The notes beneath the pieces are model-generated. The model did no database searches. It saw only the letters and a program-made list of their open reading frames with translations, and was not told where the DNA came from. From contig JBBIJD010000001.1 in assembly GCA_037446135.1 (NCBI GenBank), positions 27,156-91,155 of the forward strand: a stretch of DNA of 64,000 bases. The letters are read 5' to 3'. The position numbers were made by a program, and so were the translations under genes. Below, piece after piece: positions 1 through 64,000 of this stretch. Source of the DNA: Candidatus Fraserbacteria bacterium. Its GTDB lineage: Bacteria > Bipolaricaulota > Bipolaricaulia > RBG-16-55-9 > JANLFV01. How positions within the stretch are numbered: the first letter of the stretch is position 1; the number at the start of each line of letters is the position of its first letter.

Positions 1-1553
1 CTGGCTCATCTCGGCGAAGATCCGGTTCATCCGCTCGAGCGAAGCCTCATTGCAGGGCATCACCTGGGTCCGGATGAAGTCGTGCCGCAAGTCGGTCATG
101 AGCATCCCCCAGGCGGAGAATTGCCCCGGGGCGCGAGGGATGACGACCTTCTTCAGGTTCAATTCTCGCGCGAGCAAGGGGGCATGGAGCCCCCCGGCCC
201 CGCCGTAGGCGATCATCGTGAAGTCACGAGGATCGTAACCCCGCTCGATGCTCACCCGCTCGAGTGCCCCGCGCATGTTGGCGTTGGCCACGCGGATGAT
301 CCCGTGGGCCGCCCGGACCGTCTCGATCCCGAAGTAGCGGGCGATCTTCTCCATCGCCTCTTCGGCCCTCTTCACCTCGAGCTTGACCTCCCCGCCGAGG
401 AAGTAGTCCGGATTGAGCCGCCCGGCCAGGAGATTGGCATCGGTGACCGTCGGCTCGGTCCCACCGCGACCGTAGCAGGCCGGGCCGGGATCAGCCCCGG
501 CGCTCTGGGGCCCGACATTCAAGGCCCCGCCCTTATCGATCCAGCCGATCGACCCCCCGCCGGCCCCGACCTCGACGATATCCACGACCGGGATCTTGAC
601 GGGGTAGCCGGCGAAGGTGGCCGTCTTCTCGATGTGATAATCCGTCTTGATCTGGAGCCGTCCATGCTCGATGAGCGAGACCTTGGCCGTCGTCCCCCCC
701 ATGTCGAAGGCGATGATGTTCTCCTCATTGATGGCCCTCCCGATCATGATCGCCCCGATCACTCCCCCGATCGGACCGGACTCGACGAGATGGATCGGGA
801 CCGCCTGGGCCTGGGCGAAGGTAGTTGTCCCCCCATTCGACTGCATCGCATACTTCACTGAGGTCAGCCCCAGCCGTTGGAGATCCTCCTCCAGAGAGCG
901 GAGGTAGCGGACGGTCGCGGGCTTGACATAAGCGTTGAGGACCGCGGTGTTCGTCCGCTCATACTCCCGCCACTCCTGGATGATCTCGTGGGAGAGGGTG
1001 ACCTGGGCCTCGGGATAAAGCTCTTCGATCAATTCTTTGACACGCCGCTCATGGGCCGGGTTAGCGTAGGAGTGGATAAAGCAGACGGCGATCGACTCGA
1101 TCCCCGCCTCCTTGCACTTCTCGATCGCCTCGCGGACCTCCTCCTCGTCCAGCTCTTGGAGGACCTCGCCCTTATAGTTGAGCCGCTCCGTCACCTCGAA
1201 GCGGTAGCGCCGGGGGACGAAGGGCCTCGGCTTCCTGTAGAAGAGGTTATACATATCGGGCCGATTGGCCCGCTGGATCTCCAGGACATCCCGGAAGCCC
1301 TTGGTGGTGATGAGCGCGGTCTTGGCCCCCTTCCGCTCGGTGATCGCGTTGATCACTACCGTAGTCCCATGGACGAATTGGTTGATCTCGCCCGGATCGA
1401 GGCCGCTCTTCTCGATGGTCTTGATCACCCCTCGAGCGAAGTTCTCCGGGGTCGTATGGTCCTTCTCGAGGAGGACCTCGCCGGTCCCCTCATCGAGCAC
1501 GACAAGATCAGTGAATGTACCCCCGATGTCGATCGCCAGCCTCTTGGCCATCG
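1..1553 (-). CDS. hyuA: Hydantoinase/oxoprolinase family protein, HyuA-like N-terminal part (partial; C-terminus runs off the window start)
   Basis: Manual reverse-strand translation from the ATG at 1553 gives MAKRLAIDIGGTFTDLVVLDEG...FIRTQVMPCNEASLERMNRIFAEMSQ, open to nt 1. The DIGGTFTD motif and overall pattern are typical of N-methylhydantoinase A/oxoprolinase. Strong AAGGAGG RBS 7 nt upstream. Not in the ORF track because no stop lies inside the window. Confidence 0.85.
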
Positions 1554-2113
1554 CTCAGCTCGCCTCCTTCTAAGAGCCTTGGTGTCAGGACCCAGATCAC
1601 CTTCGCCGGCTCGGCCCCCTCATTCCTGTAGGTATGCGGGACTTCGGAAGCGAAATGGATGCTGTCCCCCGGCTCGAGCCGGTAGTCCCTCCCTTGGATG
1701 GTGAGGGTGATCGAGCCCTCCAGGACATAGGCGAACTCCTCGCCCCGATGGGCGAACGGCGGAGTCCCATCATAATGGGGCGGGACCTCGACGAGGAGTG
1801 GTTCGAGGGCCTTGTTCCGGAGGGGGCCGCTTAAGGCGCTGTAGGTGATCGCGGAGCCCTCGATCTTGAACTGCCCATGGTTTTGGGAGCGGATGACGAC
1901 CGAGGGATTGTGGGCAATGGTGAAGAAGGTGGAGAGAGGGACGCCGAGGGCTGTGGCTACGGCGCTGAGTGAGGAGATAGAGAGCGAGGAGCGCCCCCGC
2001 TCGACCTGGGAGAGGAAGCTTACCGAGAGGCCGCTCCGCTCGGCCAGCCGCTGGAGGGTCCAGCCCTGCCGCTTGCGCAGTTCGCGAATCTGGCTGCCAA
2101 TATCCTTCACCAC
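1508..2113 (-). CDS. XRE-family HTH transcriptional regulator with C-terminal cupin domain
   Basis: 201 aa. N-terminal HTH_3 pattern (IRELRKRQGWTLQRLAERSGLSVSFLSQVERG). C-terminal cupin-like beta region (FAYVLEGSITLTIQGRDYRLEPGDSIHF). The 3' end overlaps the hydantoinase start by about 46 nt. Confidence 0.8.
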   Translation of the reverse strand: MVKDIGSQIRELRKRQGWTLQRLAERSGLSVSFLSQVERGRSSLSISSLSAVATALGVPLSTFFTIAHNPSVVIRSQNHGQFKIEGSAITYSALSGPLRNKALEPLLVEVPPHYDGTPPFAHRGEEFAYVLEGSITLTIQGRDYRLEPGDSIHFASEVPHTYRNEGAEPAKVIWVLTPRLLEGGELSDGQEAGDRHRGYIH

Positions 2114-2193
2114 GCCCCTCCGCGGCTTTCGAGTATACTGTAAAAATTCCCATATGTCAAGAGAGGGCTCGGCCCTAATCCCAATGGGGCAGG

Positions 2194-2222
2194 TTGACTT
2201 TTGATTTCTACCGGACTAAAAT
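2194..2222 (+). promoter_or_regulatory. Sigma70-like promoter (TTGACT-17 nt-TAAAAT) upstream of the proline dehydrogenase gene
   Basis: TTGACT at 2194-2199, 17-nt spacer, TAAAAT at 2217-2222, about 40 nt before the TTG start at 2262. Lies in the divergent intergenic region with the XRE regulator. Confidence 0.45.
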
Positions 2223-2261
2223 CGCGGGAAGATTTGGGACGCTGAAGGTGGGTGAGACGGA

Positions 2262-3188
2262 TTGATGAGATCTCTTCTCTTATACCTCTCGCGGAACGAG
2301 CGCTTAGAGGGGTTCGTCCTCCGCTCCAAGTTGGCCCGCCGGGCGGCCCGGCGATTCATCGCTGGGGAGACGATGGACGAGGCCTTGAAGGTCGTCCAGG
2401 GGCTGAATGAGCGGGGCTTGCTCGCCACGATCGACCACCTTGGAGAGAATGTCACGAGGGCGGAGGAGGCCCGCGCCGCCGCCGCTGAGTATCTAGAGCT
2501 CCTCCCGAAGATCGCCGCGCTCGGCCTCCAGTCCCACGCCTCTCTCAAGCTGACTCAGATGGGGCTGGATCTCGGGCTGGAGTTCTGTCAGGGGAACCTC
2601 GAGCAGATCGTGGCCCGGGCCAAGGAGTTGGGCAACTTCGTCCGGATCGATATGGAAGGCTCGGCCTATACTGATCGGACCCTCGCCCTCTTCTCCAGGT
2701 TGAGGGAGAAGTATGATAATTTGGGGATCGTCCTCCAGGCCAACCTCCGCCGGACGGAACGGGACCTCGCGAGGCTGATCGAGCTGGGAGCGAATGTCCG
2801 CCTCTGCAAGGGGGCCTATAAGGAGCCGGCGAAGATCGCGTTCCCCAAGAAGCGCGAAGTTGACGCCAACTATATCAAGCTGATGGAGATGCTCCTGAGC
2901 CGGGAGGCTCGGGCCAAGGGGGCCTACGCCGCGATCGCGACCCATGACGAGCGGATGATCGCCAAGGCCAAGGAGTTGGCGGCCCGGGAGGGCTTGGGCC
3001 GGGAGGAGTTCGAGTTCCAGATGCTCCTCGGGATCAGAAGGCGGCTGGCGGAGGAGTTGGCCGATGAAGGCTACCGCGTCCGGATCTATGTCTCCTACGG
3101 GACAGCCTGGTATCCCTTCTACATGCGGCGGCTCGCCGAGCGGCCGGCCAATCTCTTGTTCCTCTTGAGGAATGTCTTCAGGCGCTAA
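2262..3188 (+). CDS. Proline dehydrogenase (monofunctional ProDH)
   Basis: 308 aa. TIM-barrel ProDH family pattern (LATIDHLGENV, RIDMEGSAYTDRTL, YVSYGTAWYPFYMRRLAERPANLLF). Confidence 0.85.
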   Translation: MMRSLLLYLSRNERLEGFVLRSKLARRAARRFIAGETMDEALKVVQGLNERGLLATIDHLGENVTRAEEARAAAAEYLELLPKIAALGLQSHASLKLTQMGLDLGLEFCQGNLEQIVARAKELGNFVRIDMEGSAYTDRTLALFSRLREKYDNLGIVLQANLRRTERDLARLIELGANVRLCKGAYKEPAKIAFPKKREVDANYIKLMEMLLSREARAKGAYAAIATHDERMIAKAKELAAREGLGREEFEFQMLLGIRRRLAEELADEGYRVRIYVSYGTAWYPFYMRRLAERPANLLFLLRNVFRR

Positions 3189-4044
3189 CGCTAATATCTT
3201 CCGGCGCGGGGCGGCCCTCCCCAGGCCGATCCTGAACATCGCCCATCGCGGGGCCGCCTCCCTTGCCCCGGAGAATACCCTCGCCGCGGCCCGAAAGGCC
3301 CATGAACTGGGAGCCGACCTCTGGGAATGCGATGTCCGGTTCACTAAAGATGGGCTCCCGATCCTGATGCACGACGCTACCCTCCGGCGGACGACCGATG
3401 TTTATAGAAGATTCCCGACCCGCGGGCCCTGGTGGGTCCACCTCTTCACGCTCGAGGAGATCGACCGGCTCGATGCCAGCTCCTGGTTCAACGAGGTCGA
3501 CCCCTTCGGGCAGATCCGAGCCGGGGCGGTCTCACCCGAGGAGCGGGAGGGCTATCGCGGCGAGCCGGTCCCGACCCTCAAAGAGGCCCTCCGCTTCACT
3601 AAAGAGCGCGGCTGGCGGGTCAACCTCGAGCTGAAGGCCGCGGTCCACTTGGCTCCCCGAGTGGTTGCACAAAGGGTCCTCGAAATCGTTCAGGAGATGG
3701 GAATGGCAGAGAGAGTGCTCATCTCCTCCTATAATGAGCGGGTCTTGAGGGAGGTCAAGCGGTTGGACCGCGAGATCGCCATCGCCCCCTTGGTCGCTCT
3801 CCGTCCTCAAGATCCCGTCGGGTATCTCGAGCGGCTCGAAGCCGAGGCCTATCATCCCAGCCTCTGGGCCTTCAACGCCGAGGACGCGCGCGAGCTGCGC
3901 CGGTTGGGGTTCGGCGTGAACCTCTGGACCTGCGACGCTCTGGATCGCTTGCGCGAGCTCGCCGCTGGAGGCCTAGTGAGCGGGATCTTCACCAACTTCC
4001 CCCAACGGCTCGGGCCGATCCTGGAGGAGTTCTTTAGGCCCTAG
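3172..4044 (+). CDS. Glycerophosphodiester phosphodiesterase (GDPD family)
   Basis: 290 aa. N-terminal IAHRGAASLAPENTLAAARKAHELGADLWECDVRFTKDGLPILMHD is the canonical GDPD catalytic region. Confidence 0.85.
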   Translation: MSSGANANIFRRGAALPRPILNIAHRGAASLAPENTLAAARKAHELGADLWECDVRFTKDGLPILMHDATLRRTTDVYRRFPTRGPWWVHLFTLEEIDRLDASSWFNEVDPFGQIRAGAVSPEEREGYRGEPVPTLKEALRFTKERGWRVNLELKAAVHLAPRVVAQRVLEIVQEMGMAERVLISSYNERVLREVKRLDREIAIAPLVALRPQDPVGYLERLEAEAYHPSLWAFNAEDARELRRLGFGVNLWTCDALDRLRELAAGGLVSGIFTNFPQRLGPILEEFFRP

Positions 4045-6044
4045 TGAGCGGGCTCGCGGAACTCAAGGAGCCCCATCTTCTCCAGGAGCTCGAAGTGCCG
4101 GACCAGCCACTTCCCTGCACGCTCGCCGGCCTCGAGCTCCACCAGATCGATGATCTCGGCCAGGGTCCGCCTCCCATCGGCCCAGTAGAGCGCGAGTGTC
4201 GGGAGGATCGCGGGCTTCTCCTTGAAGTCCTTGCGGAGGCGATGCCAAGCCTCCCGGTCTTCCCAAGTGAGCCTCCTCAGATAGGGCTGGAGCTGAGCGA
4301 TCGGGCCGCGATAGCGCCTTACGGGGATGAGCTCCTCCGCTCGCTCTGCCCAAGGTTCGGACTCGCGCTTTAGCTCTTCGGGGAGCTTGACCTTGGTCTG
4401 ACGGGCGATCAACTCCCTGGCCCGGGCCAGCTCATGGCCGGAGAATTCCAGGATTTCCCGCCGCTCATCGGAGAGATCGAACTCCGACTTACGCGGGACG
4501 AGCTTCAGGATCGAGTCCAAGGCCTTCGCCCCCCGGTCGGCCAGGTAGTCCCCCTCCCGAGCCAGCCTCGCGGCAAGCCGCCGGACTTCTTCGGCCTTTC
4601 CCGCCGCCAGGGCCTCCGGCAGTCTCTCCTGAATCAGCTTGAGCAGCTCGGCCTTGGCCTGGGCCACCACCTCCGCAGCCAGCCAGCGAGCCTCTCCCTC
4701 CCCAGCATTGGCGACAAGGTAAGCGGAGGAGGCGGCCAAGCTCCCCACAAGATGGAGCATCTTCGGGCTCACCTTGTCCGGGGTGTCTAGGCTGGTATGG
4801 TAGAACCGGTCAGGCCACTGGATGAGCATCACCGTCGGGACACCGACCGTGGGATCGGAGAGGACATAGTGGTCGCTCCCGCCGGAGAAGGGGACATCGG
4901 CGTAGCGGAAGGGGGCATAGCCACCGCGGCTGCTGAAGCCCTTCAGCTCGTGGGTGAACTCCTCCCTTACCCTCCGGACCAAAGGCTCGATGAACCCCGG
5001 AGAGGCCCCGGGGAGCCGGTCGATCAAGAGGCTGCTCCCACATCGATCTTGGTCCTCTCCGACCATGTCCAGGTTGAGCCCCGCGATCATCCTGGGGATG
5101 GCCTCCTCATGGGAGGCGAGGTAGGCGATCGTCCCGGTCATCTCCGGGACGAGGAGGAAGCGGATCCCTCGCTTAGGCTTGCCCAATTTGCCTTGTGTGA
5201 TCAGCGCTTGCAATGCCCGGGCGGCCTCGAGCAGCGCCGCCGCGCCGGAGGCATTATCGTTCGCGCTCGGCTTGGGATGACAGAGGTGGGCTAAGATCAA
5301 AACCTCCTCCGGACCTTCACCAGGGATGAGGGCAGAGACGACCTCCAGTTTCCCGTCCCAGGAGCGGCTCTCGACTTGTGCCCTTATCTTGAGCCGCTTC
5401 CCCTCCTTGAAGAGCCGGCGGAGCCTCTCCCCCTCCCGCGGGGTGAGGACGAACCCGAAGCACTTCCGTTCGTCACCGCTCCACCAGAAGGAGGCATACT
5501 GCCTAGCATCGGGGAGGTCCAGCCTCTGCCGGATGGGGAGCTCGCGCAGCCCATCGAAGGCGATCCCCACGGCCCCGCCCCGTTCGACCGCCAGGTCGTA
5601 GACCCTCTGGAGGTCCCCCTTAGTGAGGATGGCCTTCCCTTGAAGGTCGAGGCCCTCGTATTCTTCTGCTTCCTCGCCGTCCTCGAGGAGGACTAGCTCG
5701 GCCTCTAAGTCCGCCGGTCCGCTCCGCTGGATTAGCGCGAGCGGACATTCCTGGAAGTCCGCCAGCTTCCGCTCCTCCGGCTCGATCAAGAAGAGCCTCG
5801 CCCCTTCGGCCTCCCATTCCTGGAACATCGGCAGCGCCCAGTATCTCTCCCTCGGGTCTGCAGGGAAGGCGAGGAGCTGGACCCCCAGGCCCGCCTCTTC
5901 CAACTCTGCGGCCGCGAGCTCCGCCGCGGCGCGGAAGCCCGGGCTCGCCTGGATCCGGTGGTATCTTGTGATCGTAGCTACCAAGTCCAGGGCCCGCTCG
6001 CCCGAGAGCTCGTCACGGATCGGCTCGATGATCGACTTGAGCAT
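4041..6044 (-). CDS. M28-like peptidase-domain protein (DUF4910/aminopeptidase-like family) with C-terminal helical/winged-helix-like region
   Basis: 667 aa. HLCHPKPSANDNASGAAALLEAARAL and later GGSDHYVLSD resemble the M28 zinc-peptidase fold. Long C-terminal extension. Confidence 0.6.
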   Translation of the reverse strand: MLKSIIEPIRDELSGERALDLVATITRYHRIQASPGFRAAAELAAAELEEAGLGVQLLAFPADPRERYWALPMFQEWEAEGARLFLIEPEERKLADFQECPLALIQRSGPADLEAELVLLEDGEEAEEYEGLDLQGKAILTKGDLQRVYDLAVERGGAVGIAFDGLRELPIRQRLDLPDARQYASFWWSGDERKCFGFVLTPREGERLRRLFKEGKRLKIRAQVESRSWDGKLEVVSALIPGEGPEEVLILAHLCHPKPSANDNASGAAALLEAARALQALITQGKLGKPKRGIRFLLVPEMTGTIAYLASHEEAIPRMIAGLNLDMVGEDQDRCGSSLLIDRLPGASPGFIEPLVRRVREEFTHELKGFSSRGGYAPFRYADVPFSGGSDHYVLSDPTVGVPTVMLIQWPDRFYHTSLDTPDKVSPKMLHLVGSLAASSAYLVANAGEGEARWLAAEVVAQAKAELLKLIQERLPEALAAGKAEEVRRLAARLAREGDYLADRGAKALDSILKLVPRKSEFDLSDERREILEFSGHELARARELIARQTKVKLPEELKRESEPWAERAEELIPVRRYRGPIAQLQPYLRRLTWEDREAWHRLRKDFKEKPAILPTLALYWADGRRTLAEIIDLVELEAGERAGKWLVRHFELLEKMGLLEFREPAH

Positions 6045-6143
6045 GGCCTAAGCATAGACCGGGGAGCTGGCGGAGGCAAACCAATGGATGCTTGCGCTCG
6101 TCGTTCTTGCCCGAGGGCTGCCCCCCTTGTGAAGGAGAGGGCG

Positions 6144-6420
6144 CTACCGCAGTGCCAACTCAGGGAAGAGCGGCTCCATGTCGATGGTCAGGACCCGTTC
6201 GAGGATCAAGGCCCGCTGCTCCTGGTCCCGCAGCTCCCGGATCAGGCGGTCGAGCTCCTCCAAGGGGAGGCTCTCGAGCCGCTCGACCTCCAGCCCGCGC
6301 TCGACTGCCAGGTATTGGAGGAGGCCGCGGCGGGGGATCCTCCCTCGGCGGAGGAGTTGATAAAGGCGGGAGAGGCGGTCTTCCAGCTCCAATTCCCCGA
6401 GCTCGGTGTCAGTGGACACC
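6144..6420 (-). CDS. Possible small helical protein (~91 aa), GTG start overlapping the stop of the zinc-ribbon gene
   Basis: VSTDTELGELELEDRLSRLYQLLRRGRIPRRGLLQYLAVERGLEVERLESLPLEELDRLIRELRDQEQRALILERVL has protein-like composition, unlike the Arg/Pro/Gly-rich opposite-strand ORFs. A GTG start overlaps the upstream stop, suggesting translational coupling. Confidence 0.3.
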
Positions 6421-6648
6421 TTGGGCCTCCCGCTCCAGGAATTGTTCGACCTCCGCTGTCGCCTTCTCCAGGAAGGGGGCGAGGATCGAGCGATGGCCGC
6501 AGTAGGGGCAGCGCCCGCGGTAGAGGAGGGCGTCATACTCCTGGTAGCACTTGACGCAACTCCGGCTCCGGTAGGCCTGGAGGGAATCCCTGCCGTAGAG
6601 GAGCTTGAAGGCCTCTTCCCAATCCCGCGTTCGCCTCAATTCGATCAT
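6409..6648 (-). CDS. Small zinc-ribbon protein (79 aa), function unknown
   Basis: MIELRRTRDW...CVKCYQEY...CPYCGH... has two CxxC pairs. GAGGTGA RBS upstream of the ATG. The long N-terminal extension in the ORF track (to 7299) is low-complexity and antisense to the Crp-family gene. Confidence 0.5.
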   Translation of the reverse strand: MIELRRTRDWEEAFKLLYGRDSLQAYRSRSCVKCYQEYDALLYRGRCPYCGHRSILAPFLEKATAEVEQFLEREAQGVH

Positions 6649-6798
6649 CTGATCACCTCGACCGGTTTTACCCCCCAGGGCGGCGAGAGGAGACCCCGAT
6701 CTTCCCTCAGCGAGGGGAAATTGAGGTCGATCGGAGAGAAAGGCTGCTCCAGGCTCCAGCTTGAACCTCCCGGTTTTGGCCCATAAAATAGCAAGAGC

Positions 6799-7524
6799 AT
6801 GATGCGCGAGCTTATTCCTTTCTTCTCTTTCATCTTCGAGGGCCTCCCCGAGGAGGCCCTGGCGGAGCTCAGCGAGGAGGCTCTCCTCGTCGGGTATAAC
6901 GAGGGCGACCTCGTCGTCCAGGAGGGGAGCCCCTTCTCCGGGGTCTATATCATCTACAGCGGGCTGGTCCTGATCGGGAAATACTCCTCCTCCAGGAAGC
7001 GCCGGATCCTCCGGTTCCTCGCCCCGCGCGAGTTCTTCGGCCTGGAGGCCCTCTTCATGAAGGATCAGGAGACGAATATCCAGTTCGCCCGGGCCCTCCT
7101 CGACTCGGAATTGGTCTTCATCCGCGCTGAGCCGCTTCTGGAATTCCTCCAGCGCTACCCACTGGCGATGCTCACTCTCTGCCGCTGGTTCGCCCGCGAG
7201 GTGGCGATGCTCGAATTCAAGCTCACCAGGGACGCGACCGAGGGGAGCCTCCACAACCTGGCGATGTTGCTCCTCGCCCTCTCCAATAAGTATGGCCATG
7301 AGACCCCCGCAGGGACGATCATCAACCTCGAGCTCCCGCGGGCGCTGATGGCGGAGATGGTGGGGATCTCGGAGGAGACCCTGCTCAAGCTCCTGAAGCG
7401 GCTCAGGGACCAGCAGATCATCTCGGTCCAGGACTCCAAGATCACCATCATCAATAAGGAGAAACTCGATAGCCTCGCCTTGACCGCCGACTTCTACTTG
7501 ACGATCCTAGAAGAGACACTTTAA
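6799..7524 (+). CDS. Crp/Fnr-family transcriptional regulator (cNMP-binding + HTH)
   Basis: 241 aa. N-terminal cNMP-binding beta-roll pattern (GDLVVQEGSPFSGVYIIYSGLV). C-terminal HTH (LPRALMAEMVGISEETLLKLLKRLRDQQII). Confidence 0.85.
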   Translation: MMRELIPFFSFIFEGLPEEALAELSEEALLVGYNEGDLVVQEGSPFSGVYIIYSGLVLIGKYSSSRKRRILRFLAPREFFGLEALFMKDQETNIQFARALLDSELVFIRAEPLLEFLQRYPLAMLTLCRWFAREVAMLEFKLTRDATEGSLHNLAMLLLALSNKYGHETPAGTIINLELPRALMAEMVGISEETLLKLLKRLRDQQIISVQDSKITIINKEKLDSLALTADFYLTILEETL

Positions 7525-7663
7525 CCCCGAACCACCCTGAAAAGTCCACCCAATTCGCTGGCCTTTTCAGTCGCCCGAGCGCGAAAAATAAGGCCGCTTA
7601 TATGATCCCAGTCGCGGCAAGAGCCCTATCCCTTCCTTAACCTGATAGTGAGGTGGTGCAGAG

Positions 7664-8980
7664 ATGATAGAGGTTCAAGAGTCCAAGGCCTCGGAGGCTA
7701 CGATAGTCGAGGCCGTGCCAGCGGCAAGCGTCAACCCCTATGAGATGGTCCTCACCCAGTTGAGGCTGGTGGCCGCGCGGCTCGAGCTGGAGCCGGGGCT
7801 CCTCGCGATCCTCTCCCATCCGGAGCGGGTCCTGGAGGTCTCCCTCCCAGTGAAGATGGATGATGGCCGGATCGAGGTCTTCACCGGCTATCGTGTCCAG
7901 CATAGCAGCGTCCGCGGCCCGTGCAAAGGGGGGATCCGCTACCATCCCGCCGTGACCCTCGATGAGGTGAAGGCCCTCGCCACCTGGATGACCCTGAAGT
8001 GCGCCGTGGTCAACCTCCCCTATGGCGGGGCTAAGGGCGGGATCAGATGCGATCCGACCCGGCTCTCATTGGGCGAGTTGGAGCGATTGACCCGCCGGTA
8101 TGCGGTGATGATCCGGCCGATCATCGGCCCGCAGAAGGACATCCCCGCCCCAGATGTGAATACCAACGCTGTAGTCATGGACTGGATCATGGACACCCTC
8201 TCCGTCTTCAGCGACTACTATACCGATGAGGTCGTCACGGGGAAGTCGATCGAGCTCGGCGGGGCCCAAGGTCGGCGGGAGGCGACCGGCCGAGGGGTGA
8301 TGGTCGTGACCAAGGAGATCCTCAAGCGGCTGAACCGCGACATCACCAAGACCACCGTCGCGGTCCAGGGCTACGGGAATGTCGGCTCCGTCTCGGCTAC
8401 ATTGCTCGCCCGCGAGGGCTGCCGCGTCGTGGGGGTGAGCGATATCTCCACCGGGCTCTATAACCCCAATGGATTGAATATCGCCGAGATCAACGAGTAT
8501 GTGGCCCAATCCCCCGGCCATCTCCTCAAGGGCTACTCCGCCCCGGGGGTCGAGGAGATCACCAACCAGGAGCTCCTGGCCCTCGATGTCGATGTGCTCG
8601 TCCCGGCGGCCCTCGAGGCGCAGATCACCGCTGAGAATGCCGGCTCAGTCCGGGCCAAGATCATCGTCGAAGGGGCCAACGGGCCGACGACCCCGGAGGC
8701 CGATGTGATCCTAGCGGAGAAGGGGGTCTACATCGTGCCGGACATCCTGGCGAACGCCGGCGGAGTGGTCGTCTCCTACTTCGAGTGGGTTCAGGACCTC
8801 CAGTCCTTCTTCTGGGACGAGGAGGAGACGAACCAGAAGCTCGCGAAGATCATGCAGCAGAGCTTCGCCGAGGTCTGGACCCTGGCCCATCTTGAGGGGG
8901 TCTCGCTCCGGATGGCGGCCCTGATGCTCGGCGTCCGGCGGGTGGCCCAGGCGATCAAGAAGCGGGGGATCTTCCCCTAA
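7664..8980 (+). CDS. gdhA: Glutamate dehydrogenase (Glu/Leu/Phe/Val dehydrogenase family), paralog 1
   Basis: 438 aa. Catalytic Lys motif GPCKGGIRYHP, NLPYGGAKGG, and NAD(P) Rossmann GYGNVGS. Confidence 0.95.
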   Translation: MIEVQESKASEATIVEAVPAASVNPYEMVLTQLRLVAARLELEPGLLAILSHPERVLEVSLPVKMDDGRIEVFTGYRVQHSSVRGPCKGGIRYHPAVTLDEVKALATWMTLKCAVVNLPYGGAKGGIRCDPTRLSLGELERLTRRYAVMIRPIIGPQKDIPAPDVNTNAVVMDWIMDTLSVFSDYYTDEVVTGKSIELGGAQGRREATGRGVMVVTKEILKRLNRDITKTTVAVQGYGNVGSVSATLLAREGCRVVGVSDISTGLYNPNGLNIAEINEYVAQSPGHLLKGYSAPGVEEITNQELLALDVDVLVPAALEAQITAENAGSVRAKIIVEGANGPTTPEADVILAEKGVYIVPDILANAGGVVVSYFEWVQDLQSFFWDEEETNQKLAKIMQQSFAEVWTLAHLEGVSLRMAALMLGVRRVAQAIKKRGIFP

Positions 8981-9042
8981 AGGCGGACCCCGCAAACCAA
9001 GCAGGGGGTGGATCGTGAGGAACGATCCTCCAAGGAGGGCGA

Positions 9043-9549
9043 ATGAACAGCTATGTCCCGAGCGGCCTCTTGGGCTTGAGCCTGGATGTGGTCCGGACCT
9101 TCACCTCCGCGCTCGCCTTCTGTGCCAAGAAGCTGCGGAAGCCCCCGGAAGAGGTCCTCGAGCTCCTCGCTCGGGGTGATACCTGGGTCCACAGCACCTT
9201 CCGGTATGCCCTGGTCAATCAGATCTGCCAATACCTGAGCCGGCTGGGGACGGTGGTCCGGAGCGTCTACATCTACGGCAGTTGCATGGAAGACCGGGCT
9301 CGGCCCTGCTCCGATGTCGACATCATCATCTGGGTCAATGAGAAGAGCGATGCGCTCGCACTCCTCTTGGAGCGGCTGAACTCCCTCATCTCCAACTACT
9401 ACCGGGCCCTCATGGGGGATAAGGCCGAAGGGGTAGGCCGGATGCTCGACATCCACCTCGTCGATGACCGTGAGGTCGAGGCCCGCGAGGGTTACGGCGC
9501 CGTCCTCGGCTCGCCCTATACCAGCCCGGTCCGGATCTGGAGCCGCTAA
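9043..9549 (+). CDS. Nucleotidyltransferase-domain protein (minimal NTase fold)
   Basis: 168 aa. YIYGSCMEDRARPCSDVDIIIWV fits the GS...D.D nucleotidyltransferase signature. Confidence 0.55.
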   Translation: MNSYVPSGLLGLSLDVVRTFTSALAFCAKKLRKPPEEVLELLARGDTWVHSTFRYALVNQICQYLSRLGTVVRSVYIYGSCMEDRARPCSDVDIIIWVNEKSDALALLLERLNSLISNYYRALMGDKAEGVGRMLDIHLVDDREVEAREGYGAVLGSPYTSPVRIWSR

Positions 9550-10430
9550 GGGGTCAGTTCGAGGAATTCGATCCTGTCCAGGTCCTCCAGGTCGATGAGG
9601 GCCAGATTCAGGATGTCCCGCTCGAATTGGCTCCCGGGGTTGAGGCAGATCGTCCGGCCGAGCTGGGTCCGCCACTGGCCGGAGAGCTTGTAAGAGAGAT
9701 GGACATGGCCATGGAGGGTGAGTGGCGGCTGCTCGGATTTGATGAACCTCCTGATCGCGGTGCTCCCGACATGGGGGTCGAGCTCCAAGCCCTGGTAGCG
9801 GCTCTTTCCGACCTCGATCAGGTCGAGCTCCGTTCCGTAGGGCGGGGCATGGAAGAGATAGATCGTCTCTTTCGGATCGGAGAGCCGCTTCAGCTCTAAA
9901 AGGTCTTCGGCGATCGTGGTCCTCTCGGTGAAGGGGACCGTCCGGACTCCGGTCTCGGCGATATCGAGGATCGGGTCCTGCCAGAGCGGGGCGAGCCGCC
10001 CACGGTCCTCATACTTCTCCCAGTCCTTGAGGAAGAATGGCGAAGGGGGGATGAAGGGGTAGCCGGCGATCTTGTATGGGCCGAGCCGGTAGACCCGTCC
10101 GTGCAACAGCTTGATCGTCCCTGCTGCCTCCGCCGCTTCGAGCAATTCGAGGTTCACTCGGCGATCGTCGTTGCCCATCATGATGTATAGTTCGACCGCA
10201 GCCTTCTGGCGGAACGCGGTTAAGGCGGAGATCAAGTAGTCCTGGAGGAAGGCCCGCTGCCGCTCGATTCCGGGGATGGGTTCACCGGGCTTCCAATTAT
10301 AAATCCCCTTGGGTGTGATGTCCCCCCCGATGATCACGGCCTGGCAGGCTCGAGCGGCGAGGTCCAGGAGCAGGTCATAGAGCTTCCTGTTGCCATGTAA
10401 GTCTGTGGCGTAGGCCACTATATAAGCCAT
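9546..10430 (-). CDS. Metallophosphoesterase (calcineurin-like phosphoesterase)
   Basis: 294 aa. DLHGN, GGDIT, GNDD, HAPP and GHVH motifs in canonical order. Confidence 0.85.
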   Translation of the reverse strand: MAYIVAYATDLHGNRKLYDLLLDLAARACQAVIIGGDITPKGIYNWKPGEPIPGIERQRAFLQDYLISALTAFRQKAAVELYIMMGNDDRRVNLELLEAAEAAGTIKLLHGRVYRLGPYKIAGYPFIPPSPFFLKDWEKYEDRGRLAPLWQDPILDIAETGVRTVPFTERTTIAEDLLELKRLSDPKETIYLFHAPPYGTELDLIEVGKSRYQGLELDPHVGSTAIRRFIKSEQPPLTLHGHVHLSYKLSGQWRTQLGRTICLNPGSQFERDILNLALIDLEDLDRIEFLELTP

Positions 10431-10539
10431 CGCCTCTGGGTCCCTTCGGCAGGCGGAGTCAGGAGAGGAGGGAGGGGGAGGCCCAAGGCCCGGGGTTGGT
10501 TAGGCCTTGGGCCTCAGTTGAAAGAAAGGGGGTTAGCTT

Positions 10540-11802
10540 TCAGACCCAGCCGCGGAGCTTCATCGCCTCCGCCACCCGCTGGACGGCCACGAGATAGGCC
10601 GCCAGCCGCATGTGGACCCGCTTCTTCTCGAACATCCCGATGACCTCCTGGAAGGCCTTGGTCATCTTCTGGTCGAGACGCTGGTGGACTTCCTCGAGGG
10701 GCCAGTAATCGCCTGTGACATTCTGGACCCACTCGAAGTAGCTGACAGTCACCCCGCCGGCATTACATAAGAAGTCGGGGATCACGAAGACACCCTTCTC
10801 GTGGAGGATCTCATCGGCCTCCGGGGTCGTCGGCCCGTTGGCCGCCTCGGCGATGATCTTGGCCTTGATCCTCCCGGCATTCTCCTTGGTGATCACATTC
10901 TCCAAGGCCGAGGGCCAGAGGACAGTGACATCCAGCTCGAGGAGCTCCTCGTTCGTGATCCTCTCGGAGTTGGGGAAGTCGGCGACCGTCCCCGTCTCCT
11001 TCTTGTGCTCGAGCAGGCGGTAGGGGTCGAGCCCCCGCTCGGAGTAGACCCCACCTTGGGAGTCGCTGACCGCCACGATCTTCGAGCCGAAGATCTTCTT
11101 GGAGAGGATCGCGGCGAAGCTACCCGCGTTCCCGTAGCCTTGGACCGCGACCGTAGCCTTCGCGAGGTCAATTCCCAGGTATTTAGCCGCCTCGCGGACG
11201 CAGTAGATCCCGCCCCGGGCGGTAGCATCATCTCGTCCGAGCGAGCCACCCAGCGGGACCGGCTTCCCGGTGATCACTCCCGGCGCGTTATATCCTCGGA
11301 GCTTGGAGAATTCATCCATCATCCAGGCCATGATCTGAGGGGTGGTGTAGACATCGGGTGCGGGGATATCCTTCTCCGGGCCGATGAACTCCCCCAAGGC
11401 GCGGATATAGCCCCGAGCGAGCTGCTCCAGCTCTCGCTCGGACATCTCCTTGGGGTTGCAGACCACCCCGCCCTTACCCCCCCCATAAGGGAGGTCGACG
11501 ATCGCGGTCTTCCAGGTCATCCAAGCGGCCAAGGCCCGGACCGTATCTATAGTCTCCTGGGGGTGGAACCTGATCCCACCCTTCGTCGGGCCGCGAGCAT
11601 CGTTATATTGGACGCGGAAGCCCTTGAAGACCTCGACCCGCCCATCGTCCATCCGGACGGGGATCAGGACATGGAGCTCGCGCATCGGCTCGCGGAGCAT
11701 CGCGTGGGTCGGCTCATCCAATCCGAGGATCTCTGCCGCCTCATCGAGCTGCTTCTGAGCGATCTTAAACGGATTCAGTTCCTCTACCAATACCTTCGCC
11801 AT
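10540..11802 (-). CDS. gdhA: Glutamate dehydrogenase, paralog 2
   Basis: 420 aa. [28 protein letters not shown]. About half the residues match paralog 1 by eye. Confidence 0.95.
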
Positions 11803-11978
11803 CTAATCCTCCTGAGATCTCACTTGGGCGGCCTTTGGCCCTTGCTCAAGGGTAAGTATACCATGGCTAGGTGGAGGGGTAGAATGCTCCAGCTCAGCCG
11901 GCGGCCTGACTCAGGTCAGGAATCGGTTTGGAGAAAAGTTGGGTATAGGGTTATAATCCAGGTCCGAAGGGTTAGACC

Positions 11979-12746
11979 ATGAGAGTCTGTGTCCTCGGCA
12001 GCGGGAGCGGTGGAAACTCGACCCTCATCGAGTGTGGAGGGACAGCAATCCTCATCGATGCCGGGTTGAGCTGCCTCCGGGTCCGGCAGGAATTGAGGGC
12101 ACTCGGGCTCGCCCCTCATCAGAAGGTCGCGGCCATCTTCATCACTCACGAGCATGCCGACCACTGCTGTGAGGCCGGCTCGCTCGCCCGGCGATTCGGC
12201 TGCCCGATCTACGGGACGCGGGGGACGCTGGAGGCGCTGCGGTGGTGCCTCAGCGGGCAGGAGGAGTTGCGCCACTTCGCCCTAGGGGAAGAGCTGGAGA
12301 TCGGTCCTTTTCGGATCACATCTTTCCCCATCTTCCACGATGCCGCCGAGCCTTGTGGCTATCTGGTCAGCGATGGGAAGAGCTCGGTCGGACTGGCCAC
12401 TGATCTGGGGGTGATGAGCCGGGCCGCGCTGGAGGCCCTCGCCGCCTGTGAGGTCGTGGTCCTCGAAGCGAACCACGACCTGGAGATGCTCCGCAATGGG
12501 CCCTATCCTTGGGATTTGAAGCAGCGGATCCGGAGCGAGGTCGGCCACCTCTCGAATGAGGCCTGTGGGGAGGCCCTGGCCGAGCTGGCCTCCAAAGGGC
12601 GGCTCCGGGCCGCCTTCCTCGCCCACCTCTCCCGGACGAACAACCGCCCGGAATTGGCCCTCCAGACGGTCCAGAGCTACCTGGACGGGCGGGCCGAGCT
12701 CCTCCTCACCTGGCAGGACAAGAGGAGCGAGTTGCTGATACTATGA
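11979..12746 (+). CDS. MBL-fold metallo-hydrolase (metallo-beta-lactamase superfamily)
   Basis: 255 aa. ITHEHADH zinc-binding motif and downstream His/Asp ligands. Confidence 0.85.
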   Translation: MRVCVLGSGSGGNSTLIECGGTAILIDAGLSCLRVRQELRALGLAPHQKVAAIFITHEHADHCCEAGSLARRFGCPIYGTRGTLEALRWCLSGQEELRHFALGEELEIGPFRITSFPIFHDAAEPCGYLVSDGKSSVGLATDLGVMSRAALEALAACEVVVLEANHDLEMLRNGPYPWDLKQRIRSEVGHLSNEACGEALAELASKGRLRAAFLAHLSRTNNRPELALQTVQSYLDGRAELLLTWQDKRSELLIL

Positions 12747-12796
12747 CCCTCGCCCTTAGAGGGGGTGGGGCGAGGGTGATCCTAAAGGAGGGATCG

Positions 12797-13747
12797 ATGA
12801 AGCTGGAGAAGGTGGCCGAACTGATGGAGCGACACGGTATCCCCGGCCGGGATGCCTTTGACCTCCCGACCTCAGAGAAGCGGTTCCCTGACGGGGCCTG
12901 GTATCGGATGGAGATCTCGGGGGTCGAGCGGCCCCAGGTCCTGGAGGCGGTCATCTCTGAGATGGAAAAGAGAAAAGTCCCGATCCATCGGGTGATCTCG
13001 GTCGTGATGGGCGCGACACTCCTCGACAAAGGGGAGCTCCGGGCCTTCGCCCAGATGGCGGCTGAGGCGCAATTGGAGGTAATTCTAACCCCCGGCCCGC
13101 GGGCCGCCTGGGATATCGGAAGGCAGCCGCTCACTCCGGAGGGGATCATTTCCGGCCTGAGGTTCCGCGGCTCGGAGGGCCTAAAACAGGTGATCGCCGA
13201 CATCATGCGGGGGATCGACCTCGGCTTCCGCGGCTTCCTGGTGATCGATGAGGGGCTCCTCTGGCTCTTGAATGAGATGAAGAAGTCCGGCGAGATTCCC
13301 AAGGATGTGACCTTCAAGGTCTCGATCTACGCCGGGCACGCCAACCCTGCGGGGGGGAGGCTCCTCGAATCTTTAGGGGCGGGCTCCTTCAACCCCGTGG
13401 CCGACCTGAGCTTGCCCCAGTTCGCCGCGATCAGGAAGGCCATCTCCATCCCCCTGGATGTGCACATCATGCTCACCGAATCCTTTGGGGGCTATACCCG
13501 GATCTACGACGGCCCGGAGCTCGCAAGGGTGACCGCACCGTGTTACTTCAAGATCGAGCCCGGCCCGGCCTGTGCCGTCGGGCCACAAGCTTTATATAAG
13601 CCCTGGGTGAGCGCCGGGCTGCTCGCTGACTGGGCAAGGGAGAAGGTGAAGTATGCCCAGATCATCCACGAGACGATCCAGGAGAACTTCCCCCAGGCCA
13701 CCCTCTCTAAGCAGGGCCCGGCAGACCTGGCGATCCCCAGGCCATGA
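12797..13747 (+). CDS. Conserved hypothetical protein (function not recognised)
   Basis: Start set at MKLEKVAELM, which has the AAGGAGGG RBS 4 nt upstream. The in-frame ORF-track start at 12743 lacks an RBS. Composition is protein-like throughout. Confidence 0.6.
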   Translation: MKLEKVAELMERHGIPGRDAFDLPTSEKRFPDGAWYRMEISGVERPQVLEAVISEMEKRKVPIHRVISVVMGATLLDKGELRAFAQMAAEAQLEVILTPGPRAAWDIGRQPLTPEGIISGLRFRGSEGLKQVIADIMRGIDLGFRGFLVIDEGLLWLLNEMKKSGEIPKDVTFKVSIYAGHANPAGGRLLESLGAGSFNPVADLSLPQFAAIRKAISIPLDVHIMLTESFGGYTRIYDGPELARVTAPCYFKIEPGPACAVGPQALYKPWVSAGLLADWAREKVKYAQIIHETIQENFPQATLSKQGPADLAIPRP

Positions 13748-13847
13748 CATGAGATTTGCCTCTCAAGCGGGCGGAGCACTTCATGGCATGGAGGCAATGC
13801 CGGCTTGGGTCGAGGACCGAGACTAGTAGGAAGAGGTGGTGAGAGGA

Positions 13848-13925
13848 GGGGTCGAGCAGCCTCTTGATCTGGGGGTGAGAGGTAAAGCGTGTGGATCGAG
13901 AAGCGTGCTCGACCCCCGGTTTTAA
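13848..13925. terminator. Possible bidirectional terminator: long GC-rich inverted repeat (GGGGTCGAGCA...TGCTCGACCCC) followed by GGTTTTAATT
   Basis: Perfect 11-bp arms at 13848-13858 and 13907-13917 between convergent genes, with an A/T-rich flank. The loop is unusually long (~48 nt), so confidence is modest. Confidence 0.35.
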
Positions 13926-13975
13926 TTATACCAAAAAGAGGGGATTCTTGACAGTGGTGCTGATAAACCTCATCA

Positions 13976-14851
13976 CTAGGGACTTTCTCGGAAGGCAAAC
14001 CCCATCTGGGCGGTATTGAAGGCCACGCCGTGGTTCCCGAACCGGTCGAGGGCGATCACCCCGGCGAATGAGCCGGTCTTCCGGGCTAAGAGTGCGATCC
14101 CCCGTTCCGCCGCCTCTTGGGGGTGGGCCCCCTCCTCGATATAGCGGACGACCTCACGGGCCAGACAGACTCGGATGATATCCTCCCCAGCACCGGTGGC
14201 CGAGGCCCCGCCGTATTCGTTGCAGTAGGTCCCGGCCCCGATGAGCGGGGTGTCCCCGACCCTCCCAGGGAACATGGTGTAGCGCCCGCCGGTAGAGGTC
14301 CCGGCCGCGAGCGCCCTGTCGTTTAAGGCCACGGCCCCGACCGTCCCGGTCGGTTGGAGCTTGAACCGCTCCCGGAGCTTGGCGAGCTGCTGGCGGTAGC
14401 TGAGCCCGGAGAGCTCCTCCTGGAGCCGGGCGAGCCGCTCTAAGGCCCCTTTGCTCCGCAGATCCTCCTGCTTGAAGCCGAACTCTTCGGCGAAGCGGAG
14501 GGCCCCCTCCCCGGAGAGGAGGACATGCGGCGATTCCTTCATCACCAGGAGGGCCACGGAGATGGCGTGCCTGATCCCCGGGAGGGAGGCGACCCCGCCG
14601 CATTCCAGGCGAGAGTTCATGATCGAGGCATCCAAGCGGACGACCCCATCGAGCTGGATCGCCCCGCCAAAGCCGGCATTGAACCACTCCGAGTCCTCGA
14701 GGATGTTGATCGCCCGCTCGACGGCCCGCTCTGGCCCCATCTCCAGGGCCGCGAGGCCTTCGCGGGCCGCCTCCTCTAGGATCGGCTTTCGCTTCTCCTG
14801 GACCTCGGGCGGGACCGTCCCCGCCCCGCCGTGGACGATGATCTTCCTCAA
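13976..14851 (-). CDS. Isoaspartyl peptidase / L-asparaginase (Ntn-hydrolase, asparaginase-2 family)
   Basis: 291 aa. GTVGAVALD Thr-nucleophile motif and HGGAG start. Confidence 0.9.
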   Translation of the reverse strand: MRKIIVHGGAGTVPPEVQEKRKPILEEAAREGLAALEMGPERAVERAINILEDSEWFNAGFGGAIQLDGVVRLDASIMNSRLECGGVASLPGIRHAISVALLVMKESPHVLLSGEGALRFAEEFGFKQEDLRSKGALERLARLQEELSGLSYRQQLAKLRERFKLQPTGTVGAVALNDRALAAGTSTGGRYTMFPGRVGDTPLIGAGTYCNEYGGASATGAGEDIIRVCLAREVVRYIEEGAHPQEAAERGIALLARKTGSFAGVIALDRFGNHGVAFNTAQMGFAFRESP

Positions 14852-14945
14852 CTTGGCCTCCTTGAAGGTGATCTTGACTTGGCGGATTATAGCCCTGGAA
14901 GGGGGCTTTGCAAAGGGCCCCGGCCCCTTCTATACTCCTCCCAGG

Positions 14946-15503
14946 ATGGAGATCAATCTGCCGAACCAGCTTACCCTGCTCCGGATCGCCATCATCCCCA
15001 TCTTGATGGTCTTCATCCTCATTCCTCCGGCCTGGGGGAAGATCGTGGCGATCTTCATCTTCGCCATCGCGGCCCTCTCCGATGCCGTCGACGGCTACAT
15101 CGCCCGGAACTGGCGCCAGGTGACGGACTTCGGGAAGTTCGCCGACCCCATCGCGGACAAGCTCTTGATCGCCTCCGCCTTAATCTGCTTCCTCCAGCTC
15201 GGGGAGTTCGGGAGCTGGGGGGCGGCGATCGTCATGACGATCCTCGCCCGGGAGTTCCTCGTCACCGGGTTGAGGATCTTGGCCGTCTCCCAAGACTTAG
15301 TGATCCGGGCCTCCACCTTGGGGAAGCTCAAGACCCTCGCCCAGATCGGGCTGGTCTTCGTCATTTTAGGGAAGAGCTACTTCGACTGGGGCGAGGCCGG
15401 AGAGATCGCAAAAGCGCTGTTTATCGGGCTGGCGCTTTTCTTGGCCCTCGTCTCTGGGGCCGACTATTTCTATCGCAGCCGGAGGCTCTTCCGTCGGCTC
15501 TAG
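14946..15503 (+). CDS. pgsA: CDP-diacylglycerol--glycerol-3-phosphate 3-phosphatidyltransferase
   Basis: Start at MEINLPNQLTLLRIAI. CDP-alcohol phosphotransferase motif DAVDGYIARNW...G...DPIADK. The N-terminal extension in the ORF track is low-complexity and antisense to the asparaginase gene. Confidence 0.9.
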   Translation: MEINLPNQLTLLRIAIIPILMVFILIPPAWGKIVAIFIFAIAALSDAVDGYIARNWRQVTDFGKFADPIADKLLIASALICFLQLGEFGSWGAAIVMTILAREFLVTGLRILAVSQDLVIRASTLGKLKTLAQIGLVFVILGKSYFDWGEAGEIAKALFIGLALFLALVSGADYFYRSRRLFRRL

Positions 15504-18280
15504 CCCCGGACGGAAATGGTCCTAGTCGCTGAGCTGGTATAGCCATCGTTATCGGTGACAGTCAGTGTCACGGGGTAGTCCCCGGCCTTGGGGAAGACCC
15601 ACTTGACGACCTTCCCCTCGGCGTCGGTGGCCTTATCTCCGGTGAAGTCCCATTCATACCTCACGATGTAGCCATCGGGATCGAATGAGGGCGAGCCGTC
15701 GAAGGTCACCTCCTCTCCGGCCTTCGGCTCCGCTGGGGCATAGGTGAAGTCCGCAAAGGGTGGCTGGAAGGTGACGACGATCGGGCGGGGCCGCTCGGCC
15801 GCCCCGAACTCCACTCGGAGGACCTCCCCAGGCTGGAGGAAAAGCTCGAGCCTCGTCGGGGTCGTCGGCTCATAGCGGGCCGGGAGGGTCGCAGGATCGA
15901 GGGAGAGGGAATACCTCCCGGGCAAGAGGGCGGTGAAGACGAACTCGCCCTGCGAGTCAGTGTAGGTGTCCACCAACTCGGCATCGCTCAGGATCAGTCT
16001 TACCCTCGGAAGGCCGGGCTCGCCTTCCTCTCGCCGGCCGTCCCGATTGAGGTCCTTGAAGACCACTCCCAAGATCGCCGCGGCCCTCGCTAGAGGGATG
16101 TCGAGCTTGAGGACCTCTCCCGCCTCCAGTTCGAGCTCGATCGGGAGGGCCACGGCCGGGGCCAGCTCAGCCGGGACCCGGCGGATCGTGAGGAGATACC
16201 TTCCGGGCCAGAGCGGCGGGAAGCGGTAGAACCCGGTCTTCTCCCCGTCGGAGCGGACTGTCACTTCACCGATCTGGAGGAAGACTCCGCTCACACCCGG
16301 CTCGCCGGGATCACGGGCCGAATTGCCGTCCTCATCGATGAAGATGTAGCCCTCGACCCGGGCCTTAGTGAGGATGAACGGGAGGGGGAGGTTGAACCTC
16401 AGGAGGCCTTCCAGGGCCACTCCTAGCTCCGCGGCCCCACTTACTATCGGGAGCGAGGCCCTCGTCTCGATCGCCCCTTCCCAGGCCTGGGACTCGACCG
16501 CCAGCCAGAGGGCGAGCTCGAGTCCCTCCTCGCTCCAGGCCCCGCGCAAGGCCGCGGCCAGGGCCCCCACCCGCAAGGTGAGCCCCGTCTCCAAGCCGAA
16601 GGAGGTGTCAGTGACCATCCCAGAGATGAGGTCATCGGTGAGAGCCTCGCTGAGCCGGAGGGAGAGGAGGGCCCCTCCCCCCGGCCTCAGGCTGAGCAGT
16701 TGCTCATACTGGGAGTATTGATAATCCGTCCCGGTGACGCGATCGCTCTCCCTGGTAGTGCTGGCAGTGAAAGCCAGTGTCGCCTGGCCGATGGGCTGGC
16801 TGAGGCTGGAATAGGCCGTCCTTTCCACCCGATTGACCTCGGGGGAGAGGCCCTCGCTGAACTGCTCCTCGAATTCGGCCCGGAGGCGGAGCGTGGGGAG
16901 CTCCCGCCCGAATGTATGGTAGCCGCTGAAGGAGCTGCGGATGGTGGTGATCCCCGAGACCGTCGGCCTCTGACTCAGGTTCTCCTCGCTTAAGCCAAGT
17001 GAGAGGGTGAGCAAAGGGAGGCTCGGGGAAGAGGTCCGGTAGGCCAGCTCACCGCTGACCCGATCCCCGAGGGTCGGGCCGCGGAGGGCCAGACCGAGCC
17101 GGAGGAGCGAGTCGCCGAAGTAGAACCCCAGGTGGCTGCTGAGAGCCCCGTCAATCCCCTCGGCTGTGCCACTTGCCTCCGCGGTGAGGGTGAGATCCAG
17201 GGCCCCGGCCTGGGCGATGGTGAGCCGGAGGTCATGCCGCTCCGGCGGGCCGGGATAATCCAGAAGATCGAGCTCGAGCCGCTTCAGTCCTGCCTCCGGA
17301 AGGCCGAGGTAGTTGAGCCGCAAGCTGTCGGCGGCCCGCTCGAGGAAGAAGGAGTCCCTAGCGGTGCCCCAGCCGAACAGGAGCCCCGGCTCGAGCCCCG
17401 CGAAGAGGTCGGCGAGATGGAGTTCGAGCCGGAGGGAGCTCTCTTTGCTGATCCGCCCACCGGCGAAGAGGTCGAGTGAGAGGGCCCGCTCTTCAGTGAG
17501 CAGGGGGCTCTCGAGCCGGAACTCGAGCGTCGCCGGTAGCTCGGCGTAGAGTGCCCCGCCGACCGCTTGGGGCGGTGGCGGGAGGAGGCTGATCCAGGCC
17601 GTGGCCTCGGCCTTCACCTCCGGCTTAGTGAGTGAGCTGGCCTTGAGTGTGACCCTGAGCCTCCCTATCGTGGCGGTCGGGAGGACCGTGGCGAGGACCC
17701 CGGCCCTCCGGGCCTCCCCGGGGAGGAGGTCGAGCTGGCCCTCCTCCAGCTCGGCGACGATCTCCGGTGAGCTGGTGACCTCCAGCTTGAAGGAGTCGGG
17801 GAGATTCCCGCGGTTGAGGACCACAAACTCCAGTCGGACCCGCGTGCCGGGATCGGCCTGGACCTCCGGCGGAGGGAAGACCTCGACCGCTGCTTGAGGG
17901 AGGACGATGATGATCGCAGTCGCAGAGGCAGTGATCGAGGGACTGCTCTCGGCTGTGGCCTTAAGCTGGAGGAGGTTCTCGCCCGCCTCGGCCTGAGCGG
18001 TCACGAAGACGGTGATGAAGAGTGCTTGCTCCTCATCGGTTTCCAGCTCGACCGCCGTGGGCGGGGAGACGGGCTCAAGCCCAGGAGAGGGGGAAAGCTC
18101 GAGGAGGAAGCGGTCCGCCGCGCCGCGGTTCCGGATGGAGAAGACATGGGTGACGAATTCCCCTGGTAGGGCCTGCTTCGGCGGGGAGACAGCTTCGAGC
18201 TCCACCTGGGCGAACGCGGCCGCCTGATAGAGCAGGAATAGTGATAAGATGAGGATCAGCCGGCGCATCGCGGGTCGCAC
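15500..18280 (-). CDS. Large secreted/cell-surface multi-domain protein: DUF11/CARDB-like N-terminal repeats, central beta-rich region, two Cna-B/SdrD-B-type Ig-like domains and C-terminal PKD domain
   Basis: 926 aa. Signal peptide MRRLILILSLFLLYQAAAFAQ. C-terminal PKD signature (VTFDGSPSFDPDGYIVRYEWDFGD...YPVTLTVTDNDG). Two carboxypeptidase-regulatory/SdrD-B-like repeats (YIFIDEDGNSARDPGEPGVSGV...; VFKDLNRDGRREEGEPGLPRVRL...). Middle ~350 aa has alternating hydrophobic periodicity compatible with a beta-barrel or beta-sandwich array. Confidence 0.75.
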   Translation of the reverse strand: MRPAMRRLILILSLFLLYQAAAFAQVELEAVSPPKQALPGEFVTHVFSIRNRGAADRFLLELSPSPGLEPVSPPTAVELETDEEQALFITVFVTAQAEAGENLLQLKATAESSPSITASATAIIIVLPQAAVEVFPPPEVQADPGTRVRLEFVVLNRGNLPDSFKLEVTSSPEIVAELEEGQLDLLPGEARRAGVLATVLPTATIGRLRVTLKASSLTKPEVKAEATAWISLLPPPPQAVGGALYAELPATLEFRLESPLLTEERALSLDLFAGGRISKESSLRLELHLADLFAGLEPGLLFGWGTARDSFFLERAADSLRLNYLGLPEAGLKRLELDLLDYPGPPERHDLRLTIAQAGALDLTLTAEASGTAEGIDGALSSHLGFYFGDSLLRLGLALRGPTLGDRVSGELAYRTSSPSLPLLTLSLGLSEENLSQRPTVSGITTIRSSFSGYHTFGRELPTLRLRAEFEEQFSEGLSPEVNRVERTAYSSLSQPIGQATLAFTASTTRESDRVTGTDYQYSQYEQLLSLRPGGGALLSLRLSEALTDDLISGMVTDTSFGLETGLTLRVGALAAALRGAWSEEGLELALWLAVESQAWEGAIETRASLPIVSGAAELGVALEGLLRFNLPLPFILTKARVEGYIFIDEDGNSARDPGEPGVSGVFLQIGEVTVRSDGEKTGFYRFPPLWPGRYLLTIRRVPAELAPAVALPIELELEAGEVLKLDIPLARAAAILGVVFKDLNRDGRREEGEPGLPRVRLILSDAELVDTYTDSQGEFVFTALLPGRYSLSLDPATLPARYEPTTPTRLELFLQPGEVLRVEFGAAERPRPIVVTFQPPFADFTYAPAEPKAGEEVTFDGSPSFDPDGYIVRYEWDFTGDKATDAEGKVVKWVFPKAGDYPVTLTVTDNDGYTSSATRTISVRG

Positions 18281-18357
18281 TCTCCTGGCCGATTCTAGGC
18301 GGACTTAATGGCCGGGAAGAAGGGACTGTAGGATCTGGCTCGGCTTCTTTCGGTCAG

Positions 18358-19371
18358 CTAGCCCCGGGACAGGAGTCCCCGGAGGAGGGCCACATCCTCG
18401 CCGTCGGCATCCCCGTCGTTATCGAAATCGAAGGCCGGCCAATTGTTCTGGACCCCAGCGGTGGTGAGGTTCGCCTCCAGGAGGTCCGGGTCAGCGGCGG
18501 TAAAGGCCCCATCGCCGTCCACATCCTCGTAGAAGCCGTCCCCATCGAGGTCCTGTGGCGGATTCGCCGCTCCTCCGATCGGGATGAGCTTGAGCTCAGG
18601 GACATCGAAAATGAGCTGCCCCGCGGGGAGATAATCGGGACTCCCGAAGTCGAGGACCGCCAGGGCATAGTATCGGCCCGGTGCGGGGCGAGGTGAGGAG
18701 CCCCGAGCTCGGGCCTCCCGGACCGCCCCGGGGAGGATCGGGAACTGGGCCACCTCGATCCGCTCCACTAGTTCGCCCCGAGCATCTAGGACTTGGACCT
18801 CCCCGCTCACCCGGAGGTGGATATCCCCGGTGTTCTCGAAGCCGATGAGGAAAGTGAGCGGGTTGAGCCCGAGCCGCTGGACCCCGGTGATCCGGCCGGC
18901 TCTCGTGCCGGTCCAAGGTGGGGTCTCATAGACCTTGATCCCGAACCGGGGGACCACCATTACCGTCGTCCCGCCCCGCTCTTGCGGCCGGGGCCGCCCC
19001 TCGACCATGATCATCCCCCAATAGGTCCCCTGGACATCGGGCGGGACAGTGATGGTGAACCGGACCTCGCGGGCCTCATCGGGCTTAAGGGAGAAGCTCG
19101 TGGGGGTCACGGTGATCCAGGCGGTATTCGAGCGAGGGAGGCTCCCCGGCTCATAGAAGCGGTGATTCCCCTCGACATCCCGGTCCCAGTCGACGAGGTA
19201 GACCTTGATGTCGTCGGTGATCTGTTCATCGTTGTGGACGAGGAAGGAGAAGGTCCCGCTCCCACCGGCCGGGACCTGGAGGTCGAACTCGATCTGGGAG
19301 ACCTCCAGGGCTGAGGAGGTCAGGAGCACCGCCGCAAGGGTCAAGAGGAGAATAAAGCTCTTCCTCAGCAT
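18358..19371 (-). CDS. Secreted protein with an N-terminal Ig-like domain resembling pilus-chaperone (PapD-like)/DUF916-type domains and a C-terminal dockerin-like Ca-binding repeat pair
   Basis: 337 aa. Signal peptide MLRKSFILLLTLAAVLLTSSA. LEVSQIEFDLQVPAGGSGTFSFLVHNDEQITDDIKVYLVDW parallels the chaperone pattern (RIxY...KSVSLTVxN...PYLVQSW). The C-terminus has two dockerin-type repeats: DLDGDGFYEDVDGDG...DPDLLEANL and DFDNDGDADGEDVALLRGLL. Confidence 0.6.
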   Translation of the reverse strand: MLRKSFILLLTLAAVLLTSSALEVSQIEFDLQVPAGGSGTFSFLVHNDEQITDDIKVYLVDWDRDVEGNHRFYEPGSLPRSNTAWITVTPTSFSLKPDEAREVRFTITVPPDVQGTYWGMIMVEGRPRPQERGGTTVMVVPRFGIKVYETPPWTGTRAGRITGVQRLGLNPLTFLIGFENTGDIHLRVSGEVQVLDARGELVERIEVAQFPILPGAVREARARGSSPRPAPGRYYALAVLDFGSPDYLPAGQLIFDVPELKLIPIGGAANPPQDLDGDGFYEDVDGDGAFTAADPDLLEANLTTAGVQNNWPAFDFDNDGDADGEDVALLRGLLSRG

Positions 19372-19389
19372 CTTCTTAGCTCAGGGGCT

Positions 19390-19418
19390 GGGGAGGGCCT
19401 CTCCCTGCGGCCCTCCCC
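19390..19418 (-). other. Intercistronic stable hairpin (10-bp GC stem GGGGAGGGCC/GGCCCTCCCC) between small-subunit gene A and the downstream chaperone-like gene
   Basis: Perfect inverted repeat seen directly. No T-tract follows on the coding (minus) strand, so it is more likely an mRNA stability or attenuation element than a full terminator. Confidence 0.5.
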
Positions 19419-19436
19419 AGCATTCTACTCCAAGGC

Positions 19437-19958
19437 CTAGGCGCTCGTCAGGGTGTAGACGATCTGGAGGGTATAGCTCCCCGGTGGGTCCTCTTCCCAG
19501 GCGAGGAGGACCCTGAAATGGGTATTCACGAGGATATTATTCCCTCTATTCCCCGCGGCCACCTGGACTTCGTTGATGGTCATCCCGGTATAGTCGGGCT
19601 GGGTCGCGGTCACTCGCGGGTCGGTGGAGGAGGACTTCCACTCCAGATCTTCACAGGGCTTATTCGGGTCCGGCCAAGTCCCAGTGTAAGTCCAAGTCGG
19701 GGCTGTGGCCCAGACATTGACCTGCCAGTTGACATTGCTCCTGACTTTGAGCGTCTGGGCGGGAGAGATCTCCTTATAGCCCCTCTCGTAGTCGTCTGCC
19801 GTCAGGTCCCCGAAGTCGACGAGATTGGGGTCCACCGTCAAGCGGAGAGCCGCTAGCGCGGTCGCTTGAACAGTCGTATTTTGGCTTGTCTGGGCCAAGC
19901 CCGCAAGGCCGAGGAGCAGAACCAAACCTGCTGCCAGAAGCCATCTCAATCTTGCCAT
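19437..19958 (-). CDS. Small secreted beta-rich protein, paralog A of a three-member family (pilin/SCPU-like or WxL-like C-terminal strand)
   Basis: 173 aa. Signal peptide MARLRWLLAAGLVLLLGLAGLAQT. Thr/Ser/Asn-rich. C-terminus PGSYTLQIVYTLTSA matches paralogs B (PGDYSITLEYTATSL) and C (PGDYHVTLTYTITTD). Confidence 0.8.
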   Translation of the reverse strand: MARLRWLLAAGLVLLLGLAGLAQTSQNTTVQATALAALRLTVDPNLVDFGDLTADDYERGYKEISPAQTLKVRSNVNWQVNVWATAPTWTYTGTWPDPNKPCEDLEWKSSSTDPRVTATQPDYTGMTINEVQVAAGNRGNNILVNTHFRVLLAWEEDPPGSYTLQIVYTLTSA

Positions 19959-19984
19959 TCTAGCCTCCTAAATGTGAATCTTTG

Positions 19985-20060
19985 GTGGCTTCGGCAGCCT
20001 GGCAGTCCGTGGAGGACCCACGGCTTTGCGCCCCCATGTCGCCATGGGTTCGCCTTTTCG
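19985..20060 (-). promoter_or_regulatory. GEMM-like (c-di-GMP-I class) riboswitch motif in the 5' UTR of paralog A
   Basis: RNA sense: AAGGCGAACCC-[CCCAUG GCGA CAUGGG]-GGCGCAAAGCC-[CCGUGG guccu CCACGG]...GGCUGCCGAAGCC. Shows the GEMM hallmarks GGCAAACC and GGRCGCAAAGCY around a P1 hairpin with a GNRA tetraloop, then P2. The same architecture occurs twice upstream of paralog C with compensatory changes in the P1 stem. Confidence 0.7.
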
Positions 20061-20075
20061 GTCCACTTAAACAAT

Positions 20076-20110
20076 ATTATACAAAGGCTGAGCCGAAGGT
20101 CGTCTGTAAT
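20076..20110 (-). promoter_or_regulatory. Candidate promoter (-10 TATAAT on minus strand) driving the riboswitch-paralog A transcript
   Basis: Minus-strand TATAAT (plus 20076-20081 ATTATA) lies immediately upstream of the riboswitch. The -35 is weak. Confidence 0.4.
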
Positions 20111-20137
20111 GTGGATCACATTCCCCGGCCGGGGGCT

Positions 20138-20190
20138 TGACACCCATAAAATAAAGAGAGGCCCCGGGCTCGAGTCATGAGCCCGGGGCC
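20138..20190 (-). terminator. Rho-independent terminator after paralog B (perfect 10-bp GC stem plus T-tract on the minus strand)
   Basis: GGCCCCGGGC...GCCCGGGGCC stem at 20160-20190. On the minus strand it is followed by CTCTCTTTATTTTATGGG. Sits 20 nt after the stop of 20212..20754. Confidence 0.75.
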
Positions 20191-20211
20191 CCGAAATGAG
20201 CGACTAACCGG

Positions 20212-20754
20212 TTACAGAGAGGTTGCGGTGTATTCCAGGGTGATGCTGTAATCTCCGGGGATGTCCTGTTCGTCCGAGGTATACTTGTAGGCCATATGGA
20301 AGTAGGCCGCGCCCGGCTTCTCCCCGGTCCCGGCCTTCATCATCTGATTGAATCCCGGGAAGCTGACATAGCTCCCCTGGTAGCCGCTGACATTCCCCTC
20401 GACTTTGGCGACCTTCCAGGCGAAGTCAGCGAGGATGTCCCCTTCAAAGCCCGGAGGGGTGGTAGCCTCGACGGCCTGGACGGCCAGGACATAGCCGTTA
20501 TGGCAGTTGGTCCTGAGGGAGACGATGTTCCCTTCGGTGTCCTCTAGGATCTGATCCGGCCCGGTGATCGTCCCCAGGAAGACATCCTGGTGGACATTGA
20601 GGGTGATCCAACAGTTGGCATTCCAGTAGACCGTGGTCTTCCCGCCGTCCCCGGCCCCGAGGGAGATCGTCCCCCAGAGGGCCGCGATCGCTAATGCCGC
20701 GAGGGTCGCTACCTTCAGGGTCTTTCCTATTCTCTTCATCGGTGTTACCTCCAT
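20212..20754 (-). CDS. Small secreted beta-rich protein, paralog B
   Basis: 180 aa. Signal peptide (MKRIGKTLKVATLAALAIAALWG). C-terminal PGDYSITLEYTATSL. No riboswitch upstream; instead an 11-bp-periodic TGGAAr repeat array. Confidence 0.8.
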   Translation of the reverse strand: MEVTPMKRIGKTLKVATLAALAIAALWGTISLGAGDGGKTTVYWNANCWITLNVHQDVFLGTITGPDQILEDTEGNIVSLRTNCHNGYVLAVQAVEATTPPGFEGDILADFAWKVAKVEGNVSGYQGSYVSFPGFNQMMKAGTGEKPGAAYFHMAYKYTSDEQDIPGDYSITLEYTATSL

Positions 20755-20825
20755 CTTCTCTTCCTAGGTCAGGTTTCTGACCTTTCGTCTCGCCTCGGAG
20801 TTTAAGTCACCCCCGCTGGAGGGTC

Positions 20826-20878
20826 GATGGAAGCGGGCTGAAAAGTCGGAGGAAAGCGGCTGGAAATTCCATGGAAAT
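20826..20878. promoter_or_regulatory. Array of five direct repeats (T/A)G(G/A)AA(A/G) at exact 11-bp spacing; candidate OmpR-family response-regulator binding site upstream of paralog B
   Basis: GATGGAAG cgg GCTGAAAAG tcg GAGGAAAG cgg CTGGAAAT tcc ATGGAAAT. Repeat cores start at 20828, 20839, 20850, 20861 and 20872. A related 4-repeat array lies at 22182-22220. Confidence 0.55.
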
Positions 20879-20895
20879 CCCAGAGACTGGAGCTA

Positions 20896-22158
20896 TTAGG
20901 GCTTCTTAGCAGGGAGGGCCCTGGCCCCTCCGAGCCGCTTTGCCCGGTAGAGGGCCCGGTCGGCCTGCTCGATCAGCTCGTCCGGCGAGGCCCCGTCCTC
21001 GGGGAAGCCGGCCACTCCGGCGCTGAAGCTGGCCCTGAAGGGCTCGGATTGCTCAGGGGCTTGGAACCGCTGCTCATGGAACTCCCCTTGGAGCCTGGTC
21101 AGGGCCGCCACGGCCCGGGGCTTGATGGTCTCGGGGAGGATGAGGGCGAACTCATCCCCGCCGTAGCGGGCGGGTAGGTCGCTCTTCCGTCCCTTGGACT
21201 TGATGAGCTCGGCCAGGGCCTTCAGGACGGAGTCGCCCATCCGATGGCCATAGCGGTCGTTGATCGCCTTGAACCGGTCGAGGTCGAGGAGGGCCAGGGA
21301 GAAGACCCTTCCATACCTTCTGCTCCGCTCGAGGGTGCAGCGGAGCTTCTCCTGGAAGGCCCGGTGGTTGTAGAGCCCGGTCAGGCCATCGAGGTCCGCC
21401 AGCTCGGTGAGCACCCGGTTCCGCTCGAGCCGGGCGGCGATCCGGGCGATCAGCTCCTCAGGGTAGAACGGCTTAGTGATGTAGTCGTCCGCCCCGGCCT
21501 CCAGGCCCCGGACCTTGGTCGCCACATCGCCCCTCCCGGTGAGGAAGAAGATCGGGAGCTTCTGGAACTCCACCTCCCGGCGGAGGGAGGCGCAGAGCTC
21601 CAGTCCGGTCAGCTTCGGCATCTCGATGTCCAGGAGCAAGAGGTCCGGCTTGAACTCCCTCAGGGTTGAGAGCGCCTCCGTCGGGTCTTGCAAGGCCTTG
21701 GTGGCGAACCCCGCTTGGCGGAGATGCCCCCCGACGAGCTCCAAGAGGTGAGGATCATCATCGACGATCGCGATCCTCAAGCGGTCGCCTCCTCCCTTTG
21801 GCTCTTGCTCAAGCTCGAACTTGAGCCCAAGCGCCGCTTCGGCCCGCTGGAGCTCCTCCTCCAGCTCGCGAAGGAGGGCCCGGAGCCTTCCCAGTTCCGG
21901 GGCGGCCAGCGGCCTGTTCTGAAGCTGGAGGGCCTCTTCCATCTCCTGAGCCAGCTCGGAGAGCCGAGGGTAGCCGTAGGAGCCGCCGCTCCCCTTGAGC
22001 CGATGGGCCCGCTCCAAGAGGGCCGCCATGGGGGCTTCAGCCTGAGGATCGGCCTCGAGGTCATTGAGCAACTGTCCGAAGAGGTTGAGGGCCCCGCGGA
22101 CCTCCTCGAGGTAGAGCCTTCGCAAGCCCTCCAATCCTTCTTCCATAGGTTCCACCAT
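20896..22158 (-). CDS. Hpt-REC-GGDEF signalling protein (diguanylate cyclase with receiver and N-terminal histidine phosphotransfer domain)
   Basis: 420 aa. Hpt HxxKG motif (ERAHRLKGSGGSYG). REC (IAIVDDDP...LLLDIEMP...DDYITKPF). GGDEF with intact active site RYGGDEF and a putative I-site (RRYGRV...). Confidence 0.9.
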   Translation of the reverse strand: MVEPMEEGLEGLRRLYLEEVRGALNLFGQLLNDLEADPQAEAPMAALLERAHRLKGSGGSYGYPRLSELAQEMEEALQLQNRPLAAPELGRLRALLRELEEELQRAEAALGLKFELEQEPKGGGDRLRIAIVDDDPHLLELVGGHLRQAGFATKALQDPTEALSTLREFKPDLLLLDIEMPKLTGLELCASLRREVEFQKLPIFFLTGRGDVATKVRGLEAGADDYITKPFYPEELIARIAARLERNRVLTELADLDGLTGLYNHRAFQEKLRCTLERSRRYGRVFSLALLDLDRFKAINDRYGHRMGDSVLKALAELIKSKGRKSDLPARYGGDEFALILPETIKPRAVAALTRLQGEFHEQRFQAPEQSEPFRASFSAGVAGFPEDGASPDELIEQADRALYRAKRLGGARALPAKKP

Positions 22159-22181
22159 TGGGAAGGATAAGGCCCTCAGGC

Positions 22182-22220
22182 TGGAATATCGATGGAAGTG
22201 GGCTGGAAATCTGATGGAAG
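22182..22220. promoter_or_regulatory. Four TGGAA(T/G/A) direct repeats at 11-bp spacing upstream of the Hpt-REC-GGDEF gene
   Basis: cTGGAAT atc gATGGAAG tgg gcTGGAAAT ctg ATGGAAG. TGGAA cores at 22182, 22193, 22204 and 22215, located 25-65 nt upstream of the GGDEF start codon and just after the RR stop. Confidence 0.5.
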
Positions 22221-22227
22221 CGGGGGG

Positions 22228-22905
22228 CTACCCCGCCAACTTATACCCGAACCCGCGGACGGTGAGGATCAGTTCGGGGTTCTGCGGGTCCCGCTCGATC
22301 CGCTTGCGGAGGAGGTAAATGTATTTTTGCACATCGCCGGGGCGGGCGAAGCTGCTCCCCGGCCAGAGATGGTCGATGATCTCCCGATCGGAGAAGACCC
22401 TCCCCCGCTCTGAAGCTAAGAGGAGCAGGAGCTCATACTCCTTGGGGGAGAGGCTCACCACCTCTCCTCGGACCTGGACGGTCTTGCTCTTATCGTCGAT
22501 GGTGAGCGGCCCGACCTCAATGAGCGCCTCTTTCGGGGCCGCCCCGGCCCGCCGGAGGACCGCCTCGATCCGGAGGGCCACCTCCATGAGGTCGAACGGC
22601 TTCCTGATATAGTCGTCGGCCCCGAGGGTGAACCCCTGGATCGTATCTATCGGCGAGTCCCGGGCGGTGAGCATCAGCACTGGGGTGGAGCTGCCTTCCC
22701 GGATCCGCCGGAGCACCTCCCAGCCATCCATCCCCGGGAGCATCACATCGAGGAGGACCAGGTCCGGCCGCTCCTTAGCGAAGGCCTCCAGGGCCTTTGG
22801 GCCGTCCTCGGCGGTGAGGACCTCATACCCGCGGGAGCTGAGGAAGGCTCGGAGGAGCCTCAAGATATCAGGGTCGTCATCGACGAGGAGGATCTTCTTA
22901 GCCAT
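22228..22905 (-). CDS. OmpR-family response regulator (REC + winged-helix)
   Basis: 225 aa. KILLVDDDP...LVLLDVMLPGMDGW...DDYIRKPF, plus trans_reg_C (LSPKEYELLLLLASERGRVFSDREIIDHLW...TVRGFGYKLA). About 60% identity by eye to the second RR at 39014. Confidence 0.95.
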   Translation of the reverse strand: MAKKILLVDDDPDILRLLRAFLSSRGYEVLTAEDGPKALEAFAKERPDLVLLDVMLPGMDGWEVLRRIREGSSTPVLMLTARDSPIDTIQGFTLGADDYIRKPFDLMEVALRIEAVLRRAGAAPKEALIEVGPLTIDDKSKTVQVRGEVVSLSPKEYELLLLLASERGRVFSDREIIDHLWPGSSFARPGDVQKYIYLLRKRIERDPQNPELILTVRGFGYKLAG

Positions 22906-25075
22906 CCTGATCAGTCAGTCCTCCGTCCAGCCCGAGCTTGAGCCAGCTCTTGGAGAGCGGGAGCCTGACGGTGAACTTCGTCCCCGCATTCGGCTTGCTC
23001 TCGACCCTGATCTCCCCGCCGTGACGGTCGATCGTGGCCTTGACGATCGCCAGCCCCAGGCCGGTCCCCGTGGCCTCCCGGACATAGGGGTTGGTGGAGC
23101 GGAAGAACCTGGTGAAGAGCCGGCCGAGCTCCTCCGCGTCCATCCCGATCCCGGTATCCGTGACCTCGACGATCGCCTCCCCGGCCACGGTGTCGGCCCG
23201 GGCCCGGAGGCTCACCTTCCCCTCCTTGGTGTATTTGATGGCATTGGAGAGGAGGTTGGCGAAGGCCCGAGCGAGGTAGTCGGCATCACCTTTGACCTGG
23301 AGCCCTTCCTCCAGCTCGACCTCCAGGGCCAATCCCTTCTCCCGGGCATTGACGGCGAAAGTGGCGGCCACATCCCTCAAGATTTCGTCGAGCGCGAGGT
23401 CCCTTAGCTCGATCTTCCGCTCCCCCGACTCGAGCCGCTCGATGTCCAGGAGGTCGTTGACCAGTTTGGTCAGGCGGTCGGCGTTCCGGGAGATAACCTG
23501 GAGGAACTCCTCCTGGGCCGGATTGAGGGGGCCGGTCTCCCCGGCCAAGAGGAGGTCGGCATACCCTTTGATCGAGGTGAGCGGGGTCCGAAGCTCATGG
23601 GAGACGGTGGCGAGGAACTCGGCCTTCAGTTGCTCCAGTCGCTTCTGAGCGGTGATATCCCGCATCATCCCTTGATAGCCCACCAGCCGCCCCGCGCTGT
23701 CCTTGATGGCCACACTGATCTCGTGGACCGTCCTCATTGAGCCGTCCTTGTGCTTATACGCTAGTTCCATGTCTACATAGCCGTCCCGCGCCAGTCGCCG
23801 GTGGAACTCCTCCCGCTGGGCCGGGTCGGCATAATTCTCGCAGAGGTCCATCCGGATCAGCTCCTCTTCCCTGTAGCCGAGAAGCTTCCTCACCGCCGGG
23901 TTGACATCGACGAGTCGGCCTTGAGAATCGCAGACATAGATCACATCGGCGCTATTCTCGAAGAGGTTGCGGTAGCGCTCCCCTGAGCGGCGGAGTTCCT
24001 CCTCAGCTTGCTCGCGTCTAGCAAGCATCTCATTGATCGAGCGAGCCAGGCTCGCCAGCTCATCGCCCCCTTTGGAGGGGAGGCGGGCCGAGAGGTCGCC
24101 GCTCGCCGTGACCCGGCGGACAGCCCGCTCGAGTCGGGCCAGCTTAGCCAGGACACCCCTCTCGAGCAGGAGGAGGGCGGTGGCCGTGAAGACCAGGCCG
24201 ATGGTAGAGAGGGCCAACATGAAGTAGTTCAAGCTCGCCAGCCCTTGGCTGTAGATGGTCCGCGGGAGGTCCACCCTCAAGATGAGGGCCGGCTGGCCGT
24301 AGATATCTCGGAGCAGGGCATAGCCGGCGACCCGCTCCCGGTCGAGCCGCTGGACAGGGAGCGTCGTCGCCCCTGTCCCCGCTAAGAGGGCCGTGCGGGC
24401 CGCGGCGAAGGCCGGGTCTTCTAGGGCTAGTCCTGGCTCATCAACTCGCCGGAATGCTAGTGAGAGGTCCGTCAACTCCGCCAGTTGAGCGACCTTAGCA
24501 GCATCGAGGTAGCGGCCCATGATGAGCGAGCCCCGGCTCGGGCCGGTCTTCTCGCTGGTGAGGATCGGCCTGGCGGCCAAGAGGAGTGGCCCCTCCGCTA
24601 GAAGGAGGAGCCCAGTCAGCCCCTCTTTGGGAGGCTCCTCGCGGGGCCGGAGGAGCGGGCTCTCAGGGGTGAGACTGTTCAAGAGGCCCTCTGGGACTGG
24701 CACCTCCCTTCTCTCCTGGAGGTCGAAGGCCTTGGCGAAGACGATCCTCCCCGAGGAGTGGACGAAGACCATCAAGTTCAAGCCGAGCTCGCTGAAGGTC
24801 TGATCGACGAGGTTGGAGCGGATATACTCCGGATTGGCGTCCTCGATGAAGGCATAGGTATCGTCCCAACCGGCCCAATCGCCGACGAGGGCGCTCAGCT
24901 TGGCCTGGTCATCGGCTAGCGCGTTCAGGGTTCGCTCGACCTCCCTTCGGGTGGCCTGCTCTTCCAGGGCCAGGAAGCCCCCGAGGAAGAGCGACCGGAG
25001 GACGAGATACATGATGGCTACTGAGCAGAGGAGCACTGAGCCGATAGTGATCAGCGTCTTCTTCCGTAGGGTCAT
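22898..25075 (-). CDS. Sensor histidine kinase with extracytoplasmic sensor domain, HAMP, PAS, HisKA and HATPase_c
   Basis: 725 aa. N-terminal TM segment, ~270-aa periplasmic region, a second TM, HAMP-like linker, PAS (DVIYVCDSQGRLVDVNPAV), H-box (ATVSHELRTPLTSI), and N/G boxes (LSNAIKYT, DTGIGM, GTGLGLAIV). Confidence 0.9.
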   Translation of the reverse strand: MTLRKKTLITIGSVLLCSVAIMYLVLRSLFLGGFLALEEQATRREVERTLNALADDQAKLSALVGDWAGWDDTYAFIEDANPEYIRSNLVDQTFSELGLNLMVFVHSSGRIVFAKAFDLQERREVPVPEGLLNSLTPESPLLRPREEPPKEGLTGLLLLAEGPLLLAARPILTSEKTGPSRGSLIMGRYLDAAKVAQLAELTDLSLAFRRVDEPGLALEDPAFAAARTALLAGTGATTLPVQRLDRERVAGYALLRDIYGQPALILRVDLPRTIYSQGLASLNYFMLALSTIGLVFTATALLLLERGVLAKLARLERAVRRVTASGDLSARLPSKGGDELASLARSINEMLARREQAEEELRRSGERYRNLFENSADVIYVCDSQGRLVDVNPAVRKLLGYREEELIRMDLCENYADPAQREEFHRRLARDGYVDMELAYKHKDGSMRTVHEISVAIKDSAGRLVGYQGMMRDITAQKRLEQLKAEFLATVSHELRTPLTSIKGYADLLLAGETGPLNPAQEEFLQVISRNADRLTKLVNDLLDIERLESGERKIELRDLALDEILRDVAATFAVNAREKGLALEVELEEGLQVKGDADYLARAFANLLSNAIKYTKEGKVSLRARADTVAGEAIVEVTDTGIGMDAEELGRLFTRFFRSTNPYVREATGTGLGLAIVKATIDRHGGEIRVESKPNAGTKFTVRLPLSKSWLKLGLDGGLTDQDG

Positions 25076-25187
25076 CTATCTGCTTCTGGCCTCTCGGCCT
25101 GTATCGAGAAGGAATAATAAACCAATAAAGCCGGCCATTCAAGGCCGGCTATCCAACTCTGCTCTTACTCCTGGGCAAGCAGGGCTC

Positions 25188-25709
25188 TCAATCGGTGGTG
25201 ATGGTGTAGGTCAGGGTCACATGGTAGTCTCCCGGCCTATGATGCTCGCGGTCGAAGAGGATGAGGTAGTCCACCTCCACCTTTTGGCGCCCGCTCGGGC
25301 CATGAGCGATGACCTGATCGGAGTTGCTGACCGGGCGATAGGACTCGCTCCCCACGCGGAGCTGGAAGTCGCTGAGCGGCTTGGTGTAGCGGCCGTCATA
25401 GCTCCTTCCGAGGTCGGGCTCGGCGGCCCGGACCGCCAGCCTCCAGTGGACATTGCTGGCGGCGATGAGGGTGAGCGCCCTAGGGATCTCGCGGTAGCCC
25501 CGCTCCAGGTCCGCTTCGCTCGGCTGAGGGAGCACAAATGTCGTCGTGACGGCCTGGTCGGTCTGGCCCTCGAGTGAGAGGCGGGCGAAAGGGAGGACAG
25601 TCCAAGAGATCGTCGTCCTAGCGGAGTCACCTGTCCCTAGAGCCTGGGCACTGAGGAATAACGAGAGACCGAGAAGAAGCAAGCCGGAGATGACCGCTCT
25701 TCTTGCCAT
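25188..25709 (-). CDS. Small secreted beta-rich protein, paralog C
   Basis: 173 aa. Signal peptide MARRAVISGLLLLGLSLFLSAQA. C-terminal PGDYHVTLTYTITTD. Preceded by tandem GEMM-like riboswitch motifs. Confidence 0.8.
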   Translation of the reverse strand: MARRAVISGLLLLGLSLFLSAQALGTGDSARTTISWTVLPFARLSLEGQTDQAVTTTFVLPQPSEADLERGYREIPRALTLIAASNVHWRLAVRAAEPDLGRSYDGRYTKPLSDFQLRVGSESYRPVSNSDQVIAHGPSGRQKVEVDYLILFDREHHRPGDYHVTLTYTITTD

Positions 25710-25710
25710 C

Positions 25711-25790
25711 CTTCGGCAGCCCGGCGATCCCCGAGGGACCCGTAGCTTTGCGCCCCCACCTTGCGATGGGTTTGCCCTTATCGGGATGCG
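25711..25790 (-). promoter_or_regulatory. GEMM-like (c-di-GMP-I class) riboswitch motif, gene-proximal copy of a tandem pair
   Basis: RNA sense: AAGGGCAAACCC-[AUC GCAA GGU]-GGGGGCGCAAAGCUACGGG...GGGCUGCCGAAGG-AUG. The P1 stem CCCAUC/GGUGGG differs from the other copies (CCCGCC/GGCGGG and CCCAUG/CAUGGG) by compensatory changes, and all three loops are GNRA-type (GCAA, GAGA, GCGA). Confidence 0.7.
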
Positions 25791-25801
25791 TCCCTTCCTC
25801 G

Positions 25802-25905
25802 CCCTTCGGCAGCCCGGCTGCCCTTCACCTCCTTCCCCAATCAGCCAGTGTTAGGGCCCGTGGCTTTGCGCCCCCGCCTCTCGGCGGGTTTGCCCTTATC
25901 GGAGC
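25802..25905 (-). promoter_or_regulatory. GEMM-like (c-di-GMP-I class) riboswitch motif, distal copy of the tandem pair
   Basis: RNA sense: CCGAUAAGGGCAAACCC-[GCC GAGA GGC]-GGGGGCGCAAAGCCACGGGCCC...GGGCAGCCGGGCUGCCGAAGGG. Lies immediately downstream of the promoter at 25916-25945. Confidence 0.7.
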
Positions 25906-25915
25906 TCAGCGAAGG

Positions 25916-25945
25916 TATTATACACCGAGTGAGCGGGCTTGACAA
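25916..25945 (-). promoter_or_regulatory. Near-consensus sigma70 promoter (minus strand TTGTCA-17 nt-TATAAT) for the tandem riboswitch-paralog C transcript
   Basis: Minus-strand reading: ggcTTGTCAagcccgctcactcggtgTATAATacc. Overlaps the 3' end of the HD-GYP gene. Confidence 0.6.
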
Positions 25946-27471
25946 GCCCCTTCGGGCGGGGAAGGTCCTTTCGGGCTCAGATCCAGATTGTATCCCCTCT
26001 CGAAGAGCCGGAGGCAGGCCTCGCCAGCTTGGGGGTCGTAGAGCCGCCCCTTGTGCTTGGCGATCTCTCCCAAGGCCTCCTCGATGGCATGGGCCGGGCG
26101 GTAGGGCCGGTGAGAGGCCACCGCCTCCACCACATCGGCCACCGCTAGAATTCGGGCCTCGAGCATGATCTCTTCCCCCTTGAGCCCCCGGGGGTAGCCC
26201 GAGCCGTCGAGCCGCTCGTGGTGCTGGAGGACGATCTCAGCCACCGGCCAGGGGAAGTCGATCTGCCTCAAGACCTCATAGCCGGCCTGGGGATGGACCC
26301 GCACCAGCCCCAACTCGGCCGGATTGAGCCTCCCCGGCTTGCTCAGGATCTCCGCGGGGATATAGATCTTCCCGATGTCGTGGACCTGAGCGGCCATCCT
26401 GAGCCCGGCGATCCGGTCCTGAGGGAGGCCCATCTCCTGGGCGATCGCGCAGGCCAGCTCCGCCACCCGCCGCTGGTGCCCCGCGGTGTAGGGGTCCCGG
26501 ACCTCGACGGTGGTGGCGAGGACATCGACCATCTGCTCCAGGAGCCGCTCCAGCCGCTCATGACTCTCCCGGAGGGCCTCAAACAGCCGGAGGTTCTCCA
26601 AGGCCACAGCGGTGGCATTGGCCAAAGCCTCGAGGAGCTGGCAGTCCTCGGAGGTGAAGGCATTCAACTCCTGGCTCTCGGCGTTGAGGGCCCCGAGGAC
26701 CCGCTCCCCCGCCTTCAAGGGGACGCAGAGCTCAGAGCGGTTGGCGAACCGCCCCCCGACGAACCGTGGGTCCTTGGTCACATCCGGGAGGAGGATCATC
26801 TCCCCAGAGCGGGCCACGGCGGGGATGATCCCCCGCTCGCTAGCGAGGGGGAACTCCTCCGGGCCGGGGGGCCGTCCAAGAGTGTGGGCGACACAGATGA
26901 GCCGCTCGGCCTTCTCGTCCACTAGGAAGAGGCCGCAGTCCTCGAGCCCGAGGACCTCCCGGGCCGCCTCCACCGCCGCTTGGGCGATCTCCTCCTCGCT
27001 CCGGGAGAGGATCAACCTTCGGCCCAGGGCGTAGATCCCGGCCAGGCCCCGCTCGAGCCGCTTCCGCTCGGTGATGTCCCTCAGGATCGTCTGGAGGCCG
27101 ACGACCTTCCCCGCCTGCCTGATCGGGTTGCTCCGGTAGTCCGCGATCCTCGGCCCCTTGGGGGTGGTGAGCTCGATCTCCCCTTGGATCGGCTCCCCTC
27201 GGCTTATCCGGGCGAGCTCCTCGAGCAGCCGGGGATGGTAGCGCTCGGGGACGAACTCGAGCATATTCTTCCCGACCAGGTCCTCCTTGCGGAAGCCATA
27301 TTCTGCAGCGGCCCGGTTCACGGCCGTCACATTCCCTTCAAGGTCGAAGGTGACAATGACATCCCTAGCGTCCTCGAAGAGCTCGCGATAGGCCCCTTCC
27401 GCCCGCTCAAGCTCAGCCACCCGCAGCCGGAGCTGCTCGAGCTCTAACCCCTCTCGTGCCTCCGGTCTCAA
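25918..27471 (-). CDS. PAS-GAF-HD-GYP protein (c-di-GMP phosphodiesterase, HD-GYP class)
   Basis: 517 aa. HD motif (VHDIGKI) and HHERLDGSGYP (the GYP signature). N-terminal PAS and GAF regions. Confidence 0.9.
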   Translation of the reverse strand: MRPEAREGLELEQLRLRVAELERAEGAYRELFEDARDVIVTFDLEGNVTAVNRAAAEYGFRKEDLVGKNMLEFVPERYHPRLLEELARISRGEPIQGEIELTTPKGPRIADYRSNPIRQAGKVVGLQTILRDITERKRLERGLAGIYALGRRLILSRSEEEIAQAAVEAAREVLGLEDCGLFLVDEKAERLICVAHTLGRPPGPEEFPLASERGIIPAVARSGEMILLPDVTKDPRFVGGRFANRSELCVPLKAGERVLGALNAESQELNAFTSEDCQLLEALANATAVALENLRLFEALRESHERLERLLEQMVDVLATTVEVRDPYTAGHQRRVAELACAIAQEMGLPQDRIAGLRMAAQVHDIGKIYIPAEILSKPGRLNPAELGLVRVHPQAGYEVLRQIDFPWPVAEIVLQHHERLDGSGYPRGLKGEEIMLEARILAVADVVEAVASHRPYRPAHAIEEALGEIAKHKGRLYDPQAGEACLRLFERGYNLDLSPKGPSPPEGACQARSLGV

Positions 27472-27702
27472 ATCTCCCCTCCCTCTATGGTATTTCAGTC
27501 CAGTTTATCAGATCGAGGGTCAAAGGTCAATCGACCAGCCGGAGGGACAAAAGGGAATCAGACGAGGCCCTCAGGCCAGGCCGGGGTGGGGCTCGGGCTC
27601 AGTCAGTTCAGTCAGCCGGCCTCGCCCTTCAATTTATCCACCCCCGGCCCAAGAGCAGCAGTCCCGGCACCCCGCCGGCAGGGGCTACCTCTATCTGCCC
27701 TT

Positions 27703-28371
27703 TTAAGGGCTGGGACTGGGACAAGGGACGAAGCAGGCCGCCCCGCCGAAGCTCACCATCCCGCCGATCGAGATCTCGAGGGCCGAGAGGGCCCCATTCC
27801 CGTCACAGACGCCGTCGTAAGCCCCGTCCCCGTCGACATCGAGCCAGCAGAGCGAGTTCGGCATCACCTCATACTTCAGCTCGGCGAAGATCGAGAACGG
27901 CCCGGTGGTGACCCGGAAGCCCGCCAGCTCATGGAGAGAGAGGAGCATCCCCGGACCGTAGGGGTTCCCCAGAGCGGTGAATGCCTCATAGGGGAAGGTG
28001 CCGATTCCTCCGCCGAGATAGAATCTTGCCATCCCCCGGTTGAGGAAGAGCAAGAGGCTGCTCTCGACGGAGGTGAGGTCGGCCCGGAGTAGGGCCGCGC
28101 TCAAGTAGAAGGCCACTCCCAGCCTAGCGGCCAGATCGAGGGTCAGCGGAGCCTCGGCGTAGAGGTGGATGAAAGTGAGGGCCGTAGTGAGCGTGAGTGG
28201 CGGCATGGTGATCAGCGGGAGAGAGAGGGCCAGCCCGAAGGCCGGAGAGGGGGCCGACGGGGGGGTCGCGGGCTGAGTCTGGGCCAACCCCACAAGGCTG
28301 CCGACCAGTAAAAGGACCAGCACCAGGAGCGCAGTTAAAGCCAGCTTCATCTTCTTGAACCTCCCTTCCAA
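27703..28371 (-). CDS. Secreted hypothetical protein with Ca-binding DxDxDG-type motif
   Basis: 222 aa in the track. The true start may be the internal Met of MKLALTALLVLVLLLVGSLVGLAQT (signal peptide). DVDGDGAYDGVCDGNG near the C-terminus is a thrombospondin-3/dockerin-like calcium loop. Confidence 0.5.
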   Translation of the reverse strand: MEGRFKKMKLALTALLVLVLLLVGSLVGLAQTQPATPPSAPSPAFGLALSLPLITMPPLTLTTALTFIHLYAEAPLTLDLAARLGVAFYLSAALLRADLTSVESSLLLFLNRGMARFYLGGGIGTFPYEAFTALGNPYGPGMLLSLHELAGFRVTTGPFSIFAELKYEVMPNSLCWLDVDGDGAYDGVCDGNGALSALEISIGGMVSFGGAACFVPCPSPSP

Positions 28372-28475
28372 TTCCAGCTCCTTATAGCCCCCCCGCCGGA
28401 GGGCTGGAAGGAAGGTGGTTTCGGATGCAGGTGATCTCTGTCAGTGAGCTAGGTCACTCGAGGCTCTCGAGCAAG

Positions 28476-29783
28476 TCAGAGGAGCCGCTGGAGGGCCTCC
28501 GCTAGGGTCGGGCGGCCGATCTCTTGGAGCTCATAGCGGACGCGGACGGCCGGGGCCTCAAATTCGATGAGCCGGCGGAGGTCGATCGGGGTTCCGATGA
28601 TCACCACCTCCGGTGAGGCCCGGCGGATCGTCTCCTCTAGCTCCTTGATCTGCTCTTTCCCGTAACCCATCGCCGGGAGGACCTGCTCCGCTTGGGGATA
28701 CTTCGTGAGGGTCTCGGCGAGCGAGCCGACCGCGAATGGCCGGGGATCAATCAACTCCCGCGCCCCGAATCGCTCCGCGGCCAGCCGCCCGGCGCCGAAG
28801 CTCATCCCGCCATGAGTGAGCGTCGGCCCATCCTCGATGACCAAGGCCCGCTTCCCTCGGATCAGCTCGGGCGCCTCGACCGAGATCGGCGAGGCCGCCT
28901 CGATGATCATCGCCCCAGGATTGACTTTCCGGACATTCTCCCGGACCCGCTGGACCTGCTCTTCAGCGGCGGTATCGACCTTATTGATCACCACCACATC
29001 CGCCGCGCGGATGTTGACCGAGCCGGGCCAAAAGGTCAGCTCATGGCCAGCACGGAGGGGATCAGCGACGGTGATCCACAGGTCCGGGCTGTAGAAGGGG
29101 AAGTCATTGTTTCCCCCATCCCAGAGGATGATATCCGCCTCGCGCTCCGCTTCGCGGAGGATCCGTTCGTAATCGACCCCGGCGAAGACGACATTCCCAT
29201 GATCGAGGTGGGGCTCATATTCTTCCCGCTCCTCGATCGTGCAGTTATGCCGGTCCAGGTCGGCATAGCTGGCGAACCGCTGGACCGCCTGCTTCGCTAG
29301 GTCCCCGTAGGGCATGGGATGGCGGACGATCGCCAGCCTCTTCCCTTTGGCACGGAGGAGCTCGCTCACCCTCCGGGTGGTCTGGCTCTTCCCGCAGCCG
29401 GTCCGAACGGCCGTGATCGCCACTACCGGCTTTTTGGCCTTGAGCATCGTCGAGTCTGGGCCGAGCAGGAGGAAGTCGGCCCCCGCGGCCTGGGCGATGG
29501 CCGCTCGCTCCATCACATGCTGGTGGGAGACATCGCTGTAGGCGAAGACGACCTGCTGGACCTTCTGCTCTTTGATCAATTCCGGGAGGCGCTCCTCCGG
29601 CTCGATCGGGATCCCCTCAGGGTAGAGCGGGCCCGCCAGCTCCGGAGGATACCTCCTCCCGGAGATGTTGGGGATCTGGGTCGCAGTGAAGGCCACGACC
29701 CTATAATCGGGGTTCTCGCGGAAATAGACATTGAAGTTGTGGAAGTCTCTCCCGGCTGCGCCCATGATGATCGCGCGCTTCAC
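28476..29783 (-). CDS. P-loop NTPase-domain protein resembling the cyclic 2,3-diphosphoglycerate synthetase (cPGS) family
   Basis: 435 aa. Walker A-like TGCGKS. Overall length and pattern recall archaeal cPGS-like proteins. Assignment is from memory and needs an HMM search. Confidence 0.5.
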   Translation of the reverse strand: MKRAIIMGAAGRDFHNFNVYFRENPDYRVVAFTATQIPNISGRRYPPELAGPLYPEGIPIEPEERLPELIKEQKVQQVVFAYSDVSHQHVMERAAIAQAAGADFLLLGPDSTMLKAKKPVVAITAVRTGCGKSQTTRRVSELLRAKGKRLAIVRHPMPYGDLAKQAVQRFASYADLDRHNCTIEEREEYEPHLDHGNVVFAGVDYERILREAEREADIILWDGGNNDFPFYSPDLWITVADPLRAGHELTFWPGSVNIRAADVVVINKVDTAAEEQVQRVRENVRKVNPGAMIIEAASPISVEAPELIRGKRALVIEDGPTLTHGGMSFGAGRLAAERFGARELIDPRPFAVGSLAETLTKYPQAEQVLPAMGYGKEQIKELEETIRRASPEVVIIGTPIDLRRLIEFEAPAVRVRYELQEIGRPTLAEALQRLL

Positions 29784-29972
29784 TTAAGGACCACGCTCCT
29801 TGCTTGGCTTGCCCGGCCTGGCTCGGGCTTGGCTAGCGCCCGAGATGATAGGGGAAGCACAAAGGCCGGTCAAGCCGAGCTGAGCTAAGCTAAGCGAGCC
29901 AGGCAGTCGGTCCGTCCGACCCTTGTGAGGCCCACTGTGGGCCTATATACTTAGGGAGAGCGAGGTGGAGGA

Positions 29973-30527
29973 TTGAACAAGAGCAAGCGCGGCCTCTTTC
30001 TCGGGCGATTCCAGCCCTACCATAACGGCCACCATGCGGTCATAGAGAAGATTGCTAAGGAGGTCGATGAGCTGATCATCGGGATCGGGAGCGCCCAGTG
30101 GAGCCACTCCTTCGATAACCCCTTCACCGCCGGTGAGCGGGTCTTGATGGTCCGCCGGGCGATCAAGCACCTCCCGATCGTCACTTATGTCCTGCCGATC
30201 GAGGACATCCAGCGGAACTCCCTCTATGTGGCCCACATCAAGACGATCTGTCCGCCATTCTCGGTGGTCTATTCCAATAATCCCCTGATCCGGCGGCTCT
30301 TCGAGGAGGAGGGGATCGAGGTTCGCCGGACAGAGATGGTCGAACGGGAGCTCTATTGGGGTGTGGAGATCCGGCGGAGGATGGTCAACGGCGAGCCCTG
30401 GGAGGAGTTAGTCCCCCCCGCGGTCGTGGAGGTCATCTCTGAGATCGACGGGCTGGCGCGGCTCCGGCAGGTGACCTCGACTGACACGACCGTTCCCCAG
30501 GACCTCCGGGATAAGGGGTCGAGCTAG
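29973..30527 (+). CDS. nadM: Nicotinamide-nucleotide adenylyltransferase, archaeal type (NadM family)
   Basis: 184 aa. TTG start with [23 protein letters not shown] is the (H/T)xGH nucleotidyltransferase motif in its archaeal NMNAT context. Confidence 0.85.
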
Positions 30528-30537
30528 CTCAGTCAGG

Positions 30538-31038
30538 ATGGGCTTGGAAGAGAAGGTCGGGGCGCTCCTGCGGGCGAGGGGGCTCACTCTCGCGACGGCC
30601 GAGTCCTGCACCGGCGGACTATTGGGCCACATGATCACGAATGTCCCTGGCAGTTCGGACTATTTCTTAGGAGGTGTAGTGGCCTACTCCAATGCCGCCA
30701 AGGAGCGCCTCCTCGGGGTCCGAGCCGAGACCCTGGCGAAAGAGGGGGCCGTGAGCGCGGCCGTGGCACTGGAGATGGCCCGCGGGGCTCGAAGGCTCTT
30801 CGACTCGGACCTGGCCCTCGCGACCACCGGGATCGCCGGGCCGGGTGGCGGGACGGAGGAGAAGCCGGTCGGCCTGGTCTATATCGCCCTGGTCGCCCCG
30901 ACTCGAGAATTGTGCGAGCGCCATATCTGGCAGGGCGAGCGGGTGGAGAACAAGCGCCGCACAGCGGAGCGGGCCCTGAAGCTCCTCTTAGAGCATTTGA
31001 ATCCTAGCTTGGGTGAGCCTGAGCCAAGGGTAAGATGA
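30538..31038 (+). CDS. pncC: NMN amidohydrolase (CinA C-terminal domain, PncC)
   Basis: 166 aa. [38 protein letters not shown] is the CinA/PncC signature. Confidence 0.9.
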
Positions 31039-31802
31039 TTTTGAACCTGCCTCATAACGGGAATGAGAAGCTGAGTGAGCTTGAGCGGCGGATCTCCCAG
31101 CATGAGCCGCTCAAGACCTACTGGTATTGCTCCAATGTCAATGTGATCGACAGGATGGGGATCAACGACCATGGGCCGGTCCATATCAAGATCGTGGCCA
31201 ACCTCGCCCTGAAGATCCTGAGGCTCCTCGCCACTGCCGGGATCGAGCCGAGCGTAGTGAAGCACCACAAGCTCTCGCCCGCCGACGCTGAGGTGATCGT
31301 GGTCCTCGCGGCGGCCTTGCATGACATCGGGCACATCGTCCACCGGGAGAACCATGAGGAGTTCTCGATCGCCCTCGCACCGGGGCTGATTCATGAGCTC
31401 ATCGAGGGGCTCTATGGGCCTCGGGAGATGGCGATCCTGACCGCCGAGGTCTTGCATGCGATCTATGCCCACAAGACCGAGGTCGAGCCCCTGACAGTCG
31501 AGGCCGGGGTCCTGAAGGTCGCCGATGCACTGGACATGGAGCAAGGGCGGGCGAGGATCCCCTTCCAGATCGGGGGGATCACGATCCACTCCGTCTCGGC
31601 GATGGCCATCGACAAGGTCCGGGTCCGTCGGGGGAAGGAGAAGCCGGTCGAGATCCATATCAAGATGTCCAACTCCGCGGGGATCTTCCAATTGGATAAT
31701 CTCTTGAAGCGGAAGCTGGAGCACTCCGGGATCAAGGATCATTTCGAGATCAATGTCGAGATCGGCGCGGAGCGGAAGATTGTGGAGCAGTATCGGCTAT
31801 GA
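31035..31802 (+). CDS. HD-domain metal-dependent phosphohydrolase
   Basis: 255 aa. H...HDIGH motif ([19 protein letters not shown]). Confidence 0.65.
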
Positions 31803-32107
31803 TCGCGGAATTCAGCATCACCCCCATCGGGAGGGGCGAGAGCCTCTCCGAGGAGATCGCCAGGGTCCTGGATCTGGTGGACAAGAGCGGGCTGGACTAC
31901 CGGCTCACGCCGATGGGGACGATCATCGAGGGGGAGTGGGACGAGGTCTTCGCCCTGATCAAGCGCTGCCATGAGGCAGTGCTCGAGCGGGCGAACCGTG
32001 TCTCCACTTGGGTCCACATCGACGATCGCAAGGGCGTCCCCAAGGACCGGATCCGGCACAAGGTCAAGGCCGTGGAAGAGAGGCTCGGCCGGGAGCTCAA
32101 GAAGTGA
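31799..32107 (+). CDS. MTH1187/YkoF-family protein (DUF77)
   Basis: 102 aa. [50 protein letters not shown] is the typical ferredoxin-like MTH1187 fold signature. Confidence 0.8.
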   Translation: MIAEFSITPIGRGESLSEEIARVLDLVDKSGLDYRLTPMGTIIEGEWDEVFALIKRCHEAVLERANRVSTWVHIDDRKGVPKDRIRHKVKAVEERLGRELKK

Positions 32108-32117
32108 GCCTAGAGCA

Positions 32118-33122
32118 ATGAAGGCGATGGTCCTTCGCCGGCCGAGACCGATCGCGGACCGGCCTTTAGTGCTGGAGGAGGTCCCGCTCCCCGAGCCCGG
32201 GCCGGGGGAGATAAGGCTCCGAGTCCGGGCCTGCGGGGTCTGCCATACCGACCTACATACGGTCGAGGGGGATCTCAAGCTCCCGCGGCTCCCGCTCATC
32301 CCCGGCCACCAGATCGTCGGGGTGGTCGAGAAGCGCGGGGAAGGGGTGGAGCGCTTCAAGTTGGGCCAGCGAGTCGGGGTCCCCTGGCTCAACTGGGCCT
32401 GTGGGGAGTGCGAATTCTGTCGGAAGGGGCTGGAGAACCTCTGTCCCAATGCCAAGTTCACCGGCCTCCATGTGGACGGCGGCTATGCCGAGTATGCCAT
32501 CGTCCCGGAAGCCTTCGCTTATCCCATCCCCGAGGGCTTCTCGGACTCCCAGGCGGCCCCGCTCCTCTGCGCCGGGATCATCGGCTACCGTGCCCTCCGG
32601 TTGAGTGAGGCCAAGGCGAGGGAGCGACTCGGCCTCTTCGGCTTCGGGGCCTCGGCCCATGTGACGATCCAGGTGGCCCGCCACCTAGGGTGTGAGGTCT
32701 ATGTCTTCACTCGGACGAAAGGGCATCAAGAACTGGCACAGAAATTGGGGGCAGCATGGGTCGGCCCGCCCCAGGATGAGCCGCCTCGGCAGCTCGACGG
32801 TGCGATCATCTTCGCCCCAGCAGGTTGGCTCGTCCCGAAGGCATTGCGGGCCCTCCGGCCTGGAGGGACTCTGGCCCTCGCGGGGATCCACATGACCCCG
32901 ATCCCGGAGCTGAGCTATGAGCTCCTTTACGGCGAGCGGACGGTCCGAAGCGTGGCCAACATGACCCGAGAGGATGCGCGAGAACTCCTAGAGCTGGCGG
33001 AGAAGATCCCGATCCAGACCGAGGTCGAGGTCTATCCCCTCGCCGAGGCCAACGAGGTCCTCCTTCGGCTGAAGGAGGGGCGGATTCGCGGCGCGGCGGT
33101 CTTAGATATTGCTCCCCCATAG
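32118..33122 (+). CDS. Zinc-dependent alcohol dehydrogenase (MDR family)
   Basis: Start at MKAMVLRRP. GVCHTDLH, GHQIVGVV, CGECEFCRKGLENLC (structural Zn site), GFGASAHVTIQ. The upstream extension in the ORF track is low-complexity. Confidence 0.9.
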   Translation: MKAMVLRRPRPIADRPLVLEEVPLPEPGPGEIRLRVRACGVCHTDLHTVEGDLKLPRLPLIPGHQIVGVVEKRGEGVERFKLGQRVGVPWLNWACGECEFCRKGLENLCPNAKFTGLHVDGGYAEYAIVPEAFAYPIPEGFSDSQAAPLLCAGIIGYRALRLSEAKARERLGLFGFGASAHVTIQVARHLGCEVYVFTRTKGHQELAQKLGAAWVGPPQDEPPRQLDGAIIFAPAGWLVPKALRALRPGGTLALAGIHMTPIPELSYELLYGERTVRSVANMTREDARELLELAEKIPIQTEVEVYPLAEANEVLLRLKEGRIRGAAVLDIAPP

Positions 33123-33174
33123 GCCTCCGACTATAATGGGGAAGACCCTGCGCGATCGGGAGGTAGAAGAGAAG

Positions 33175-34242
33175 ATGGAAGCCAAGCTTACGCGGAGGTC
33201 CTTCCTCAAATTCGCCGGTCTCGCCGCCCTGGGATTGCTCACCTCACCAAGGCTCCCCCGGGCTAAGACTGAGAAGCCACTCCAGCTCAGCTATCCCCTC
33301 TCGCTCGAGGCCATCCCCCTCAAGTTCGCTGAGAAGGAGGGGCTCTTCCGGGCCGAGGGGTTGGAGGTGGAGATCCTCTCCCTCCCCGAGGATCTGGCCC
33401 GCCGGGATGCCTTCATCTCGGGGAGGCTCGACGGCCTGATCTGCGACCTCTCCACGGTCGTCTTCGGGGTGGCCAACGCCGGGGCTGAGATCGCTATCAC
33501 CTCCACGGCCTTCGAGCAGCTCCCAGGGGGCCGGACCCTGGTCCTTTTAGGGAGTGGGCCATTCGGGATCAGGAGCCTGGAAGACCTCTTCAGTCGCGTC
33601 AGCGGCAGATCATTTGAGTCGATCATGATCCTGATGAGATCGGACATGCACTATGCCACGGATCAACTTTTGGCCGGTCTGGGGAGGAGCTTCGACGATA
33701 AGGTCATCTACACCGAGGGCGGGGACCTAGTGAACATCTACACCCTGCTTATCGGTGGGAGCATCCTAGCGGCCGTCCTCCCTGAGCCGCTGGCCACCCT
33801 CGCCGGCCCGAAGGACACCCTCCTCCAGGAGCGGGACCGTGCGACTTACCTCTCGACCTATGAGGGGATTAAGCTCATGCCTGCTGTGATCGCCTTCCAG
33901 AGGAAGGCCCTATCAGACCGGCCGGAGCAGCTCGAGCGGTTCTATCGGGCCTACAGCCGGGCGGTGGAGGAGATCAACGCCGCGCCGCGGGAGGAGTTCC
34001 TCGACCTTGCGGCCGATATCGGGATCGAGGTCCTCAACCAGGTGCTCCCCGATCGTCAGTATACTAGAGCGGACTTGCCCGAGGGCTTCCTCGAGATCTT
34101 TGATATCCCCCGCTTCCCTCAGCCGCGACTCCTCGCGGAAGAGGAACTCCAGGCGGTGGTGGAGTGGGCTCTGGCCAAGCGGTTCATCTTCCAGAGGATC
34201 TCCTATGCCCAAGCGACGGATAATCGTTTCCTGATAGCATGA
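33175..34242 (+). CDS. ABC transporter substrate-binding protein, NitT/TauT (NMT1-like) family, Tat signal
   Basis: MEAKLTRRSFLKFAGLAALGLL twin-arginine signal. NMT1/SsuA-like periplasmic binding fold pattern. Confidence 0.8.
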   Translation: MEAKLTRRSFLKFAGLAALGLLTSPRLPRAKTEKPLQLSYPLSLEAIPLKFAEKEGLFRAEGLEVEILSLPEDLARRDAFISGRLDGLICDLSTVVFGVANAGAEIAITSTAFEQLPGGRTLVLLGSGPFGIRSLEDLFSRVSGRSFESIMILMRSDMHYATDQLLAGLGRSFDDKVIYTEGGDLVNIYTLLIGGSILAAVLPEPLATLAGPKDTLLQERDRATYLSTYEGIKLMPAVIAFQRKALSDRPEQLERFYRAYSRAVEEINAAPREEFLDLAADIGIEVLNQVLPDRQYTRADLPEGFLEIFDIPRFPQPRLLAEEELQAVVEWALAKRFIFQRISYAQATDNRFLIA

Positions 34243-34988
34243 TCGAGGTCGAGGCCCTCCATCTGGACTATCGGCTCGGGCGGGGGCGGGGGCAGCCCAT
34301 GCCGGCGATCGCCGGCCTCTCCCTCAAGGTCGGGCGGGGAGAGAGCCTGGCGATCATTGGCCCCTCCGGCTGCGGGAAGACTAGCCTCCTTTATGTTTTG
34401 GCCGGGCTTTTGCGCCCGACCTCCGGGGCGGTCCGGATCGCCGGGGAAGAGGTCCGCGGCCCGCGGCGGGATGTGGCCCTCATCCTCCAGGAGATCGGAC
34501 TATTGCCCTGGAAGACCATCTGGAGGAATGTCGTATTAGGGCTGGAGCTGAACGGCGGGCTCGATCGGGCCCATTCGGCCAAGGTAGAGGCGCTCCTTGA
34601 GGAGCTCGGGCTGGCCGAGCTGCGGGACCGCTATCCGGCCCAGCTCTCCGGTGGGCAGAAGAAGCGGGTCGGGCTGGCAAGGGCCCTGGCCGTCGAGCCG
34701 GCGGCCCTCTTGATGGACGAGCCGCTCGCCTTCCTCGATGAGCAGACGAAGGAGGAGATCCAGGACTCGATCCTCCAGCTCTGGCAGGAACGGAAGGAGC
34801 AGTTGACGATGGTCCTCGTGACCCACGACATCGAGGAGGCCGTCTTCCTCGGGCAACGGATCGCGGTCCTCACCCCCCGTCCGGCAAAGGTCAAGGCGGA
34901 ATTGGCGAACCCCGGGCTGGGCGGGCCGGATTACCGCCGGAGCCCGGAGTTCTATGAGCTGGTAAGGCGGCTACGCGAACTCCTCTAG
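34239..34988 (+). CDS. ABC transporter ATP-binding protein (NitT/TauT family)
   Basis: Walker A GPSGCGKTS, signature LSGGQKKRV, Walker B LLMDEP. Confidence 0.95.
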   Translation: MIEVEALHLDYRLGRGRGQPMPAIAGLSLKVGRGESLAIIGPSGCGKTSLLYVLAGLLRPTSGAVRIAGEEVRGPRRDVALILQEIGLLPWKTIWRNVVLGLELNGGLDRAHSAKVEALLEELGLAELRDRYPAQLSGGQKKRVGLARALAVEPAALLMDEPLAFLDEQTKEEIQDSILQLWQERKEQLTMVLVTHDIEEAVFLGQRIAVLTPRPAKVKAELANPGLGGPDYRRSPEFYELVRRLRELL

Positions 34989-35759
34989 ATGAGCCGGCAA
35001 CGGAAGCTCTTTTATTACCTTTTGGGGCTGGTGATCCTCCTAGCAGTGTGGTTCCTCGGGAGCCTGATCATGGAGCTGGTCTTCCTCCATGAGCCGGCCA
35101 AGGCAAGGGCTTTCCCCGACCCGATCCGGGCCTTCAAGGCCCTTTACAACAGTTGGAGCGAGCTGGGGAGGAACCTCCTCGCCAGTGGGCTCAGGGTCCT
35201 GCTCGGCCTCCTCATTGCCGTCCTCGTCGCCGCCCCGATCGGACTGGTCCTCGGCCATGAGGAGTTCCTCGATCGGATCTTTAGCCCCGTCATCTACATC
35301 ACCTTCCCCATCCCCAAGATCGTCTTTCTGCCTCTATTGTTCGTCCTCTTCGGGCTGAGTGAGCTCTCGATCGTCTCGATCATCGCCCTGATCGTGGCCT
35401 TCCAGACACTCCTCGCGGCAAGGGACGCCGCGAGGAATGTCCCCCCAGACTATGTCCTGAGCGTCCGGAGCGCTGGGGCCAATAAGTGGCAGGTCTATCG
35501 CCATGTGGTCATCCCCGCCTCGCTCCCCGAGGTCCTGGCCTCGGTCCGGATCTCCATCGGGATCGCGATCGCCGCCCTTTATCTCGCGGAGACGACCGGG
35601 GTCAACTCCGGGCTGGGCTACTTCCTCCAGAGCGTCCGGCGCCAGTTCAGATATGAGGACCTCTTCGCCGGGATCATGGTCATGGGCCTCCTCGGGCTCA
35701 TCCTCTATGGGCTGCTCGACCTGCTCGAACGGCTCCTCTGCCGCTGGAAGCACCTCTGA
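34989..35759 (+). CDS. ABC transporter permease (NitT/TauT family)
   Basis: 256 aa, six hydrophobic segments, EAA-like loop region. Confidence 0.9.
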   Translation: MSRQRKLFYYLLGLVILLAVWFLGSLIMELVFLHEPAKARAFPDPIRAFKALYNSWSELGRNLLASGLRVLLGLLIAVLVAAPIGLVLGHEEFLDRIFSPVIYITFPIPKIVFLPLLFVLFGLSELSIVSIIALIVAFQTLLAARDAARNVPPDYVLSVRSAGANKWQVYRHVVIPASLPEVLASVRISIGIAIAALYLAETTGVNSGLGYFLQSVRRQFRYEDLFAGIMVMGLLGLILYGLLDLLERLLCRWKHL

Positions 35760-35768
35760 TCTCGTCTT

Positions 35769-36587
35769 ATGAACATCCACTTAAAGAGGCTGCTCCTCTT
35801 GGTGAACTTCGCTAAGCCCGGGGCCGCCCAGTTGGTGGAACGGATCTCGGTCTGGGGGAAGGAGCGGGGGATCGAGGTCGCGGTCCATGGGAGCCTCGAG
35901 GAGGGCCTCGAGGCCGGGCCCGAGCTGGGGACGACGGTGGTCGTGACCCTCGGGGGGGACGGGACCTTCCTCCGCGGGGCCCACCGCTTCGCCACACAAG
36001 CGGCCCCGCTCTTGGGGATCAATCTGGGGAGCCTCGGCTTCCTCACCCAGGTCGGAGCGGAGGAGGCCCTCCAGGCCCTGGAGCGGCTCCGGCGGGGCGA
36101 GTTCCGCCTGGAGGAGAGGATGATGCTCGAGGGCCAGCTCCGCGAGGAGAGGTTCCTCGCGCTCAATGAGCTCTTCCTCGCCCCAAAGGCGGTCGGAGGG
36201 TTCACTGAGCTCGAGCTCTTTGCCAATGGAGAGCGGGTCGGCCTCTACCCCGGAGATGGGCTGATCCTCGCCACTCCGACTGGCTCGACGGCCTACTCCC
36301 TGGCCGCGGGGGGGCCGATCGTCGAGCCCCGCCTGGAGATGATCATCGTCACCCCGGTCGCACCGCATCGGCTCGGGCTCCGGACGGCCATCTTCCCCCC
36401 CGAGGCGGAACTCCGGGTCTTAGCCCACCAACCCGCGACCCTGCTCGTCGATGGTGACTCCTCCGGGGAGCTCCTCCCTGGGGAGGAGCTCTTGGTCCGG
36501 CGCTCCCCCTCTCGGATTAGACTGGTCGTGGCTGACTCCCCGGGCTTCTTCTTCCTATTGGAGCGGAAACTCAACTGGGGCGGCTAG
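35769..36587 (+). CDS. nadK: NAD kinase
   Basis: GGDGT motif (VTLGGDGTFLRGA), NE/DG region and C-terminal beta domain. Confidence 0.9.
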   Translation: MNIHLKRLLLLVNFAKPGAAQLVERISVWGKERGIEVAVHGSLEEGLEAGPELGTTVVVTLGGDGTFLRGAHRFATQAAPLLGINLGSLGFLTQVGAEEALQALERLRRGEFRLEERMMLEGQLREERFLALNELFLAPKAVGGFTELELFANGERVGLYPGDGLILATPTGSTAYSLAAGGPIVEPRLEMIIVTPVAPHRLGLRTAIFPPEAELRVLAHQPATLLVDGDSSGELLPGEELLVRRSPSRIRLVVADSPGFFFLLERKLNWGG

Positions 36588-37495
36588 AACTCCAACCTGA
36601 GCTGGAAGGTCTGGCTCCCTAGGCCGATCGGGGTGAGGACCGAGGCCGCGGAGAGCTCCAAGTCCCCGATGGTCGCGCCGATCCTGAATTCCCCCAGCCC
36701 GGTCGTGAATGAGGCCTCACTCACCAGGCTCAGCTCACCGGTGGAGGCGCTCAGCCGGATGATCTCCCTTGTGACCCCTTGGGGTCCGACCGCGATCCCG
36801 CTGGTGATGGAGATTGGCCCGAGCTCGAATTCGACCCCCAACCGCTCCTCAGTGATGACAAACCCTTCGGGGTTAACCTCCGTCTCGCTCCTGAGAGGCC
36901 CGGTGGTGAGTGTGAGGGTGATCTGATCGACATAGAAGTTGAGGTCTTTGTCCAGGGTGAGCCTGCTCCGGCCTCCGAGGAGGACCCCCGGGGCGAGGCG
37001 GAGATCCTCCAATTTGAGGACCAAATTCAATTCCTGGCCCTCGGGGAGTGGGGGGCCACCGAGCTTCTCCAGCATCAGGCCGATGAGGGCGGCGAAGAAG
37101 TCGAGCCTCGCCTCGAGCGCGGCGATGTTTCCAAATCCCAGGGAGAGCTCCGCTTCGGGTGAGCTCTCGCCCCAGCTCCAGAGGTCGAACGAGAGGCCGA
37201 GGCCCCAGAAGAGGGCATTCAGCTCGGTCGGCGGCCGGGGCTGGCCGAGGTCTGCCGCCCTTGTGAGGAAGGCCTCGATCTCCTTCACGGTCAGCAGCGT
37301 GGCCTGGAGGCTCAGGCCCTCTTTAGTTAGGTCGCTGATGAGCGGCCCGGTCGAGGGGACCTCGCTGCAGAGCGCGAGGTAGTTCAAGGAAGGACAGGGG
37401 AGGCCGAGGCTCAGCTCGCCGCGAGTCGAGCAGAATAAGAGTAGCAATAGGAGAAACAATCCGAACCCTCTCATGACGGAGCCCCCTCTTGCCAC
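36584..37495 (-). CDS. Secreted hypothetical protein
   Basis: 303 aa in the track. The internal Met of MRGFGLFLLLLLLFCST is probably the true start (signal peptide). No recognisable domain. Confidence 0.45.
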   Translation of the reverse strand: MARGGSVMRGFGLFLLLLLLFCSTRGELSLGLPCPSLNYLALCSEVPSTGPLISDLTKEGLSLQATLLTVKEIEAFLTRAADLGQPRPPTELNALFWGLGLSFDLWSWGESSPEAELSLGFGNIAALEARLDFFAALIGLMLEKLGGPPLPEGQELNLVLKLEDLRLAPGVLLGGRSRLTLDKDLNFYVDQITLTLTTGPLRSETEVNPEGFVITEERLGVEFELGPISITSGIAVGPQGVTREIIRLSASTGELSLVSEASFTTGLGEFRIGATIGDLELSAASVLTPIGLGSQTFQLRLEF

Positions 37496-37578
37496 TTTAG
37501 CACAATTGTAAGGGCCACAATTGGGGCTGTCAAGGGGCTTTGCCGGAGGGGCGCTATCTCTGTTAAACTTGAAAGAAG

Positions 37579-39033
37579 ATGAAGCGGCGGGGGTTCAGCC
37601 TGAGGTATAAGTTCGTCCTGACCTTGGTGGCCTTCACTTTCCTCCTCTCCGCCTCCTTCGGGGCCATCTCCCTCAAGCGGCTCTCCAGCGAGCTGGAGAG
37701 CCAGCTCCTCAAGGATGGGAGGGAGCTGGTGAACACCCTGGCTGAGCGGTTCGCCGACACTACGATCCCCTTCCTCACCTGGGCAGAGAACCTCCGCTTC
37801 CTCGCGGAGACCCTCGCGGTCTCGGGCGATGTGCTCTTCATCCAGGTCACGGTCGGCGGGCAGACCTACACCGCCCCAAGGCCGGGGCTGGAGGAGGTCC
37901 CCCCGCTCGAGGTGGGCCTCGCCACTGAGGGGGCGGCCAGGCGGAAGCTGGCCGATGGGGTGAGCTACCTCGATGTCTGGGAGAGCCTCCCTTCGCGGCT
38001 GGTGATGACTGATGAGGGGATCAAACCGGCCCGGGGCTATGTGCGGGTCGGGCTCTCGTTCGCCCGGGTCCGGAGCGAGATCCGCCAAGAGCTGGGGGTC
38101 ATCGCCCTCGTCTCGCTTTGCTATCTCTTGATCGGGATCCTCGTGGCCTTCATCTTCTACGAGATGATCCTCGGGCCGGTCGAGGAGCTATCCGCCTCAG
38201 TGAGGCGGTTCCGGGTCGATCGGCAGGCCCGGGCACCCGTCAAGGGGAGCGATGAGCTGGCCCTCCTCGCGGAGGAGTTCAACAAGATGGCCGAGGCGAT
38301 CGCCGAGCGGGACGCGCGGCTCAGCGAAGCCAACCGGGTGAAGTCCGAATTCCTGGCGATAATGGGGCACGAGCTTTTGACTCCGCTCCACGCGATCCGG
38401 GGGTTCTCCCAGCTCCTCCTTGAGGGGATCGAGGGGCCTCTGACCGCCAAGCAAAGGGAGGACATCGAGGCAATCCTTTCCTCGGGGAATCATCTTCTCG
38501 AGCTGATCGAGAACATCCTGAGGTTCTCCAAGCTCGAGGCGGGTGAGGAGCGGCTCCACCTTGAGGAGGTCGAGTCGACCGGGCTAGTGGCCGAGGTGGT
38601 CCAGAGCTTCGAGCGGTTCGCCCAGGAGCGCGGGCTCCGGCTGGAATCGCGGGTCGAGCCCTTCCTCCTCCAGGCCGATCGGACGAAGCTCCGCCAAGTC
38701 CTGATGAACCTGGTGAATAATGCGTTGAAGTATACCGAGCATGGGAGGATCGAGATCGAGGCCGCGATGGCGGACGGCCAGGCCTGCTTTACCGTCGCGG
38801 ACACGGGCCGGGGGATCCCACCAGAGTATCAGGCGAAGGTCTTCGAGCCCTTCACTCAGGTCGACTCTTCCGATCGGAGGGAAGCGATGGGGATCGGATT
38901 GGGGCTGGCGATCGTCAAGAAGTATGTCGAGCTCCATGGCGGGCGGGTCTGGCTGGAGAGCGAGCTAGGGAAGGGGACGAAGTTCCATTTCACCATCCCT
39001 CAGGGGGTAGGCCATGCGGATCTTGGTCGCTGA
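37579..39033 (+). CDS. Sensor histidine kinase (two TM segments, HAMP, HisKA, HATPase_c)
   Basis: 484 aa. H-box LAIMGHELLTPLHAI, N-box LVNNALKYT, G-boxes DTGRGI and GIGLGLAIV. Confidence 0.95.
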   Translation: MKRRGFSLRYKFVLTLVAFTFLLSASFGAISLKRLSSELESQLLKDGRELVNTLAERFADTTIPFLTWAENLRFLAETLAVSGDVLFIQVTVGGQTYTAPRPGLEEVPPLEVGLATEGAARRKLADGVSYLDVWESLPSRLVMTDEGIKPARGYVRVGLSFARVRSEIRQELGVIALVSLCYLLIGILVAFIFYEMILGPVEELSASVRRFRVDRQARAPVKGSDELALLAEEFNKMAEAIAERDARLSEANRVKSEFLAIMGHELLTPLHAIRGFSQLLLEGIEGPLTAKQREDIEAILSSGNHLLELIENILRFSKLEAGEERLHLEEVESTGLVAEVVQSFERFAQERGLRLESRVEPFLLQADRTKLRQVLMNLVNNALKYTEHGRIEIEAAMADGQACFTVADTGRGIPPEYQAKVFEPFTQVDSSDRREAMGIGLGLAIVKKYVELHGGRVWLESELGKGTKFHFTIPQGVGHADLGR

Positions 39034-39688
39034 GGACGATCCCTCCTCAAGGGAGCTCCTCCGCCGCTTCCTGGAGTCGAAGGGGCATGAGGTCCTCCAA
39101 GCCGCGAACGGCACGGAGGCCCTCGAGCGGTTCACGGCCAGCGGGGCCGACCTCATCCTCCTCGATGTGATGATGCCCAAGCTCGACGGTTGGACGGTCT
39201 TAAGGGAGATCCGGAAGGACTCCTCCGTCCCGGTGATCATGGTTACAGTGAAAGACGCCACAGAGGACAAGGTCCGGGGATTGGAGCTCGGAGCCGACGA
39301 CTATGTGACGAAGCCATTCGACCTCCGGGAACTGGAGGCCCGGATTGCAGCGGTGATGCGTCGGGTCGCCCCAGGCCCACTGATCGAGGTCGGGGAGCTT
39401 TCAATCGACGATGAGAAGAAGGAGGTCCGGCTCCGGGGGGAGCCGATCGAGCTCTCCCCCAAGGAGTATGATCTCCTGAGGCTGCTCGCCTCCAGGCCGG
39501 GGAAGGTCTTCTCCCACCGGGAGATCCTGGAGAAGATCTGGGCAGGGAGCGAGTTCGCCTCCTCTGAGGATGTCAAGAAATACATCTACCTACTGCGGAA
39601 TAAGATCGAGGAGGACCCGGAAGAGCCGAGGCTCATCCTGACTGTCCGCGGCTTCGGCTATAAGCTGGCGGTGGAGGCGAGGCCCTAG
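39014..39688 (+). CDS. OmpR-family response regulator
   Basis: 224 aa. RILVAEDDP...LILLDVMMPKLDGW...DDYVTKPF, plus winged-helix (LSPKEYDLLRLLASRPGKVFSHREILEKIW...TVRGFGYKLA). Paralog of the RR at 22228. Confidence 0.95.
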   Translation: MRILVAEDDPSSRELLRRFLESKGHEVLQAANGTEALERFTASGADLILLDVMMPKLDGWTVLREIRKDSSVPVIMVTVKDATEDKVRGLELGADDYVTKPFDLRELEARIAAVMRRVAPGPLIEVGELSIDDEKKEVRLRGEPIELSPKEYDLLRLLASRPGKVFSHREILEKIWAGSEFASSEDVKKYIYLLRNKIEEDPEEPRLILTVRGFGYKLAVEARP

Positions 39689-39694
39689 AATAGA

Positions 39695-40633
39695 ATGCGC
39701 CCGAATAGGCTTAGGCTGAGACTCTGGCTCAAGGAGGCGCGAGCCCCATTCCTCCTCCTCTCGCTGGTCCTCGCCCCGATCGGGCCGCTCGCCGCGAGGT
39801 GGGAGAGCGGCCGCTTCTCGGGGGGCAGGCTGCTGTGGACCGCCCTGGGGCTCCTCTTGGCCCACATCTCCGTCAATCTCTTCAATGAATACTTCGACTA
39901 TAAGAGTGGGATAGATCTTAAGACCTTGAGGACCCCCTTCAGCGGCGGGAGCGGGGTCCTCTCCAGCGGCCTCCTCCGCCCAGAGGAGGTCTATCGGCTC
40001 GGACTGGCGACACTAGCGGGGGCCTTTGGGATCGGGCTGTATCTCACGATCCTCTCCGGGCCGCTCCTCTTGAGCCTGATCTTCGCTGGGGGGATGATAA
40101 TCTATTTCTACACCACACATCTCGCCCGCTGGGGCCTCGGCGAGCTCGCCGCCGGGCTGGGGCTGGGGAGCCTCCCGGTCCTGGGGGCCTACTTCGTCCA
40201 GACCGGCCAATTCACCCCCGTTGCGGGAGTCGCTTCCCTCGCCCCGGGCTTCCTCACGGCCAACCTCCTCTTGCTGAATGAGTTTCCCGATGCCGAAGCC
40301 GACCGGCAGGGCGGCCGGGCCCATCTGGTGATCCTGCTCGGGAGAAGAAGGGCAGCCTACATCTATGTCACCCTGCTCCTTGCGACCTATCTTGCGATAG
40401 GCGTGAGCGTGGCCTTAAGGGCGATGCCCCGCTGGTGCCTGCTCGCCTTCCTCACCCTCCCGCTGGCCTGGCGGGCTGGAAGGACGGCCCTCAAGTGCTA
40501 TAACGACCTCCCCAAGCTGATCCCCGCCCTGGCGGCTAATGTCCTGACCATCCTTGGGACCGATCTTTTGCTCAGCCTGGGCTACCTCCTGGCTGGGCCG
40601 GCGCTAGCGGACGGGACCCTCATCACTAAGTGA
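39695..40633 (+). CDS. UbiA-family prenyltransferase (MenA-like)
   Basis: 312 aa, multiple TM helices, NEYFDYKSGID (NxxxDxxxD) and a second DAEAD-containing loop. Confidence 0.8.
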   Translation: MRPNRLRLRLWLKEARAPFLLLSLVLAPIGPLAARWESGRFSGGRLLWTALGLLLAHISVNLFNEYFDYKSGIDLKTLRTPFSGGSGVLSSGLLRPEEVYRLGLATLAGAFGIGLYLTILSGPLLLSLIFAGGMIIYFYTTHLARWGLGELAAGLGLGSLPVLGAYFVQTGQFTPVAGVASLAPGFLTANLLLLNEFPDAEADRQGGRAHLVILLGRRRAAYIYVTLLLATYLAIGVSVALRAMPRWCLLAFLTLPLAWRAGRTALKCYNDLPKLIPALAANVLTILGTDLLLSLGYLLAGPALADGTLITK

Positions 40634-40735
40634 TCTATGTCACCTCGTCCGCCGACGGAGTGAAGCTCGGTGACGGCCTCCGTTCCTTCCCCACCTCACC
40701 GCCTCCCGGTATAAGAGGGGTGAGGTGAGGCGAAG

Positions 40736-40846
40736 ATGGAGAGATTAGCGAGAAAGGCCCTGCTGAAGCTTCTCCTGGCCCTGTTCCTTGCCCTCCCGCT
40801 CTACGCCCTCTTCACCATCTGCCTATGGGCCATGCTCACGCCCTAG
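40736..40846 (+). CDS. Possible 36-aa hydrophobic membrane peptide
   Basis: MERLARKALLKLLLALFLALPLYALFTICLWAMLTP, preceded by a GAGGTGAGG RBS. Below the ORF-track size cutoff. Sits between the UbiA-like and GTPase genes. Confidence 0.35.
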   Translation: MERLARKALLKLLLALFLALPLYALFTICLWAMLTP

Positions 40847-40902
40847 CCTAGCTCGGCTTGACGATCGTCCTCATCGCTAGCTAGAATCCGGGCGGGTCGA
40901 AA

Positions 40903-41880
40903 ATGCCCGCGAATCTCACCCCGGAGTATCTAGCGGCCGAGGCCCGCTACCGCGCGGCCAAGACGGATCAGGAGCGCCTGGCAGCCCTCCAGGAGATGCT
41001 CTCCACCATCCCCAAGCACAAGGGGACGGAGAAGCTCCAGGCCGAGATCAAGCGGAAGATCGCTCAGCTCCGCACCGCCCCGAGGAAGCGTGGCCCGAGC
41101 CGCTCTACCCTGGACTTCATTGAGCGCGAGGGCGCCGGCCAAGTGGCCCTCGCCGGGCTCCCCAACTCCGGGAAGTCCAGCCTCCTCGCTAGGCTCACCA
41201 ACGCCCGTCCGGAGATCGCCGATTACCCCTTCTCGACGAGCAAGCCCCTCCCGGGGATGATGGAGTTCGAGGACATCCAGATCCAGTTGATCGATCTCCC
41301 CCCGCTCGCCCGGGGATACACTGAGGGCTGGGTCTATTCTCATATCCGGAATGCCGACCTGGTCTTAGCCGTCATCGATCTCGCCGCTGAGGACCCCCAA
41401 AGGGATCTCTTGGAACTGCTCGCCCTCCTGGAGGAGGAGCGGATCCGCCTGGCAGCGGAGGCGAGCCCCGGGCTCGATCAGGGGATGCTCGTGAAGGCCG
41501 GACTGCTCTGCGGGACGAAGCTCGACCTCCCAGGGGCCGAGGAGGGCCTAGCGCGCCTTAGGGCCGAAAGCCGCGGCCTCCCGCTCGTGGCTGTCTCCGC
41601 CGGGAGGGGGGAGGGGCTGGAGGAGCTGAAGCGGGCGATCTTCACTTCCTTGAGGATCATCCGCGTCTACACCAAGGAGCCAGGGAAGAAGCCAGACATG
41701 GAGCGGCCTTACACCCTCCCGCGCGGGAGCACCGTCTTGGATCTCGCGCGAGCGATCCATCAGGAGTTCGCCCAGCGACTCCGCTATGCCCTGCTTTGGG
41801 GCTCCGGGAAGTTCGAGGGCCAGCGGGTCCCACGGGACCACCCCCTCCAAGATCGGGATATCGTCGAGCTTCACATCTGA
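40903..41880 (+). CDS. GTP-binding protein with C-terminal TGS domain (Obg/DRG-related)
   Basis: 325 aa. G1 GLPNSGKSSLL, G3/G4 regions (CGTKLD), C-terminal TGS-like RVYTKEPGK...GSTVLDLARAIHQEFA. Confidence 0.75.
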   Translation: MPANLTPEYLAAEARYRAAKTDQERLAALQEMLSTIPKHKGTEKLQAEIKRKIAQLRTAPRKRGPSRSTLDFIEREGAGQVALAGLPNSGKSSLLARLTNARPEIADYPFSTSKPLPGMMEFEDIQIQLIDLPPLARGYTEGWVYSHIRNADLVLAVIDLAAEDPQRDLLELLALLEEERIRLAAEASPGLDQGMLVKAGLLCGTKLDLPGAEEGLARLRAESRGLPLVAVSAGRGEGLEELKRAIFTSLRIIRVYTKEPGKKPDMERPYTLPRGSTVLDLARAIHQEFAQRLRYALLWGSGKFEGQRVPRDHPLQDRDIVELHI

Positions 41881-41969
41881 ATCGCCAGTTGAACCCCTGT
41901 CGGGGTGGCATTATAATCCCCTCGGCCCGAGGGGCCGGTTGCAAAGCCCTCTAGAGTAAGGCAAGTGAG

Positions 41970-43691
41970 ATGGGCGAAATCTTAAGATACCTCTGGAGAT
42001 ACCGCTTCCGGATCCTTTTGGGGATCGGGGCACTCTTTATTGTCGATGGGGCCCAGCTCGTGGTCCCCTTGATCACCAGGAAGGTGGTCGACGAGCTGAC
42101 GGCCGGGCGGGGCACGGACCTCTGGCGCTATGCCCTCTATATCGTCGGGCTCGCGGTGGTGATCCTCCTCTTCCGGTTCTACTGGAGGTATTTCATCTTC
42201 GGGAGCGCGAGGAAGATCGAGTTGGACCTCCGCGAGCGGCTCTATGCCCATCTTCTGACCCTCTCGCCCCAGTTCTATAACCGGACGCGGACCGGGGACC
42301 TCATGGCCCATGCGAACAACGATGTCGATGCCGTGAGGATGGCCTGCGGGATGGGCCTTTTGGCCCTGGCCGATGCTTTAGTGATGGTCTCCTTCTCGCT
42401 CGCGGCGCTCTTGGCGATCAATACCCGGCTGACCTTATATGCCTTTATCCCGCTCCCGTTCATCACGGCGATCGCCCTCGGCTTCGGGAGGGTGATCCAT
42501 CGCCGATTCCAAGCGGTCCAGGCGGCCTTCTCGACCCTCACGGAGAGGGTCCGGGAGAATATCGCCGGGATCAAGGTCCTGAAGTCCTTCGCTCAGGAGG
42601 AGGGAGTGGCACGGGACTTCCGCCGGACCAATCAGGAGTTCGTGGAGAAGAATATGAAACTCGTCCGGGTCTGGGGCTTCTTCGACCCGGCGATCGCCTT
42701 CCTCGCTGGCCTCTCGACCGCGATCGTCCTCTGGCTCGGGGGGAGGGGTGTGATCCTGGAGGAGCTCAGTTTGGGGGACTTCGTGGCCTTCACATCTTAT
42801 TTGGGGATGCTCACCTGGCCGATGATGGCCCTCGGCTGGGTCGTCAATCTCCTTCAGAGGGGGACGGCCTCGATGGATCGGCTCATGCGGGTCCTGGCGG
42901 AGAAGCCGGAGATCACAAGCCCGGCACGCCCTAGGCCCCTCCCGGGGAGAGGGGAGATGGAATTCCGTGCCCTGACCTTCGCTTATGACGACGGCCCACC
43001 GGCCCTCCGTGGGATCGACCTCCGCATCGAACCGGGGATGGTCCTCGGGGTAGTTGGGCTCACCGGCTCGGGGAAGTCGACCCTGGTAGACCTCTTAACG
43101 CGGCGGTTCGATCCCCCGCCCGGGACGGTCTTCATCGACGGGGTCGACATCCGCGAGGCCGATCTCCGCGAGCTGCGGGGGATGATCGGGATGGTCCCCC
43201 AAGAGGTCTTCCTCTTCTCTGCTACGATCCGGGAGAACATCGCCTTCGGCCGACCGGAGGCCACTGAAGAGGAGATCATCAAGGCGGCCAAGCTGGCCGG
43301 GCTCTGGGAGGAGATAGAGGAGTTCCCCCAGGGGCTCGACACCGTCGTCGGGGAGAGAGGGCTGGCCCTCTCGGGTGGCCAGCGCCAGCGGGTGGGGATC
43401 GCAAGGGCGCTGCTGCGCGACCCGAAGATCCTGATCTTGGACGATGCCCTCTCCTCAGTCGACGCTCGGGTCGAGGAGCTGATCTTGGAGAACCTTCGGG
43501 AGGTCCTCCGGGCGCGGACCTCGATCATCATCTCCCATCGGATCTCCGCGGTCCGCTGGGCCGATAAGATCGTGGTCCTCGAGCGAGGGAGGATCATCGA
43601 GGAGGGGAGGCATGAGGAGCTGCTGGCCCTCGGCGGGCTCTACTCCCGGCTCCACCAGTTGCAACAGTTGGAGGAGGCCCAGGTGAAGTGA
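41970..43691 (+). CDS. ABC exporter, fused permease/ATPase subunit 1 (type I exporter, MsbA/YheI-like)
   Basis: 573 aa. Six-TM N-terminal domain. GLTGSGKST, LSGGQRQRV, ILILDDALS. Confidence 0.95.
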   Translation: MGEILRYLWRYRFRILLGIGALFIVDGAQLVVPLITRKVVDELTAGRGTDLWRYALYIVGLAVVILLFRFYWRYFIFGSARKIELDLRERLYAHLLTLSPQFYNRTRTGDLMAHANNDVDAVRMACGMGLLALADALVMVSFSLAALLAINTRLTLYAFIPLPFITAIALGFGRVIHRRFQAVQAAFSTLTERVRENIAGIKVLKSFAQEEGVARDFRRTNQEFVEKNMKLVRVWGFFDPAIAFLAGLSTAIVLWLGGRGVILEELSLGDFVAFTSYLGMLTWPMMALGWVVNLLQRGTASMDRLMRVLAEKPEITSPARPRPLPGRGEMEFRALTFAYDDGPPALRGIDLRIEPGMVLGVVGLTGSGKSTLVDLLTRRFDPPPGTVFIDGVDIREADLRELRGMIGMVPQEVFLFSATIRENIAFGRPEATEEEIIKAAKLAGLWEEIEEFPQGLDTVVGERGLALSGGQRQRVGIARALLRDPKILILDDALSSVDARVEELILENLREVLRARTSIIISHRISAVRWADKIVVLERGRIIEEGRHEELLALGGLYSRLHQLQQLEEAQVK

Positions 43692-43692
43692 G

Positions 43693-45528
43693 ATGAGACG
43701 CGACTACTTCTATGAGGATGAGCGGCTCGGGAAGGCCTACGATGCCCGGCTGACCCGCCGGCTCCTCCGGTATTTGAGGCCCTACCGCGGGGTGTTCTTG
43801 GCCACACTAGCCCTGGGGCTCCTCCTGATGGCCCTGGAATTGGCCATGCCCTATGTCACTAAGGTCGCGATCGATCGCTACATGGAACCCGGGGCCGCGG
43901 CAAAGTTGCCCACCGCGGCCGCCCTCCGCGGGGTCAGCTTACTGGCCTTGGTCCTCGGCGGGCTCCTCCTCTTCCGGCTCATCTTCTCCTTCGTTCAGGC
44001 CTACCTCGCGCAATACACCGGCCAGAGGGTGATGTTCGACCTCCGCCAGGAGATCCTCCAGCACCTCTTGCGGCTCCCGGCGAGCTTCTTTGACCGGAAC
44101 CCCGTCGGGCGGCTGGTGACCCGTGCCACGAACGATGTCGCCGCGATCAACGAGATGTATACCTCCGTCTTGGTCAACCTCCTCCGAGACGGGTTCCTCC
44201 TCTTCGGGACCCTCTTCGTCATGTTCCGGCTCAACGCCCGCTTGACGATGTTCATCCTGATCCTCGCCCCGGCGATCGCCCTGACGGCCTTCCTCTTCCG
44301 GATCAAGGCCCGCGCGGCCTACCGGGCCGTCCGGAGGAGACTGGCCCAGCTCAATGCCTTCCTCCAGGAGGCGATCTCCGGGATGTGGGTCATCCAGCTC
44401 TTCGGCCAGGAGGAGCGGAGCCGCCGCCAATTCGCCGAGATCAACCGGGCCAAATACGATGCGGACATGCAGCAACTCTTCGTCTACGCTATCTTCAACC
44501 CCCTGATCAGCCTGATGCAGTCCCTGGCATTGGCCCTCCTCCTCTGGTATGGCGGGGGCGGGGTGATCCGCGGGAGCTTCACCTTGGGGGCGCTGGTGGC
44601 ATTCATCTCTTATGTCCGGATGCTCTTCCAGCCACTGGTCGATCTCTCGGAGAAATATAACATCATGCAGGGGGCGATGGCCGCGGCCGAAAAGATCTTT
44701 ACGCTCCTGGACGAGCCGGAGGAGGTGAGGGCCTCGCTCCCAGCCCCGGGCGGCCCCGAGGCCGAGACCGAGGCGGGCCTCTTCCGCGGGGAGGTAGAGT
44801 TCCAGGATGTCTGGTTCGCCTACAAGGACGAAGAATGGGTCCTCAAGGGGGTCTCCTTCAAGGTCAAGCCTGGAGAGCGGGTGGCCCTCGTCGGCCCGAC
44901 CGGCTCGGGGAAGACGACGATCATCAACCTCCTCCTCCGGCTCTATGATGCTCAGCGGGGCCGGATCCTCATCGATGGCCGAGACATCCGCGAGCTCGAC
45001 CCGCGCTGGCTCCGGGCGAAGATGGCCGTGGTCCTCCAGGATGTCTTCATCTTCTCCGGGGATGTCCTGGGGAATATCCGCCTCTTCGAGGAGGGCCTCC
45101 CGGCGGAGCGGGCGATCGAGGCCGCGAAGTTCGTCCAGGCCCACCAATTCATCAACGAGCTCCCCGCCGGATACGAGACGGAGCTGGGTGAGCGGGGTGC
45201 GACCCTCTCGGTCGGCCAGCGGCAGCTTCTGGCCTTCGCGAGGGCCGTGGCCTTCAATCCGAAGATCCTGATCCTGGACGAGGCGACGGCGAATATCGAC
45301 TCCCAGACGGAGCGGCTGATCCAAGAGGCCTTAGCGAAGGTAATGGATGGGCGGACCAGCATCGCCATCGCCCACCGGCTCTCCACGATCAGGGACGCTG
45401 ATCGGATCATCGTCTTGAGCCACGGGCGGATCGTGGAGGAGGGGCGGCACGAGGAGCTGCTGGCCCGACGAGGGCTCTATGCGGCCCTCTACGAGCTCCA
45501 GGCCCGCGCGGCGCATGTGGGAGCTTGA
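43693..45528 (+). CDS. ABC exporter, fused permease/ATPase subunit 2 (heterodimer partner)
   Basis: 611 aa. GPTGSGKTT, LSVGQRQLL, ILILDEATA. The 1-nt gap to the previous gene indicates an operon. Confidence 0.95.
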   Translation: MRRDYFYEDERLGKAYDARLTRRLLRYLRPYRGVFLATLALGLLLMALELAMPYVTKVAIDRYMEPGAAAKLPTAAALRGVSLLALVLGGLLLFRLIFSFVQAYLAQYTGQRVMFDLRQEILQHLLRLPASFFDRNPVGRLVTRATNDVAAINEMYTSVLVNLLRDGFLLFGTLFVMFRLNARLTMFILILAPAIALTAFLFRIKARAAYRAVRRRLAQLNAFLQEAISGMWVIQLFGQEERSRRQFAEINRAKYDADMQQLFVYAIFNPLISLMQSLALALLLWYGGGGVIRGSFTLGALVAFISYVRMLFQPLVDLSEKYNIMQGAMAAAEKIFTLLDEPEEVRASLPAPGGPEAETEAGLFRGEVEFQDVWFAYKDEEWVLKGVSFKVKPGERVALVGPTGSGKTTIINLLLRLYDAQRGRILIDGRDIRELDPRWLRAKMAVVLQDVFIFSGDVLGNIRLFEEGLPAERAIEAAKFVQAHQFINELPAGYETELGERGATLSVGQRQLLAFARAVAFNPKILILDEATANIDSQTERLIQEALAKVMDGRTSIAIAHRLSTIRDADRIIVLSHGRIVEEGRHEELLARRGLYAALYELQARAAHVGA

Positions 45529-45565
45529 GCCTTCGAGCCCGCAGAGCTTGTGCGCTCAGCTCAGA

Positions 45566-46387
45566 TCAGGCACGATGGGCCTCCTCTAAGCGGAGCTTTC
45601 GTCGGGGCGAAAGGAAGGAAAAGAGGAGGAAGAGCCCGCAGGCGGTGAGGGCGATGCTCGTCCCCACTGGGAGATCGGCCCAAAATGAGAGCCCAAAGCC
45701 CGTGAGCCCTGAGAGGGCCCCCAAGGCCGGGGCCAAAAAGAATTGCTGCCGAAGCTCCAAAGTAAGTTGCGAAGCCGCGGAGGCGGGGAGGAAAAGAAGG
45801 GCATAGATCAGGAGCCCGCCCACGAGGCGGAGAGAGCCCACCACCGTCGCGCCGATCAAGAAGAGGAGGGCCCAGAGGATGGGTTTGGCCGGGATCCCGG
45901 CCTCCTCGGCCAGCCTCCGCTCCACGAGCGTGGCCCAGACCTCTCGCCGGAAGAGGATGAGGAAGCCTGCGGAAGCGGCCAGCACCGCTCCTAAGACGAG
46001 GACATCACTCCAGCCCACCCCGAGGAGGCTCCCCCAGAAGAGGGTCAAAGCCGGGGAGGTCAGGGCCTGGCTCGGGCTTAAGGCGATGAAGAGGAAGCCC
46101 AGAGCCATGGTGAGCGGGAAGAGGATGGCCAAGACCGCATCCGCGGGAAGACCGGTGTAGTCCGCGACCGGGCCCAAGAGCGCGGCTACAGCCAGGGCAA
46201 AGAGGAAGGAGAGCACAAGCGGCGGGAGGCCGAGCCAGAAGGCTAAAGCCGCTCCGGCGAAGGCGGCATGGGCCATGGCATAGCCCAAGGCGGAGAGCCG
46301 CAGCCGAAGGGCACAAGAGCCGAGGAGCCCCGAGGTGGCCCCGGAGAGCAGGGCGGAGAGGAGGCTCGGGAGGATCAGCGCCCACAC
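45566..46387 (-). CDS. Metal ABC transporter permease (ABC-3 family, ZnuB/MntB/TroC-like)
   Basis: 273 aa, highly hydrophobic, ABC-3 pattern. Confidence 0.85.
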   Translation of the reverse strand: MWALILPSLLSALLSGATSGLLGSCALRLRLSALGYAMAHAAFAGAALAFWLGLPPLVLSFLFALAVAALLGPVADYTGLPADAVLAILFPLTMALGFLFIALSPSQALTSPALTLFWGSLLGVGWSDVLVLGAVLAASAGFLILFRREVWATLVERRLAEEAGIPAKPILWALLFLIGATVVGSLRLVGGLLIYALLFLPASAASQLTLELRQQFFLAPALGALSGLTGFGLSFWADLPVGTSIALTACGLFLLFSFLSPRRKLRLEEAHRA

Positions 46388-47097
46388 GGCTGGACCTCCG
46401 CCCAGATCTCGGCCAAGCGGACCTTTTGGGGAAGGGGCTGAGTCTTCCCTTCTCGGACGAGGAAGGCCCGGTCGGCCCGGGCGAGGAGCTCCTCCTCGTG
46501 GACCACCGCGAGGATGGTCAGTCCTTCATCCTTCAAGTCGAGGATGGCCTGGGCCAGGTCCAGCCGGGCTTGAGGGTCCAAAGAGGCGAAGGGCTCATCG
46601 AGGAGGAGGATCTCCGCCCCTTTGGCCATGGCCCGGGCGAGGAGGGCCTTCCGTTGCTGCCCCCCGGAGAGATGGCCGATGGGCCAATCCGCCCGCTCAG
46701 CGAGGCCGAACCGCTCCAGGGCGGAAAGGGCCCTCTTGCGCTCCTCTCGGGGGAGCCTCTGCCAAGGCCGGAGCTGGCCGAATCGGCCCATGAGGACGAG
46801 GTCGAGGGTCCGGCAGGGCGCATCCGGCGGGAAGAAGAGCTCCTGGGGGAGGTAGCCGATCCTTTTGCGGACCTCGGCCCGGTGGGCCCGAACCTCGAGC
46901 CCGAAGGTCCGAGCCCGGCCACGATAGGGGACGAAGCCGAGGAGCACCTCGAGGATCGTGGTCTTCCCGGCGCCATTCGGGCCTACAAGGAGCCCAAGCT
47001 CCTGAGGGGAGAGGGAGAGCGAGGCACCCTTCAGGGCCGCTCCTCTCCCCCCAGGATAAGCCGCCCAGACCTCCTCTAGCTCGAGGATAGGCTCCAT
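46375..47097 (-). CDS. Metal ABC transporter ATP-binding protein (ZnuC/TroB-like)
   Basis: 240 aa. GPNGAGKTT, LSGGQQRKALLARA, LLLDEP. Confidence 0.9.
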   Translation of the reverse strand: MEPILELEEVWAAYPGGRGAALKGASLSLSPQELGLLVGPNGAGKTTILEVLLGFVPYRGRARTFGLEVRAHRAEVRKRIGYLPQELFFPPDAPCRTLDLVLMGRFGQLRPWQRLPREERKRALSALERFGLAERADWPIGHLSGGQQRKALLARAMAKGAEILLLDEPFASLDPQARLDLAQAILDLKDEGLTILAVVHEEELLARADRAFLVREGKTQPLPQKVRLAEIWAEVQPCGR

Positions 47098-47510
47098 GTG
47101 AAGAGCTCCTCTTCTGGCGCGGTTAAGACCTCGTCCGTAAGGCTATCCTTAGCCCCGGAAGCGAGGAGCCGCTTCAGCCACTCCTCCTGCAAGGCCACCC
47201 GCAGGGTTTGGCCATTGGCAGAGAAGACGGCCTCCGGCCTTCCGCTCGGGAGGACCCGGAGGTTCCCCTTCCCCGCGGTGCAGCCCGTGGCCACTTGGAT
47301 CCCATCGACGAGACAAGAGATCGGCGGCTCCGTCCCGGTATGGGCCTCAGCAGCGATTCCGGTGAACCCCGAAGAGCCGAGGAGCCGCAGGGCGAGGAGC
47401 CCCATTCGGAGCCCAATCGCCAGAAATGGCCCCTTGTGGCCGTGGAGCCTCACTGCTAGAGGCATAAGCCCGGCGGGGTCGATATCTGGATCGATCCGTT
47501 CCCAGCTCAT
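47076..47510 (-). CDS. FmdE-like domain protein (formylmethanofuran dehydrogenase subunit E-like)
   Basis: 144 aa. HGHKGPFLAIGLRMG...C...C pattern typical of the FmdE-like family, which commonly sits in metal-uptake operons. Confidence 0.6.
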   Translation of the reverse strand: MSWERIDPDIDPAGLMPLAVRLHGHKGPFLAIGLRMGLLALRLLGSSGFTGIAAEAHTGTEPPISCLVDGIQVATGCTAGKGNLRVLPSGRPEAVFSANGQTLRVALQEEWLKRLLASGAKDSLTDEVLTAPEEELFTWSLSSS

Positions 47511-48406
47511 GGGGCACCTACCGGCATGAGGGCCTCGACGGCGGCGAAGATGAGCTCGGCGTTCACCCGGAGCATCGAGAGCATGTCCACTGCGCCCGGG
47601 ATGGGGCCGGGGAAGTTGGTGAGGACGATGTGGACAGCACCGATGGCCTGGGCCAGGCGGCCACCGAAGGAGACGCCGGACTGGAGGTTATCGATCACCA
47701 GCTTCACCCCGGCCTCACGGCCCTTGGCCGCAAGCTCAGTGAGGTCCTTCACGGTCAGCCGCTCCTCCGGAGGATAGGTGGCGACGATCTTCAGGCCGAG
47801 CCAGCGGGCGAACCCCTCCTGCCAGGCCATCACGATGGCCGGGACCTCCTCAAGCCTGAGCCCCCTGGCCCGGCCTTGGATCTCTTGGGCTAGGGCCTCA
47901 AGGTCCGCGAGGAACTGGTCAAGCCGGGCCTGGAAGAGCTCGGCCTTCTCCGGCCAGAGCTCCTTCATCGCTCCGGCGATGGCCTTGGCCTTTTCAGAGA
48001 GGGGCTCAGGCGAATTCCACTCGCCCCCGAGCTTGATCACCTTGGCTTGGGGGTTGATGTTGGCCAAGAGCCGCTCGATCCAGGGCTCGATCCCGTGGTA
48101 GATCACGAGCTCGGCCTTGGCGAGGTAAAGGAAGTCCGAGGGCCGAAGGTCATAGTGGGCTGGGCAGAAGCCGGCGGGGATGATGGTGATCACCAGGACA
48201 TCCTCCGCGCCGATCGTCCGGGCAAGGCTCCCGAAGACCTCGGAGGTGGCGACCACCACCGGCTTCTCCTGGCCTTGGCCCTGACCGCGGCCGAGCGGAC
48301 CGCGCACGACCGCCAGTGCTAGCAGCGCGAGAATTAAGATCCTAAGCTTGAAACCCATCTCAGCCTCCTCATCTCCTAGATAGCACCATTTTAACAAAAG
48401 TGACAC
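47507..48406 (-). CDS. Metal ABC transporter substrate-binding protein (cluster A-I, ZnuA/TroA-like)
   Basis: 299 aa in the track. The internal Met of MGFKLRILILALLALAVV is the probable start (signal peptide). TroA fold pattern (VVATSEVFGSLAR, HYDLRPSD). Confidence 0.8.
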   Translation of the reverse strand: MSLLLKWCYLGDEEAEMGFKLRILILALLALAVVRGPLGRGQGQGQEKPVVVATSEVFGSLARTIGAEDVLVITIIPAGFCPAHYDLRPSDFLYLAKAELVIYHGIEPWIERLLANINPQAKVIKLGGEWNSPEPLSEKAKAIAGAMKELWPEKAELFQARLDQFLADLEALAQEIQGRARGLRLEEVPAIVMAWQEGFARWLGLKIVATYPPEERLTVKDLTELAAKGREAGVKLVIDNLQSGVSFGGRLAQAIGAVHIVLTNFPGPIPGAVDMLSMLRVNAELIFAAVEALMPVGAP

Positions 48407-48438
48407 AAAGGGTCAAGGCTGCCGAGGGGCTTGATGAC

Positions 48439-48867
48439 CTAGCGGAGCCGCTCACCCGTCGAGGTGGCTGCCAGCTTCCCGTGCTTGACTCCCTTAAGGC
48501 CGATGAGCCGGTCGGCCAGCCCCTGGACCTCGGGCCCCGGGCCGCGGACGGTCAGGACCTCTAAGCAGTTGGCCTCGTCGAGGTGGATGTGCATCGTGGA
48601 GAGAATCAAGTCGTGGTGCTCATGCTGGAGGTCGGTCAGCCGGTCAGAAAGCTCCCGCTTGTGGTGGTCGTAGAGCAAGATTATGACCCCCACGACCTCC
48701 TCGCCCGCCTCCCACTCCCGCTGGACCAGCCTGTCCCGGACCAGATCCCTTAAAGCTTCGGAGCGGTTGGCATAGCCCATCTGGGCGATCAGCTCATCGA
48801 ATCGGGCGAGGAGCTCCTCATCCATCGAGACGCCGAAACGCACTAACTCACCCATCTTTTTCATCAT
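48439..48867 (-). CDS. nikR: Nickel-responsive regulator NikR (ribbon-helix-helix + ACT-like metal-binding domain)
   Basis: [39 protein letters not shown] (RHH). [41 protein letters not shown] (high-affinity Ni site His/Cys ligands), closely matching E. coli NikR. Confidence 0.9.
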
Positions 48868-48978
48868 ACCCGAAGGGGATGCCCCCGGCGAAGGGCCGGC
48901 CAGGCCGGGCTGAGTTGGACAACCCTTCCCCTTCTCGTTAGAGTAGTTCTGTCAGTCAGTCCAGACTCCAAGATCGAG

Positions 48979-49704
48979 GTGGTAGCGATGGCTCGAGCGG
49001 GTCCGGACCAGAAGGGGCTACGTGCGCTCCTTGGGGCGATCTATCGGAAGCCGCGGAACGAGGAACTCTTCGACCGGCTCGACGAGCTGGCCGGCTATAG
49101 CCAGGAGGCGACCCGGCTCTTCCGGCAGTTCGCCTTCGGCGACCTCCCCTTCCTGGAGGCCAAGAGCCAGATCGAGGCCGTCGAGAACAGGGCCGATGAA
49201 GCCCTCCGCCGGATCAATCAGGCCCTCTCCGCAGTCTTCCGCCCCCCGCCGGAGACGAAGGCCGGGCTGAGTGAGATCGCGGAGATGATCGATAACATCG
49301 TCGATCTCGTCCAGACGGCGGTCCGGAATATCGACTCCAGCCGGCTGATGGAGGATACCGAGGGCTTCGGGGAGTTCGCGATCATCCTTCAGAAGGCCAC
49401 GGTGGAGCTGGGGAATGCCATCCGCTGCCTCCGGCGGCACCAGGCCCAGGAGGAGGAGATGCGCCGGGCCGCCCGCGCGATGATCAGCCTAGAGCACGAG
49501 TGCGATGAGCTCCTCGCCGCGGAGATGAAGGAGCTGAGCCGACGAGAGGACGAGGCCCGGGCGAGAGGGGACGCCCTGGAGTTGGCCTGGCTCAGTGTCC
49601 TCAAAGAGCGCCGGAAGAGCGTCTATACCCCCCTGGAGGACGCGCTCGATGCGGCCAAAGATATCGGGAAGGCCCTGAGGCGCTATGTCCTGATCAACCC
49701 TTAA
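48979..49704 (+). CDS. DUF47-family protein (PhoU-like, Pit accessory)
   Basis: 241 aa, helical. Conserved pairing with the downstream PiT transporter. Confidence 0.8.
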   Translation: MVAMARAGPDQKGLRALLGAIYRKPRNEELFDRLDELAGYSQEATRLFRQFAFGDLPFLEAKSQIEAVENRADEALRRINQALSAVFRPPPETKAGLSEIAEMIDNIVDLVQTAVRNIDSSRLMEDTEGFGEFAIILQKATVELGNAIRCLRRHQAQEEEMRRAARAMISLEHECDELLAAEMKELSRREDEARARGDALELAWLSVLKERRKSVYTPLEDALDAAKDIGKALRRYVLINP

Positions 49705-49714
49705 AGGGAGGGGC

Positions 49715-50704
49715 ATGCCCGAACTGGGGTTCCTCGTTGTCGTCGTCGGCCTGGCCTGGGTGTTTGACTTCTACAACGGGATGAACGACGCGGCGAACGC
49801 GATCGCCACGACCGTGGCCACGGGTGCGCTCCCGCCGCGTCTGGCCGCATTCCTTGCGGCAGCATTGAACATGGCCGGGGCCCTCTTGACGACCGAGGTG
49901 GCCAAGACCGTGGGCGAGGGGATCATCCCCCCTGGCCTGATGAGCCAAGAGCTTCTCATCGCCGCGCTCATCGGCGGGATCGCCTGGGTCGCACTGGCCA
50001 CGCACAAGGGGATCCCAGTGAGCATCACTCATGCCCTGATCGGGGGGCTCCTCGGGGCCGGGGCCCTGAGCGTCGGCCCCTCCCAGATCAAGCTGGCCGG
50101 CTTGGCCAAGGTCGGCCTGGCAATGGTCCTCTCCCCCCTTCTGGGCTTCGTCACCGCATTCATCGTCCTCCTCGGGTTCTACTGGGCCCTGGCGGACTTC
50201 AGGCCCAGGGCCGTCAATCGAGCCCTCCGGGCCGGCCAACTCCTCTCCGCCTCCTTTGTCTCCTTCAGCCACGGCTCGAACGACAGCCAGAATGCGATGG
50301 GGATCATCACTGCCGCGCTGGTCCTGACCGGGCGGCTCGAGGCCTTCTCGGTCCCGCTGTGGGTGATCCTCGGCTCGGGGTTCTTCATGGGCTTGGGAAC
50401 CCAGCTCGGGGGCTGGAAGGTGGTCGAGACCGTAGGGATGAAGATGGCCCGGCTCGAGCCGATCCACGGGTTCAGCGCCGAGGCGAGCGGCGGATTGGTC
50501 ATCCTCCTCTCGACCCTCTTCGGGGCCCCGATCAGCACGACCCATGTGATGACCTCGGCGATCGTGGGGGCCGCCGCGGGGGAGAACCTCGGGCGAGTCC
50601 GGTTCAATTGGGTGAGACGGGTCGTGGCCGCCTGGCTCTTCACCTTCTTCGGGGCCGGGGCCTGCGCTTTGGTAGCCTATCTGATCCTCAAGCTCTTCAT
50701 GTGA
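49715..50704 (+). CDS. pit: Inorganic phosphate transporter, PiT family
   Basis: 329 aa. GMNDAANAIAT and GSNDSQNAMGII duplicated PiT signature motifs. Confidence 0.95.
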   Translation: MPELGFLVVVVGLAWVFDFYNGMNDAANAIATTVATGALPPRLAAFLAAALNMAGALLTTEVAKTVGEGIIPPGLMSQELLIAALIGGIAWVALATHKGIPVSITHALIGGLLGAGALSVGPSQIKLAGLAKVGLAMVLSPLLGFVTAFIVLLGFYWALADFRPRAVNRALRAGQLLSASFVSFSHGSNDSQNAMGIITAALVLTGRLEAFSVPLWVILGSGFFMGLGTQLGGWKVVETVGMKMARLEPIHGFSAEASGGLVILLSTLFGAPISTTHVMTSAIVGAAAGENLGRVRFNWVRRVVAAWLFTFFGAGACALVAYLILKLFM

Positions 50705-50725
50705 CCGGCCGCTTCAGTCGTTCAG

Positions 50726-52189
50726 TCAGTCGGTGAGCTGCTCGGCCAGCTCGCCCTCCTGGGGGATTGGGGCCTTCTCCTCGATGACCTTCCTCTTCCA
50801 GATCCCAGTGGAGAGCAGCGCGACCGCGAGGAGGGCCGAAGCGAAGTTGCTGATCGCCATCCCGATCCAGACCCCGGTCGAGCCCAGCCCCAAGGGGAAG
50901 GCGAAGATGTAGCTCAAGGGGAGGCGGAGGGCCCAGAGCCGGACGAGCTCCATGATCATCGTCGGGACATTGTGGCCCGAGCCGCGGAAGATGGCGTTCA
51001 CCGCGGCGAAGAGCCCGAAGAAGGGCATCCCCGGGGCGAAGAGGGCGAGGAATCTCTCCCCCTCAGCGATGATGTCCTCTCTTCCGGGGATGAAGAAGGC
51101 GATCAACGGCCTTCGAGCTAACCAGATGACCACCGCCTCCGCCACGAGCAGGAGGAACATCACGGTCGTCCCCTTCTTGGCCGCCTCGCCGGCCCGTTTG
51201 GGAAGGTCCGCCCCCAGGCTCTGGCCGAGGATCGTCGTCAGGCCCACGCCGAGCCCGTCGAGGGCGATGAAGAGCAGCCCGAGGATCCGGTCCCCGATCC
51301 CGTAGGCGGCGAGGGCCACGGTGGGATTCGGAACCCGCCCGATGACCGCCATGAGGAAGACGAACCCCAGGGCCGTCCCCGACTGGCCCACCGCGGCGGG
51401 GACCCCGATCCGGAGGATCTTCCCCACCCAGGTCCACCTCGGCCGGAGCTCAGGAAGACTAAGCTTCAGCCCCCTCCGCCCGCGAAAGAGGATCGTTAGG
51501 GCCAGGATCGAGACGAGCCCCTCGGCGATCACCGTCGCCAGGGCCGCCCCGAAGATCCCCAGCTTCGGGAATGGCCCCAGGCCGAAGATCAACAGGGGAT
51601 CGAGCCCGATGTTGAGGAGGACACCTGCGCCGTTCACGAGCATCGGTGTGACGGTATCCCCGTAAGCCGCCAAGGAGAAGTAAAAGAGGAACGGGGCGAA
51701 CATGAAGGGGAGCCCGAGGAAGATCACACGGATGTAGAGCGTCGCGACATCGGAGACCTCGCCCGCCCCGACCAGGAGCGGGAGGATATGAGGCGAGAAG
51801 AAGAAGCCCGCGACCCCGACAGCGATCCCGGAGATGAAGGAGAGGGCGAAGATCTGGCTGCAGGCCAGATTGGCCTCCGCTGGGCGCTTTGCCCCGGTGT
51901 ATTGGGAGATGAGCGCGCTCCCCGCCGCCCCGCCGAACCCCCCGATGAAGGAGATCAAGAGCCAGACGACCGGCCAGGAGATCTGGATCCCCGCGACCGC
52001 TGGACCAGATTCAGCAGGGGGGAGGTGGCCGATCCAGAAGGCGTCCGCCAGGTTGTAGAGCGTCTGGAGGACCCCGGTGACCATCCCGGGCCAGCCTAAG
52101 CGGACCATCGTCCAGATGATCGGCCCATTGAGGATCTCCTCCCGCGAGAGTCTGGCCATAATGCTTGAGCCTCCTTCCAACCAAAGCAA
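50726..52189 (-). CDS. MATE-family efflux transporter
   Basis: 487 aa in the track. The internal Met of MARLSREEIL is the probable start. Twelve TM segments with a MatE duplication. Confidence 0.85.
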   Translation of the reverse strand: MLWLEGGSSIMARLSREEILNGPIIWTMVRLGWPGMVTGVLQTLYNLADAFWIGHLPPAESGPAVAGIQISWPVVWLLISFIGGFGGAAGSALISQYTGAKRPAEANLACSQIFALSFISGIAVGVAGFFFSPHILPLLVGAGEVSDVATLYIRVIFLGLPFMFAPFLFYFSLAAYGDTVTPMLVNGAGVLLNIGLDPLLIFGLGPFPKLGIFGAALATVIAEGLVSILALTILFRGRRGLKLSLPELRPRWTWVGKILRIGVPAAVGQSGTALGFVFLMAVIGRVPNPTVALAAYGIGDRILGLLFIALDGLGVGLTTILGQSLGADLPKRAGEAAKKGTTVMFLLLVAEAVVIWLARRPLIAFFIPGREDIIAEGERFLALFAPGMPFFGLFAAVNAIFRGSGHNVPTMIMELVRLWALRLPLSYIFAFPLGLGSTGVWIGMAISNFASALLAVALLSTGIWKRKVIEEKAPIPQEGELAEQLTD

Positions 52190-52438
52190 GGGGCAAAGGC
52201 AGTCCAGTCAGTGAGCCTGCCCGAGCCTGCTGAGCTGGAACCAAAAGCTTACCCCAGGGTCATGCCAGGGGCAAGTGCCTAGCCTCACTGATCTGTCGGG
52301 GCGACCCTGCCCCGGGTTCATCATGCCAAGGGCGAGAAGGAGGCCCGCTTGACAAAAGGCTTCGCACGCTCTACGAGTAGGGCTGAGATGGCCTTACCTA
52401 GGTAGTGTGAGCGAGATCGGAGGTGAAGGGAGCGGCCT

Positions 52439-52963
52439 ATGGCTATCTATCAGTTTGAGGATCGAGTCCCCCACATCGGCGCAGGGACATATATCCATCC
52501 CTCGGCGGAGGTGATCGGGGCAGTCAAGATCGGAGAGCGGTGCTGGATCGGCCCAGGGGCGCGCTTGCGGGGAGACTACGGTGAGATCCAGATCGGAGAT
52601 GAGACGGCGATCGAGGACAATTGCGTCTTGCATGCCCGTCCCGGGGAGGCCTGTCGGGTCGGGAATCATGTCACGATCGGCCACGGCGCGATCATCCATA
52701 CCGCGACGATCAAAGATTATGCGATCATCGGGATGGGCGCGGTCGTGAGCGATTGGGCCAAGGTGGGTGAGTGGGCCGTGGTCGGCGAGGGGGCGGTGGT
52801 GAAGAACTCCCAAGAGATCCCGCCGGAGCAGATCGCCGTCGGGGTCCCGGCCAAACTCTTAGAGCGGCGAATCACTCCGGAATACAAGGAGCAATGGACC
52901 CACTTCAAGGCCACCTATGTCGAGCTGGCCCGCCGATATGCTGAGGGGCTTGAGGCGCTTTAG
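52439..52963 (+). CDS. Gamma-class carbonic anhydrase family protein (left-handed beta-helix, hexapeptide repeats; PaaY/CaiE-like)
   Basis: 174 aa with hexapeptide repeats and metal-binding His residues (HARPGEACRVGNHVTIGHGAIIH). Confidence 0.9.
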   Translation: MAIYQFEDRVPHIGAGTYIHPSAEVIGAVKIGERCWIGPGARLRGDYGEIQIGDETAIEDNCVLHARPGEACRVGNHVTIGHGAIIHTATIKDYAIIGMGAVVSDWAKVGEWAVVGEGAVVKNSQEIPPEQIAVGVPAKLLERRITPEYKEQWTHFKATYVELARRYAEGLEAL

Positions 52964-54138
52964 ATGGCTCTTACGGCCATTGAGGCAGCCGTCCCACCGC
53001 CCATGCAGATCGTGGTCAGGCCGTGCTCGAGCCCCCGCCGGCGGAGCTCATAGATCAAAGTTGTTAAAATCCTTGTCCCCGATGAGCCGATCGCATGGCC
53101 TAGCGCGAGCGCCCCGCCATTGACATTGACCCGCTCCCAATCCCAGCCCAGCTCCTTCCCATCGGCCAGGGTCTGGGCGGCGAAGGCCTCATTGACCTCG
53201 ATGAGGTCGAAGAAGTCGAGCTTGACCCCTAACTTCTTCAACAACATCCTCGTGGCGAAGACCGGGCCATAGAAGAGCTCGATGGGCTCCACCCCGGCCA
53301 CGGCGTAGCCGATGATCTCCGCCAGCGGCCGCAAGCCCCGTCGCTTGGCCTCGTCTTTCGACATCACCAGGACCGCTGAGGCCCCGTCGCAGAGCCCGGG
53401 CGAGTTCCCCGCCGTGACCGTCCCGCCCTCCTGGAAGACCGGCTTGAGCTTGGCCAGCTTCTCTAGAGCCGTATCGGGCCGGATCGTCTCGTCCCGCTCA
53501 AGGAGGCCGTCCTTGAAGGGGATCGGGATGATCTCCTCCTTGAACTTCCCTTCCTCGGTGGCCCGCGCGGCCTTCATGTGCGATTCGTAGGCGAACCGGT
53601 CCTGCTCCTCCCGAGTGATCCCCGACTTCTTGGCGGTATATTCCGCCGCTACGCCCATGTGCTTGTCCTCGAAGTTGCACCACAGGCCGTCATAGACCAG
53701 CAAATCCTTCACCTGCTGGTCCCAGAGGCGGTAGCCGGCTCGCGCGCCGGGGAGGGCGTAAGGGGCGTTGGTCATCGACTCCATCCCGCCGGCGATGATC
53801 GCCTTCGCATCCCCGGCCTTGATCGCCTGGGTCGCGAGGATCACGGCCTTGGTGGCCGAGCCGCAGACCTTATTGACCGTGAAGGCCGGGACCTCCGGTG
53901 AGAGCCCCCCGCGAATTGAAGCCTGTCTGGCCGGGGCCTGGCCTGCACCGGCCTGGACCACCTGGCCGAGGATCACCTCATCCACGCCCTTGGGGTCTAG
54001 CCCATTCCGCTCGCGCAGTGCCGCGATCACCTTCGCGCCCAAATCGGTGGCCTTATACTGAGCCAGTGAGCCCTGGAATCGCCCCGTCGGGGTCCGCACC
54101 GCATCGACGATCACTACCTCAGTCATGGGGCAACTCAT
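52960..54138 (-). CDS. Acetyl-CoA C-acetyltransferase (thiolase II)
   Basis: 392 aa. Active-site Cys (VNKVCGSATKAV), NVNGGALALGHAIGSSG and GCMGGG thiolase signatures. Confidence 0.95.
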   Translation of the reverse strand: MSCPMTEVVIVDAVRTPTGRFQGSLAQYKATDLGAKVIAALRERNGLDPKGVDEVILGQVVQAGAGQAPARQASIRGGLSPEVPAFTVNKVCGSATKAVILATQAIKAGDAKAIIAGGMESMTNAPYALPGARAGYRLWDQQVKDLLVYDGLWCNFEDKHMGVAAEYTAKKSGITREEQDRFAYESHMKAARATEEGKFKEEIIPIPFKDGLLERDETIRPDTALEKLAKLKPVFQEGGTVTAGNSPGLCDGASAVLVMSKDEAKRRGLRPLAEIIGYAVAGVEPIELFYGPVFATRMLLKKLGVKLDFFDLIEVNEAFAAQTLADGKELGWDWERVNVNGGALALGHAIGSSGTRILTTLIYELRRRGLEHGLTTICMGGGTAASMAVRAI

Positions 54139-54399
54139 CCTCCCTCTCTGTTAGCTTTCCACTAGCAATAGCCTCAAAACCGCGTCAGCCAAGAAGATCG
54201 GCCCGCTCAACTGTCGCTCTGATAGCCGGCTCTCGACTACCCTAAGCGGCGCGGGCTTGCCATGGCGAGATGATAGCATAGCAGTAGCTAAAAAGGCAAG
54301 AGCTGGACTCATGGCTCTCTCGGGCTCTCGTGGCAGTTAATCTGGGCCATCGGGAACTGCCGACCAATGAGCGTGGACGATTCTAAGCATCACACAAGT

Positions 54400-54960
54400 T
54401 TCCGGCTTCTTGGGGCTTTTCCACCGCCGCCACCACAGCTTCCTCAGGTGGGACCATCCGGGTTATCTCGCCTGTGAAGCTTATTAGTCTGGGGTAACCG
54501 TCCTATCTAATGGCTTGCACATAGCCACACGCGGAGCAAGCGAAGCCGCTGAAGGCTGGCTAGAGCCACAAGACCTCTCTTCTCCTTGACCTCGTCCGCT
54601 ACGGTTGCAAACGGCAAGGCCGTTACATATTCCGGCTGCATAATCATCGCCGTCCACTTCCATAGTCCCTTGTTGTTCATACTGAACTGCCGCGGATCAT
54701 CTGTCCACCACAGCCCTTCCACCAAAGGCATTACCGCGTAATCTACGCCAACGATCTTCTTGACCCTGAATTTGAGGGCGTAGGACAGGGGAAAGAGCGC
54801 TTCCATTGCCTGTTGATACTCCAGAGAAACATTTGGGTCGAAGGTGCCATCAACCATCAGAAAGTTCATCGGTGGAACATCTACCACGGAGACTCCCCTG
54901 GCCGATGGATTGTAGAGATGCTTGAGATCAACTCTGGCCGTTTATGCTCCTCCTTAGCGA
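54400..54960 (-). pseudogene. GyrI-like small-molecule-binding domain gene, degraded: no start codon and an in-frame TAG within the conserved GLCxxxxHIGPY region
   Basis: Track ORF 54507..54887 (VDVPPMNFLMVDGTFDPNVSLEYQQAMEALFPLSYALKF...EGLWWTDD...WKWTAMIMQPEYVT) matches only the middle of ~205-aa GyrI-like proteins. The upstream in-frame sequence (...TARVDLKHLYNPSARGVS) continues the homology but hits a TAA with no start. Downstream, ...RVWLCASH*IGRLPQ shows a nonsense codon. The segment is lower in GC than its surroundings. Confidence 0.55.
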
Positions 54961-55023
54961 GTTTTGCCGCCCAACGGCTGTCAGCTCCAGCCGCAGGTTG
55001 GGCGGCCCAACGGAATGACACCT

Positions 55024-55704
55024 CTACTCACCTAATCTTCTCTGCACCGCCTCGCTCTTAAGCTCCTTTATCACATCTGCGGCTATCCAGCGGGCTGCCT
55101 TCGAATCCATTCGCCCGATCTCCTCCGCCACCGCGAGCACCGCTCTGTTCAGATCACTGCCCCTTTTCCCAATGTTCCGCAACGCCCAACTCACCGCTTT
55201 CTTCACATAGTTCCGCTCGTCTGTTGCCCCTCGCTTTATCACCGGGAATAGCCTAATGAACTCCGCGTCCGCCGCGCCTTTGTCGTGCCATGCCAGACAG
55301 GCAATCAGCGCATACGCCGCCCGCCTCACGAACTCCTCCTCCCGTTCAGACCAGTCAACAACCTTTTTCCACGCCAACGGGCTCTTCTTGAACAGGTTCA
55401 TACACACCTGGTCACAGACATCCCATGAGTTTATCCCTGCAACCCACTCCTCCATTTGCTCCTCGGTCAATTCCTCTGGCCGATCCACCATTGCGGCCAC
55501 GATCCTCGCCTCGGGTATCCCCGTTGCCCATAACCCCAGTGCAAGTTTGTGGTCTTTCCCCGCTTCTCTTGCTATCTTCCGCATATCCGGCACAGATACT
55601 CCCAACCGCTGCTCGGCTGTCATCCCATACCTGGCCATGCCTTCCACATGATCGGGTCTGGCTTTGGCCTTTAGCTTCTTGATGACTTCCTCCACAGATG
55701 CCAT
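55024..55704 (-). CDS. DNA alkylation repair protein (AlkD-like HEAT-repeat DNA glycosylase family)
   Basis: 226 aa with the PF08713-type pattern (WDVCDQVCMNLFKKSPLAWKKVVDWSEREEEFVRRAAYALIA). Third-position A/T-rich codon usage unlike the flanking genes. Confidence 0.8.
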   Translation of the reverse strand: MASVEEVIKKLKAKARPDHVEGMARYGMTAEQRLGVSVPDMRKIAREAGKDHKLALGLWATGIPEARIVAAMVDRPEELTEEQMEEWVAGINSWDVCDQVCMNLFKKSPLAWKKVVDWSEREEEFVRRAAYALIACLAWHDKGAADAEFIRLFPVIKRGATDERNYVKKAVSWALRNIGKRGSDLNRAVLAVAEEIGRMDSKAARWIAADVIKELKSEAVQRRLGE

Positions 55705-56321
55705 GTCTCGCCTCCAAGCACTCTATAGGCCGCCCAACAGTGGTTATATCGATCCGCGTAACACACTAGACATAACTTCGATTACCGTATAAGACTCCTG
55801 CGAGTGAAGCATCGCTTTGGGCCTAGCCGGCCGGTGAGCGATCAGGCGGTTGCGTCGAGGCACTGTCCTTCTCACAACGCCTTAGCAGGGCCGGTCCTAG
55901 TGCTCCACCCCCTTGCGGGGTCCACCTCTACGGATCGGCATAACACCCCTCATGACCGCCTCCGAGCGCATCGACGGGGCTTACGAACCCCCGGCCGGGC
56001 CACAGTCAAGGGCACTAAGTGAAAACCATGGTGCTCTTCACATCCTTGATGGCCATACTGAGAACTGAGAATAGCATGCCCCCCTCATGGAGGTCAAGGT
56101 GGATCGCTCAAGACCAGAAACGAAGGCCACTGGTGCTCTGTCAGCCATGCCTTGATAGGGAGCTTCCTCCCCCTGGAGGGAGGCGGGCCTATGAGGAGGT
56201 GAGAGGGATTAGAATCATCAGCACCCCCATCCCAACTTTCTCACCCCAAGAGGAACGGCCGGCCAATCTATCAAAGAAACTGTGATAGAGCACTAGTGAA
56301 GGAACTGTAATTGCGGGGAGC

Positions 56322-57620
56322 CTAAGGGGTGAGCCGGTAGAGCATCCTGGGGAAGGGGATGGCCTCACGGATGTGCTTCAGCCCACAGATCCAGGAGACG
56401 GCCCGCTCGATCCCGAGCCCGAAGCCGGAGTGGGGGACCGATCCATATCTTCGGAGGTCGAGATACCACTCATAGGGTTCGCGCGGGAGGCCGAACTTCT
56501 TCAACCGCCTCTCCAAGAGCTTCAGATCGGCGATCCGCTGGCTCCCGCCGATCAGCTCCCCATAGCCCTCGGGGACGATCAAGTCCGCGGCCAGGACAAG
56601 CTCAGGGTTCTCGGGCATCGGCTCCATGTAGAAGGCCTTCATCTCCGCCGGGAGGGCCTCGACGAAGACCGGCTTACCAAAATGCCTGCCCAGGGCCTCC
56701 TCTTCCGGGGCCCCGAAGTCCTTCCCCCAGGGGAGTTCTAACCCCTCGCTCTTCAGGATCTCCAGGGACTCGGCATAGGTGATCCGGGCGAACGGCCCCT
56801 CGACCTCAGACCGGAGGAGCTCGCGATCCCTTCCGAGCTGCTCCAGCTCCTTCCGCCGGCGGTCGAGCGCCCTCAGGACGATGTAGCGGACCAGCTCCTC
56901 CTGGAGCCACAGGTTATCGTTGTGGTCGAAGTAGGCCATCTCGGCCTCGGCCATCCAGAACTCAGTCAGGTGTTTTCTGGTCTTAGACCGCTCAGCCCGG
57001 AAGGTCGGCCCGATCCAGTAGACCCTTCCCAAGGCCATCGCTGTCGCCTCCAGATAGAGCTGGCCGCTCTGGGTGAGATAGGCCTTATCGTCGAAGTAGT
57101 TGACCTCGAAGAGGGTGGTCGTCCCCTCGACGGCCGCAGGGGTGAGGATCGGGGCCTCAGTGGCGATGAACCCGTGCTCATTGAAGAAGTCCCGAATCGC
57201 CTGGAGGACCTCGTGTCGGACGCGGAGGATCGGGACTTGAAGGGCCGAGCGGAGCCAGAGGTGGCGATGGTCCATTAAGAAGCCTACCCCATGCTCCTTC
57301 TTCCCGATGGGGTATTCTTCGGCCAGATGGACCAGCTCCAGCCCGGTGAGGGCCAGCTCATAGCCTCCGGGGGCTCGGGGCTCGGCGCGGACCACGCCGC
57401 GGACCTTGAGTGAGGACTCCTGGGTCAATCGCTCCGCGAGCTCGAAGGCCGCGTCGGGGACCTCGCCCTTGACCAGGACGCACTGGATGATCCCTGTCCC
57501 GTCCCGGACGAGGAGGAACTGGATCTTCCCGCTCGAGCGGCGATTATAGAGCCAGCCGCAGATCAGGACCTCCTGGCCGACCTTATCGGCGATCTCTTCA
57601 ATGTAAGTCTGGCCTTCCAT
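56322..57620 (-). CDS. asnS: Asparagine--tRNA ligase (short archaeal/Thermus-type AsnRS)
   Basis: 432 aa. Class II motifs: [24 protein letters not shown] (motif 2) and [27 protein letters not shown] (motif 3). N-terminal OB fold. Confidence 0.85.
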
Positions 57621-57632
57621 CGGGTTAGGAGT

Positions 57633-58436
57633 CTATTCCCCCGCGAGGGTAGAGTCAAGCGCAGCTCGCCCGGCCAGGACGGCGACCATCTCGGGATGGA
57701 GTCGTCCGTTCGAGGCGAGGACCTCGTTCCCATAGAGTGAGAAGCCCCGCCCGCGGAAGTCCGTGACTTTCCCACCGGCCTCGCGGACGATCAGCGCCCC
57801 CGCGGCGATGTCCCAGGGCTTGAGGTCCAGCTCCCAGAAGCCGTCGAACCGCCCGCAGGCGACATAGCACAAGTTAAGGGCTGCGGAGCCATCGCGGCGG
57901 ATCGCCTGGGCCCTGTAGATGAACCGCTCGAAGAGCCTCAGGTTCAAGCCGATCCTCCCCGGGTCATAAGGGAAGCCGGTGGCGAGCAGGGCTCGGGAAA
58001 GGCTATCGATCTCGGAGACCCGGATCGGGCTCCCATTGAGGCTCGCCCCTCTTCCCCTCTCAGCGAAGAAGAGCTCTTCGAGGACCGGATTATAGACCAC
58101 ACCGAGGAGCAGCTCTTCCCCTCGCGCCAGCGCGATGGAGACGGCGAAGACCGGATAGCCATGGGCGAAGTTCGTGGTCCCATCCAAGGGATCGATGAGC
58201 CAGCGATACTCCGAATCGGCTCGGTAGGAGGAGCCCTCCTCCCCGAGGAGGCCATGCTGGGGGAACTCTGAGCGGATGGCCTTAATAATTAACTCCTCCG
58301 CGGCCCGGTCGTATTCAGTCACAAGGTCGAGCCGGCTGGTCTTTAGCGAGAATCGGTGATTCGAGCCGAACCCCTCTCGCAGGAGCTGACCCGCCCGCCG
58401 CGCGACCTCGAGCGCTACCTCAGCCTCAGTTCCCAT
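57633..58436 (-). CDS. Inositol monophosphatase family protein (IMPase/FBPase-like)
   Basis: 267 aa. WLIDPLDGTTNFAHGYPVFAVSIAL (DPxDGT motif) and WDIAAG. Confidence 0.9.
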   Translation of the reverse strand: MGTEAEVALEVARRAGQLLREGFGSNHRFSLKTSRLDLVTEYDRAAEELIIKAIRSEFPQHGLLGEEGSSYRADSEYRWLIDPLDGTTNFAHGYPVFAVSIALARGEELLLGVVYNPVLEELFFAERGRGASLNGSPIRVSEIDSLSRALLATGFPYDPGRIGLNLRLFERFIYRAQAIRRDGSAALNLCYVACGRFDGFWELDLKPWDIAAGALIVREAGGKVTDFRGRGFSLYGNEVLASNGRLHPEMVAVLAGRAALDSTLAGE

Positions 58437-59188
58437 TGCCGTATCTCCTTTAGAAGCTCATGGTCGGTGAGATCGATCCGGAGCGGGGTCAGTGTGATCC
58501 AGCCCTCCTTGCTCGCCACCAGGTCCGAATCCTCACGGTGGTCCTCATCGACTATGGCCCCGGTGAGCCAATAATAAGGCTCGCCGAAGGGGTCCTCCCC
58601 GCGGAGGAAGCGGTCATCATACCGCTGGAGGCCTTGAGCGGCGAGCTTGATCCCCTTGATCCTCTCCCACGGGAGGTCGGGGATATTCACATTCAGGCAG
58701 ACCCGGGCCAGGGCAGGCCCATGCTCGAGCAGGCCCTCGAGGAGCTTGCTCGCGATCCTCGCCGCTTCGGGAAATTGAGCCTGGGCTTGGGCCTGGGCCC
58801 GGGTCGCCAAGGAGAAAGCAATCGCGGGGAACCCATCGATTGCCCCCTCGAGCGCACCTGAGACGGTCCCGGAGTAGAAGAGGTCGATCCCCAGGTTCGG
58901 GCCATTATTGATCCCTGAGACCACCCAATCGACTTCTCGCTCTACTAGAAAGAGGCCGAGCTTGACCGAGTCCGCGGGCGTCCCGCTCGTGGCGTAGCCG
59001 AAGGCTCGACCATCCTTGTAGACCCGGCGGAGCCGGAGGGGAAAGCGCTTGGTGAAGGCATGGCCGGAGCCGCTCATCTCCTTCTCTGGGGCGACGACCA
59101 AGACCTCGCCCAGCTTCGCTAGCTCCTCCGCTAGGGCCGCAAGCCCGGGGGCATCGATCCCATCATCATTCGTCAGGAGGAATCTCAT
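58415..59188 (-). CDS. surE: 5'/3'-nucleotidase SurE
   Basis: 257 aa. MRFLLTNDDGIDAPGLAALAE N-terminal DDG motif. Confidence 0.9.
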   Translation of the reverse strand: MRFLLTNDDGIDAPGLAALAEELAKLGEVLVVAPEKEMSGSGHAFTKRFPLRLRRVYKDGRAFGYATSGTPADSVKLGLFLVEREVDWVVSGINNGPNLGIDLFYSGTVSGALEGAIDGFPAIAFSLATRAQAQAQAQFPEAARIASKLLEGLLEHGPALARVCLNVNIPDLPWERIKGIKLAAQGLQRYDDRFLRGEDPFGEPYYWLTGAIVDEDHREDSDLVASKEGWITLTPLRIDLTDHELLKEIRQWELRLR

Positions 59189-59832
59189 CTGGTGATGGGC
59201 CTCCCGTGGGCTGCGGCTAAGGCCTCGGCCTTCAACATCGCCCCCGCCGCGACCAGCTCATTGGCACGCTCACAGCAGCCTCGCACGAACTCTTGATCTC
59301 GCATCGCCTGGAGATTGATCTCCACATTGAGCAAGGCCACCTCCAAGCCCGCCGCAGCCAGCGTCGCCGCAGCCCCGGCATCGCTCGAGGCGCTCTTATT
59401 CCCCTTCTCCGCCACGAGCCGGCTCAGCTCTAGGGCCCGCAGGCAGTGCTCGGCCGTCTCTAAGGGGACCGCGCAGGCCCGCTTTAAGGCCGCTTCGATC
59501 TCGTCCGGGCGGGTTGGCTCCCCCTTGGGGAGCCGATAGGCGGCCATCACCCCATCGAAGGCCGCGGCATCTTCCTCGATGAGCTGGGCCAAGCGGTCGC
59601 GCAGCTCTCTTGCCGCGGAAAGGGCCCTTTTCATCTCCTCCTCGGACTCCTCATACCCTCGCTTGCCTAAAGTGAGGCCGGCTACCATGGAGACGAGTGC
59701 AGCGGCGAGCGCACCCGCCAAGGCCGCGGCGGCCCCTCCACCGGGGGTTGGCGAGCCGGAGGAGAGCCTCTCTAGGAACTGTGCGAGCGGCTCCTGGAGC
59801 AAGCCCATCTCTCTTATCTCTCCCGCTCCCAA
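59185..59832 (-). CDS. Cyclodeaminase/cyclohydrolase family protein (FTCD C-terminal-like, formimino-THF cyclodeaminase)
   Basis: 215 aa, all-helical. GGGAAAALAGALAAALVSMVAGLT pattern typical of FTCD_C. Confidence 0.7.
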   Translation of the reverse strand: MGAGEIREMGLLQEPLAQFLERLSSGSPTPGGGAAAALAGALAAALVSMVAGLTLGKRGYEESEEEMKRALSAARELRDRLAQLIEEDAAAFDGVMAAYRLPKGEPTRPDEIEAALKRACAVPLETAEHCLRALELSRLVAEKGNKSASSDAGAAATLAAAGLEVALLNVEINLQAMRDQEFVRGCCERANELVAAGAMLKAEALAAAHGRPITR

Positions 59833-60293
59833 TAGACCCGGACGAAGTTCTCGCCCGCCTTCTGCTTGATCACGAGATTCCCGGCATGGGCGCTATTGAC
59901 GGCCCTTCCGATCCTTCGTGCGAGGTGCTGGTTGGTCGTGGCGATCTCGAGCCCCTCATCTCGCCGCTCGACCCACATGATCCGCTGGAGCGGGCGCTTA
60001 GCCCGGGCCTGCTCCTCCTGGTTCCGGACGATGTTCATGATCTCCTCCTCTTTCTCGAGGAGGTAGCTCCCGGAGAGGTAGACGAGCCCGCCGGGGGCGC
60101 GATCGACCTCCCGGCGGCAGGCCGGACAGAGCTCCCGATTCGCGCCTCTAGGCACCTCGCCTGTCGCAAGATGCCAGGCCCCGCCGCTATAGACGAGGCC
60201 GCAGCGGGTGCAGATCGTCGGCTCGGGGAACTTCCGCTCCTCACGATAGGGGCTCTTCCGCTCCGCCCCGATATCCGACCTTCGCTCCTTCAT
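59814..60293 (-). CDS. Zinc-ribbon hypothetical protein (possible NMD3-like N-terminal fold)
   Basis: 159 aa. CTRCG...CPACRRE four-Cys motif near the N-terminus. Confidence 0.4.
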   Translation of the reverse strand: MKERRSDIGAERKSPYREERKFPEPTICTRCGLVYSGGAWHLATGEVPRGANRELCPACRREVDRAPGGLVYLSGSYLLEKEEEIMNIVRNQEEQARAKRPLQRIMWVERRDEGLEIATTNQHLARRIGRAVNSAHAGNLVIKQKAGENFVRVYWERER

Positions 60294-60367
60294 AACCGAT
60301 CACCTCGCATAGTTCCAATATAGCTTCCCAGTGCCATCCGTGCAACCCTGTCGGGCCTTTTATATCC

Positions 60368-60958
60368 TTGAAAGGCATGAGGGCTCATCTCGCGGGTGGA
60401 TTAGCTTGGCTCCTCCAGCGCGGGCCGAGTGGGCGGCGGAGCCTGGCCCGCTCTACCGGCTTAGGCGAGATCGTGGTCCGCCAAGAGCTGGAGCGGCTCG
60501 GGCGGCTCGGGCTCGTGGAGTTCGCTCGGCAGGGGACAAGGCTCACCCCTCGCGGGTGGCAGGAGTTCTCACCCATCTTGGCGCGAGTGAGGGAGGTGAG
60601 AGAGCTCCAACTCCACGAGTTGGCCCTCGACCGGTTCACTTTAGGGGCACTAGTAGCCGGGGCGGCCCGGAGCCAGAGCGGCCCGAGTCAGAGGCGCGCC
60701 TCCTGGCGGCTCCGGGACCTAGCGATCCGCGAGGGCGCGAGCGGGGCGATCCTGATCGCCTACACCGCTTCCGCACTCCGGTTCAGCGATAGTGACGAGC
60801 CGGTCGAGGCTCGGAATCCCGAGGATGCCGCCCTCCTCCGTGAGAGCTTCCCCGGATTAGAGGAGGGGGACCTCCTCATCCTCGTCTCCGCCGCGGAGAA
60901 GGGGAAGGCCTACCTCGGCCTCTGGAGGATCATCCTCGAGCTGGCCGGATGGCCCTAG
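60368..60958 (+). CDS. Hypothetical protein with putative winged-helix region
   Basis: 196 aa. LARSTGLGEIVVRQELERLGRLGLVEF resembles a wHTH recognition helix plus wing. No firm family assignment. Confidence 0.35.
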   Translation: MKGMRAHLAGGLAWLLQRGPSGRRSLARSTGLGEIVVRQELERLGRLGLVEFARQGTRLTPRGWQEFSPILARVREVRELQLHELALDRFTLGALVAGAARSQSGPSQRRASWRLRDLAIREGASGAILIAYTASALRFSDSDEPVEARNPEDAALLRESFPGLEEGDLLILVSAAEKGKAYLGLWRIILELAGWP

Positions 60959-61018
60959 GCTAGGGGCCGATCATAGGCCATTGATCTCTCCGGCCGCTTC
61001 GGTTATCATACCTCTGGG

Positions 61019-62269
61019 ATGCTGCCCTTCCAGTTTGAGGAGGAGTCTCCCACGCCAGCGGCGGGAGTCCTGACTGTCTCGGAATTGAACCGCGCGGTCC
61101 GGGAGCTGCTCGATTCGGCCTTCTCCTACCTCTGGGTCGAGGGAGAGGTCTCCAACCTCAGGCGCCACTCCTCAGGCCATATCTATTTCACCCTAAAGGA
61201 CGAGGGGGCCGAAATCGATGCGGCCATCTTCGCCGCGGAGAACCGGCCGCTCGCCTCGCTCCCCGAGGCCGGCCAGAAAGTCCTGGCCTTCGGGAAGGTC
61301 ACGCTCTTCGAGCGGCGCGGGCGGTATCAATTCGTGATCTACGAGCTCCGGCCTGCTGGGATCGGGCGGCTCCAGCTCGAGTTCGACCGGCTCAAGGCCC
61401 GCTTAGAGGCCGAAGGGCTCTTCTCTCCGGAGCGGAAGCGGCCTCTTCCCCATTTCCCTCAGAGGATCGGGATCGTCACCTCCCCGGAAGGGGCGGCGAT
61501 CCGGGATATCTGCTCTATAATCTCCCAGCGCTATCCCCTCGTCGAGCTCTTCCTCTTCCCCACGAGGGTTCAGGGCGAAGGTGCAGCGGAGGAGATCGCT
61601 CTGGCGATCGAGGCGGCCAATCGGTATCGCCATAATGGGAAGGGGCTGGACCTCCTGATCGTCGGGCGGGGCGGGGGCTCACTCGAGGACCTCTGGGCCT
61701 TCAACGAAGAGGTCGTGGCAAGGGCCATCTTCAACTCAGCTATTCCGGTCATCTCCGCCGTCGGGCATGAGATCGATTTCACGATAGCCGATTTTGTGGC
61801 CGACCTCCGGGCTCCCACTCCCACCGCCGCGGCCCAATTGGCCGTCCCCGATCGGGCCGAGCTCCTGACCAGGATTAAGGAATGCTTGAGAGGGCTGCTT
61901 GCTCACCAGGAGGCCCATCTGGAGAGGAGGGAGGCCCGTCTTCGGGCCGCCTTGCGCAGTTATGCCTTCCGCTCGGTCGGGAGGCGGATCGAGGAGGGCC
62001 TCCAGGCCCTTGATGAGCTGATGGAGCGGCTCGAGCGGGCCATCGTCCGCCTCCTCCAAGGGAGGGAGGAGCGCCTCGAGGGCCTCTGCCGACGGCTCGA
62101 AGGGGCCGATCCAAGGGGGATCCTCGCCCGAGGCTATGCGATCGTCGCTCGCGCTGCGACAGGCGAGGTGGTCAAGGCCGCAGCAGAGGTAGCTCAGGGC
62201 GAGCGGCTCCGGGTCAAGCTCCATCGGGGCGAGCTCCTCTGCGAGGTCCAGCAAGTGCTAGGAGAGTAG
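61019..62269 (+). CDS. xseA: Exodeoxyribonuclease VII large subunit
   Basis: 416 aa. N-terminal OB fold (LWVEGEVSNLRRHSSGHIYFTLKD), catalytic core (IGIVTSPEGAAIRDI...GRGGGSLEDLWAFNEE) and C-terminal coiled coil. Confidence 0.9.
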   Translation: MLPFQFEEESPTPAAGVLTVSELNRAVRELLDSAFSYLWVEGEVSNLRRHSSGHIYFTLKDEGAEIDAAIFAAENRPLASLPEAGQKVLAFGKVTLFERRGRYQFVIYELRPAGIGRLQLEFDRLKARLEAEGLFSPERKRPLPHFPQRIGIVTSPEGAAIRDICSIISQRYPLVELFLFPTRVQGEGAAEEIALAIEAANRYRHNGKGLDLLIVGRGGGSLEDLWAFNEEVVARAIFNSAIPVISAVGHEIDFTIADFVADLRAPTPTAAAQLAVPDRAELLTRIKECLRGLLAHQEAHLERREARLRAALRSYAFRSVGRRIEEGLQALDELMERLERAIVRLLQGREERLEGLCRRLEGADPRGILARGYAIVARAATGEVVKAAAEVAQGERLRVKLHRGELLCEVQQVLGE

Positions 62270-62276
62270 GTAAGAG

Positions 62277-62504
62277 ATGGCCGAGCTTGAGCCGATGAGC
62301 CTCGAGGAGAAGCTGGCCCGTCTGGAGGAGATCGTCCAGGCCCTGGAGCGGGAGGAGGTCTCTTTAGAGAGGTCCTTAGCCCTCTTTGAGGAGGGGGTTG
62401 CGCTAGCCCGCGCCCTCCGCCGTGAGCTAGAAGAGGGCCGATTGAAGGTCAAGCAGATCCTCGAAGGGGCTGAATTCCCCTTCGATTGGGAGGGTGGGCC
62501 TTGA
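62277..62504 (+). CDS. xseB: Exodeoxyribonuclease VII small subunit
   Basis: 75 aa. LEEKLARLEEIVQALEREEVSLERSLALFEEGVAL is the canonical XseB pattern. An 8-nt gap after xseA. Confidence 0.9.
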   Translation: MAELEPMSLEEKLARLEEIVQALEREEVSLERSLALFEEGVALARALRRELEEGRLKVKQILEGAEFPFDWEGGP

Positions 62505-62578
62505 ACGAAGCTCGCTCTCACAATTCTTGCTCGAAGAGCGTGCGCAGCCTAGGGGTAGAGAGAAGGCAGGTGAGACTG

Positions 62579-64000
62579 ATGGATGAGGTGCGACCTACGC
62601 GGACGATCCCCCAATTCTTCAGTGAGACGGCCGCTCGTTACCCGGAGCGGACGGCCATCAAGCTCCCCCGCGATGAGAGGTATGAGGAGATCTCCTACCG
62701 CGAGCTGGACCGGCGCTCGAGCCTTCTGGCCGGGGCCCTTATCCATCGTGGGCTAGTCAGGGGCGAGAAGGTGGCCATCTTCTCCAAGCCTCGGATCGAT
62801 TGGGCCGTCGCCCTCCTGGGGGCCCTCAAGGCCGGGGCGGTCGTGGTCCCACTCGATGCCCAGCTCGGGGCCAAAGAGGCGGAGCGGATCCTCGCCCAGG
62901 CCGAGGTCCGAGCCGTCTTCGCCTCGGGTGAGTGCCTCCGGGCCGTCCGGGGGCTCCCGTTCCAAACGATCAGCTTCGATCGCGGTCCAAGCCCGAACCA
63001 TAGGCTCCTCTACCTCGAGGAGTTCCTCCAAGGAGAGGGAGGGGAGGCTCAGGGCGAGCTCGGCCCGGACGACCTAGCGGTGATCGCCTTCACTTCGGGG
63101 ACGACCGGCGATGCTAAGGGGGTGATGCTGACCCACCGGAACTTCAATGCCGACATTTCGGCTTGCCTGGAGAGGATGCCGATCGGCCCGGAGGATGTCT
63201 TCCTCTCCATCGCCCCCTGGTATCACAGCTATGGGCTGACCGTGGGATTGTTGGTCCCCTTCTGGACCGGGGCGATGACCGTCTACACCGACAACTATAA
63301 GGAGCTGCCGCGGATCATGAAGGAGACGGGGATGACGATCCTCATTGGCGTCCCAAAGCTCTACCACCTGATGTATGACCATGTTCGAGAGGGCCTCGAG
63401 AAGAGCCTCCTTGGGCGGCTGGCCTTCCGGTTCGTCCCGAGGCTGGCCGGCCGGCGAGTGAAGCGGGCGCTCGCCTCTCCCCAGCTTAGATTCTTCATCT
63501 CCGGGAGTGCGCCCCTGATGCCTGAGGTCGCCCGGGACTTCCGGAGGCTAGGGATCGGGATCATCGAGGGCTACGGCCTCACTGAGGCCGCGCCGGTCCT
63601 GGCCTTCAGCTTCCCCTTCGACAAGAAGGTCGGGACTGTCGGCCCGATCCTCTCGGGGATGGAGGTGAAGCTCCTCGACCCGAACGAGGAGGGAGTAGGA
63701 GAGATCCTCGTCCGCGGCCCGAATGTGATGCTCGGCTATTACAAGAATCCGACCCGGACTGCTGAGGTCCTCGATAAAGACGGCTGGCTCCACACCGGCG
63801 ACCTCGGGCTGATCGACCAGGATGGCTATATCTACATCAAGGGGCGACGGAAGAATGTGATCGTCCTGGAGAGCGGGAAGAATGTCTACCCCGAGGAGCT
63901 CGAATGGGAGCTCTCTCATATCCCCTACATCGAGGAGGTCCTGGTGAAGCGCGGCTACCGCCAGGGGAAGGAGGTGGTCCAGGCCTACATCTACCCTAAC
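62579..64000 (+). CDS. Long-chain-fatty-acid--CoA ligase / AMP-dependent synthetase (partial; continues past the window end)
   Basis: Manual translation from the ATG at 62579: MDEVRPTRTIPQFFSETAARYPERTAIK...IAFTSGTTGDAKGVMLTHRN (AMP-binding box I)...GYGLTEAAP...LHTGDLGLIDQDGYIYIKGRRKNVIVLESGKNVYPEELE. No stop before nt 64000. Confidence 0.9.
   Translation, partial: MDEVRPTRTIPQFFSETAARYPERTAIKLPRDERYEEISYRELDRRSSLLAGALIHRGLVRGEKVAIFSKPRIDWAVALLGALKAGAVVVPLDAQLGAKEAERILAQAEVRAVFASGECLRAVRGLPFQTISFDRGPSPNHRLLYLEEFLQGEGGEAQGELGPDDLAVIAFTSGTTGDAKGVMLTHRNFNADISACLERMPIGPEDVFLSIAPWYHSYGLTVGLLVPFWTGAMTVYTDNYKELPRIMKETGMTILIGVPKLYHLMYDHVREGLEKSLLGRLAFRFVPRLAGRRVKRALASPQLRFFISGSAPLMPEVARDFRRLGIGIIEGYGLTEAAPVLAFSFPFDKKVGTVGPILSGMEVKLLDPNEEGVGEILVRGPNVMLGYYKNPTRTAEVLDKDGWLHTGDLGLIDQDGYIYIKGRRKNVIVLESGKNVYPEELEWELSHIPYIEEVLVKRGYRQGKEVVQAYIYPN

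What the first reader, a model, noticed from the sequence alone, without database searches (positions are those of the whole stretch)
25711..25945. Tandem GEMM-like riboswitches behind a near-consensus promoter, with compensatory covariation in P1 across the three local copies
Two complete copies of the same ~80-nt motif lie head-to-tail between the promoter (minus strand TTGTCA-17-TATAAT at 25916-25945) and the start of 25188..25709. The P1 stems differ between copies but stay paired: CCCGCC/GGCGGG, CCCAUC/GGUGGG with a G-U pair, and CCCAUG/CAUGGG at the 20-kb copy. The loops stay GNRA-type (GAGA, GCAA, GCGA), and flanking single-stranded blocks (GGGCAAACCC, GGGGGCGCAAAGCY, GGCUGCCGAAGG next to the SD) are invariant. 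This is the signature of a structured, selected RNA rather than a DNA repeat. Tandem riboswitches give a more digital response to ligand; a tandem c-di-GMP pair on one paralog and a single copy on another suggests graded tuning within one protein family.
Basis: seen in the sequence. Interest (0 to 1): 0.9.

Follow-up and report, generated by a model that had tools for sequence, protein, structure and literature searches.

The report
Tandem c-di-GMP riboswitches before fibre gene
Two back-to-back copies of a well-known RNA sensor for the bacterial signal c-di-GMP sit in front of a gene for a small secreted, probably fibre-forming protein in an uncultured Bipolaricaulota bacterium. This is a genuine but largely ordinary example of a known regulator, with an unusually compact layout.

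Summary
Rfam finds three class-I c-di-GMP (GEMM-I) aptamers on the minus strand: 25903-25804 (76 bits), 25785-25711 (74 bits) and 20063-19989 (61 bits). The first two lie behind an 11/12 sigma-70 promoter and run straight into the ATG of ORF 25709-25188.

Rfam labels all three with the variant model RF03167 (c-di-GMP-I-GGC). That label misleads. At the position that separates the two models, all three copies carry the canonical A (CGCAAAGC), so c-di-GMP is the expected ligand.

The structure covaries strongly across 127 relatives. The tandem pair recurs in five other Bipolaricaulota/Acetothermia loci, four of them upstream of orthologues.

The target is a 173-aa secreted protein of an unannotated family. 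Its predicted fold best matches donor-strand-exchange fibrils and pilins. Nineteen of 21 metagenomic relatives with enough upstream DNA carry the aptamer.

The two aptamers are only 18 nt apart, with no terminator or start codon between them. They therefore share one translational platform: the extended P1 of aptamer 2 pairs with the start codon. I infer translational control, probably OFF with ligand, but the sign is uncertain.

Verdict: a new member of a known kind, of modest interest.

The parts
25917..25945 (-). Sigma-70-type promoter: TTGTCA (25945-25940), 17-nt spacer, TATAAT (25922-25917). The TAA inside the -10 box is also the stop codon of the upstream HD-GYP ORF. The inferred transcription start is near 25910.
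   Evidence: Sequence. The scan gives an 11/12 match, with 6 sites found against 1.0 expected. Both hexamers are conserved in L001, L003 and L130 although the upstream genes differ.
25804..25903 (-). Aptamer 1, a c-di-GMP-I (GEMM-I) aptamer of 100 nt. P2 is CCCGCC-GAGA-GGCGGG. P3 is long and has a receptor-like CCUAAC/GAAGG internal loop. Pocket equivalents are G20=25894, A47=25867 and C92=25809.
   Evidence: Rfam 76.2 bits, E 2.7e-16. Own covariance model 92.3 bits. The unconstrained fold recovers P2 and P3.
25825..25834 (-). AAGGAGGUGA, a perfect 10-nt complement of the canonical 16S rRNA 3' tail, lying in the distal part of aptamer 1's P3. Its role is unresolved.
   Evidence: It is conserved in L001, L003, L130, L134 and L010. 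The same motif sits 5' of the aptamer in more distant orthologues.
25786..25803 (-). An 18-nt purine-rich linker (GGCGAGGAAGGGACGCAU) between the aptamers. It has no terminator, no U-tract and no start codon.
   Evidence: Sequence. The terminator scan finds none in the leader. The linker is 13-19 nt in the orthologous tandems.
25711..25785 (-). Aptamer 2, a c-di-GMP-I aptamer of 75 nt. P2 is CCCAUC-GCAA-GGUGGG. P3 is short and has no receptor. Pocket equivalents are G20=25776, A47=25749 and C92=25716.
   Evidence: Rfam 74.4 bits. Own covariance model 93.4 bits.
25707..25716 (-). The 3' strand of aptamer 2's P1 running into the start codon (CCGAAGGAUG). GGAUG (25711-25707) pairs with CAUCC (25788-25784) as a 5-bp extension of P1. 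This is the inferred expression platform.
   Evidence: The extended P1 appears in both the MFE and the centroid of an unconstrained fold. With aptamer 2 enforced, GGAU is mostly paired (unpaired probability below 0.1 at 37 C and about 0.2 at 55 C); without constraint GAAGGA is 0.64-1.0 unpaired. The 5' strand GCAUCCCG is conserved in otherwise diverged linkers (L134, L130).
25188..25709 (-). The regulated gene: a 173-aa protein with a signal peptide (MARRAVISGLLLLGLSLFLSAQA) and an all-beta domain. It belongs to an unannotated family.
25119..25150 (-). Intrinsic terminator (AGCCGGCC-TTGAAT-GGCCGGCT followed by TTATTGGTTT). It closes a monocistronic unit.
   Evidence: sequence.
19989..20063 (-). 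The third, single c-di-GMP-I aptamer. P2 is CCCAUG-GCGA-CAUGGG. Pocket equivalents are G20=20054, A47=20027 and C92=19994. A normally spaced SD (AGGAGG, then 6 nt, then AUG) follows it.
   Evidence: Rfam 61.0 bits. Own covariance model 85.4 bits. It is conserved in L131 and L133.
19437..19958 (-). The paralogous 173-aa secreted protein controlled by the single aptamer. It is followed by a dockerin-like gene (19371-18358) and a 926-aa SdrD_B/PKD surface-protein gene (18280-15500).
   Evidence: The same gene order occurs in L131 and L133.
20896..27471 (-). The surrounding c-di-GMP signalling genes. They are a PAS-GAF-HD-GYP-type (Pfam HD_5) phosphodiesterase (27471-25918), a CHASE4-HAMP-PAS histidine kinase (25075-22898), an OmpR-type response regulator (22905-22228) and an Hpt-REC-GGDEF cyclase (22158-20896).
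   Evidence: Pfam. The kinase and regulator also follow the orthologous gene in L001 and L003.

Best explanation
The region is a monocistronic unit. It runs from the promoter (25945-25917) through a leader of about 200 nt and the ORF 25709-25188 to a terminator at about 25150-25119. The leader consists almost entirely of two abutting canonical class-I c-di-GMP (GEMM-I) aptamers.

Shown here:
- Both aptamers match the family's covariance models, and both have the c-di-GMP-contacting nucleotides.
- No terminator, U-tract or start codon lies between them.
- Aptamer 2 ends one nucleotide before the ATG.

Inferred:
- Control acts on translation initiation through a single expression platform.
- c-di-GMP stabilises the P1 of aptamer 2. 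Its 3' strand continues as GGAUG and pairs with CAUCC just 5' of the aptamer, burying the start codon and the abutting GAAGGA. High c-di-GMP therefore lowers translation. The sign is the weakest step, at roughly 55-60% OFF against ON.
- Aptamer 1 has no platform of its own. It most likely acts through the folding of the shared leader. Its 3' strand (CGAAGGG, GGCAGCC) is near-identical or complementary to segments of aptamer 2, so only when both aptamers are liganded is the native fold of aptamer 2 secured.

The regulated product is a secreted subunit with a donor-strand-exchange pilin/fibril-like fold. The unit thus couples c-di-GMP to the production of an extracellular fibre. A paralogue at 19958-19437 is under a single aptamer with a conventional downstream SD.
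For: Identity:
- Rfam gives E 1e-16 to 1e-12 for the three copies. They are the only three hits in the window with an independent model.
- Pocket nucleotides are G, A and C at the Vc2 G20/A47/C92 equivalents, and the interhelical C-G pair is present in all three. Roles of these residues are taken from PMC4744006 and PMC5888326.
- The RF01051 consensus is CGCAAAgC and the RF03167 consensus is CGCGAAgC. The window copies read CGCAAAGC.

Structure:
- In 127 relatives, 94.3% of cells are paired and 17 of 22 pairs show double changes.
- 0 of 500 shuffles reach any of the five measures. Slid controls pair at 32-47%.

Conservation:
- The tandem lies upstream of orthologues in L001, L002, L003 and L134, and in L130.
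- Single aptamers occur in L010 and L004.
- 19 of 21 metagenomic family loci with enough upstream DNA have the aptamer.

Platform:
- No terminator lies in the leader.
- The extended P1 CAUCC:GGAUG appears in the unconstrained MFE and centroid.
- SD/AUG accessibility drops when aptamer 2 is enforced.
- GCAUCCCG is retained in diverged linkers. In L130 the loss of one pair (GGA to AGA) comes with a new terminal G-C (GCAUC:GAUGC).

Context and target:
- GGDEF and HD-GYP genes flank the unit.
Against: - No ligand-binding or expression data exist.
- The direction of regulation cannot be read from sequence. Known c-di-GMP riboswitches before adhesin or pilus genes are mostly ON switches (Bc3-5, PMC4759541; Vc1, PMC4744006), which argues against OFF.
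- GAAGGA abuts the AUG, so it is not a normal SD. The only strong SD-like element (AAGGAGGUGA) lies inside aptamer 1, 116-125 nt upstream of the AUG. How ribosomes are recruited is therefore unclear.
- Minimum-free-energy folds of this GC-rich leader offer many alternative pairings, and z-scores are not significant.
- The role proposed for aptamer 1 has no covariation support, because the segments involved are invariant.
- The fold match of the protein is moderate. No sequence-level link to any solved structure was found, and no assembly machinery was identified.
Confidence: 0.75

Rival explanations
1. The same tandem c-di-GMP-I aptamers work as an ON switch. Aptamer folding would activate translation, for example by releasing the start region from long-range pairings of the unliganded leader. 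Alternatively, folding could set the geometry between the only strong SD-like element (AAGGAGGUGA in aptamer 1, or 5' of the aptamer in orthologues) and the AUG, forming a split ribosome-binding site.
For: - No properly spaced SD lies next to the AUG. A perfect 8-10-nt anti-SD complement is conserved in the leader in three different positions across lineages.
- In each lineage a helix can be drawn that leaves about 5 nt between the SD-like element and the helix, and about 5 nt between the helix and the AUG. These helices are CUUCGG:CCGAAG in the distant orthologues, and GGCAGCC:GGCUGCC in the window, as seen in the free MFE.
- Characterised c-di-GMP riboswitches before adhesin genes are ON switches (PMC4759541, PMC4744006).
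Against: - The start codon itself lies in the P1 extension of the ligand-competent fold.
- The juxtaposing helices use invariant aptamer sequence, so there is no covariation.
- Both liganded and unliganded folds can be drawn to juxtapose the SD-like element and the AUG, so the model does not predict a sign.
- A known alternative exists for an upstream SD-like element: a STAB-SD-type mRNA stabiliser (my own knowledge, Agaisse & Lereclus 1996; not retrieved here).
- Pairing of leader elements with the early coding region is no better than in synonymous-codon shuffles.
Confidence: 0.3
2. The aptamers belong to the c-di-GMP-I-GGC variant class (RF03167) and sense a different signalling molecule from c-di-GMP.
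For: RF03167 is the top-scoring Rfam family for all three copies and for all orthologous copies. To my recollection, the paper that defined the variant (Weinberg et al. 2017 PNAS, not held in the library) proposed that such variants may bind other signalling molecules.
Against: - The RF03167 consensus has G at model position 37 (CGCGAAgC). All window copies have A there, as in the RF01051 consensus.
- Aptamers from many phyla that all carry this A are labelled RF01051 or RF03167 almost at random, even within one tandem (L019, L094).
- The better RF03167 score is explained by that model's short P3, whereas RF01051 models a tetraloop-receptor extension.
- Lower-scoring matches to families of the same clan also passed their gathering score at each site but were hidden.
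- GGDEF and HD-GYP genes flank the locus.
Confidence: 0.05
3. These are two independent, complete riboswitches in series (the classical pseudo-cooperative tandem). Each makes its own transcriptional or translational decision, which gives the 'digital' response the first reader proposed.
For: Tandem c-di-GMP-I riboswitches are common: 347 doublets are listed under 'multiple expression platforms' in PMC9481103. The characterised Bc3-5 triplet works this way (PMC4759541).
Against: - Only 18 nt separate the aptamers. This linker contains no hairpin-plus-U-tract, no start codon and no ORF.
- The whole leader lacks any terminator-like site.
- A Rho-dependent or RNase-based decision after aptamer 1 cannot be excluded, but nothing points to one.
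Confidence: 0.1
4. This is a DNA-level tandem repeat or a decaying duplicate with no RNA function.
For: The two copies share long identical blocks.
Against: - The copies differ exactly where the family tolerates change, in stems with compensatory pairs and in loops. They agree at junction and pocket nucleotides.
- Each copy type exists as a single aptamer elsewhere: L010 resembles aptamer 1 and L035 resembles aptamer 2.
- The pair is conserved in loci whose proteins are only 56% identical (L134).
Confidence: 0.02

Closest known systems
c-di-GMP-I (GEMM-I) riboswitch, Rfam RF01051; prototype Vc2 of Vibrio cholerae
   Same: - A three-helix junction with a GNRA-capped P2.
- The GGCAAACC and CGCAAAGC junction blocks.
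- G20, A47 and C92 equivalents and the interhelical C-G pair.
- A 5'-UTR location.
- Association with surface or adhesion genes and with GGDEF and HD-GYP neighbours.
   Different: - P3 is short and lacks a receptor in aptamer 2 and in the 20-kb copy.
- G replaces A at the Vc2 A43 equivalent (GGGGGCGC). This change is common, occurring in at least 120 species-level genomes.
- The host is a candidate phylum (Bipolaricaulota).
c-di-GMP-I-GGC variant aptamer, Rfam RF03167
   Same: It gives the highest bit score for all three copies. It shares the compact P3 and the GCUGCCGAAG 3' end.
   Different: The variant-defining G at the A47 position is absent, because all copies have A. I therefore do not file these aptamers as members of the variant.
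Triple-tandem c-di-GMP-I riboswitch Bc3-5 of Bacillus thuringiensis (PMC4759541), and the pseudo-cooperative tandems catalogued in PMC9481103
   Same: Several aptamers of the same class lie in one 5' UTR ahead of a surface-protein gene.
   Different: In those cases every aptamer has its own terminator-type expression platform. Here the aptamers are 18 nt apart and share one translational platform.
Tandem-aptamer glycine riboswitch (two aptamers, one expression platform)
   Same: Two homologous aptamers abut each other, and a single platform follows the second.
   Different: It is a different aptamer class. No evidence exists here for inter-aptamer tertiary contacts or for cooperative binding.
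TLP-1a/b environmental fibrils (PDB 9IKJ/9IKK, PMC11494351) and chaperone-usher pilins (CsuA/B, FimA, PapA)
   Different: - Only 8-18% identity, with no sequence-level hit.
- The protein is 173 aa against about 237 aa for TLP-1.
- No chaperone or usher genes were seen nearby.
- Polymerisation is not shown.

Membership tests
c-di-GMP-I riboswitch (GEMM-I, RF01051 / clan CL00126) | Matches the family covariance model above the curated threshold | tested here: met
   Scores of 76.2, 74.4 and 61.0 bits fall on the sister model RF03167 of the same clan (gathering score 59). One further clan match per site also passed its gathering score but was hidden by the tool. The RF01051 gathering score is 35 bits. 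The exact RF01051 scores were not displayed.
c-di-GMP-I riboswitch (GEMM-I, RF01051 / clan CL00126) | A P1/P2/P3 three-way junction supported by covariation | tested here: met
   In 127 aligned relatives, 94.3% of cells are paired and 17 of 22 pairs have compensatory changes. No shuffle of 500 reaches the observed values, and slid controls pair at 32-47%. Among the local copies, P2 pairs 4-6 change as G-C to A-U, C-G to U-G or U-A, and C-G to G-C.
c-di-GMP-I riboswitch (GEMM-I, RF01051 / clan CL00126) | Ligand-contacting nucleotides G20, A47 and C92 (Vc2 numbering; PMC4744006, PMC5888326) | tested here: met
   G, A and C are present at 25894/25867/25809, at 25776/25749/25716 and at 20054/20027/19994. 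The mapping uses the constant offset of 10 between Vc2 numbering and the model positions. This rests partly on my recollection of the Vc2 sequence. It is consistent with the 27-nt G20-A47 spacing given in PMC4744006.
c-di-GMP-I riboswitch (GEMM-I, RF01051 / clan CL00126) | The interhelical Watson-Crick C-G pair between P2 and P3, described as universally conserved in PMC4744006 | tested here: met
   The C of GGGGGC-GC (model position 34) and the G of the (A/C/U)G bulge in the 3' strand of P3 (model position 66) are present in all three copies.
c-di-GMP-I riboswitch (GEMM-I, RF01051 / clan CL00126) | A GNRA tetraloop on P2, with a tetraloop receptor in P3 (type 1) or without one (type 2) | tested here: inconclusive
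   GNRA loops GAGA, GCAA and GCGA are present. Only aptamer 1 has a receptor-like CCUAAC...GAAGG internal loop. Aptamer 2 and the 20-kb copy have plain short P3 stems, which is compatible with type 2.
c-di-GMP-I riboswitch (GEMM-I, RF01051 / clan CL00126) | Selective binding of c-di-GMP and ligand-dependent gene control | not testable with these tools
   This needs in-line probing or ITC, together with reporter assays.
c-di-GMP-I-GGC variant (RF03167) | G in place of the intercalating A47 (consensus CGCGAAgC) | tested here: not met
   All three copies and all orthologues read CGCAAAGC. The cmscan alignment shows a mismatch at model position 37. The RF01051 consensus carries the A. The RF03167 label is also given to many A47-bearing aptamers.
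Pseudo-cooperative tandem riboswitch (independent complete riboswitches in series) | Each aptamer is followed by its own expression platform (terminator or RBS) | tested here: not met
   The 18-nt linker 25803-25786 has no terminator, U-tract or start codon. No terminator-like site lies anywhere in the leader.
Cooperative dual-aptamer riboswitch (glycine-type architecture) | [quoted passage not shown] | tested here: met
   The anatomy is given. The same abutting layout, with linkers of 8-19 nt, occurs in L001, L003, L130, L134, L019, L031, L049 and L063.
Cooperative dual-aptamer riboswitch (glycine-type architecture) | Inter-aptamer contacts and a Hill coefficient above 1 | not testable with these tools
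   This requires binding curves on single-aptamer and tandem constructs.
Donor-strand-exchange fibre/pilin subunit (regulated protein) | An incomplete Ig-like beta-sandwich similar to known DSE subunits | tested here: met
Donor-strand-exchange fibre/pilin subunit (regulated protein) | An N-terminal donor strand, and polymerisation into fibres | not testable with these tools
   Residues 24-40 have lower pLDDT (61-81) and are extended. This is suggestive only. No multimer modelling or experiment was done.

The most novel reading that the evidence does not exclude
The abutting aptamers may form a single two-ligand device with an unconventional expression platform. In this gene family the start codon has no local Shine-Dalgarno. 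The only strong one (AAGGAGGUGA) lies inside aptamer 1's P3 in the window lineage, and immediately 5' of the aptamer in distant orthologues. Aptamer folding or unfolding would then decide whether this SD and the AUG are brought together across a helix, forming a riboswitch-gated split ribosome-binding site. Either aptamer would be able to veto translation. A corollary follows from the paralogue at 19958-19437, which has a conventional SD after its single aptamer. The two fibre-subunit paralogues could respond to c-di-GMP with different thresholds or opposite signs.
Probability: 0.12. Interest if true: 0.7.

Novelty: new member of a known kind. Interest (0 to 1): 0.33.

Why it matters
- It places functional-looking c-di-GMP riboswitches, including a tandem pair, in the uncultured phylum Bipolaricaulota (Acetothermia).
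- It assigns a regulon to them: a widespread, unannotated family of small secreted proteins with a pilin/fibril-like fold. That family is almost always preceded by this aptamer, which gives a first functional handle on it (c-di-GMP-controlled extracellular fibres).
- It flags an annotation pitfall. Rfam's RF03167 'variant' label is assigned to many aptamers that have the canonical binding pocket.
- The compact layout of two aptamers with one platform recurs in several phyla. It is not the architecture that has been characterised for c-di-GMP-I, so it is a reasonable test case for whether such pairs bind cooperatively.

Tried and rejected
1. RF03167 membership was rejected. The variant-defining G is absent, and the label is non-diagnostic.

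2. I considered long-range pairing of the early coding region with aptamer 3' strands or with the SD-like element. This included an apparent 13-bp match, GCUGCCGAAGCCA:UGGCUUCUGGCAGC, at the 20-kb copy. In 2000 synonymous-codon shuffles the observed duplex energies were not better than chance (fractions 0.39, 0.96 and 0.81). I dropped it as evidence.

3. A 5' CCUUCG element pairing with CGAAGG was considered. It probably lies upstream of the transcription start and is not conserved in L001, L003 or L130.

4. An intrinsic terminator or uORF in the leader was sought. None was found.

5. The G at the Vc2-A43 equivalent (GGGGGCGC) was considered as a special feature. The pattern occurs in at least 120 species-level genomes across many phyla, so it is ordinary.

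6. Thermodynamic z-scores of the isolated aptamers are not significant (-1.9, +0.2 and -1.5). The support comes from covariation, not from folding energy.

7. Weinberg et al. 2017 (PMC5358364) could not be read. What I say about the naming of the GGC variant rests on the model consensus and on memory.

8. The AFDB fold library was unavailable.

9. Other aptamers with an upstream or in-aptamer GGAGG outside this gene family (L066, L012, L084) turned out to be spurious ORF calls.
Full report
**1. The observation**

On the minus strand, the sequence 25950-25700 reads as follows. It has TTGTCA (25945-25940), a 17-nt spacer and TATAAT (25922-25917). About 14 nt further on, a 100-nt element (25903-25804) begins, followed by an 18-nt linker and a 75-nt element (25785-25711). 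One G later comes the ATG of ORF 25709-25188. The promoter scan scores the site 11/12. It is the best of six promoter-like sites in 7 kb, where shuffles give 1.0.

Rfam at gathering threshold reports exactly three matches in the 64-kb window, all on the minus strand. They are 25903-25804 (76.2 bits, E 2.7e-16), 25785-25711 (74.4 bits) and 20063-19989 (61.0 bits). A covariance model I built from nine local and orthologous copies finds the same three and nothing else in the window.

Some details need correcting:
- The copies are 100 and 75 nt long.
- The 'invariant' blocks differ slightly in the 20-kb copy.
- GAAGGA touches the ATG with no spacer.

**2. Which family, and which ligand**

All three copies, and every orthologous copy, are labelled RF03167 (c-di-GMP-I-GGC) rather than RF01051. 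This matters because, as I recall, the RF03167 class was proposed as a variant with possibly altered ligand specificity. The defining paper is not in the library.

The two model consensus lines differ at one junction position. RF01051 has CGCAAAgC and RF03167 has CGCGAAgC. This position corresponds to A47 of the Vc2 riboswitch. G20, A47 and C92 are the three c-di-GMP-contacting residues (PMC4744006, PMC5888326). All window copies read CGCAAAGC, and the cmscan alignment shows a mismatch to RF03167 exactly there.

The equivalents of G20, A47 and C92 are:
- 25894, 25867 and 25809 in aptamer 1
- 25776, 25749 and 25716 in aptamer 2
- 20054, 20027 and 19994 in the 20-kb copy

The interhelical C-G pair is also present. 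A G at the first position argues against the cGAMP-sensing subclass, which has A there (PMC9481103).

To see whether the label means anything, I scanned 18 loci from other phyla that all carry CGCAAAGC by construction. Their aptamers were split between RF01051 and RF03167, even within a single tandem (L019, L094). The better RF03167 score has a simple cause: that model has a short P3, whereas RF01051 models a tetraloop-receptor extension. I therefore file the copies as canonical c-di-GMP-I aptamers.

The local G in GGGGGCGC (the Vc2 A43 equivalent) is ordinary. The pattern AACCC-N8-14-GGGGGCGCAAAGC occurs in at least 120 species-level genomes of many phyla.

**3. Is it a selected RNA structure?**

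Searching 100 sources with my model gave 127 aptamers. On their alignment:
- The named structure is 94.3% paired.
- 17 of 22 pairs have changes on both sides.
- None of 500 column shuffles reaches any of the five measures.
- Sliding the 3' partners by 1-3 columns drops pairing to 32-47%.

The alignment was fitted to the model, which favours the structure, but the margin is large. Unconstrained folding recovers P2 and P3 of aptamer 1. For aptamer 2 it recovers P2, P3 and an extended P1. The energy z-scores are unremarkable, so the support is comparative rather than thermodynamic.

**4. Source and conservation**

The downstream protein has a 92%-identical relative annotated from 'Candidatus Bipolaricaulia bacterium' and other hits in Bipolaricaulota/Acetothermia MAGs.

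- The tandem pair, promoter included, is conserved upstream of orthologues in L001, L002 and L003 (84-92% protein identity) and in L134 (56% identity).
- It also occurs in L130, where a different secreted protein follows it.
- Orthologues in L010 (56% identity) and L004 (44% identity) have a single aptamer.
- A metagenome scan with the family profile returned 24 loci. Nineteen of the 21 with enough upstream DNA have the aptamer directly upstream on the same strand. The two without it are the most distant relatives (28-31% identity).
- The 20-kb copy and its gene order are conserved in L131 and L133.

**5. What is regulated**

ORF 25709-25188 encodes 173 aa with a clear signal peptide. It has no Pfam or NCBIfam match. 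A profile search finds 751 representative relatives, so the family is sizeable but unannotated.

An AlphaFold2 model built on 57 sequences is confident (pLDDT 90.6) and all-beta after the signal peptide. Its best structural neighbours are:

There is no sequence-level link to any solved structure. I infer, but have not shown, that the product is a secreted fibre subunit.

The paralogue at 19958-19437 (31% identity) precedes a dockerin-like gene and a 926-aa SdrD_B/PKD surface-protein gene. A weak third family member (20754-20212) has no aptamer. Between and around these genes lie a PAS-GAF-HD-GYP-type (Pfam HD_5) gene, a CHASE4 histidine kinase, an OmpR-type regulator and an Hpt-REC-GGDEF gene.

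**6. How it probably works**

The unit is monocistronic, closed by a terminator at 25150-25129 plus a T-tract. The leader has no terminator-like site and no U-tract. The 18-nt linker cannot hold an expression platform. Control is therefore most likely translational, through one platform.

The 3' strand of aptamer 2's P1 (CCGAAG) continues as GAUG. GGAUG (25711-25707) pairs with CAUCC (25788-25784), which lies immediately 5' of the aptamer. Three observations bear on this 5-bp extension:
- It appears in the MFE and centroid of an unconstrained fold.
- Its 5' strand GCAUCCCG is retained in linkers that have otherwise diverged (L134).
- In L130, loss of one pair is accompanied by a new terminal G-C.

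In ensemble calculations GAAGGA is 0.64-1.0 unpaired without constraint. GGAU becomes mostly paired once aptamer 2 is enforced. The simplest reading is that ligand binding locks P1 and hides the start codon, making an OFF switch.

I rate the sign at only 55-60% OFF, for three reasons. Characterised c-di-GMP riboswitches before adhesin genes are ON switches (PMC4759541, PMC4744006). Ribosome recruitment here is unclear (see section 7). This GC-rich leader also offers many alternative folds.

Aptamer 1 has no platform. Its 3' segments (CGAAGGG, GGCAGCC) are near-identical or complementary to parts of aptamer 2, and the free MFE pairs GGCAGCC of aptamer 1 with GGCUGCC of aptamer 2. I therefore propose that aptamer 1 acts through the folding of the shared leader. 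No covariation supports this, because the segments are invariant.

**7. An unexplained feature**

A perfect anti-SD complement, AAGGAGGUGA, lies in the distal P3 of aptamer 1 (25834-25825). The octamer GGAGGTGA occurs 14 times in the window against 4.3 expected.

- The motif is conserved in L001, L003, L130, L134 and in the single aptamer of L010, although the opposite strand of P3 differs in L010.
- In the more distant orthologues the same motif (RGGAGGUGAGRCUUCGG) lies immediately 5' of the aptamer. There, CUUCGG is the exact complement of the aptamer's 3' end CCGAAG, which includes the C92 equivalent. The AUG follows the aptamer by 5-9 nt with no local SD.
- Across all collected aptamers, an upstream or in-aptamer GGAGG is almost exclusive of a strong local SD (22 of 24). 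These cases are phylogenetically related, so the count is weak evidence.

Possible readings are a STAB-SD-type mRNA stabiliser, a split ribosome-binding site gated by the aptamer, or a structural role. I could not discriminate between them.

A related idea was that leader elements pair with the early coding region. It failed a synonymous-codon shuffle test and is rejected.

**8. Comparison with what is known**

Tandem c-di-GMP-I riboswitches are the commonest same-class tandems. PMC9481103 counts 347 doublets and 12 triplets, and its Table 1 lists them under 'multiple expression platforms'. The one characterised case, Bc3-5, has a terminator after each aptamer (PMC4759541).

The window's layout is different: two aptamers and one platform, as in glycine riboswitches. 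It is not unique, though. Linkers of 8-19 nt occur in the Bipolaricaulota orthologues and in tandems from Solirubrobacterales (L019, L031), Anaerolineales (L063) and Christensenellales (L049). Whether such pairs bind cooperatively is untested.

**9. Verdict**

It is a new member of a known riboswitch class in a little-studied phylum. It has a clear and consistent gene association and a compact tandem architecture that has not been characterised for this class. Ligand identity is well supported by sequence. The mechanism is inferred, and the direction of regulation is open. Interest is modest, at about 0.33.

Noticed in passing
window 25825-25834 (-); L140/L004, L135-L153 just 5' of their aptamers; L010 2960-2975: A perfect Shine-Dalgarno-like AAGGAGGUGA is conserved in the leaders of this gene family. 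It lies inside P3 of the aptamer in the window lineage and immediately 5' of the aptamer in distant orthologues. The real start codons have no normally spaced SD. The function is unknown: an mRNA stabiliser, a split RBS, or a structural element.
   Followed up: partly
L135-L153, L140: the 6 nt before each aptamer, paired against the aptamer's 3' end: In distant orthologues, CUUCGG directly upstream of the aptamer is the exact complement of the aptamer's last six bases, CCGAAG, which include the C92 equivalent. This is a candidate anti-aptamer helix competing with P1. The sequences are nearly invariant, so there is no covariation test.
   Followed up: partly
Rfam labels across L013-L130: RF03167 (c-di-GMP-I-GGC) outcompetes RF01051 for many aptamers that have the canonical A47. 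Even the two halves of one tandem get different labels. Automated annotation with the clan competition will therefore over-call the 'variant' class.
   Followed up: yes
L010 3667-3817; L134 1827-1875 and 1883-2019: Downstream of the orthologous gene lies a composite element. A truncated GEMM-like 5' half (P2 hairpin plus CGCAAAGC) is followed at once by a complete aptamer whose P3 carries an insertion of about 70 nt. This could be a nested or degenerate tandem.
   Followed up: no
L130 428-606 (-) and downstream: A nearly identical promoter and tandem leader drives a different signal-peptide protein (MLQNGPARRSLKRAFLLLFL...). That protein does not match the 173-aa family profile. The riboswitch module appears to be reused in front of other secreted proteins.
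   Followed up: partly
window 25188-25709 (-), 19437-19958 (-), weakly 20212-20754 (-): The regulated proteins belong to a large unannotated family (751 representative relatives). Their predicted fold is closest to the TLP-1 fibrils found by cryo-EM in pond water, whose source organism is unknown. This family may be a distant relative of those fibrils.
   Followed up: partly
window 25917-25922 (-): The stop codon (TAA) of the upstream PAS-GAF-HD-GYP ORF (27471-25918) lies inside the TATAAT -10 box of the riboswitch promoter. The promoter is therefore embedded in the 3' end of that gene, and read-through transcription from it is possible.
   Followed up: no
window 19986-20001 (-) versus 19931-19944 (-): The 3' strand of the 20-kb aptamer (GCUGCCGAAGCCA) can pair over 13 bp, with one bulge, with codons 6-10 of its ORF. 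This is conserved in L131 and L133. However, synonymous-codon shuffles give equally good duplexes (p = 0.39), so it is not evidence of function.
   Followed up: yes
L019 2597-2775, L031 4325-4500, L063 1236-1453 and 3362-3577, L049 7168-7347: Abutting c-di-GMP-I aptamer pairs, with only 8-14 nt between them and hence no room for an intervening platform, occur in Solirubrobacterales, Anaerolineales and Christensenellales. The architecture of two aptamers with one platform is therefore widespread for this class.
   Followed up: partly
L062 2001-2087: A c-di-GMP-II-GAG variant hit (RF03169, 52.7 bits) lies in Acidaminobacter hydrogenoformans, on the same fetched stretch as a c-di-GMP-I aptamer.
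   Followed up: no

Follow-up and report, generated by a model that had tools for sequence, protein, structure and literature searches.

Enzymes of the NadM family adenylylate nicotinate mononucleotide (NaMN) to NaAD and nicotinamide mononucleotide (NMN) to NAD, PncC enzymes deamidate the NMN arising from NAD-consuming reactions to NaMN, and NadK enzymes phosphorylate NAD to NADP. Two described systems couple an adenylyltransferase of this kind with a hydrolase: (i) the HD protein YqeK (COG1713) of Firmicutes and Mollicutes, which is fused to or clustered with NadD and hydrolyses NaAD analogues, Ap4A and 8-oxo-GTP (PMC9426524), and (ii) the NadM-Nudix fusion of bacteria and phages (PDB 2QJO), in which a NadM-type enzyme is physically coupled to a NAD/ADP-ribose pyrophosphatase and which cleaves NAD (PMC9503650). 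Neither system figured in an earlier prediction made for the DNA described here (the original prediction).

We compare these systems with a locus from Candidatus Fraserbacteria bacterium (GCA_037446135.1, contig JBBIJD010000001.1, 27,156 to 91,155, forward strand); this whole stretch of 64,000 nucleotides is termed the window, and positions are numbered within it. Positions 29973-36587 hold a genuine operon of nine genes, three of them for NAD(P) enzymes and one for an uncharacterised hydrolase of the HD family, and within it only the pairing of nadM with the HD gene is conserved in related genomes. We propose, at a probability of roughly 0.4, that it forms one NAD(P) cofactor-upkeep transcription unit in Candidatus Bipolaricaulota, in which the HD protein would act as hydrolytic partner of NadM.

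Organization and products of the operon

The nine closely packed genes share one strand in the order nadM-pncC-HD-MTH1187-ADH, a three-gene ABC importer, and nadK (Table 1). Separations are 10 nt (nadM/pncC and MTH1187/ADH) and 9 nt (permease/nadK); the pncC/HD, HD/MTH1187 and substrate-binding protein (SBP)/ATPase junctions each overlap by 4 nt, and the ATPase and permease genes abut. Upstream of nadM lies the sole forward-strand promoter-like match within 29600-36900, whose spacer contains a 17-nt palindrome, AGGCCCAC-T-GTGGGCCT (29928-29944). Both hexamers are conserved in the close-relative contigs L081, L084 and L087, and the palindrome in L081 alone of these three. The single terminator-like match in the same interval is weak and falls within the SBP coding sequence; neither an NAD nor a TPP riboswitch was found within the window. 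If genes were placed at random, three NAD(P) genes would share a unit of nine genes with a probability of ~2e-4 to 1e-3, a figure for which genome size and the number of NAD genes were assumed.

Table 1. Features of the operon and its boundaries, numbered within the window, with profile scores in bits.
Feature	Positions	Strand	Length (aa)	Family match or remark
Divergent left-boundary gene	28476-29783	-		
Promoter-like site TTGTGA-17-TATACT	29923..29951	+		21 nt 5' of nadM start; consensus match
nadM, stand-alone archaeal-type nicotinamide/nicotinate mononucleotide adenylyltransferase	29973..30527	+	184	TTG start; TIGR01527 (archaeal NMN adenylyltransferase), 245.6 (cut-off 181.2)
pncC, stand-alone CinA C-terminal-type NMN deamidase	30538..31038	+	166	PF02464, 198.7; TIGR00199, 161.9 (cut-off 68.9)
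HD-superfamily metal-dependent phosphohydrolase	31035..31802	+	255	PF01966, 34.5 (cut-off 22)
MTH1187/YkoF-family small ligand-binding protein	31799..32107	+	102	PF01910, 107.5; TIGR00106, 89.7 (cut-off 54.7)
Zn-dependent alcohol dehydrogenase (ADH) family protein	32118..33122	+	334	TIGR02822, 392.3 (cut-off 283.5)
ABC substrate-binding protein (SBP)	33175..34242	+		TAT signal; weak NMT1/THI5-like match
ABC transporter ATPase, NitT/TauT-like	34239..34988	+		PF00005, 114
ABC transporter permease, NitT/TauT-like	34989..35759	+		PF00528, 96.6
nadK, NAD kinase	35769..36587	+	272	PF20143, 87.6; PF01513, 61.3
Convergent right-boundary gene	36584-37495	-		

Profile matches bore out every gene identity and coordinate in the original prediction, including an NAD kinase gene downstream of the ADH and NitT/TauT-type importer genes. 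The HD and MTH1187 genes had been placed between NMN-handling enzymes, which is incorrect: both lie 3' of nadM and pncC, between pncC and nadK.

NadM aligns over its full length with Methanocaldococcus jannaschii MJ0541 (PDB 1F9A; 221 bits, E = 7.7e-65) and with MTH150 (1EJ2; E = 1.7e-52), exceeds the TIGR01527 equivalog cut-off, and retains the HxGH motif and the EIRRRM segment (WGVEIRRRM, against SGTEIRRRM in MJ0541); it differs in its bacterial host and in a C-terminal tail of ~13 residues. Because its closest named relatives beyond its own clade are enzymes of the methanogens Methanoregula/Methanomicrobiales (~62% identity), alongside one Fraserbacteria entry (61%), nadM is, judged by sequence, an archaeal-type gene. 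Its TTG start and Shine-Dalgarno sequence GGAGGTGGA are kept in L081, L087, L089 and L001. Unlike NadM-Nudix proteins it is a short stand-alone form that falls well short of the cut-offs set for bifunctional enzymes and lacks the Nudix domain, since its match to 2QJO is confined to the N-terminal 64 residues (3-66); the neighbouring hydrolase has an HD rather than a Nudix fold.

Aligned to Agrobacterium tumefaciens CinA (2A9S), PncC presents equivalents of E30, S31, C32, T33, G35, G46, S48, Y58, K63, the TGIAGPGGG loop and R145, a complete set of the NMN deamidase catalytic and binding residues given in PMC5384747. It shares the domain of known CinA-type deamidases, with their Ser/Lys dyad and phosphate-binding Tyr and Arg, but stands alone, without the COG1058 ADP-ribose pyrophosphatase half, and falls below the cut-off of the E. 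coli-type equivalog model (155 against 212). The nadK product has the GGDG motif and lies below the cut-offs of all NCBIfam equivalog models (best, 168 against 309).

The HD protein combines an N-terminal HD domain with a C-terminal alpha/beta domain of ~75 aa. Its uncharacterised family is widespread and strongly conserved (253 clusters at 50% identity, counted at E <= 1e-30; 50-60% identity between bacterial and archaeal members). In its fold the protein is similar to GppA/PPX (their HD-fold domain), to phosphodiesterases and to further HD hydrolases, and no close relative with a solved structure was found; the match to E. coli YedJ (PDB 3GW7), itself an uncharacterised HD protein, is limited to the core HD helices, and YedJ lacks the C-terminal domain. 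The active-site residues H46xxxH50, H96-D97, H107-E108, H141, H146, D164 and D167 are invariant in 90 sequences, and these His and Asp residues would fit a metal-dependent, possibly two-metal, phosphodiesterase-like active site. Identity with YqeK was rejected by sequence comparison.

The MTH1187-family product is a clear member of the MTH1187/TM0486/YkoF thiamine-binding family (E = 3e-14 to MJ1052, 2EKY; E = 3.5e-12 to MTH1187, 1LXN). The true ADH start is the ATG at 32118 and not the ORF start at 31971: the TIGR02822 match covers the long ORF only from residue 55 onward, and an orthologue is called at 335 aa with its start 6 nt past the MTH1187 gene. For the SBP, whose orthologues are called at 355-357 aa, 33175 is the likely start, with alternatives at 33109 (TTG) and 33136 (ATG); no informative solved relative was found for it.

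Distribution of the nadM-HD pair

The comparison set comprised 80 species-representative genomes carrying the HD family and nine further contigs from close relatives (L081-L089). The nadM-HD pair, with nadM on the upstream side, occurs in ten of the 80 genomes (L001-L009 and L017) and in the nine contigs, with a spacing of -11 to +27 nt wherever the two genes are directly adjacent. On the HD tree all paired loci form one monophyletic Bipolaricaulota/Fraserbacteria clade, and their adjacency is therefore one evolutionary event, not repeated convergence. Across these loci identity falls to 56-68% for the HD protein and to 56-61% for NadM, and the flanks vary on both sides (Rdx, HisRS, GT4, Mo-oxidoreductase, M20 peptidase and acetyl-CoA synthetase genes).

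Other genes were added stepwise in progressively narrower subclades: pncC, then MTH1187, then the ADH-ABC-nadK segment. Insertion of pncC between nadM and HD, in the subclade of the window, left the two within one transcription unit. An MTH1187 gene follows HD only within that subclade (L081-L089), is absent from every one of the 80 genome loci, among them that of L001, a member nested in the subclade, and has homologues elsewhere (63-65% identical) in unrelated contexts, never near NAD genes. The ADH, importer and nadK genes occur only in relatives whose HD proteins are at least 91% identical, and other genes replace them in L087, L088 and L089. Co-occurrence of the HD and MTH1187 genes with nadM and pncC is supported in part, for HD with nadM in one clade and with pncC in a subclade; MTH1187 is not supported as an NAD partner.

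A tie between HD and NAD genes has limited support, from this clade and its single event: in 70 of the 80 genomes no NAD gene lies within 10 kb of HD. Other Bipolaricaulota have a conserved triad in which an unannotated ORF of ~150 aa (without a family match) precedes HD and a gene resembling tyrosine recombinases follows it; mutL often lies upstream of the triad in divergent orientation. Archaeal HD genes adjoin a GfcR-like PRTase-fold protein or an FKBP gene, and those of Chloroflexota adjoin ORFs that, by visual inspection of their sequences, resemble nuoABC or LLM oxidoreductases. One further NAD neighbour, a NAPRTase gene next to HD in Chloroflexia L080, persists solely among relatives of 97% identity or more and is in line with the chance expectation of 0.5-0.7. 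No HD gene was found adjacent to nadM in the methanogens with the closest NadM, and no HD fusion was found among the 120 best NadM matches or, to an NAD enzyme, among the 150 best representatives of the HD family.

Candidate roles for the HD protein and its neighbours

In the reading we prefer, the HD protein would be a metal-dependent diphosphatase or phosphodiesterase partnering NadM, as one clade suggests, and would remove side-products or surplus dinucleotides: Ap4A, mis-made NaAD or NAD analogues, NAD or ADP-ribose. It would stand to NadM as the unrelated HD protein YqeK stands to NadD, and as the fused Nudix domain stands to bacterial NadM. The pair gained further NAD genes, pncC in the subclade of the window and, in the closest relatives, nadK as the 3'-terminal gene. 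As in the NadD-YqeK system, an HD hydrolase gene adjoins an adenylyltransferase gene in the same orientation; here the partner is NadM and not NadD, the HD protein has its additional C-terminal domain, no fusions were found among the matches listed above, and the association is limited to one clade. The known NadD-YqeK and NadM-Nudix pairings make it more plausible that the protein hydrolyses dinucleotides than that it acts on a mononucleotide or a riboside. The MTH1187 protein, ADH and importer are, most probably, passengers that joined the operon recently.

A credible alternative, short of an even chance, makes the HD protein a housekeeping phosphohydrolase of general function, perhaps engaged in nucleotide-pool cleaning or nucleic-acid end processing, with no special link to NAD. 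A laterally acquired archaeal nadM would have landed before HD once and stayed by inertia, and nadM, not HD, would later have drawn pncC and nadK. The breadth and conservation of the family, its usual remoteness from NAD genes, the setting of most Bipolaricaulota copies and the single origin of the adjacency all favour this, as does the position of HD co-directionally upstream of mutL in Thermoplasmatota L064 (chance probability ~0.03). Against inertia, the near-zero nadM-HD spacing persists to ~56% identity despite reshuffled flanks, pncC entered without splitting the transcription unit, and two precedents tie this class of adenylyltransferase to a diphosphatase. The YqeK precedent also shows that an enzyme which cleans the pool may proofread NAD as well.

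It is improbable that the MTH1187 protein and importer form a thiamine or hydroxymethylpyrimidine salvage sub-module merely sharing the operon. The NCBIfam entry for the family reads "MTH1187 family thiamine-binding protein", and PMC6393860 calls it a possible thiamine-binding protein, citing TM0486, but lists its biological role as unknown. The SBP is faintly NMT1/THI5/ThiY-like (24.4 bits against 20.5), although no single stretch of that match is within the E-value limit; the ADH gene separates MTH1187 from the importer, the two co-occur only in the closest relatives, and the TPP riboswitch search was negative.

Very unlikely is the reading of the original prediction, by which the HD and MTH1187 proteins perform a new NMN or nicotinamide-riboside step (for instance, removal of the NMN phosphate aided by a binding or carrier protein) supplied by the importer as a pyridine-precursor uptake system: HD-superfamily 5'-nucleotidases exist, and in the window and its closest relatives these genes stand in close succession on one strand with nadM, pncC and nadK, but conservation of the nadM-HD pairing alone leaves both step and uptake system mostly unsupported, MTH1187 and the importer segment are missing or replaced as described, and no NAD riboswitch was found within the window. 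The known NMN and nicotinamide-riboside importers are PnuC, NiaP and ECF-type NiaX, and none is known from the NitT/TauT-like ABC family. The transporter components lie far below every curated substrate-specific model: the ATPase is closest to TauB (201.8 bits, cut-off 357), the permease to SaoP and TauC (both below cut-off), and the SBP matches the SsuA family weakly (23.7 bits, cut-off 163.5).

Gene content and limits of the nine-gene unit

Nine plus-strand genes, assigned to families with Pfam and NCBIfam, are packed into positions 29973-36587 with almost no intergenic space (see the table). Overlaps of 4 nt join pncC to the gene of an HD-superfamily hydrolase (HD), HD to MTH1187 (a small PF01910/TIGR00106 protein) and the ABC substrate-binding protein gene (SBP) to its ATPase, and the remaining gaps measure 0-52 nt. 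A divergent and a convergent gene form the edges of the unit, the sole plus-strand promoter-like site lies directly 5' of nadM, and a scan of the operon revealed no convincing internal terminator. The TTG start of nadM is preceded by GGAGGTGGA, which is kept in relatives. Homologue names assign the window to Candidatus Bipolaricaulota, for which Acetothermia is another name. If genes were placed at random, one nine-gene unit would contain three NAD(P) genes with a rough P of ~2e-4 to 1e-3. The gene assignments, tight packing, bounded unit and low chance probability together confirm the gene calls and layout of the original prediction.

Coordinates of features in the window and, where prefixed with L, in compared loci
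Feature	Position	Strand	Match
Single riboswitch	19989-20063	-	c-di-GMP-I-GGC variant
ORF at single riboswitch	19437-19958
Tandem riboswitches	25711-25785; 25804-25903	-	c-di-GMP-I-GGC variant
ORF at tandem riboswitches	25188-25709
PAS-GAF-HD-GYP gene	25918-27471	-
Divergent edge gene	28476-29783	-
Promoter-like site	29923-29951	+
Palindrome	29928-29944
nadM	29973-30527	+	TIGR01527
pncC	30538-31038	+	PF02464, TIGR00199
HD protein	31035-31802	+	PF01966
MTH1187-family protein	31799-32107	+	TIGR00106
Zn-ADH	32118-33122	+	TIGR02822
TAT-signal SBP	probably 33175-34242	+	weak NMT1 match
ABC ATPase	34239-34988	+	PF00005
ABC permease	34989-35759	+	PF00528
NAD kinase (nadK)	35769-36587	+	PF01513, PF20143
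Convergent edge gene	36584-37495	-
Rdx-family gene before nadM-HD	L002:9090-9464; L003:9149-9469; L009:9178-9429
Triad examples	L019:9514-10008; L010:4372-5055	+
mutL divergent from HD (example)	L019:7741-11930
HD with mutL downstream	L064:10001-12495
HD-NAPRTase pair	L080:10001-12396
Methanoregula nadM loci	L095:4228-6804; L096:4228-6821

The nadM product matches the curated equivalog TIGR01527 over its full length (245.6 bits against a cut-off of 181.2) as well as NF002243 (248.4 bits against 127), and carries an N-terminal (H/T)xGH nucleotidyltransferase motif at residues 11-20. It aligns with M. jannaschii MJ0541 (E 7.7e-65), its EIRRRM matching the C-terminal motif of that protein, although the residues preceding EIRRRM are Trp and Val where MJ0541 has Ser and Thr. 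By these features it is predicted to be a stand-alone archaeal-type NMN adenylyltransferase which, unlike bacterial NadM, has no Nudix domain. Because the nearest named relatives outside its own clade are NMNATs of Methanoregula and Methanomicrobiales (~62% identity; one Fraserbacteria entry, at 61%, is also among the nearest), the comparison points to lateral acquisition of nadM from archaea.

PncC, a predicted NMN deamidase, passes the models of a domain family that also includes non-deamidase members (PF02464, 198.7 bits against 23.5; TIGR00199, 161.9 against 68.9); with NF002975, the equivalog for nicotinamide-nucleotide amidase of the E. coli type, it scores 155 bits where 212 are required. 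Aligned to 2A9S, it keeps the Ser/Lys dyad and all the Tyr, Arg and Ser phosphate binders, and it has all the residues that mutagenesis identified as catalytic or substrate-binding in A. tumefaciens CinA (reference residues S31, K63, Y58, R145, S48 and T105; PMC5384747). The NAD kinase, with the GGDG motif in 'LGGDGTFL', scores above the cut-offs of PF01513 (61.3 bits) and PF20143 (87.6 bits) and under that of every NCBIfam equivalog model.

The ABC genes likely encode a NitT/TauT-type importer in the general family, with components far under all curated substrate-specific NCBIfam cut-offs (TauB, 201.8 against 357; SaoP, 125.8 against 295; TauC, 105.8 against 342; and for the SBP the SsuA family, 23.7 bits against 163.5). 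A ThiY/THI5-like pyrimidine-precursor binding protein is not supported: the SBP reaches 24.4 bits with NMT1, no single stretch passing, and an Rfam search of the window returned neither a TPP nor an NAD+ riboswitch. A search for the SBP among solved structures gave no informative relative. With no assignable substrate, and as a neighbour at species level only, the importer does not sustain the suggestion that it takes up an NAD precursor.

MTH1187 matches TIGR00106 (89.7 bits against 54.7) and PF01910 (107.5 against 24.9) over its full length and has the PDB relatives 2EKY and 1LXN; the family has been described as a conserved archaeal protein of unknown role, with 'possible thiamine binding' (PMC6393860). 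Its examined homologues at 63-65% identity, from Syntrophaceae, Thermoplasmatota and another Acetothermia (Bipolaricaulota) lineage, adjoin unrelated genes (pseudouridine synthase, purine nucleoside phosphorylase, proteases). Given these settings, and the late arrival and loss described below, synteny does not support MTH1187 as a component of the NAD pathway.

The HD family and the distribution of its neighbours

The HD protein passes PF01966, with the H...HD...D metal-binding pattern, and belongs to a large and tightly conserved family lacking a dedicated Pfam or NCBIfam model. Matches number 3757 in a 90%-identity protein collection and at least 545 in species-representative genomes, forming 253 clusters at 50% identity (E <= 1e-30), and identity is 50-60% between Bipolaricaulota, Chloroflexota, Thermoplasmatota/DHVE2 and other archaea. 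Invariant in 90 sequences are D45-H46-G47..H50, H96-D97, H107-E108, H141, H146, D164 and D167, together with G171-R172-x-R174, H185 and N213-S214-A215-G216. We take the pattern HxxxH...HDxxH...E...D to resemble the active site of class I PDEs, which would be in line with metal-dependent phosphodiesterase or diphosphatase activity. An AlphaFold model (pLDDT 87) comprises a helical HD domain and a C-terminal alpha/beta domain of ~75 residues; Foldseek against the PDB gave only weak matches (TM ~0.4) to the C-terminal half of PPX/GppA, and the sole solved relative by sequence profile is E. coli YedJ, itself uncharacterised. A Rosetta-stone search through the 150 top-ranking members of the family found no fusion to an NAD enzyme. 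With few exceptions these proteins stand alone, at 250-300 aa, and what the longer members add is confined to a YHS domain, part of a deacetylase domain or sequence without recognisable features; the 120 best NadM matches are all single-domain, with no HD fusion.

Synteny was compared using one genome per species, at 80 HD loci (genome matches being at least 545) with flanks of up to 10 kb. nadM lies upstream of HD at ten of them (L001-L009 and L017), at a spacing of -11 to +27 nt in the nine with direct adjacency; at L001, the only one of the 80 with pncC, that gene stands in between. MTH1187, ADH, SBP and nadK occur at none of the 80. Nine additional contigs (L081-L089), found via the protein collection and with HD 75-95% identical, all have the order nadM-pncC-HD-MTH1187, followed by ADH-ABC-nadK only where HD is at least 91% identical. 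Three of these contigs, L087, L088 and L089, have three unlike downstream contexts, and among them an ADH homologue occurs only in L089, 1.4 kb past MTH1187 and beyond an intervening gene. The anticipated co-occurrence with nadM and pncC has limited support for HD, with respect to nadM (10/80 loci and nine contigs), and none for MTH1187, which among the compared loci follows HD only in the nine close contigs.

In a neighbour-joining tree of HD, every nadM-linked locus falls within one clade. Its deeper branches, including a Fraserbacteria genome, hold nadM-HD amid unrelated flanking genes, in many cases with a small Rdx-family gene ahead of the pair; in the subclade of the window and its nearest relatives, pncC has been gained between nadM and HD and MTH1187 after HD, and L001 is nested there yet lacks MTH1187. 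At three of the deeper loci (L002, L003 and L009) the Rdx-family (SelW/SelT-like thioredoxin-fold) gene overlaps the nadM start. Methanogens with the closest outside nadM have no HD nearby, and an AIRC/LarB-like gene is in place. In Methanoregula, nadM overlaps the end of this AIRC-family gene by 4 nt and is followed by a gene for a 428-aa protein with no Pfam match; since LarB consumes NaAD, which NadM makes from NaMN, the LarB-like/nadM pairing may be meaningful.

Seventy of the 80 genomes carry HD in contexts other than NAD. Most of the remaining Bipolaricaulota keep it in a conserved triad. At 39 loci its start is overlapped by an ORF of ~150-165 aa that matches nothing in Pfam, NCBIfam or PADLOC, and at 37 loci a tyrosine-recombinase-like protein of the Phage_integrase family, ~205 aa, is encoded ~200 bp 3' of HD. 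At 31 Bipolaricaulota loci (among L010-L061) mutL is divergent and upstream of HD, and at a Thermoplasmatota locus (L064) it lies 57 bp downstream and co-directional (chance P ~0.03); this adjacency could be a hint that the family acts in nucleotide quality control. Archaeal loci place a GfcR-like PRTase-fold protein or an FKBP beside HD, and Chloroflexota loci an apparent nuoABC or LLM-type oxidoreductase, as judged by eye from unscanned ORFs. Among 134 immediate HD neighbours at loci lacking nadM, one is an NAD gene, against 0.5-0.7 expected by chance. In an uncultured Chloroflexia genome (L080), NAPRTase (nicotinate phosphoribosyltransferase) starts 15 bp after HD in an isolated two-gene pair; we treated this as chance rather than as an independent NAD link, since the count equals expectation and a metagenome scan recovered the pair only at >= 97% identity (L097-L099 and L113), none persisting at <= 73%.

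A possible partnership of HD with NadM

These distributions support a layered history for the locus. An archaeal nadM would have been fixed directly upstream of a housekeeping HD gene that one Bipolaricaulota/Fraserbacteria ancestor already had, and the two would have remained translationally coupled as all their surroundings changed; later NAD genes would then have joined this unit, pncC first and nadK afterwards in the window's species group.

Because the pair persists and NAD genes accrete upon it, there is moderate evidence that NadM and HD are functionally tied, and the tie is strengthened by two precedents: YqeK, an HD protein fused to or clustered with NadD, hydrolyses Ap4A, NaAD analogues and 8-oxo-GTP (PMC9426524), and NadM of bacteria and phages carries, as a fusion, a Nudix domain that cleaves NAD (PMC9503650). 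HD shares with YqeK its clustering with the gene of an NAD-pathway adenylyltransferase, in one clade (10/80 genomes and nine contigs), although the partner gene is nadM rather than nadD; by sequence, HD falls outside YqeK/COG1713 (NCBIfam; profiles against 8WMY and 2O08). Adenylyltransferase plus hydrolase is a known arrangement, of which this locus is a new variant; within the literature that could be searched, no paper tied NadM to an HD gene.

As the likeliest mechanism, HD would serve as a diphosphatase or phosphodiesterase partner of the Nudix-less NadM. We set the probability of this reading at about 0.4, because the adjacency has a single origin and most genomes place HD in non-NAD contexts. 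The same two facts would suit a plain housekeeping enzyme brought beside nadM by accident, an explanation nearly as likely, against which stand the persistence of the pair and the accretion of NAD genes. A nucleotide-quality-control enzyme would be in keeping with the mutL neighbourhoods whether HD is partner or housekeeper. We consider it improbable, though worth stating, that the family represents a third independent coupling of NAD synthesis to dinucleotide hydrolysis, after the Nudix domain fused to bacterial NadM and the pairing of YqeK with NadD; it would serve stand-alone archaeal-type NadM as a diphosphatase for proofreading or turnover, with mutL adjacency reflecting the same nucleotide-quality-control chemistry. 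A defence-system role was dropped, PADLOC being blank for HD, MTH1187, the ~150-aa ORF and the recombinase-like neighbour, and PHROGs giving only marginal matches to HD. The proposal that HD takes part in pyridine-nucleotide metabolism accordingly survives, on one clade, with analogy favouring dinucleotide hydrolysis over the NMN or nicotinamide-riboside handling first envisaged.

Should HD work with NadM, this would be the first function for a large conserved bacterial and archaeal HD family without a name or solved structure, and the minimal-genome idea that an NAD adenylyltransferase requires a hydrolase of its own for damage control would extend to archaeal-type enzymes and reach a deep-branching uncultured phylum. 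Should it not, the locus would amount to an ordinary operon, specific to its lineage, in which known NAD(P) enzymes are joined by passengers. Either way, the stepwise build from nadM-HD through pncC and MTH1187 to ADH-ABC-nadK illustrates how a single-genome neighbourhood over-reads function.

Additional features of the window

In the promoter-like site of nadM, the spacer is taken up by a perfect 8-1-8 palindrome (AGGCCCAC-T-GTGGGCCT). As an operator it would not be well conserved, being kept only in the nearest relative (L081) and degraded in L084 and L087. The gene divergent from nadM encodes a protein of 435 aa whose only matches, faint ones, are to CobW/MeaB/HypB-like GTPases; this neighbour is retained in L081-L086 and L088, whereas nadM has another in L087 and L089. 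Elsewhere, three c-di-GMP-I-GGC variant riboswitch matches score above the gathering score (61-76 bits), a single copy and a tandem pair, each directly 5' of one of two ORFs for paralogous 173-aa proteins (31% identity, E 5e-14), the orthologues of which have no Pfam match. A PAS-GAF-HD-GYP gene just precedes the tandem pair.

Follow-up and report, generated by a model that had tools for sequence, protein, structure and literature searches.

Nickel-responsive repressors of the NikR family are not the regulators expected beside a metal importer of the ABC-3 class, and a locus in which a NikR gene, such an importer and an FmdE-like gene stand together raises the question of which metal is imported and what the FmdE-like protein does with it. 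ABC-3 systems are treated as importers of manganese, zinc or iron. Surveys of nickel uptake list NikABCDE, Nik/CbiMNQO, NiCoT, UreH and HupE/UreJ (PMC2667541), and a limited literature search found no description of a nickel importer combining NikR, ABC-3 components and FmdE. The locus occupies positions 45566-48867 (minus strand) of the window, the whole 64-kb stretch of DNA analysed here, and its host is a Candidatus Bipolaricaulota bacterium. It encodes NikR, a substrate-binding protein (SBP) of the ZnuA/TroA fold, an FmdE-like protein, an ABC ATPase and an ABC-3 permease in genes that overlap or adjoin. NikR control of an ABC-3 importer with an FmdE-like accessory protein, as proposed in the initial annotation, is supported by a candidate operator, a conserved layout, the NikR ligands and an SBP lacking the Zn/Mn ligand set, and the imported metal is probably nickel.

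Organization of the five-gene locus

The nikR gene (48439..48867, minus strand) encodes a ribbon-helix-helix repressor matching Pfam RHH_1 (39.4 bits) in its N-terminal part and the ACT-like NikR_C (118.8 bits) in its C-terminal part, as well as the NCBIfam NikR equivalog NF003381 (204.9 bits for a cutoff of 105). Its start is more likely at the ATG at 48855 (MGELVRF) than at 48867, because the orthologues begin likewise. The best solved relative is the NikR of Pyrococcus horikoshii (2bj1, 157 bits), to which the QHEHHD... stretch carrying H82, H93, H95 and C101 can be aligned. We take these residues to be the equivalents of H76, H87, H89 and C95 of Escherichia coli NikR, with identical spacing, following the established E. 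coli numbering. All four high-affinity nickel ligands are thus kept and, together with the NF003381 score, they justify the description of the protein as a clear NikR with a His/Cys nickel site.

The four transporter genes lie on the same strand, at the positions initially given, as verified by gene calls and Pfam. The SBP gene (47507..48358, minus strand; Pfam ZnuA PF01297, 99 bits) encodes a secreted protein of the cluster A-I fold (ZnuA/TroA/MntC). The open reading frame was first called at 48406..47507 (minus strand), starting with a GTG at 48406 that falls within the candidate operator; the start is placed at the ATG at 48358, preceded by the ribosome-binding site GAGGAGG and in agreement with a database protein of 283 aa (P0115, 100% identity over 100% coverage). 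It is followed by the genes for a single-domain FmdE-like protein (47076..47510, minus strand; PF02663, 85.8 bits for a cutoff of 22.9), the ATP-binding subunit (46375..47097, minus strand; Pfam ABC_tran, 94.2 bits) and the ABC-3 family permease (45566..46387, minus strand; PF00950, 137.8 bits). The closest NCBIfam model of the ATPase is AztA, at 146 bits and under its cutoff of 220, and the permease likewise stays under the cutoffs of AztB (104 vs 280), SloB and ZnuB. The four genes overlap by 4, 22 and 13 nt and are therefore considered as one operon. A DUF47/Pit pair and ABC exporters were found in the neighbourhood beyond these genes, and no formylmethanofuran dehydrogenase subunit genes (fmd/fwd), with which the original FmdE is co-transcribed, were seen among the neighbours. 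An importer of the NikABCDE type was also considered and rejected, Pfam detecting no SBP_bac_5 or BPD_transp match among the locus proteins, which are of the ZnuA and ABC-3 types.

Candidate NikR operator and its distribution

The initial annotation had suggested searching for a palindrome of the E. coli type in front of both nikR and the SBP gene, and this expectation stood in part. A NikR box of a different class occupies 48380-48406, whereas GTATGA-N16-TCATAC with up to 3 mismatches occurs 6 times in the whole window for 6.6 expected, never near the locus, and nikR itself is not preceded by any NikR box in the window. The candidate operator (48380..48406, minus strand) is a 7-13-7 dyad, GTGTCAC-ttttgttaaaatg-GTGCTAT. 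The published NikR signal class reads GTGTTAC-[N13/14]-GTAACAC, with 7-nt half-sites of the form GTnnnAC, and includes variants of half-site orientation (PMC545781); the dyad belongs to this class. It is degenerate, with a terminal T in the second half-site and a centre of 'direct' and not inverted orientation, features that count against its reading as a NikR operator. The pattern GTRNNAC-N13-GTRNNAY has one match in the window, at this very position, for 0.09 expected. With a position weight matrix derived from 25 independent orthologous sites, the box scores 15.5 for the half-sites and 26.5 in full, the next best values in the 64 kb being 8.2 and 8.3; the enrichment calculated in this way is partly circular, since the matrix had been derived from 25 of the sites.

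A consensus scan and reading of the sequence located a putative sigma-70-like promoter of the transporter operon at 48388..48416 (minus strand), with a -35 TTGACC (48416-48411), a 17-nt spacer and an extended -10 TGtTAAAAT (hexamer 48393-48388), matching the consensus at 10 of 12 positions in addition to the TG extension. The spacer, the -10 hexamer and the expected start of transcription of this TTGACC-17-TAAAAT promoter are all overlapped by the box, so that NikR bound there would be predicted to block RNA polymerase.

The layout and the box are conserved together. Of the 80 loci collected via FmdE, 38 have the genes for binding protein, FmdE, ATPase and permease in this order, 23 of the 38 also having nikR within the locus, and a search begun from homologues of the binding protein yielded the same five-gene layout. 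Among the 36 cassette loci having upstream sequence, 33 show an N13 box where either nikR or the gene for the binding protein begins, and the remaining three an N14 box just upstream of nikR, bringing the loci with either form to 36/36. These related loci with a box (about 36) belong to Bipolaricaulota, Atribacterota, Thermoplasmata and Theionarchaea, and in some of them (L004-L010) the box is present though nikR is not adjacent. An unbiased metagenome scan with the pattern GTGTTACGA-N9-TCGTAACAC found the box next to nikR (13-15 loci), TonB-dependent receptors (14), CbiM/NikM (12), NikA-type SBP_bac_5 proteins (6) and also Peripla_BP_2/FecCD systems. Regulation of the ABC-3 operon by NikR is well supported.

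Binding protein and FmdE-like protein

The AlphaFold2 model of the binding protein (pLDDT 92.9) displays the two lobes and long backbone helix of the ZnuA/TroA fold, encoded in one operon with an ABC-3 permease and an ATPase; Foldseek aligns it with MntC, YfeA, ZnuA, AztC and TroA (TM 0.73-0.78, 16-26% identity), which, with the Pfam score, bears out its description as TroA-like. No NCBIfam Zn/Mn equivalog cutoff was reached, all scores being far below (AztC 41.6 vs 350, ZnuA 32.2 vs 268, MntC 32.1 vs 500). The canonical site consists of His, His, His/Glu and Asp (or water), of which only the first ligand, H68, is retained; the second is deleted (Gly112), the third is W179/Q180 and the Asp in fourth position is replaced by Asn248, the mapping being based on sequence alignment and secondary-structure position, not on coordinates. 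With one Cys and three His in the whole protein, and no His-rich loop, it does not appear to be a canonical Zn/Mn binder. It displays a signature of its own (C65-P66-x-H68-Y-D70, E91, N224, Q226 and N248-F-P), in which C65-P66 is present in all 142 of 142 diverse representatives and Asn, Phe or Gln takes the place of H68 in a few members, a variation that counts against a nickel site. The invariant residues lie where beta-strands end on their C-terminal side and, by this position, would sit in the cleft, where many polar and aromatic residues are conserved, more than a bare ion requires.

For the FmdE-like protein, the model (pLDDT 93.2) has significant PDB matches by Foldseek only with FmdE structures (2gvi, 2glz and 3d00, TM 0.73-0.76), which together with the PF02663 score confirms the presence of an FmdE-like gene within the importer operon. 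The protein is predicted to be cytoplasmic, no signal peptide being visible by eye, and carries the motifs H23-G-H25-x-G27-P, C66, D69, G76-C77-T and G80-K-G-N83. The qualification "Cys-rich" had to be abandoned, as its cysteines are two, C66 and C77, beside the HGH motif. Solved FmdE domains bind Zn or mixed Zn/Ni at a tetrahedral HxHxC...C site (PMC2954224). On alignment to 2gvi, H23, H25 and C66 of this site are retained and the Cys of HxHxC is replaced by the invariant Gly27; HGHxGP is found in 110 of 114 homologues, and the invariant C77 could take the place of the missing cysteine. Genes of the PF02663 family mostly adjoin metal-transporter genes (PMC2954224), and we found FmdE-like genes behind perfect NikR boxes elsewhere, standing alone at two loci (L053, L048) and following an ECF S-component at a third (L165).

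Imported metal, proposed mechanism and related systems

We consider it probable that the locus is a nickel-repressed uptake operon, made of a nickel importer of the ABC-3 class and of FmdE as a cytoplasmic metal acceptor. NikR would be produced from its own, box-free promoter and, once loaded with Ni(II), would bind the GTGTCAC-N13-GTGCTAT dyad; from the sequence data we infer that repression proceeds by promoter occlusion. Nickel scarcity would switch the operon on, leading to the production of the secreted SBP, the permease, the ATPase and the small FmdE-like protein. The SBP, with a pocket presumably rebuilt around the invariant Cys-Pro-x-His-(Y/F)-Asp loop and Asn and Gln residues, would capture nickel, as a free ion or a small chelate, and deliver it to the permease and ATPase. 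The FmdE-like protein, with a His-x-His...Cys site devoid of one of the four protein ligands of the solved FmdE structures, would most likely take the imported metal in the cytoplasm and hand it on, in the manner of a metallochaperone or a transporter-coupled acceptor.

The locus could instead encode an ABC-3 importer of the ordinary kind, for zinc (or Mn/Fe), with an adjacent NikR-family protein that senses zinc and not nickel, as Kaster et al. (2011, PMC3087415) proposed for MTH603 beside MTH604-606 in Methanothermobacter. The SBP, ATPase and permease are nearest to AztABC, ZnuABC and MntABC, all database annotations of the binding protein read "zinc" or "metal" ABC binding protein and homologues are labelled in similar terms, Cys/His sites suit Zn(II) too, FmdE crystal structures hold mainly zinc (PMC2954224) and no gene for a nickel enzyme was found among the ten large open reading frames scanned in the window, all of which counts against nickel. 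We nevertheless regard a zinc importer as improbable, given the equivalog scores, the loss of three of the four canonical ligands, the exact nickel site in NikR and the occurrence of the same operator at other loci, where it precedes NikM, NikA-like and nikR genes. The regulation could also be as proposed with cobalt or another thiophilic metal as the substrate, NikR control reflecting cross-talk; transporters for nickel and those for cobalt are often related by homology, Nik/CbiMNQO and NiCoT being examples (PMC2667541), and sequence by itself does not separate the two metals. This appears very improbable, since NikR boxes mark nickel genes in the literature (PMC545781, PMC2667541) and neither a B12 riboswitch nor cobalamin genes were apparent on simple inspection of the locus.

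A further possibility, to which we give a small chance, retains nickel import and gives the FmdE-like protein a different task: it might control the ATPase, as a regulatory subunit or a metal-sensing gate, or be an enzyme with chelates as substrates, for example freeing the metal from an imported complex. It would be consistent with the translational coupling of its gene between those of the SBP and ATPase, with the conserved residues of the SBP cleft in excess of the need of a bare ion, and with the large cleft of FmdE structures and their unidentified ligand, apparently thioester-linked to a conserved Cys (PMC2954224). A role as transporter subunit is, however, impossible for the stand-alone FmdE-like genes behind NikR boxes, and an HxH...C site in which one coordination position is left free would be typical of a transfer site. 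For the FmdE-like protein we infer a metallochaperone role. A dedicated metallochaperone encoded together with a cluster A-I/ABC-3 transporter has a precedent in AztD.

Several known systems share part of this organization. As with E. coli NikR/NikABCDE, a ribbon-helix-helix NikR with a His3Cys site is encoded beside an SBP-dependent ABC importer, and repression is expected via a dyad overlapping the importer promoter; NikA is, however, an SBP_bac_5 protein (peptide/opine) working with the NikBC permeases, the E. coli operator is of the GTATGA-N16-TCATAC type, and the FmdE-like gene inside the operon distinguishes the present locus. The delta-proteobacterial NikMNQO/NikKMLQO systems (Rodionov et al. 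2004, PMC545781) share the operator class and were assigned to nickel uptake by the same logic, from NikR boxes, but are of the ECF type without a secreted SBP, unlike the classical ABC-3 importer with SBP found here. ZnuABC, TroABCD, MntABC and AztABCD resemble it in SBP fold, permease and ATPase families and operon logic, whereas they conserve the canonical ligand set, ZnuABC/TroABCD/MntABC-type importers are regulated by Zur, MntR or TroR, and the accessory protein here is cytoplasmic with an FmdE fold. The FmdE structures Dhaf_2992 (2GLZ), Ta1109 (2GVI) and SYN_00638 (3D00) share its alpha+beta core and the HxH and distal Cys ligands (Axelrod et al. 2010, PMC2954224), and Dhaf_2992, whose site carried mixed Zn/Ni, is likewise single-domain; the present protein differs by the Gly in place of the Cys of HxHxC and has no C-terminal zinc ribbon, and that study draws no link to NikR. 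In Methanothermobacter, a nickel-hungry anaerobe, a NikR-family gene (MTH603) similarly adjoins a 'ZnuABC' transporter (MTH604-606), which by the published description comprises three genes, with no FmdE mentioned (PMC3087415).

This pattern suggests that anaerobic bacteria and archaea possess a class of nickel uptake system not described so far. More tentatively, the cassette may be an uncatalogued nickel importer family, its pocket rebuilt (Cys-Pro-x-His-(Y/F)-Asp, Asn224, Gln226, Asn248-Phe-Pro) for Ni(II) or a nickel chelate, driven by the ABC-3 permease and ATPase, and FmdE-like proteins may represent a new kind of nickel metallochaperone, located in the cytoplasm and recurring in NikR regulons alongside several unrelated importers. 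If so, the NikR-adjacent 'ZnuABC' clusters of methanogens would be nickel and not zinc systems, the binding protein would be a natural example of a Zn/Mn pocket re-engineered for another metal, and the FmdE/FwdE family would receive its first function. If the locus is a nickel importer, many genes labelled 'zinc ABC transporter' in these genomes would be wrongly annotated, and the FmdE family, without an assigned function since the fmd operons were sequenced in the 1990s, would gain a directly testable role. Acetogens and relatives of methanogens depend on nickel enzymes (CODH/ACS, F430 enzymes, NiFe hydrogenases). As labelled in database records, the cassette hosts are uncultivated anaerobes (Bipolaricaulota acetogens, Atribacterota, Thermoplasmata and Methanothrix relatives), and judged from these labels they would have a high nickel demand, for which a supply route to CODH/ACS, hydrogenase and F430 enzymes would become identifiable. 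The binding-protein subfamily comprises about 320 clusters at 50% identity, for about 15,700 detectable clusters of the ZnuA type.

Gene organization and candidate operator

Five minus-strand genes, occupying 45566-48867, were recognized in the initial annotation, and Pfam and NCBIfam bear out each assignment. The first, nikR (48867..48439), scores 204.9 bits with the curated NikR equivalog, for a cutoff of 105. It is followed by the genes of a ZnuA-family binding protein (an ORF listed from 48406, with its real start at the ATG at 48358 and its end at 47507), an FmdE-like protein (47510..47076), an ABC ATPase (47097..46375) and an ABC-3 permease (46387..45566). These last four genes, referred to here as the cassette, overlap by 4, 22 and 13 nt and thus form one operon, separated from nikR by a gap of 80 nt. 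Public proteins identical or nearly identical to those of the locus are labelled Candidatus Bipolaricaulis or Bipolaricaulota. The closest crystallised relative of the window NikR is that of P. horikoshii (157 bits). The residues H82, H93, H95 and C101 are retained, which we take to be the equivalents of H76, H87, H89 and C95 in E. coli NikR.

Divergently from nikR lie a DUF47/PhoU_div gene and a PHO4/Pit phosphate permease gene (48979-50704, plus strand), with a sigma-70-like promoter match at 48916-48944, and no NikR box was found in the intergenic region shared by this pair and nikR. The opposite end of the locus faces two convergently oriented ABC exporter genes. Among ten large ORFs from the rest of the window that were scanned with Pfam, neither nickel enzymes nor maturation genes were detected.

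The 80-nt gap contains a strong sigma-70-like promoter, TTGACC-17-TGtTAAAAT (48416..48388, minus strand), with the RBS GAGGAGG and then the ATG at 48358 downstream of it. A candidate NikR dyad, GTGTCAC-ttttgttaaaatg-GTGCTAT (48406..48380, minus strand), spans the spacer of this promoter, its -10 hexamer and the position where transcription is expected to begin. The NikR signal described upstream of nikMNQO operons is GTGTTAC-[N13/14]-GTAACAC and includes variants with a changed orientation of the half-sites (Rodionov et al., PMC545781); judged by its sequence, the dyad belongs to this class. The pattern GTRNNAC-N13-GTRNNAY has a single match in the 64-kb window, at the dyad, for 0.09 expected, and a PWM trained on 25 sites in other genomes scores the dyad at 15.5 (half-sites) and 26.5 (full), the next-best window position reaching 8.2 and 8.3. 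Together, the uniqueness of the pattern and the PWM score argue against a chance match. Both replaced a loose GTnnnAC dyad scan allowing one mismatch, which gave fewer matches than shuffled sequences and was not discriminating. Because the centres of its half-sites are not complementary, the dyad escaped a generic inverted-repeat search over 48380-49000, which yielded nothing but GC-rich hairpins located upstream of nikR.

The E. coli-type operator that had been proposed initially (GTATGA-N16-TCATAC) is absent near the locus: allowing up to three mismatches, it has 6 matches in the window for 6.6 expected, none of them near these genes. A candidate NikR operator of another class is present at 48380-48406, and at 48868-48978, upstream of nikR itself, neither the PWM nor the stricter pattern detects a box. 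Autoregulation of nikR is consequently unsupported in the window, unlike in other loci, where it is supported.

Distribution of the cassette and of its box

A one-genome-per-species scan with an FmdE alignment yielded 80 loci, 38 of which display the order binding protein, FmdE, ATPase and permease (phmmer with the window proteins). According to their record titles, they belong to Bipolaricaulota/Acetothermia, “Thermotogae”-labelled MAGs, Atribacterota, Neomarinimicrobiota, Thermoplasmata and Theionarchaea. nikR is found within the same locus in 23/38, upstream and co-oriented in bacteria and mostly divergent in Thermoplasmata. Taking binding-protein homologues at 42-48% identity as an independent start led to the same five-gene layout, the precomputed Pfam labels of these loci being NikR, ZnuA, FmdE, ABC_tran and ABC-3. 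One cassette 97% identical to that of the window (L001, JBBIJZ010000098.1) lies on a contig deposited as a Verrucomicrobiales MAG, probably through mis-binning of Bipolaricaulota DNA. Bipolaricaulota-like cassettes also occur on several contigs of “Thermotogae”-labelled MAGs.

The dyad precedes the binding-protein gene in every locus having an intergenic region at this position, and lies just upstream of nikR where nikR abuts the binding-protein gene (comparison loci L026, L033, L034, L040, L041 and L043). Three apparent exceptions (L027, L036 and L042) carry the dyad with a 14-nt spacer, just before nikR. Overall, a box is present in 36/36 loci with enough upstream sequence, and loci L004-L010 possess boxes though nikR is not adjacent. 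Start zones hold boxes at about 110 times the density seen elsewhere, a partly circular figure as 25 sites trained the PWM. An apparent box inside a binding-protein gene of the ANME loci L015, L016 and L018 is probably not functional.

A metagenome scan for GTGTTACGA-N9-TCGTAACAC returned 112 stretches. Among the 80 loci read, the box is flanked by nikR (13-15 loci), CbiM/NikM (12), TonB-dependent receptors (8 + 6), SBP_bac_5 proteins, NikA-like (6), and Peripla_BP_2 with FecCD and an ATPase (3-4), as well as by a permease that resembles NiCoT on visual inspection alone. These neighbours indicate that the box marks nickel-uptake genes generally, and the window cassette is one further class of its targets.

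The binding protein and the FmdE-like protein

The AlphaFold2 model of the binding protein is confident (pLDDT 92.9) and its structural matches are MntC, YfeA, ZnuA, AztC, TroA and PsaA (TM 0.73-0.78, 16-26% identity). When the canonical ligands are placed by aligning sequence and profile with solved relatives, only the first, H68, is retained: a deletion removes the second, the “dpHaW” histidine, and leaves Gly112 at its position, the third corresponds to W179/Q180 and the fourth, an Asp, to Asn248. The whole protein contains a single Cys and three His. Among 1.84 billion cluster representatives searched exhaustively, 320 were retrieved at E<=1e-30, compared with 15,688 ZnuA-type proteins at E<=1e-3. 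Over 142 diverse full-length representatives, C65-P66 and N224 are found in 142/142, D70 and Q226 in 133/142 each, H68 in 129/142 and N248-F-P in 132-136/142. According to the secondary structure of the model, these conserved positions are all at C-terminal ends of beta-strands and, from the place of this strand edge in the fold rather than from coordinates, would line the interdomain cleft. Such a number of conserved polar and aromatic residues may point to a nickel chelate as the ligand, rather than a bare ion. Nickel chelates are the ligands of NikA and NikZ. A few cassette members have another residue than His68, namely Asn (L027 and L042), Phe (L033) or, in some representatives, Gln, and Cys65 is replaced in none. 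As the cysteine is invariant while the histidine varies, the key residue may be Cys65 rather than His68.

The FmdE-like protein gave a model with a pLDDT of 93.2, whose structural matches are three FmdE structures only. Solved FmdE proteins present a tetrahedral His-His-Cys-Cys site occupied by zinc or mixed zinc/nickel, and most PF02663 genes adjoin metal-transporter genes (Axelrod et al., PMC2954224). The window protein keeps H23, H25 and C66, and C77 is invariant. It differs from the solved members by an invariant glycine in place of the HxHxC cysteine, HGHxGP being present in 110/114 homologues of the homology-based set; the same count over the genome loci is uninformative because this peptide was one fetching pattern. 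Neither a signal peptide nor a zinc ribbon was found in the protein.

Single FmdE-like genes also occur behind NikR boxes in two Atribacterota species. The stand-alone gene is preceded by a perfect box, GTGTTAC-N13-GTAACAC, in one (L053:5852-6408) and by a one-mismatch box, ATGTTAC-N13-GTAACAC, in the other (L048:5885-6387). The two loci share the layout of their flanking ORFs, the Pfam neighbours in L053 being a CstA gene and a convergent amidohydrolase gene. Boxes before FmdE-like genes in these loci and in two of the arrangements described below (L165 and L031) imply that the FmdE-like protein is a member of NikR regulons by itself and, since NikR represses at plentiful nickel, that it is made when nickel is scarce. 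A role in acquisition or delivery would thus fit better than storage or detoxification.

Other arrangements were observed. A metagenome contig found only via a perfect NikR box (L165:5534-5560) continues with four minus-side genes for a secreted DUF5689-like protein, a prepilin-type protein, an ECF-transporter S-component and an FmdE-like protein, a layout that pairs FmdE, under NikR, with another importer type unrelated to the first. A Planctomycetota MAG (L031:505-4311) has two near-perfect boxes, one before an FmdE-like gene and a SAM methyltransferase, the other before an O-methyltransferase, a cupin and two ORFs without Pfam match, and may represent a NikR-controlled small-molecule pathway. 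In an ANME-related MAG (L015:1951-5098), two paralogous genes for secreted proteins of ~410 aa precede the FmdE-like gene. By eye, these proteins show a dockerin-like repeat at the N terminus and a body of the Fe/B12 binding-protein type, an arrangement that would tie FmdE to yet another transporter class.

Proposed function and alternative readings

In the mechanism that we find best supported, Ni-NikR would occlude the transporter promoter, and nickel limitation would lead to the production of an ABC-3 importer of high affinity along with an FmdE-like acceptor in the cytoplasm. We consider it highly probable that NikR controls the operon. A different reading, given by Kaster et al. for MTH603-606, is that the transporter takes up zinc and the NikR homologue senses zinc. 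ZnuABC, MntABC and AztABC do have their fold in common with the present system, but not the metal site. The transporter proteins match generic families only (Pfam, NCBIfam), with scores far under the cutoffs of the specific Zn/Mn equivalogs (41.6 vs 350 for AztC and 32.2 vs 268 for ZnuA, NCBIfam). Cobalt is the other candidate substrate; we regard nickel as the likely one. The FmdE-like protein could be a chaperone, an assignment we hold tentatively, a non-chaperone role being the alternative reading.

NikR-NikABCDE works alike, but the transporter encoded here comes from a different ABC family, and NikR-NikMNQO systems have the operator in common with the present one. ABC-3 systems were not included in the 2009 census of nickel/cobalt transporters (PMC2667541), a 2024 metallostasis review contains nothing relevant to this system, and the literature searched gave no description of a NikR-FmdE-ABC-3 system, which may have been mentioned before. 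If the system imports nickel, a set of genes annotated as “zinc transporter” in uncultivated anaerobes would have to be reassigned, and the function of FmdE would become accessible to experiment.

Elsewhere in the window, a 435-aa ORF (28476-29783, minus strand) has a weak match to the C-terminal part of CobW/HypB/UreG (26.6 bits) and may, on this similarity, be related to metallochaperone GTPases. Two glutamate/leucine-type dehydrogenase paralogues (7664-8980 and 10540-11802) lie on opposite strands less than 3 kb apart.
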